Positions 1-13,432 of a stretch of DNA of 13,432 bases are shown here, in pieces. The notes below the pieces were generated by a model, which saw only the letters and a list, made by a program, of their open reading frames with translations, did not search any database and was not told where the DNA came from. Numbering within the stretch: position 1 is the stretch's first letter; each line of letters begins with the position of its first letter. Position numbers and translations under genes: made by a program. This stretch comes from an uncultured archaeon (lineage in GTDB: Archaea; Asgardarchaeota; Thorarchaeia; Thorarchaeales; CAZPUN01): contig CAZPUN010000045.1 of NCBI GenBank assembly GCA_964589775.1, positions 1 through 13,432 of the forward strand, read 5' to 3'.

Positions 1-1
1 A

Positions 2-856
2 GAGATTCATGAGGAGTGTTCAGTCATTTCATATATACAAAAAGATGACCACGTAGAAGTTGAAACATGTGATGGTACTGTATCTGCGAAATATTTAGTT
101 GTTGCTCGTGGTGTTCGTCCTTTACCACGCGAAGATGTTTCCAAAAGACGATGGACCAAACAAATGCTAGCTCAAACTTTTGAATCAGAAACCAAAGTTT
201 CAAAGAAAATTTCGGATTCTATTGTAGATAGTCATCATCCTTTGATGATCTATTTCGGTATTGTTGATGCGGGATACGGCTGGGTGTTTCCAAAAGATGG
301 ATATCTGAATATCGGTGTTGGGCTTTCAGTATCTCCGGGCGTAAAAGCTATCGACGTGTATAACAAGTTTGTTGAATATCTTTACGAATCTAATACAATT
401 CCTAAGAATCTTAAGCTTGATAAACCTTTGGCGCATCCAATTCCATTCTACAAGCCACTAGAGCCTACTGCTATAGATCGTGTTCTATACGTTGGGGATG
501 CTGCAGGTTTTGTATCGCCCGTAACAGGCGAAGGTATGTTTTATGCAATAACTTCAGGAATTATAGCTGCTGAATCCATCAAGAAATCACTTGAAACTGG
601 TGAACTACCCGGAAAATATTATGTTCCAGGCTGGCATGAGGCATTTGGAAATGATCTTATCAAATATGGTTTAGATATTCGAAATATAGTCTACAAATCT
701 ACAGAAAGTCAGGAAAAACTAATCAATCTTGCATCAAAAGATCCAAAGCTTATGAAGATCGTTTCAGACATGATCATGGGAATGATAACTTATCAAGAAG
801 CAAAGAGAAAAGTATATCTTAGAGCTCCAATCTCCATGTTGAAGTCTCTTTTCTAA
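2..856 (+). CDS. Geranylgeranyl reductase-family FAD-dependent oxidoreductase, 5'-truncated by the window edge
   Basis: The frame is open from nt 2 (EIHEECSV...VSAKYLVVARGVR...) into the tracked ORF at 164, so the true start lies outside the window. Motifs GYGWVFPKDGYLNIGVG and VGDAAGFVSPVTGEGMFYAITSG are typical of GGR/DGGR flavoproteins. Confidence 0.88.
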   Translation, partial: EIHEECSVISYIQKDDHVEVETCDGTVSAKYLVVARGVRPLPREDVSKRRWTKQMLAQTFESETKVSKKISDSIVDSHHPLMIYFGIVDAGYGWVFPKDGYLNIGVGLSVSPGVKAIDVYNKFVEYLYESNTIPKNLKLDKPLAHPIPFYKPLEPTAIDRVLYVGDAAGFVSPVTGEGMFYAITSGIIAAESIKKSLETGELPGKYYVPGWHEAFGNDLIKYGLDIRNIVYKSTESQEKLINLASKDPKLMKIVSDMIMGMITYQEAKRKVYLRAPISMLKSLF

Positions 857-1341
857 ACCCTTATTTTATATTTTTTCCCGTTAAATTCTACTTCTTGAAA
901 AGTTTCATTTATCGTTGGTTTTGTCAACTCAATACTATTAATTACATTATATCCGTTCTTTCTATAGAAATTCACTGCAATCTCATTTATTGGAATGACA
1001 CTTAGATAGATTTGTTCTTCTCCATGTTTTTGTGCAAAGTCCTCACAGAATTGCAATAGTTTTTTTCCAATGCCTTTATTTCTATATACTCTTTGCACAT
1101 ACAATTCTTTTAGAAAATAGCAGCCATCAGCATCAAATAATCTTGCAAATCCCAATACTTTCGAATCATTGCGATAGAGAAAGATCTTATTATTTGGATT
1201 TTCGACGACTTTCTTAAAATCTTCTATAAGATCGTTGGGAGATAATGGTTGTCCTCCAAAAAGTACTTTGTGATACGAATATAGTGCTGTGTATAGCTCA
1301 AGTGTTTCATTAAAATATTCTGATGTATACTCACAAATCAT
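853..1341 (-). CDS. GNAT family N-acetyltransferase
   Basis: Motif A LKELYVQRVYRNKGIGKKLL (R-x-x-G-x-G acetyl-CoA loop) and motif B NEIAVNFYRKNGY. ATG at 1341 is preceded by SD-like GGTGGA and is preferred over GTG at 1350. The stop overlaps the GGR stop by 4 bp (convergent). Confidence 0.9.
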   Translation of the reverse strand: MICEYTSEYFNETLELYTALYSYHKVLFGGQPLSPNDLIEDFKKVVENPNNKIFLYRNDSKVLGFARLFDADGCYFLKELYVQRVYRNKGIGKKLLQFCEDFAQKHGEEQIYLSVIPINEIAVNFYRKNGYNVINSIELTKPTINETFQEVEFNGKKYKIRV

Positions 1342-1459
1342 ATTTTCCACCGTGTTTGTGTAATTGATAAAACTATAAAATTATCCGACAAAGTTAAATT
1401 TGAAATTGTCGTATTATGAACTGAACATAGGCTATGCCTTGTTATATAGGTGACCTGAT

Positions 1460-1720
1460 ATGACATATCTTACATACAGGAAATATACTCGTTTTATTCC
1501 AGTAGTGTTTGGATTGATACTCGCAATAGCTGGTGCGGCTATTGTATTAATACCTATTGATACAATCCCACAGTATCAGCTAGTTGGGGGACTCGTGGCT
1601 CTTATAGGCTTCATATTTATCGTTCTGGGATTTGCAAAGCCTATAAAGAGAAGAGACTCTGTGAAGGCTCCAATTAAACTTGACACAGATGTGCCTCCAC
1701 CGCCTCCACCCCCTGATTAA
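1460..1720 (+). CDS. Small 2-TM membrane protein (86 aa) with C-terminal polyproline tail
   Basis: AGGTGA SD upstream. Two hydrophobic segments (FIPVVFGLILAIAGAAIVLIPI; LVGGLVALIGFIFIVLGFA) flanked by basic residues. Ends DTDVPPPPPPPD. T-rich tract after the stop. Confidence 0.85.
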   Translation: MTYLTYRKYTRFIPVVFGLILAIAGAAIVLIPIDTIPQYQLVGGLVALIGFIFIVLGFAKPIKRRDSVKAPIKLDTDVPPPPPPPD

Positions 1721-1730
1721 ACGATATACG

Positions 1731-1760
1731 TATTTTCTACTTTATCTTTTTTTTATTTTC
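1731..1760 (+). terminator. Putative archaeal oligo-U (T-rich) terminator
   Basis: tattttctactttatcttttttttattttc immediately downstream of the stop at 1720. Confidence 0.5.
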
Positions 1761-1839
1761 CTGCTCTATGGGACGATAAGACTAATAACATATATTAGTT
1801 AGTAGACATATTAATTTTTAATGAAAGGAGGTAAAGGTA

Positions 1840-3225
1840 TTGTCTGAAGAAGAATTAAGGAGAGCTTTAGAGGCTGCAACCAAGAGTGCAGGTCAACAAT
1901 CTTATGAGGCTGCAGCACTCAAGTACGAGGAAGCAGCTAAACAAGCATTAGCTATGGGAGATACTGCACGTGCAAATCAATTATTTGAAAAGGCTGCCAG
2001 TACTTTTATTGAGGCTGGAGATCTTTTGACAAACAATAAACGATATAGGGGAGCTACATCTGCTTATGCTCATGCTGCGAGGATTTATGAGCAAATGAAG
2101 CAGCCAGCACTTGCGAAGAGGTTGTATCTTAAGGCTGCCCAGAGTGCCAGTAAATATGCAGATGACCTTGCAATGTTTGAAGAATATGCTAAGGCTGCAT
2201 CTATTGCAGTTGCTGCTGGATTCATTTACATATTGGGTGGCGATTCTGATACTGGAAATGATGTTGTAAATAGATTCAAGCAAAAGTATGGGTCTAAGGT
2301 AGTCACCCCAGATGCTCAGCGAATTCTATCCATACTTGAACTCATAAATAACGCGACGAAAACACTAAATGTTGACCTACTTTCCAGTGCTGAAAATATT
2401 ACACGTACCGAATTTCGAAGTGGTTTAGTTCAAGCCAAGAGTGAAGACCTATATCCAATAACTGAACGTGCATTTGAGCTCATACGCGAAAATATGCGTT
2501 CAAAGATTAAACTACCTAAAGTTATCGCAGAGCTGGAAATCCCGATTGATCTTACATTTAAAGAAGCATTCACTCTAAATCTAAATATTAAGAATATGGG
2601 TGATGGCGAGGCTAAGAATGTTACTGTTGAGTTCTTTGTTCCCGATGGCTTACAAGTTCTCTCAGGAAATGAACGCCAGACAATCCTGCGAATAAATCCC
2701 AACGAGACTCAAGTTGCATCATTAAAACTTAAAGCAACAACTGATATGGTTGGTGAGAAGACATATTCATTCAAGGCAAAAGTTTCATACATGGATATAC
2801 TTGGCTCCGCATATTCCATTCAAGTAGGACCCGTGGATATCGTTCTTCGTGATTATAAAGAATCTGAAAAATTAACAAAAGACGTATCTCAGCTGGAGGC
2901 AAAATTATCTAATCTTAAGCAGACAAGTCACGATACTGCCGCATTAGATGACATGCTGATGGACCGAATAATCAATATCTTCGAGCAGGCTGCGAAATCC
3001 GTATTAGCATCGATCTCTGAAAAAGATATGGCTAAAGCACGTTCAAGATATGAATTGACTGCAGAACTCGTCGATATGCTTGGAAATACAATCAATGATG
3101 AAGCATTGAAGAAGCAGCTTGCAGAGAACTTGGCAGCGAAGATCAACGAAGAAAAGCGCCGTATATTAACTGAGATGAAGGATAAAATAAACCAAATGTT
3201 TGCCGAATTAGAAAGAGAATTCTAA
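1840..3225 (+). CDS. Cytoplasmic multidomain protein: SNAP-like/TPR-like helical repeats (aa ~1-220), CARDB/NEW3-like Ig beta-sandwich (aa ~225-337), C-terminal helical/coiled-coil region
   Basis: TTG start preceded by GGAGGT. Repeated Y/F-x-x-A-A helical pattern (YEAAALKYEEAA, FEKAA, YAHAA, YLKAA). LNLNIKNMGDGEAKNVTV...INPNETQVASLKL...KVSYMD is a CARDB-like Ig signature. Heptad-like C-terminus. No signal peptide or TM segment. Confidence 0.75.
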   Translation: MSEEELRRALEAATKSAGQQSYEAAALKYEEAAKQALAMGDTARANQLFEKAASTFIEAGDLLTNNKRYRGATSAYAHAARIYEQMKQPALAKRLYLKAAQSASKYADDLAMFEEYAKAASIAVAAGFIYILGGDSDTGNDVVNRFKQKYGSKVVTPDAQRILSILELINNATKTLNVDLLSSAENITRTEFRSGLVQAKSEDLYPITERAFELIRENMRSKIKLPKVIAELEIPIDLTFKEAFTLNLNIKNMGDGEAKNVTVEFFVPDGLQVLSGNERQTILRINPNETQVASLKLKATTDMVGEKTYSFKAKVSYMDILGSAYSIQVGPVDIVLRDYKESEKLTKDVSQLEAKLSNLKQTSHDTAALDDMLMDRIINIFEQAAKSVLASISEKDMAKARSRYELTAELVDMLGNTINDEALKKQLAENLAAKINEEKRRILTEMKDKINQMFAELEREF

Positions 3226-3246
3226 TAATATTGCTTGCATATATCG

Positions 3247-3283
3247 GACCTTTTCCTCCTTTCTTTCTTGAGGAGGAGAGGTC
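3247..3283 (+). other. Intergenic stem-loop (pyrimidine arm / purine arm)
   Basis: gaccttttcctcct-ttctttcttg-aggaggagaggtc forms ~13 bp (one G-U pair, one bulged U) with a 10-nt loop. Confidence 0.55.
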
Positions 3284-3310
3284 TCAAATTGTTCAAAACC
3301 GGTGGAATAA

Positions 3311-4489
3311 ATGAAAATTTACTTTGGGGCCTGTGGTATTGGGCTTGGTCATGTAGGCCGTTGTCTACAAATAGCTGATAAATTGAATGAGCAAGGTCAC
3401 AAAATATTTTTCTCGACTTACTTAGATGGGGTCAATTTAGTTAAGAAGAGTGGGTATCCGTATTCTGTATCGCCTCCCGTTATAATGGTTGAGCATCCAG
3501 ACGGTACAGTAGATACACCTCTTACCACAACGAAAGTTATTTACAACGTGCTATCCGCATTGAAGCAATTGATGCATGAAATTCGTGAGATGATAAAGTT
3601 CAAACCTGATGTTGTAGTTTCGGATACACGTCTTACAACATTGATTGCTGCGAAGATTCTACGAATTCCACGAATATTAATTACCAACCAATTAAAAGTA
3701 ATAATTCCGCGATGGGCTCCACCTTCATCTATTAAGGATGCTCTGCTAGGTCTTGTTGAAGGTACTGTTTTTCGAATTTTTGTCCTGTTTTGGCATATGG
3801 GTAATCCGATATTGCTTGTAGACTTTCCGCCGCCTCTCACGATTTCCAAGAAAAATATTGTCATCCCGCCAGCTCTTAGAAAGCGATCGTTCTACTTGGG
3901 TGTTCCGACACGTGTTAAGCCCGAAGATCTTCCGCCGATTCCCGAAATTCGAAAAAAATATGGACTTGATGATAAGCCATTAATCTTCATTACAATAAGT
4001 GGTACGAAGCATGAAAAAGAAGGAATTCTAAAGAAAATTGAGAAAATTCTACCGAAAATTGGTGGGGACTTCACTATTGTGCTTAGTCGTGGGATTCCCA
4101 ATGGAAGCACTAAGCCACATGTTTTCAAAAATATCCATATATACGATTGGGTTGAGAATCGATATGAACTTATAAAAGCTTGCGATATTGTTGTTTCTCG
4201 GTCCGGTCAGACAACTGTTGCGCAAGGAATGTATTTTGGTAAAAAAATGATTCTGATTCCTGTTAAAAACCATACAGAGCAAATGGGGAATGCGGAGTCT
4301 GCTGAAGATATGGGTTTTGCTCGAGTATTGCCTCAAGATGATGTATCAGCCGAAAATCTTCGAAAGCTTATAGAAGACGTATTAAACTCAGAGAGTATGG
4401 CAAAAAGAGCGGTAGAAATTTCCAAAAAAGTAAAGAAATATGGGAACGTAGATGTATTCATTGATGAAATTATTAAGAAGGCTCAATAG
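3311..4489 (+). CDS. GT-B glycosyltransferase, MurG-like GT28 / MJ1255-type
   Basis: N-terminal GACGIGLGHVGR (G-x-G-H-x-x-R), KPDVVVSD, and C-terminal DIVVSRSGQTTVAQGMYFGKKMILIP...HTEQMGNA (Glyco_tran_28_C-like). SD GGTGGA upstream. Confidence 0.88.
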   Translation: MKIYFGACGIGLGHVGRCLQIADKLNEQGHKIFFSTYLDGVNLVKKSGYPYSVSPPVIMVEHPDGTVDTPLTTTKVIYNVLSALKQLMHEIREMIKFKPDVVVSDTRLTTLIAAKILRIPRILITNQLKVIIPRWAPPSSIKDALLGLVEGTVFRIFVLFWHMGNPILLVDFPPPLTISKKNIVIPPALRKRSFYLGVPTRVKPEDLPPIPEIRKKYGLDDKPLIFITISGTKHEKEGILKKIEKILPKIGGDFTIVLSRGIPNGSTKPHVFKNIHIYDWVENRYELIKACDIVVSRSGQTTVAQGMYFGKKMILIPVKNHTEQMGNAESAEDMGFARVLPQDDVSAENLRKLIEDVLNSESMAKRAVEISKKVKKYGNVDVFIDEIIKKAQ

Positions 4490-5685
4490 TGTTTTTTCAT
4501 GAACCGTTCCAATCGGTCCATTGCTTCTTCAAGCATATTAATGGGTGGTAGATATACTGATCTGAAGTGTCCAGCACCATATTCAGGATCAAATCCGGAA
4601 CCATTGACAAAGACGATTTTTTCTTCTTTTAAGACGCTTAGCACGAAATCTTTATCGTCTTTCCATTTGCCTTTCAAGTCGATTTTAGGCATTATATAGA
4701 ATGCTGCATCCGGTAGTGTTGTTGAAATTCCATCAATTGCATTAAGTCGCTTGTATATGTAATCTCGACGCTTCTTTAATTCTTCAAGTGTTTTCTTAAT
4801 ATGGTCTTGTGGTCCTTTTAATGCAGCAATGGCTGCCTTTTGTGCTACAGTGTTAGTACAAATTCGGACACGTGCCTGTCGCTCCATTGCGTCTTTTAGT
4901 GGTGCGAGTTTACCTTCAGGGTCCTGGAAATATGTCCAACCGATTCGCCAGCCCGGAGCGAGATATACCTTGCTGATTCCATTAAAACCAATAATCGGAA
5001 CGTCTTTTGCAAGCCTTGCAGCTGAAACATGTTTGCCTGAAAAAGTCATCATATCATAGATTTCGTCAGAAATTAATGGTAATTCATATTCTCCAGCAAG
5101 ATCAATCATGGCCTTCATTGTTTTTTCGTCTATAGCAGCTCCTGTTGGATTGTTTGGAGTGATTACCAAAATTGCAATTGTTTTATCATTAATCTTTTTA
5201 CGCAAGTCATCGATGTCTGGCTTCCAGTTTTCTTCTTCGATCATGCGATAGCTTACTGGCTTACCTCCAAAGAAGTAGGTATATGAAATGTACGGCGGAT
5301 AACTTGGACCGGGAATAAGAAACTCATTACCGTTTAAAATGAGGGAGCCCAATAGGAACTCAATAGATTCAGAAACGCCTGCAGTAACTATTATGTGATC
5401 GATATCTATGTCTGCGCCTGCAACTCGTTTTTCTTTTTCTACAATAGCTTCACGTAATTCTTGAAGACCTAACGAAGGAGAATATCCATTATAGCCCTCT
5501 TCAGTGGCTTCTGCGAGTGCTTTCCTCATATGCTCGGGAGTTTTCCAATCATAAGCGATGGGGTCTCCGATATTCAAATAAATCATTTTTTCAGATGTGG
5601 TTTTCTCAATTTTTTTCGCTTCTACAACAATGTCTCTGATGGCATATTCTAAGTTTGCCGCTCGTGGTGCAATATTTAGTCTCAT
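4483..5685 (-). CDS. alaA: PLP-dependent class I/II aminotransferase, alanine aminotransferase type
   Basis: EYAIRD, LNIGDP, PNNPTG, SDEIYD, GISKVYLAPGWRIG (PLP lysine) and GAGHFRSVYLPP closely resemble Pyrococcus alanine aminotransferase as recalled. ATG at 5685 is preceded by GGAGG (the ORF track start at 5700 is the alternative). 7-bp convergent overlap with the glycosyltransferase. Confidence 0.88.
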   Translation of the reverse strand: MRLNIAPRAANLEYAIRDIVVEAKKIEKTTSEKMIYLNIGDPIAYDWKTPEHMRKALAEATEEGYNGYSPSLGLQELREAIVEKEKRVAGADIDIDHIIVTAGVSESIEFLLGSLILNGNEFLIPGPSYPPYISYTYFFGGKPVSYRMIEEENWKPDIDDLRKKINDKTIAILVITPNNPTGAAIDEKTMKAMIDLAGEYELPLISDEIYDMMTFSGKHVSAARLAKDVPIIGFNGISKVYLAPGWRIGWTYFQDPEGKLAPLKDAMERQARVRICTNTVAQKAAIAALKGPQDHIKKTLEELKKRRDYIYKRLNAIDGISTTLPDAAFYIMPKIDLKGKWKDDKDFVLSVLKEEKIVFVNGSGFDPEYGAGHFRSVYLPPINMLEEAMDRLERFMKKHY

Positions 5686-5767
5686 AAAGAGTGCCTCCAT
5701 GTCGAGCGTGTCACAACAAGTATATTTATCTTACGTTTTGAATATTTATCTAAATGTGAATTAAATC

Positions 5768-6376
5768 ATGAAAATCGATATGCATATTCATTCTATGTAT
5801 TCGTCTGACTCTCACCTGACTATCCCAGACATTGCTCGAATAGCACAATCGCGGGGAATTGATGCGGTCATTATTACCGACCATGACTCCATGGAAGCTA
5901 TCCGTGATGTTAAGGCACAAAATACATTTTATGGTGTCAAGGTATTCGTAGGCTGTGAGGTATCTTCATCTGCAGGGCATATTTTAGCATATGGCATTTC
6001 TGAGCCACCTCCGCCTAAGATGGCTCCTGATTATACTCTTGAATTCATTCATGAACATGGTGGAATTGCAGTTGCGGCTCATCCATATCGAAAAATAGGT
6101 TTGGGTGTTGGAGATCTCGTCTTTGATTTACATTTCGACGCAATTGAAGTCATGAGTTCATCAGTCAACAAACATGCTTCAAAGTCTGCCATTCAATCTG
6201 CAAAACTTCTTAATTTGCCAATGCTTGCTGGTAGTGATGCACATAGATTAAGGCTTGTAGGCTCATATTACACGGAGTTTGATGATCCAATTGAAAATAT
6301 AGATGATCTAATAGAATCAATAAAGGCAAATAAGGTCCGGCCTGTTCGAAATAACATAAGTATGAAAAAAAGATGA
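5768..6376 (+). CDS. PHP-domain metal-dependent phosphoesterase (stand-alone archaeal type)
   Basis: DMHIHSMYSSD, ITDHD, GCEVS...GHILAYG, AAHPYR and GSDAH metal-binding motifs. Confidence 0.92.
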   Translation: MKIDMHIHSMYSSDSHLTIPDIARIAQSRGIDAVIITDHDSMEAIRDVKAQNTFYGVKVFVGCEVSSSAGHILAYGISEPPPPKMAPDYTLEFIHEHGGIAVAAHPYRKIGLGVGDLVFDLHFDAIEVMSSSVNKHASKSAIQSAKLLNLPMLAGSDAHRLRLVGSYYTEFDDPIENIDDLIESIKANKVRPVRNNISMKKR

Positions 6377-6387
6377 GACTCAGAGAA

Positions 6388-6786
6388 TTATTGTGATAAA
6401 GTTAGTGCTATTTTCTTTGCGTACCTTCTAAGTACTGTAATTAATAGACCCATTGATGTCATTTCTCTACCCGCTGCGGTTATGAGGAAATCTCCTGCGT
6501 TTGAAAATACCATGAATCCGGTTTTCCCGCGCACAGTTACTTCTACAAGGTCTCCTAAATTCATCTTTTCTGCAGCCATGCCTCCCGTTGCAAGTAACGC
6601 TGCGCTCATTGCCGCCATGAGGTCTGGGTCTACTGTTGAATCTTCTGTTGCAAAATACGCAACTTTGACTCCTTGCTTCGTAAATACGCCCACGGCCTCT
6701 AAGTCTTCTTCTTCATAAATTAAACTACTCAATATTTTATTGAGTTCTTGTTCTTTTTCAGGTGAAATTATTCCTATATTTGACAT
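6388..6786 (-). CDS. Roadblock/LC7 (LAMTOR2/MglB-like) domain protein
   Basis: Pattern L-x-x-I-L-x-x-L...LEAVGVFTKQGVKVA...DLMAAMSAALLATGGMAAEKMNLGDLVEVTVRGKTG...MGLLITVLRRYAKKI is typical of Roadblock domains. Purine-rich SD (GGGAGAGG) upstream. Confidence 0.9.
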   Translation of the reverse strand: MSNIGIISPEKEQELNKILSSLIYEEEDLEAVGVFTKQGVKVAYFATEDSTVDPDLMAAMSAALLATGGMAAEKMNLGDLVEVTVRGKTGFMVFSNAGDFLITAAGREMTSMGLLITVLRRYAKKIALTLSQ

Positions 6787-6807
6787 TTTTCCCTCTCCCT
6801 GTGTATT

Positions 6808-7836
6808 TTATTTTGGTACTAATTTCTTCTTTGGTTTGCCTTTCGGTTCGACTTGAGCTTCTTCGCTTTCACTCTTGAAGAATGTGATCAAGTCGCTTAA
6901 TCGTTCTTTCATCTCGCTCTTAATTGGACTTAATATTGCATCCGGAGTTCCTTTGAGAAATTCAATTGCAATTACTTTGCCATTTCTGATGATTACACGT
7001 GGAATGAATCCCTCTGCTAAGAATGTTCCTTCTGGAGGATTCTTAACTCGCTCGAGACGTTTTTCAACCTTTTCAGTTGTGAAGAACTTGATTTTATGTT
7101 CTGCTATTGTGAATAAATCATTGTTTATAACAACGAGTTCTTTCTTATAGCCTTTTGGTGGTTCGAGTGCTTGTAATTCTTGAATTATGGCTTGGATTTC
7201 GCTTGGTGTCATCTGAGTTGTTGGTTGAGCTGCGGCTTGTGCTGTTGCAGCAGCTGAAACTTGAGGTGCGGGTCTAGCCTTAGCTGTTGATGTGGTGGCG
7301 GCTGAAACTTGAGGTGCGGGTCTAGTAGTTGTAGTAGTGGGTGCGGGTCTAGTAGTTGTAGTAGTGGGTGCAGGACGGGAAGTAGTCGTAGTAGGTTGTG
7401 GGGCAGGTTTTGTAGTAGTTGTGGTAGTTGTAGTTGTTTTAGGTGCAGGACGGGAAGTAGTTGTAGTAGTTGTGGTAGTTGTAGTTGTGGGTTGTGGTTT
7501 GGGTTTTGGAGTTGGTTTGATGACCTTTTTTACAGGAGCTGAAGCTGCAGACCCAGTCAATGCAGCGAAAAATTGGGGTTTCTCATCGCCTTCATCCGTA
7601 GGCTTTACAGTATAATTAAATCCGTATTCAGACCTTAATTTTGTAGCGACTCTGGCTCCAATAAATTTCTTTCGTACTACTGCCTCTGAACCTTTCCAGA
7701 GCCATATTGTTTTTGAATCAGGATCCACAACAATAATTACTGATGTGGGTTTCAGAATATCTTTTGATGGTGTAACCGGGATGCTTTCACCATGCTCATT
7801 AACTTCAAAAGCGTCTACCATTCTAATCACTGACAT
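6808..7836 (-). CDS. Gelsolin/cofilin-like domain protein (Asgard 1DGelX-like): gelsolin-like domain, Thr/Pro-rich linker, C-terminal domain of unknown function
   Basis: aa 1-94: LKPTSVIIVVDPDSKTIWLWKGSEAVVRKKFIGARVATKLR...DEGDEKPQFFAAL matches the gelsolin-repeat signature (IWxWxG...A-x-x-A...EGxE-x-x-x-F). aa ~101-210 are low complexity. aa ~210-295 look globular (PPKGYKKELVVINN...PPEGTFLAEGFIPRVIIRNGKVIAIEFL). Start could be Met6 (7821). Confidence 0.82.
   Translation of the reverse strand: MSVIRMVDAFEVNEHGESIPVTPSKDILKPTSVIIVVDPDSKTIWLWKGSEAVVRKKFIGARVATKLRSEYGFNYTVKPTDEGDEKPQFFAALTGSAASAPVKKVIKPTPKPKPQPTTTTTTTTTTTSRPAPKTTTTTTTTTKPAPQPTTTTSRPAPTTTTTRPAPTTTTTRPAPQVSAATTSTAKARPAPQVSAAATAQAAAQPTTQMTPSEIQAIIQELQALEPPKGYKKELVVINNDLFTIAEHKIKFFTTEKVEKRLERVKNPPEGTFLAEGFIPRVIIRNGKVIAIEFLKGTPDAILSPIKSEMKERLSDLITFFKSESEEAQVEPKGKPKKKLVPK
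7253..7488. repeat. Intragenic nested tandem/direct repeats encoding the Thr/RPAP linker
   Basis: Perfect 27-bp tandem duplication (7313-7339 = 7340-7366). 25-bp direct repeat (7253-7277, 7301-7325). 20-bp repeat (7367-7386, 7442-7461). 28-bp repeat (7410-7437, 7461-7488). All periods are multiples of 3. Confidence 0.9.
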
Positions 7837-7921
7837 TTTTTAATTGAAACATAAATATCATAGCATTCATGCATTTGTAACTAATTATATTTCCTATTTT
7901 ATTAAATATAAATGTTATATA

Positions 7922-8950
7922 TTAAATAGTATTGTCATTTCTTATTAATATAATTTCTTCTTTTGGAATTTTTATGAATACATTTTTTCCTATTATTGAA
8001 GATATTGATTTATCCATTGGTAATATTGTCGCATATATTAATATACTTCCGATGCTAAGTTGTAGTTGCCATCGGCTTCTTCTGCGTGTAGCAAGTATTA
8101 CCTTTGCCTTCACTGTATTTTCGGATTGTGTGGATTTTACTTCCACGGATTCTGGTGAAAATGCAATGGCTTTAACTTTATTGTTCTCGGTTATATCTTG
8201 AAATATTTTTATCTTTTCTGCACTTTCGCGTGAAATTACATTCATTCCGATAAACTCTGCTACAAATTTATTCTTTGGTTGTTGAAGGATCTCTTCAGGA
8301 GTTCCGTTCTGTATTATGTATCCTTTATTCATAATTGAGATGCTATCTGAGATCGCAAATGCCTCTTCTTGCGAGTGTGTCACGTAAATTGTTGTTACAT
8401 TGAATTCTTGCTGGATTTTCCTAATCTCCCATTTTAGGCGTTCTCGTAACAATGCGTCGAGTGAAGATAGCGGCTCATCCATCAGTAGCACCTTTGGTTC
8501 AGGAGCTAATGCACGAGCTATCGCAACTCTTTGACCTTCGCCACCCGATATTTCATTTGGCATTTTCTTAAGTAAGTGCTTAATTTCAAGAATTTCCGCA
8601 AGTTCCATAACGCGTTCATGTGTCTTTTGTTGATCAACTTTTCGGACATCTAATCCAAATGCAATATTCTCATATACATTTAAATGTGGGAATAACGCTA
8701 CTGTCTGAAAAACCATGCCTATGTTTCTCTTTTGAGGTGGTATATCATTTACTACAACATCATCGAATTTTATTACGCCATCATCTGGTGTAATTAATCC
8801 TGCAATCATTCTTAGAGTTGTAGTCTTACCACAACCGCTAGGACCAAGAAGTGTATGCAGATTCCCATCTGGCACTGTTACATTGAGCGGTCCTATTTTA
8901 GTTCCGTCTGGAAATGTCTTTACCACATTTTCAAGAGATAATTTTACCAA
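7922..8950 (-). CDS. thiQ: ABC transporter ATP-binding subunit (thiamine; PotA/FbpC-like with C-terminal TOBE-like domain)
   Basis: Walker A GPSGCGKTT, Q-loop MVFQ, signature ISGGEGQRVAIARAL, Walker B LLMDEP, H-loop YVTH. The TTG start directly follows the thiP TAA, with GGAGG upstream. Substrate inferred from operon context. Confidence 0.88.
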   Translation of the reverse strand: MVKLSLENVVKTFPDGTKIGPLNVTVPDGNLHTLLGPSGCGKTTTLRMIAGLITPDDGVIKFDDVVVNDIPPQKRNIGMVFQTVALFPHLNVYENIAFGLDVRKVDQQKTHERVMELAEILEIKHLLKKMPNEISGGEGQRVAIARALAPEPKVLLMDEPLSSLDALLRERLKWEIRKIQQEFNVTTIYVTHSQEEAFAISDSISIMNKGYIIQNGTPEEILQQPKNKFVAEFIGMNVISRESAEKIKIFQDITENNKVKAIAFSPESVEVKSTQSENTVKAKVILATRRRSRWQLQLSIGSILIYATILPMDKSISSIIGKNVFIKIPKEEIILIRNDNTI

Positions 8951-10639
8951 TTAGAAATTCCCTCCGAACTGGCCTCGACTGAGCTTTTCGATTAAATAAA
9001 ACGCAATAATACAAATGATGATAAGAATTGATGATAGTGCTCCTGCATCTACAAATTTACGTGCCCCTAACAATTGATAGATTACAATTGTCATTGTCAC
9101 ATATTGCGGCTTTGCCAAGAAGTATGTAGCAGACATCTCTCCGATGCTCATAGCAAAAGCAAGAGTGGCTGCAACAAAGATTCCAGGTGCTATAATTGGT
9201 AACTCGACTCTAAAGAAGGTCTCTAATTTACTTGCGCCCAATGATTCTGCAGCACTTGTTATTTCTTTGTCCATTTGTTCTATTTGATTAGAGATTGCCC
9301 TTGTAGTAAATGGAAGCTCGATTAAAGTGTGTGCAAGTACTATTAATATCCACGGTTCAGATGAAAATATGGCGACTCTACCCCATACAAGTGAGAGACC
9401 TAACGCAAGGGTAATTGCAGAAATACCTAGCGGTGCCAGAATCATAAGATGATATATTTTACTTATTCTTCTAAATGCATCTCGAGTAAGAAAAGCTCCT
9501 AAAATCCCGATTAGAACAGACGCAGTGGTTGAAACAACCGCATAGAACATACTATTTACAACTGGTAATAATGCTGGTATTCCTAAATTAGGGTGGGTTG
9601 CCCATGTTAGCATTCGCTCATATCCTTGTAATGTAAATGAATTCGTGTATGGATCTATAAAAGACGTGATAAAGACTGAGACTAGTGGTCCGGTTAGGAG
9701 TATAATTAAAAATACTACGTATGTTAATAGTGCAAGAGCTCTTTTTCTCGTTAGTCCCGAATCTGGTCCTATCAGTCTCTTCTTTATTATGTTTGCTTTT
9801 GTTTGAACACGTTTTGAAAACGCCGCATTTGTTTTCAGATATATAATCGTAACCATGATCGTGGAAAATAACTGGATAACTGCAAGAGCAGATGCTCTAT
9901 CATAATCGAAATTTAAAAATGACGACCAAATCTGCACTTCAATAGTTCTAAAATAAGGCCCACCAAGAGCAAGTACTATTGTGAAGCTCATAAAACAGAA
10001 CAAAAAGATCAATAAAGCTGCGGAAATGAATCCAGGTGCAGTTAGCGGAAAAATGATTCGTTTGAATTTATGCCATCCGGAACTTCCTAATACTTCTGCA
10101 GCATCTTCAATATCTGAATTTATGCGTTCCCATACAGCTGAAATCATGAGTATTGCAATAGGTATATTGTAAAACACATGTGCAAGAACAATACCGAAAA
10201 ATCCAGATGCAAGATCAAATGTGGGAAAACCCGGACCAAAAATCGCTTTTAAAATCATATTGATGTATCCTTCACTTCCAAACATTCGCACAAAGCCAAC
10301 AACAACTACGATGGACGGCAACACAAAGGGTACCATAAGAAATGCACGAGCTAAGCTTTTCCCCTTAAACTCATATTTTGCAAGAACATAGGCTCCTGGA
10401 ATACTGAGTATTATGGTTATAATAGTACTTACTGTAGCCTCTTGAAATGTAAATATAATTGCTGCTTGGTCTAATGGTCTCATAAGAGATTCGATAATTG
10501 GCTGGAGCGTAAAATTTCCCCCGGACACAAACCCTCGTAGAACTATAAAAGCCACTGGATAATAGAAAAATAAAATCAGAAATAATATGGGGCTCGCAAT
10601 TGCTGTTATCCTAAGAATTTTCTGGATTTGTTGATTCAT
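8951..10639 (-). CDS. thiP: Thiamine ABC transporter permease (fused double permease, ThiP/FbpB type)
   Basis: About 12 hydrophobic segments, two EAA loops (IEDAAEVLGSS; ITSAAESLGAS), and PFVLPSIVV, AHVFYNIP and SFTIVLALGG motifs typical of ThiP. Adjacent to thiB. Confidence 0.88.
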   Translation of the reverse strand: MNQQIQKILRITAIASPILFLILFFYYPVAFIVLRGFVSGGNFTLQPIIESLMRPLDQAAIIFTFQEATVSTIITIILSIPGAYVLAKYEFKGKSLARAFLMVPFVLPSIVVVVGFVRMFGSEGYINMILKAIFGPGFPTFDLASGFFGIVLAHVFYNIPIAILMISAVWERINSDIEDAAEVLGSSGWHKFKRIIFPLTAPGFISAALLIFLFCFMSFTIVLALGGPYFRTIEVQIWSSFLNFDYDRASALAVIQLFSTIMVTIIYLKTNAAFSKRVQTKANIIKKRLIGPDSGLTRKRALALLTYVVFLIILLTGPLVSVFITSFIDPYTNSFTLQGYERMLTWATHPNLGIPALLPVVNSMFYAVVSTTASVLIGILGAFLTRDAFRRISKIYHLMILAPLGISAITLALGLSLVWGRVAIFSSEPWILIVLAHTLIELPFTTRAISNQIEQMDKEITSAAESLGASKLETFFRVELPIIAPGIFVAATLAFAMSIGEMSATYFLAKPQYVTMTIVIYQLLGARKFVDAGALSSILIIICIIAFYLIEKLSRGQFGGNF

Positions 10640-10684
10640 ACGTGCCCCATTCCTTTATTCCTTATATTTTATTCTATCTGATAC

Positions 10685-11815
10685 TTAACTCGACATTATT
10701 GTTTGCCAATCTTCAAGCCATGTGGACAAATTCGTTTCAATCTCATTATATGATAAAAGCTGATTGAGCTGATAAACATTGTATGGGTCAATTGCGTAAT
10801 CATAGCATTCTGGTAATTTTGCATGCGTATTCGCAGGATACATCCAGTTGTTTGTGGGAATGAGCTCTTGAACTTGAACACTCAGGAAGTAGTCTATGAA
10901 CTTCTTAGCGAGTTCTGCATGCTTTGCGTTTTTAACAAGTCCGATACCTTCAATCTGCATCCAACCACATGGCTGACCATTGTCTCTAGTCAATGTGGCA
11001 TTAGTTGTTGTGCTATTGTAAAAGTACATTGAATATGCCGCATCTGTTCCATAACTTACAACCATATGCCTGTTTGCCTCTGGTGTAAAGAACAGATCAT
11101 ATGCCTCAGACCATCCTGAAGCTACCCGCACTTTACCTTTTATTGCCTGCCACCATGTCTTCCAATCCTTATGTAGAATCTTTTCATATACTGCAATCTG
11201 ACTTAACAGAAATGATAACCCTGGACTACTAAGTGTGGGATTCTCCACAATTAATGTATTCGCAAAGGTATCGTTTAATAGATCTTCAAATGTCAAATTA
11301 TTGATGTTTGGCGTTGTGGTTGAATTAAGATGAGTCATATCATAAACAAGTGCGATTAATCCATAATCGAAAGGTGTTACATGATGCTCTGGATCCAATT
11401 CGCTGATTAGATCCGGTCTGATTTGTGAGATGTTTTGTGGTGTGTATGGTTCAAATAAATCATTCGCAAGAGCTTCGTGTATAAGAATATTATCAACGCC
11501 AATAATTACATCAGCTGTGGGATTATCCTTTTCTTGAATTGCAGTAAGCATCATCTCGCGAGCATCCGAAAATGCCTTCCTGATTTCAATTTTCACATTG
11601 TACATCCGCTCAAAGTTGCCAAATACTTGATCATATGTCTTGTTAGCATCTTTGCCCCATGCTAGCAAGCTGTCGTAAGTATAAATTACAAGATCAGGTT
11701 CCTTGTGCGATGTCATATTTATGACTTGAAAAGCTCCAATGGCTATTATTGCTATTATTAAAACTCCCGCGATTATCTTGCGGGAATCGCGTGCTCTCCT
11801 AAATTCATCCGACAT
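10685..11815 (-). CDS. thiB: Thiamine ABC transporter substrate-binding protein with N-terminal TM anchor
   Basis: LVIYTYDSL, ADVIIGVDN, PFDYG, ENPTLSSPGLSFL, GWSEAY, MVVSYGTD, QIEG and IPTNNWMYPAN are TbpA/ThiB hallmarks. Hydrophobic anchor at aa ~14-32. Confidence 0.93.
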   Translation of the reverse strand: MSDEFRRARDSRKIIAGVLIIAIIAIGAFQVINMTSHKEPDLVIYTYDSLLAWGKDANKTYDQVFGNFERMYNVKIEIRKAFSDAREMMLTAIQEKDNPTADVIIGVDNILIHEALANDLFEPYTPQNISQIRPDLISELDPEHHVTPFDYGLIALVYDMTHLNSTTTPNINNLTFEDLLNDTFANTLIVENPTLSSPGLSFLLSQIAVYEKILHKDWKTWWQAIKGKVRVASGWSEAYDLFFTPEANRHMVVSYGTDAAYSMYFYNSTTTNATLTRDNGQPCGWMQIEGIGLVKNAKHAELAKKFIDYFLSVQVQELIPTNNWMYPANTHAKLPECYDYAIDPYNVYQLNQLLSYNEIETNLSTWLEDWQTIMSS

Positions 11816-11835
11816 TTCTTTTGCCTCGATAAATT

Positions 11836-11853
11836 TATAAGTGGGTTATATAA
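11836..11853. promoter_or_regulatory. Candidate ThiR operator (TATAA-N5-TTATA) overlapping a TATA box (TTATATAA)
   Basis: Inverted repeat at 11836-11850 in the 96-bp thiB/thiR divergent intergenic region. TTATATAA at 11846-11853 lies ~31-38 nt upstream of the thiB ATG. Confidence 0.55.
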
Positions 11854-11911
11854 TTAAATTATCAAAAAAGCTTGACATGCATTCATTAATTAAATTTTTG
11901 GTGGCATCATA

Positions 11912-12850
11912 ATGAGACCCCCCTGTGAAATTGCTACTAAGGAATTTATTCCGCTATTTCGGTATTATCTTACGCATGAATTGAGAAAGCGAGGGTTCAA
12001 GCAGACTCAGATTAGCAAATTATTGGGCATCACACAAGCAGCAGTTAGTGGATATTTATCAAAGCGAATTAAGGGTAATAGAGACATTGAGGAATTCATA
12101 ATCGGGCGTATTGGAACCATTGTAGAAGATCTGTTATCTCATTATAGTGCATCAAAATTAATCTATCATACCTGCAGTTTGTGTTATGAGTTACGTGCTG
12201 GGGGTGGTATTTGTGTTCTTCATAAGAAAGCAATACCTGAACTTGAATCTGAGAATTGTTCTATTTGTGAAGAATCTCCATTTAATCAAACCGATGCATT
12301 TGGAGAGCGTGTTTCTGCATTGAATCACATGAAGAATGCAATAAGTCTTTTACAAAGTCAAGATGGTGTCGGATATCTTGTGCCTGAAGTTATGATGAAT
12401 ATCGTTTATGCATTAAAGGATGCGAAGACAACGCAGGATGTAGTTGCGATTCCAGGTAGAATCGTCAAAATAAAATCCAAGATCAAACCGAGTGCAAATC
12501 CTGCATTTGGTGGTTCTGAGCATATGTCTAAATTAATTATTAGAATTATGAAATATCTTCCTGATGCAAGATCAATGATTTGTGTTGATTCGAATGAGAC
12601 AATTCAACAAGCAGTGAAATCTGTGGGGATTCCTTTCTTTATTTGTGATAACATCCCCGACAAAACTGAAGAGGAGATCATTGAAAAATGTCTTATGAAG
12701 CATGAATCAGAATTACAAAATCCTTTTGCGATTTTGGTTCCTGAGGCTCCCGGAAGAGAATCTCTAATCTATATAGTGGATAAACTTCCAGAATATATTT
12801 CGCAACAAATAATAAAAATCATAAAAGAAATGAGGAAAATAAAAGAATAG
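11912..12850 (+). CDS. thiR: ThiR thiamine-responsive transcriptional regulator (N-terminal HTH plus ThiN-like domain)
   Basis: MRPPCE...GFKQTQISKLLGITQAAVSGYL (XRE-type HTH), Cys-rich linker, then ThiN-like LVPEVMMNIVYAL...DVVAIPGRIV...PAFGGSEHM. Divergent from the thiamine transporter. Confidence 0.88.
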   Translation: MRPPCEIATKEFIPLFRYYLTHELRKRGFKQTQISKLLGITQAAVSGYLSKRIKGNRDIEEFIIGRIGTIVEDLLSHYSASKLIYHTCSLCYELRAGGGICVLHKKAIPELESENCSICEESPFNQTDAFGERVSALNHMKNAISLLQSQDGVGYLVPEVMMNIVYALKDAKTTQDVVAIPGRIVKIKSKIKPSANPAFGGSEHMSKLIIRIMKYLPDARSMICVDSNETIQQAVKSVGIPFFICDNIPDKTEEEIIEKCLMKHESELQNPFAILVPEAPGRESLIYIVDKLPEYISQQIIKIIKEMRKIKE

Positions 12851-12862
12851 TTGGGTCTGTTC

Positions 12863-13099
12863 TTATACTAGGGTATCTGTAGGAATTATCCTAATGCCCT
12901 CATCTGTTGTTTCAATTTCAAACTCCGTATAGCCATTATTGATCAGAATCTGAATCGATTCCGCATTCATGACTTTCTGCATCCGCTCTTTTAGAAGCTG
13001 TATTATTGCAGCGATCTCTCTGAGATCTTCATTCACCGTTATTGGATCTATTGACACGATATTCAAGTTGGTATTTGTTATTCTTTTTGCTATTGCCAT
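12863..13099 (-). CDS. Hypothetical protein (78 aa)
   Basis: AGGTG SD 6 nt before the ATG. Protein-like composition (amphipathic helix then beta-strands). Fills the gap convergent to thiR with a 12-bp spacer. No family recognised. Confidence 0.65.
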   Translation of the reverse strand: MAIAKRITNTNLNIVSIDPITVNEDLREIAAIIQLLKERMQKVMNAESIQILINNGYTEFEIETTDEGIRIIPTDTLV

Positions 13100-13432
13100 T
13101 TTTTACACCTATATTTCCCTTAGAATGGAAACGGATCATCTGAATATGGGTCCATTTTTTCATCACCATTGAATACCTTAGCAAAAAAGCTAAAGTTCTT
13201 TTGTAAATTCACGAAAATAATTCAAAAATTGGAAAAATCTGGATTATTATGGCTCTGATTTATATTATATATAATATGATTTCTCATCTTCATTTTTTAA
13301 TTTTTTATAAAATTATAATTAAAATTTAAAAGAAAATTTTTTTGGCATTGTGATAAAAAATTAAAAATCTTCAGGGTTGTACTAGACTAAAAGATAAGCC
13401 TATTTAACAATTACTAAATTCATGCAAAAAAT

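What the first reader, a model, noticed from the sequence alone, without database searches (positions are those of the whole stretch)
1840..2500. Alpha/gamma-SNAP-like domain in an archaeal cytoplasmic protein
Seen: the N-terminal repeats (YEAAALKYEEAAK...ANQLFEKAASTF...ATSAYAHAARIYE...AKRLYLKAAQ) resemble the SNAP twisted helical sheet. The following segment AGFIYILGGDSDTGNDVVNRFKQKY...PDAQRILSILELINNATKTLNVDLLSSA parallels the SNAP C-terminal bundle pattern as I recall it (AGLxxLxxGD...alerY...xE.kfl..LieA.eegDve.F..A). This makes the resemblance more specific than a generic TPR. Known: SNAPs link SNARE complexes to the AAA+ ATPase NSF. Inference: a possible prokaryotic relative of SNAP acting as an adaptor for a Cdc48/NSF-like ATPase.
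Basis: partly seen in the sequence, partly recalled or inferred. Interest (0 to 1): 0.75.

Follow-up and report, generated by a model that had tools for sequence, protein, structure and literature searches.

The report
Asgard TPR-Ig-coiled-coil scaffold, loosely SNAP-like
This is a real gene for a soluble three-part scaffold protein found across Asgard archaea; its helical front end resembles the eukaryotic vesicle-fusion adaptor SNAP no more than ordinary TPR repeat proteins do, and nothing tested links it to Cdc48 or SNAREs.

Summary
Window 1840-2500 encodes the first 220 residues of a 461-aa ORF (1840-3225, +). All the quoted peptide strings are there.

AlphaFold2 (pLDDT 92-94) gives three modules:
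- an 11-helix TPR-like solenoid (aa 1-224);
- a CARDB/TRAP-beta-like Ig sandwich (225-338);
- a spectrin-like three-helix bundle plus a long helix (339-461).

There is no TM segment or signal peptide. The genome is a Thorarchaeia-order Asgard MAG. The family is single-copy and has strong full-length matches in 14 of 29 other Asgard families sampled.

The sequence tests fail:
- Pfam SNAP is below threshold, and that HMM also matches in 10 of 14 control prokaryotes.
- hhalign to real SNAPs gives 31.6% probability, against 44.5% to an ordinary TPR protein.
- The C-terminal "bundle motif" scores E 0.21.

The domain lacks SNAP's first ~87 residues and its free C-terminus. No SNARE was found. Cdc48 lies upstream only in Thorarchaeota relatives, not in this genome.

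Earlier follow-ups in this scan reached the same reading on orthologues in other genomes.

Verdict: a lineage-specific scaffold, not a demonstrable SNAP.

The parts
1827..1831 (+). Shine-Dalgarno-like GGAGG, 8 nt before the TTG start
   Evidence: Read directly from the sequence.
1840..3225 (+). Whole gene: 461-aa soluble protein (P0001), TTG start, TAA/stop at 3223-3225
   Evidence: ORF list and translation. An 87%-identical 461-aa orthologue, P0003, has the same start. Highest 19-residue Kyte-Doolittle mean is 1.40, so no TM segment or signal peptide.
1840..2511 (+). aa 1-224: 11-helix TPR-like alpha-solenoid with long helices (~47-aa repeat). This is the loosely SNAP-like head that holds the finding.
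2512..2853 (+). aa 225-338: Ig-like beta-sandwich of CARDB/TRAP-beta/macroglobulin type. This is the most conserved module of the family (P226 and G254 invariant; N252, G256, A258, D319 nearly so).
2854..3222 (+). aa 339-461: conserved linker (RDYKESEKL), a three-helix spectrin-like bundle (340-420) and a long terminal helix (421-460). Likely a rod or oligomerisation module. It is about 130 aa shorter than in Thorarchaeota orthologues.
1460..1720 (+). Upstream neighbour, possibly associated: 86-aa microprotein with two hydrophobic stretches that read as TM segments and a C-terminal PPPPPPPD tail. It lies co-directionally upstream of the gene family in 55 of 63 Thorarchaeota loci and in this window.
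   Evidence: Clustering of neighbours and printed sequences. Any functional link is inference only.

Best explanation
The gene encodes a cytosolic, non-enzymatic modular scaffold that is specific to Asgard archaea. Three modules are shown by the model:
- aa 1-224: a TPR-type solenoid of long alpha-hairpins, capped by a more compact helical end;
- aa 225-338: a CARDB/TRAP-beta-like Ig sandwich;
- aa 339-461: a spectrin-like three-helix bundle followed by a long helix.

Inferred mechanism: the solenoid groove and the Ig domain each hold a protein or peptide partner, and the helical tail forms a rod that dimerises or spaces the heads. The protein would then bridge or organise other cytosolic or membrane-proximal components.

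The likeness to SNAP reflects the common long-helix TPR_12/SNAP-type repeat, not membership of the SNAP family. The protein is not expected to disassemble SNARE-like complexes with an NSF-type ATPase. The partners are unknown.
For: - Fold and module borders come from high-confidence AF2 models.
- Each module has single-domain structural matches, and no multi-domain match was found.
- There is no TM segment or signal peptide, and no catalytic family in Pfam or NCBIfam.
- The gene is single-copy and found in 24 of 24 high-quality genomes of the sister family.
- Strong full-length profile matches (E < 1e-80) occur in 14 of 29 other Asgard families sampled. The domain borders are nearly constant across 53 diverse members, which indicates a selected architecture.
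- The SNAP signal is generic:
  - the Pfam SNAP HMM matches in 10 of 14 control prokaryotes and gives 84 bits on a canonical TPR_12 protein of this genome;
  - real SNAPs match that TPR_12 protein at Prob 94.7%;
  - the target family matches SNAP at only 31.6%.
- Three methods give three different alignment registers, as expected for repeat-level similarity: Pfam aa 13-121 on profile 81-183; hhalign aa 50-139 on SNAP 39-120; VIA aa 1-224 on Sec17 88-289.
Against: - No partner, localisation or oligomeric state has been observed. 'Scaffold' is an inference from architecture alone.
- SNAP chains give the largest structural coverage of the N-domain (183-189 of 224 residues) and head the Foldseek list. 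A real but very distant relation to SNAP therefore cannot be excluded.
- The SNAP alignment used for hhalign held only vertebrate alpha/beta-SNAPs (Neff about 1.4), which limits sensitivity.
Confidence: 0.6

Rival explanations
1. A true but highly diverged SNAP homologue (proto-SNAP). Its head would dock on a Cdc48/NSF-like AAA+ ATPase and present coiled-coil substrates for unfolding or disassembly.
For: - Sec17/alpha-SNAP chains rank first in Foldseek (E 8e-3, prob 0.94-1.0).
- Pfam SNAP is the best helical-repeat hit for the isolated domain (23.5 bits) and is a weak hit in 9 of 53 family members.
- HAP40, which I recall has been proposed to derive from SNAP (not checked here), is also among the matches.
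- In Thorarchaeota a Cdc48 gene lies 1.9-4.8 kb upstream, co-directional, in 35 of 38 loci with enough flank.
Against: - The Pfam score is below the cut-off, and the HMM is promiscuous for TPRs.
- hhalign gives Prob 31.6% to SNAP, less than the 44.5% to an ordinary TPR.
- The profile of the bundle half finds no SNAP in PDB sequences at E <= 10, and hhalign gives E 0.21.
- The domain lacks SNAP residues 1-87 and a free C-terminus, because it continues into an Ig domain.
- No SNARE motif was found in the genome.
- Cdc48 is not linked in this genome or in 14 loci from other Asgard families. In Thorarchaeota, unrelated genes (GH38, aminotransferase, ABC transporter) keep the same order, so the proximity looks like inherited synteny.
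Confidence: 0.1
2. A coat- or tether-like trafficking subunit. A TPR solenoid followed by an Ig/ASH-like sandwich is the layout of TRAPPC8/9/10/11, and loosely that of adaptin/COPI trunk plus appendage. The protein could be an accessory subunit of the TRAPP-like or other membrane-remodelling sets that I recall being reported for Thorarchaeota.
For: - Full-model Foldseek lists COPI large subunits, Integrator, adaptin and gamma-COP appendages, BBSome GAE-type domains, the HYDIN PapD-like domain and the OCRL1 540-678 fragment.
- TRAPPC8/9/10/11 are described as an N-terminal TPR solenoid plus C-terminal ASH domains (PMC4094338).
- A 417-aa paralogue in this genome combines a SNAP-type head with a sub-threshold TRAPPC13_C match (25.4 bits against 27.9).
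- The Atlas feature search lists a TRAPPC11 Gryzun cluster at 0.76, which is a lead only.
Against: - All multi-domain Foldseek matches have TM about 0.18 and rmsd about 20 A.
- In both VIA searches of the full model every row of the top 50 aligns essentially one module (five C3/C5/alpha-2-macroglobulin-type rows run on to residue 397), and no row spans solenoid plus sandwich.
- No TRAPP, adaptin or COPI Pfam family appears for the target or for 53 family members.
- The best sandwich matches are TRAP-beta and macroglobulin domains, not ASH or appendage domains.
Confidence: 0.15
3. A membrane-recruited scaffold. The TPR groove would bind the cytoplasmic DTxVPPPPPPPD tail of the microprotein encoded just upstream, which has two hydrophobic stretches and would anchor the rod-shaped protein at the membrane.
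For: - The microprotein gene (window 1460-1720) is the only upstream neighbour kept in both this genome and the sister family. It is present in 55 of 63 loci, and its tail is almost invariant.
- TPR domains commonly bind short C-terminal peptides (established knowledge, for example Hop binding EEVD and PEX5 binding PTS1).
Against: - In Thorarchaeota another gene (96 aa) lies between the two.
- Outside this order the upstream gene is different, for example a small ORF that looks Sm-like by eye in one family.
- Adjacency may be plain synteny.
- No interaction test was possible.
Confidence: 0.1

Closest known systems
SNAP family (alpha/beta/gamma-SNAP, yeast Sec17; Pfam PF14938; PDB 1qqe, 2ifu, 3j96, 9nly)
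   Same: - All-helical alpha-hairpin solenoid with long helices, ending in a more compact helical bundle.
- Weak Pfam SNAP match.
   Different: - Pfam score below the cut-off, and hhalign Prob only 31.6%.
- Lacks the first ~87 residues of SNAP.
- The C-terminus is not free: it is fused to an Ig domain and a coiled coil.
- No SNAREs in the genome.
- No conserved linkage to an AAA+ ATPase outside Thorarchaeota.
Long-helix TPR proteins of the TPR_12 type (LGN/Pins TPR domain, NASP SHNi-TPR, AspH TPR; PDB 5a7d, 4jhr, 7w5m, 8re5)
   Same: - hhalign Prob 44.5% to a TPR_12 protein of the same genome.
- The family profile matches the TPR sensor PH0952 at E 2.8e-6.
   Different: - No Pfam TPR model reaches its cut-off.
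- The repeat unit is about 47 aa, not 34-42.
- The last five helices do not continue a regular superhelix.
TRAP-beta (SSR2) luminal domain and CARDB / macroglobulin-type Ig domains (Pfam PF05753, PF07705)
   Same: - Pfam CARDB 23.5 bits, plus weak TRAP_beta matches in 8 of 53 members.
   Different: - TRAP-beta is luminal in the solved translocon complexes, and CARDB domains are, as I recall, typically extracellular. This domain sits in a protein with no signal peptide or TM segment.
- It is flanked by helical modules.
TRAPPC8/9/10/11 large subunits (TPR solenoid plus ASH domains; PMC4094338)
   Same: The same order of module types: an N-terminal TPR-like solenoid followed by an Ig-like sandwich.
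   Different: - Much smaller: 461 aa against the far longer TRAPP subunits (TRAPPC10 and TRAPPC11 ASH regions lie beyond residue 700; PMC4094338).
- No sequence or multi-domain structural match.
- Analogy of layout only.

Membership tests
SNAP (PF14938) | Match to the Pfam SNAP model at or above the gathering score (25 bits) | tested here: not met
   18.6 bits for the whole protein, 23.5 bits for aa 1-225 alone, and 20.2 bits in the six-frame genome search. The model also matches in 10 of 14 control prokaryote genomes and gives 84 bits on a canonical TPR_12 protein.
SNAP (PF14938) | Profile-profile similarity to bona fide SNAPs that exceeds the similarity to generic TPRs | tested here: not met
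   hhalign of A3 against 14 real alpha/beta-SNAPs gives Prob 31.6%. A3 against an ordinary TPR_12 protein gives 44.5%. SNAP against that TPR_12 protein gives 94.7%. The C-terminal half against SNAP gives Prob 0.3%, E 0.21. Caveat: the SNAP alignment is vertebrate-only and has low diversity.
SNAP (PF14938) | Fold: twisted sheet of alpha-hairpins plus a C-terminal globular helical bundle | tested here: inconclusive
   [not shown]
SNAP (PF14938) | Full-length ~290-aa, 14-helix protein including the N-terminal hairpins (which carry the membrane-attachment loop in alpha-SNAP) | tested here: not met
   The domain has 11 helices in 224 aa, and most full-length structural alignments (9nly, 9ng2, 9nlu, 9n22) start at Sec17 residue 88. 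The role of the N-terminal loop is from established knowledge and was not tested.
SNAP (PF14938) | Free acidic C-terminus with a penultimate Leu that stimulates NSF (established knowledge) | tested here: not met
   The helical domain runs straight into the beta-sandwich at aa 225. The protein ends ...AELEREF after a coiled coil.
SNAP (PF14938) | Presence of the partners: SNARE-motif proteins and an NSF-type ATPase | tested here: inconclusive
   PF05739 (SNARE) gives nothing above its cut-off in the 96.75%-complete genome. Two Cdc48-type ATPases are present but lie on other contigs. No binding test was possible.
TPR-like alpha-solenoid superfamily | Stacked antiparallel alpha-hairpin repeats with structural matches to TPR domains | tested here: met
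   [not shown]
TPR-like alpha-solenoid superfamily | Match to a Pfam TPR repeat model above its cut-off | tested here: not met
   Best scores are TPR_6 at 15.5 bits and TPR_8 at 13.9 bits, both below their cut-offs. The domain is a divergent repeat.
CARDB / E-set Ig-like domains (PF07705) | Pfam match at its cut-off and a beta-sandwich fold | tested here: met
   [not shown]

The most novel reading that the evidence does not exclude
The family, together with the stand-alone and Ig-fused 'SNAP-only' paralogues of the same genome, may descend from the archaeal stock of long-helix solenoids from which eukaryotic SNAP arose. In that case its head would still dock on Cdc48 as a substrate adaptor in Thorarchaeia, where the two genes share a conserved co-directional gene run.
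Probability: 0.08. Interest if true: 0.8.

Novelty: new variant of a known kind. Interest (0 to 1): 0.35.

Why it matters
If the head were a working SNAP, it would push an NSF/SNAP-type disassembly system back before eukaryogenesis. The evidence here does not support that.

What remains is a widely conserved, single-copy, uncharacterised Asgard protein with an unusual cytosolic TPR-Ig-coiled-coil layout. I found no description of it in the Asgard ESP and structure-survey papers I searched. It is a reasonable target for interaction mapping.

There is also a practical lesson. Pfam SNAP hits in Asgard genomes are largely generic TPR signal, so 'archaeal SNAP' calls need a TPR control.

Tried and rejected
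- **phmmer of the protein against PDB sequences:** nothing significant.
- **Family profiles against PDB sequences:**
  - Whole protein (A1): only designed PPR/CTPR proteins and ApoA-I-type amphipathic helices.
  - N-domain (A3): alpha-SNAP and Sec17 appear only at E 0.2-0.8, over stretches of about 54 residues and in a different register.
  - C-terminal half of the N-domain (A4): no SNAP among the matches at E <= 10.
- **NCBIfam:** nothing.
- **ESM-Atlas shape search:** generic TPR clusters only, TM <= 0.53.
- **'Solenoid plus appendage' global similarity (COPI, Integrator) from full-model Foldseek:** rejected. TM is about 0.18 and rmsd about 20 A. Both VIA runs gave only single-module matches, with no row spanning solenoid plus sandwich.
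- **Cdc48 linkage as functional evidence:** rejected.
  - Cdc48 lies upstream in 35 of 38 Thorarchaeota loci.
  - It is absent from this window, and this genome's Cdc48 genes are on contigs C35 and C37.
  - It is absent within +-8 kb in 14 loci of other Asgard families.
  - Unrelated flanking genes keep the same order.
- **hhalign of the family against other SNAP-HMM-positive proteins of the genome:** only weak relations (Prob 11-76%).
- **First attempt at search for related loci with the 53-sequence alignment:** failed because the alignment was too diverse. It was repeated with 14 closer sequences.
- **Two encoding-contig look-ups:** gave short contigs with little context.
- **Literature searches for an Asgard SNAP/Sec17, or for a CARDB protein in Asgard:** found no description of this family.

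Full report
**What is there.** Window 1840-3225 (+) is a 461-codon ORF. It starts at TTG, 8 nt after a GGAGG. The finding's coordinates, 1840-2500, cover aa 1-220. An 87%-identical 461-aa orthologue begins at the same residue. The protein has no Cys or Trp. Its highest 19-residue Kyte-Doolittle mean is 1.40 and its N-terminus is acidic, so there is no TM segment or signal peptide.

**Organism and distribution.**
- The window is contig C45 of a 2.16-Mb, 96.75%-complete MAG.
- Relatives at 27-33% identity over the full length lie in 63 species genomes. Nearly all are titled Candidatus Thorarchaeota, a few Promethearchaeota or Hermodarchaeota. The host is therefore an Asgard archaeon of the Thorarchaeia order, in a family of its own.
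- The gene was found in 55 of 60 genomes of the sister family, and in 24 of 24 high-quality genomes including this one.
- A family profile gives strong full-length matches (E < 1e-80) in 14 of 29 other Asgard families sampled. It gives weak partial matches in six more and none in nine.
- An exhaustive phmmer found about 50 full-length cluster representatives of 437-700 aa.
- Their module borders are almost constant: head 212-231 aa, sandwich about 114 aa, variable tail.

**Architecture.** AlphaFold2 on a 53-sequence alignment gives pLDDT 92. The head alone gives pLDDT 94.4 and pTM 0.88.
- **Head, aa 1-224.** Eleven helices of alternating length of about 17 and 24 residues, which makes a repeat of about 47 aa.
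- **Sandwich, aa 225-338.**
  - It has Pfam CARDB at threshold.
  - It carries the family's invariant residues P226 and G254, and the near-invariant N252, G256, A258 and D319.
- **No shared combination.** No solved chain shares the domain combination. Every row of both full-model VIA searches aligns essentially one module, and none spans solenoid plus sandwich.

**Is the head a SNAP? Structure.**
- Foldseek on the head finds nothing at E <= 1e-3. Its top rows are Sec17 and alpha-SNAP chains (E 8e-3 to 3e-2, TM 0.26-0.39), mixed with Rap TPRs, designed repeats and HAP40.
- The ESM-Atlas shape search returns only generic TPR clusters.

**Is the head a SNAP? Sequence.**
- Pfam SNAP scores 18.6 bits on the whole protein and 23.5 bits on the head alone, against a cut-off of 25. 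It is a weak hit in 9 of 53 members.
- The model is not specific. It matches in 10 of 14 control prokaryote genomes and scores better at nine other places of this genome. One of these is a canonical TPR_12 protein at 84 bits.
- Profiles of the whole family, of the head and of its C-terminal half do not retrieve SNAP significantly from PDB sequences.
I aligned 14 of them.
- hhalign results:

| Comparison | Probability |
|---|---|
| Head family vs SNAP | 31.6% (82 columns) |
| Head family vs the genome's ordinary TPR_12 protein | 44.5% |
| SNAP vs that TPR_12 protein | 94.7% |
| C-terminal half of the head vs SNAP | 0.3% (E 0.21) |

The recollection was accurate, but the match is not significant.
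- Pfam, hhalign and the structural aligner each choose a different register: aa 13-121 on profile 81-183; aa 50-139 on SNAP 39-120; aa 1-224 on Sec17 88-289. This is what repeat-level similarity gives.

**SNAP's working parts.**
- The head lacks the first ~87 residues of SNAP.
- It has no free C-terminus, because it continues into the Ig domain.
- No SNARE motif reaches the Pfam cut-off in the genome.

**Cdc48.**
- In Thorarchaeota the gene sits in a conserved co-directional run. The order is Cdc48, then a GH38 mannosidase in some loci, a 290-aa unknown, the ~90-aa microprotein with two hydrophobic stretches, a 96-aa unknown, and then this gene. Convergent aminotransferase, Roadblock, the ~305-342-aa gene that an earlier follow-up of this scan reads as gelsolin-like, and ABC-transporter genes follow.
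- Cdc48 is present in 35 of 38 loci with at least 4.5 kb of upstream flank, at 1.9-4.8 kb from the gene.
- In this window only the microprotein remains upstream. GGR and GNAT genes replace the rest, and the genome's two Cdc48 genes are on contigs C35 and C37.
- None of 14 loci from other Asgard families has an AAA+ gene within 8 kb.
- Functionally unrelated genes keep the same order, so the proximity reads as inherited synteny and not as an operon.

**Reading.** The best-supported explanation is a cytosolic, non-enzymatic scaffold.
- It has a TPR-type binding head, an Ig-like second binding surface, and a spectrin-like or coiled-coil tail that probably oligomerises or acts as a spacer. The modules are shown; the binding roles are inferred.
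- The proto-SNAP/Cdc48-adaptor reading keeps about 10%. A coat- or tether-like reading keeps about 15%; it rests on the TPR-plus-Ig layout of TRAPPC8-11 (PMC4094338) and is an analogy of layout only.
- Recruitment by the polyproline tail of the upstream microprotein keeps about 10%.

**Prior knowledge.**
- Searches of the Asgard ESP and structure-survey literature found no SNAP-like or CARDB-bearing family of this kind.
- Within this scan, orthologues in other genomes were already followed up with the same outcome (e1-5383593, e1-5626123, e1-5537688).
- My tests were run before I read those notes, except the hhalign controls, which add a quantitative TPR baseline.

Noticed in passing
window 1460-1720 (+): An 86-aa microprotein with two hydrophobic stretches (apparent TM segments) and an almost invariant cytoplasmic tail ...RDSV..PV.T..DD.PPPPPPPD. 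It is conserved upstream of this gene family in 55 of 63 Thorarchaeota loci and in this window. It could be a membrane anchor for a proline-binding partner.
   Followed up: partly
L013-L075 (Thorarchaeota loci), e.g. L022:1736-7779: A conserved co-directional gene run: Cdc48 (CDC48_N + CDC48_2 + 2x AAA), then a GH38 alpha-mannosidase in about 24 loci, a 290-aa unknown, a 90-aa microprotein, a 96-aa unknown, and then the TPR-Ig-coiled-coil gene.
   Followed up: partly
G000:C21 and C48 (loci L079:1204-1995:-, L083:1489-2205:+, L080:619-2418:-, L082:1414-2664:+): The same genome holds four more proteins whose only, or by far best-scoring, Pfam match at or above the cut-off is SNAP. They are a 264-aa stand-alone protein (30.8 bits, profile 97-262), a 239-aa protein (25.1 bits), a 600-aa protein (56 bits) and a 417-aa protein. 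The 417-aa protein has a SNAP-type head (25.2 bits) plus a sub-threshold TRAPPC13_C-like sandwich (25.4 bits against 27.9). This looks like an Asgard expansion of long-helix solenoids.
   Followed up: partly
Pfam PF14938 in 14 control genomes: The Pfam SNAP model matches in 10 of 14 well-known bacterial and archaeal genomes, over its cut-off in 2. Real SNAPs also carry precomputed TPR_12 hits. A SNAP hit in a prokaryote is therefore not specific without a TPR control.
   Followed up: yes
L087:11548-12291, L092:11626-12432, L097:11892-12737, L098:11500-12297: The 96-aa unknown that directly precedes this gene in Thorarchaeota (for example L022:5617-5904) reappears as part of 248-282-aa proteins. 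These lie a few genes from the orthologue in one other Asgard family (f22; four loci). In this genome it lies on C21:78236-78523. This is a possible recurrent association.
   Followed up: partly
[not shown]
   Followed up: no
window 6388-7836 (-): The Roadblock gene and the 342-aa gene upstream of it keep their order downstream of this gene family in about 21 Thorarchaeota loci (clusters 10 and 11).
   Followed up: no

Follow-up and report, generated by a model that had tools for sequence, protein, structure and literature searches.

A conserved gelsolin-Roadblock gene pair in Asgard archaea points to a candidate two-protein actin-regulating module

The locus

The window (the whole stretch of 13,432 nucleotides that was analysed) carries two co-oriented open reading frames on the minus strand, the first encoding a gelsolin-domain protein of the 1DGelX type and the second a Roadblock protein. 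The genes and features are as follows.

7837..7921, minus strand: AT-rich spacer of 85 nt separating the ABC ATPase gene from the 1DGelX start (sequence)
6808-7836, minus strand: 1DGelX-type gene, 342 aa, with gelsolin domain, linker, domain X and basic tail (ORF and translation)
7561..7821, minus strand: gelsolin/cofilin-like domain, aa 6-92 (phmmer against the PDB)
7222..7551, minus strand: Thr/Pro-rich repetitive linker with TTTTTRPAP-type units, aa 96-205 (translation)
6853..7206, minus strand: domain X, aa 211-328 (AlphaFold2 model and alignment)
6787..6807, minus strand: intergenic gap of 21 nt with an SD-like GGGAGAGGG and no T-run
6388-6786, minus strand: Roadblock/LC7 gene, 132 aa, from the orthologous subfamily linked to 1DGelX
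6365..6371, minus strand: T7 run, a terminator-like oligo-T 17 nt past the Roadblock stop (sequence)

The gap between the genes reads AATACACAGGGAGAGGGAAAA, and its SD-like motif lies 5-13 nt upstream of the Roadblock ATG. Of 58 distinct upstream sequences of orthologous Roadblock genes, 47 carry a GAGG/GGAG-type SD-like motif ahead of the start. The 85-nt spacer, with 15% G+C as against 37% across the window, contains the TATA-like TTTATA/TTTAAT at -76/-70 and ATATTTAT about 20 nt ahead of the 1DGelX ATG, and is likely the promoter region of the pair. As the 1DGelX start has no SD, the transcript may be leaderless. At the other end, the T7 run lies within the convergent PHP gene (5768-6376, plus strand), at its 3' end; this gene stops 11 nt short of the Roadblock stop. 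No other T-run of five or more follows the pair, though one occurs inside the 1DGelX gene, and the T7 run may serve as a terminator. Co-orientation, a short gap, an SD-like site and no terminator between the genes together give the appearance of a two-gene operon, and the pair is probably co-transcribed in the window's lineage. A first-pass annotation of the same DNA had proposed such an operon. Its description of the locus, namely two co-oriented genes 21 bp apart, an SD before the Roadblock gene, a convergent PHP gene on one side and an 85-bp AT-rich spacer on the other, is accurate.

The gene upstream of the spacer matches ABC_tran ATPases and adjoins genes for a permease, a binding protein and a ThiN protein (Pfam); the label 'thiQ' that it had been given is plausible. 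The Pfam scan of 16 ORFs in the window matched no GTPase family, in agreement with the earlier remark that the window holds no small GTPase. A small GTPase gene beside the Roadblock gene, as in an MglA/MglB-type module, was found neither here nor in flanks from five other lineages that were scanned with Pfam. The coupling to GTPase signalling suggested by the first-pass annotation thus finds no support in the gene content of these loci.

The first gene encodes a 1DGelX-type protein

A Pfam scan of the 342-aa protein returned no match at E 0.01 or better, so the gelsolin assignment rests on solved Asgard relatives. In a phmmer search of the PDB, aa 6-92 matched the solved Thor ProGel chain 7c2f_B (E 6e-12), which upholds the gelsolin-like identity first given to the gene, and the protein also matched the 2DGel chains 7c2h_G and 7whf_G at E of about 1e-5.

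Akil et al. (2020, PNAS, PMC7444086) described the 1DGelX of Thorarchaeota SMTZ1-83 as an N-terminal gelsolin domain, a linker and domain X. The protein binds actin: it nucleates at low ratios, sequesters at 1:1 and severs without calcium control, as seen with the recombinant protein alone and rabbit actin (PMC7444086). The architecture of the window protein is the same, and orthologues are present in SMTZ1-45 and AB_25, two congeners of SMTZ1-83 that belong to the same order as the window genome. One difference from the 1DGelX of Akil et al. is the linker, which in the window protein is unusually long and repetitive; among orthologues this region is poorly aligned, and their lengths run from 273 to 343 aa.

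The two-domain architecture recurs in 1DGelX homologues across the phylum. Domain X was found in 65 distinct homologues, with a gelsolin-domain match in all except two, one of them cut by a contig end. The window genome (2.16 Mb, 97% complete) has a single 1DGelX. It also contains two weak gelsolin-domain matches, and the contigs that carry them have no Roadblock match.

Domain X is a rare domain

The function of domain X was left unexplained by Akil et al. (PMC7444086), who modelled it as a coiled coil with I-TASSER. The AlphaFold2 model built here with a 38-sequence alignment (pLDDT 89) differs, predicting one helix, five antiparallel strands and then a helix of 31 residues. Three residues, G270, R280 and E292 in whole-protein numbering, are invariant in the alignment. 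No clear solved homologue emerged from a Foldseek search of the PDB (best E 0.14), and none that convinces from a VIA search, where the best Z of 4.0 fell mainly on the long helix. A structure search of the Atlas gave Asgard-only clusters (TM 0.50-0.59) and, besides, loose matches to Cache/PAS-like sensor domains (TM 0.42-0.54). The possibility that domain X is itself a heterodimerising Roadblock domain was considered and is not supported by the model, whose predicted order of a helix, five strands and a helix has no central helix.

A profile search for the domain X family retrieved only 244 proteins among 1.84 billion representatives, most of them 270-320 aa long with domain X at the C-terminus. 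Within the phylum, 267 of the 301 genomes sampled contain domain X. The domain is thus rare, Asgard-only in the genome and record searches made, and a gelsolin domain is nearly always attached to it.

The second gene encodes a dedicated Roadblock protein

MglB, LC7, LAMTOR and other Roadblock proteins form small dimers that serve as platforms for regulating or scaffolding partners. The 132-aa product of the second gene matches PF03259 (Robl_LC7) with 30.4 bits (cut-off 23, E 3.3e-7; Pfam). Its model (pLDDT 89) has the canonical order H-E-E-H-E-E-E-H, C-terminal helix included (H9-25, E29-36, E41-46, H54-74, E82-86, E91-97, E100-106, H112-131). Domain match and fold both confirm the Roadblock identity given at first pass. 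A Foldseek search of the PDB with this model produced 168 matches with E no higher than 0.001, of which the best 50 all have the Roadblock fold (Roadblock, MglB/MglC, LAMTOR/MP1-p14). The top matches are 9JUE, 7YH1, MglB 3T1R (TM 0.87), 7F8M and LAMTOR, and the closest solved relatives are dimers.

The Roadblock fold is related to those of longin and profilin, the last of which binds actin through the equivalent region (PMC10933270). This kinship lends some colour to the idea that the Roadblock protein, with its profilin-related alpha/beta fold, binds actin directly and cooperates there with 1DGelX, without binding 1DGelX. The complete central helix and canonical Roadblock element order of the model, top structural matches that are all Roadblock, MglB or LAMTOR, and a Pfam match to Robl_LC7 only make this highly improbable.

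The window genome contains 13 Roadblock-domain matches, among which the protein of this locus stands apart. A profile of the linked-Roadblock subfamily scores 175 bits on it, and the next paralogue of this genome reaches 57 bits. In a maximum-likelihood tree every linked Roadblock falls in one clade (support 99/94), and the seven own-genome Roadblock paralogues placed in the tree all lie outside it. The same clade takes in the best matches from four families (denoted here by f numbers) in which the Roadblock gene is unlinked, namely f16, f13, f6 and f4.

The adjacency is conserved across Asgard archaea

With 13 Roadblock matches and one 1DGelX in the window genome, a random gene would have a chance of about 0.6% of a Roadblock gene directly downstream. 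All 40 same-order relatives of the window genome (40/40) match the 1DGelX protein, and in every same-order locus fetched the next gene downstream, on the same strand, is a Roadblock orthologue (53-59% identical), across gaps of -95 to 146 nt. All of the roughly 80 Thorarchaeota loci examined, SMTZ1-45 and AB_25 among them, have the pair in the same co-oriented arrangement. Named records with the pair comprise 28 Thorarchaeota assemblies, SMTZ1-45 and AB_25 included, and 2 Odinarchaeia assemblies.

The first-pass annotation had proposed a neighbourhood survey, with an adjacency not conserved among relatives to count against its reading; instead, the pair is kept in Thorarchaeota, Odinarchaeia and at least seven other Asgard families. 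Ten families altogether keep it co-oriented, among them f21, f3 (Odin), f9, f12, f15, f24, f14 and f27, with an overall gap range of -95 to 180 nt in which the negative values are probably over-extended ORF starts. In Loki-type genomes only the best-scoring 1DGelX copy has a Roadblock neighbour, the 1DGelX paralogues having none. Both genes are absent from families f17 and f20.

The genes around the pair change from lineage to lineage. In Thorarchaeota they are an ABC ATPase gene upstream and an aminotransferase gene downstream; in Odin and f21, Nnr and PGM/PMM; in f9, Nnr and a vWA/copine-like protein; in f12, seryl-tRNA synthetase and an HD phosphohydrolase; and in f15, a thermosome subunit and a phosphodiesterase. 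The order and orientation of the pair itself are unchanged across at least five flanking contexts and class-level divergence. The adjacency of 1DGelX and Roadblock genes is not due to chance.

Inherited gene order could in principle produce such a pattern by neutral synteny or hitch-hiking, with no functional meaning. Within Thorarchaeota the wider synteny is indeed partly common, with the ABC ATPase gene kept upstream in 38 loci and the aminotransferase gene downstream in 33. These loci are kin with part-shared synteny, so their number counts for little, and it is the cross-class comparison that carries the weight, because the flanks differ between lineages. It is also in keeping with neutral synteny that the linkage has been lost several times with both genes retained. 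Nevertheless, persistence of the pair in at least five flanking contexts over class-level divergence, constant orientation, short gaps and an SD-like motif retained before the second gene make neutral synteny improbable.

Two other neighbours were considered as members of the group and rejected. The SNAP-like/Ig protein of the window has its gene close to the pair in Thorarchaeota alone, and close to the Roadblock orthologue in f4; as it is not near in Odin, f21, f9, f12, f15, f24, f14, f16, f13 or f19, it is not a general third partner. Nor does the vWA/copine gene found after the pair in Loki-type families belong to the group here, its homologue in the window genome being unlinked, on another contig.

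The linkage is not obligate

In seven of the sampled families (f7, f19, f16, f13, f6, f5 and f22) the two genes are non-adjacent; f7 appears to be Jordarchaeia-like, judging from similarity to the Jordarchaeum record L118. Five of the seven were tested (f16, f13, f6, f19 and f7), and in all of them 1DGelX is kept and the Roadblock orthologue lies elsewhere in the genome. The unlinked orthologues adjoin unrelated housekeeping genes, for example those for TFIIB, eIF5A, PAC2 and a metallophosphoesterase. In family f4 a Roadblock orthologue (150 bits) occurs with no domain X detectable, by profile search included, in two genomes that are 87% and 92% complete. At one f24 locus the Roadblock gene is inverted, and in f28 a longer Roadblock-domain protein is encoded 642 nt downstream of 1DGelX. 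The 1DGelX-Roadblock linkage is not obligate.

In Loki-type families the gap is 42-180 nt, AT-rich and without an SD, so co-transcription may not be universal, and the second gene may have a promoter of its own there. A search for the Roadblock orthologue in longer proteins revealed no gelsolin-Roadblock fusion, which is weak evidence.

Relation to known Roadblock systems

The closest solved Roadblocks, by structure and sequence, are Asgard proteins that are all dimers: the MK-D1 Roadblock3 homodimer 9JUE, MK-D1 7YH1 and Thor SMTZ1-45 7F8M (PMC10933270). They are paralogues outside the linked subfamily, 20-23% identical to the window Roadblock. The 1DGelX-linked Roadblock of Thor SMTZ1-45 itself matches 7F8M only at E 1e-8, and the linked Roadblock of a Loki-type genome had no match among solved chains.

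MglB of T. thermophilus and M. xanthus shares the fold over nearly the whole length, C-terminal helix too (3T1R, 1J3W, 6HJM; TM 0.83-0.87), at an identity of only 13-15%. MglB is the Roadblock GAP of the MglA GTPase, whereas here the conserved neighbour is an actin regulator and no MglA-type GTPase gene is adjacent. The fold is equally common to Ragulator/LAMTOR and dynein LC7 (p14/MP1 and LAMTOR matches), in which a small dimeric adaptor scaffolds a larger machine. In contrast to Ragulator and LC7, the linked partner here is gelsolin-type, and there is no sign of Rag-type GTPases, heterodimeric Roadblock pairs or dynein.

The likeness to MglB raises the main rival to a direct partnership, namely that the two proteins are co-regulated without contact. 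The Roadblock protein would then be an MglB-like GAP or GEF platform for a small GTPase encoded elsewhere, and 1DGelX a co-expressed downstream actin effector within one shared programme of polarity or motility. In favour, both MglB proteins superpose on the Roadblock model over 129-130 of 132 residues (TM 0.87), with the C-terminal helix included, and the Roadblock orthologue persists when unlinked, even without 1DGelX. A remote GTPase would not be out of character, as Tran et al. (2024) reported for MK-D1 that GTPase genes do not, as a rule, share operons with Roadblock genes (PMC10933270). However, the GTPase gene that such a platform would serve is absent from the window and from the Pfam-scanned flanks of five other lineages, and general co-regulation would not call for anything as specific as a dedicated subfamily tracking one gelsolin paralogue. 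We regard co-regulation without contact as unlikely, though to be taken seriously; neutral synteny and an actin-binding Roadblock are less likely.

The components of the pair are known families; the conserved pairing is the new element. Akil et al. treated 1DGelX as a stand-alone protein and did not mention the downstream Roadblock gene (PMC7444086), and the Asgard Roadblock structure paper of Tran et al. does not mention gelsolin (PMC10933270). Work that brings together roadblock, gelsolin and Asgard archaea lists the two only as separate eukaryotic signature proteins. In a 2026 study of motility in L. ossiferum, the main text lists gelsolins, profilin and an ARF GTPase in the Lokiactin co-immunoprecipitation, and that main text does not mention a Roadblock protein (PMC13716822). 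As the first-pass annotation had surmised, no description of a gelsolin-Roadblock pairing was found in the searchable literature.

A proposed partnership

Gene structure, domain identities, orthology and cross-class adjacency in changing contexts are established. On balance we lean, if modestly, towards a conserved functional module in which the Roadblock protein is a regulatory or adaptor subunit of 1DGelX, probably acting through domain X or the linker. The first product would be an actin regulator of the 1DGelX type, as a relative of the SMTZ1-83 protein. The second would be the dedicated Roadblock of one orthologous subfamily and, by analogy with MglB, LC7 and LAMTOR, may form a dimeric platform. 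It would act on or with 1DGelX, most likely by binding domain X or the linker, and would regulate, dimerise or localise a severing activity for which no other switch is known. From the evidence above we infer co-transcription, contact between Roadblock and 1DGelX and regulation of severing. Complex predictions from the domain X and Roadblock alignments gave scores of 0.17 and 0.19, where the mark was 0.32, and were weighed neither way.

Several observations were counted against the module: the unlinked orthologues, family f4, the lack of a fusion, 1DGelX acting alone, the Roadblock protein going unmentioned in the main text of the co-immunoprecipitation study, the wider synteny partly retained within Thorarchaeota, and the AT-rich gaps without an SD in Loki-type families.

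A more far-reaching form of the proposal holds that the Roadblock dimer binds domain X and switches or localises calcium-independent severing on a small-GTPase cue, as part of an ancestral Roadblock-GTPase-actin link that predates eukaryotes. Taken as a whole, that scenario seems quite unlikely.

Significance

Asgard archaea crawl and reshape with an actin cytoskeleton that is thought to be regulated by gelsolins and profilins, according to the main text of the L. ossiferum study (PMC13716822). 1DGelX is a potent severing protein without a calcium switch. A Roadblock gene conserved beside 1DGelX across much of the phylum offers a concrete and cheaply testable candidate regulator. Collectively, the pair points to an undescribed two-protein actin-regulating module. 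A dedicated Roadblock partner would supply the first function for a member of the large set of Asgard Roadblock paralogues. Binding between the two proteins would, if it occurs, assign a role to domain X and tie a Roadblock platform to actin and not to dynein or Rag GTPases.

A SNAP-like/Ig protein near the gelsolin–Roadblock pair

Besides the gelsolin protein, a further gene recurs in the vicinity of the Roadblock gene. It is encoded in the window as follows:

1840-3225, + strand, SNAP-like/Ig protein of 461 aa, combining a CARDB/Ig domain with a helical SNAP-like region and a coiled coil

Homologues of this protein lie ~2-5 kb from the gelsolin–Roadblock pair in ~20 of 32 Thorarchaeota genomes. 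In family f4, which retains the Roadblock orthologue without 1DGelX, a homologue (24% identity, E 4e-22) is found ~0.85 kb from that orthologue. The homologue was unlinked to the pair or to the Roadblock orthologue in the 10 other families tested. The SNAP-like/Ig protein is a candidate second partner of the 1DGelX-linked Roadblock subfamily. As a separate observation, a family f16 genome carries its SNAP-like/Ig homologue 2.3 kb away from a weak Roadblock paralogue scoring 42 bits (G077:C4:1102466-1106102).

Other neighbours and the surrounding genome

The gene on the other side of the Roadblock gene is convergent to it:

5768-6376, + strand, PHP gene

Among the neighbourhoods compared, no PHP gene was present beside the pair in the Thorarchaeota relatives. 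PHP homologues occur within the 1DGelX loci of Jordarchaeia-type lineages (L063, L118 and L119), which have no adjacent Roadblock gene; in L063 the homologue is convergent and stands beside 1DGelX. In the Loki-type families f9 and f24 (loci L069, L070 and L074), a gene of 720-770 aa follows the pair, giving a trio, and its L070 copy is vWA/copine-like according to Pfam. The window genome encodes a shorter homologue of this third gene (442 aa; G000:C36:5884-7164) on a different contig, unlinked to the pair. Another contig of the same genome carries four Roadblock-domain genes clustered in 2.3 kb (G000:C57:40362-42655). A further cluster, in the window itself, looks like an ordinary one for thiamine-related uptake and salvage:

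7922-12850, ABC transporter (ATPase, 562-aa permease and solute-binding protein) with an adjoining, divergent HTH-ThiN gene

Linker and domain X of the gelsolin protein

The two domains of the gelsolin protein are joined by a repetitive segment:

7222-7551, - strand, linker of tandem Thr/Pro repeats with TTTTTRPAP-type units

Linker length is highly variable among 1DGelX orthologues, whose whole proteins span 273 to 343 aa. Among Atlas clusters, the model of domain X (window 6853-7206) comes closest to an Asgard-only family of 387 aa with Rho_N/SAP/HeH domains, at TM 0.59 across 102 residues. Because the nearest cluster carries these domains, the structural comparison suggests that domain X-like cores may also be present in other architectures.
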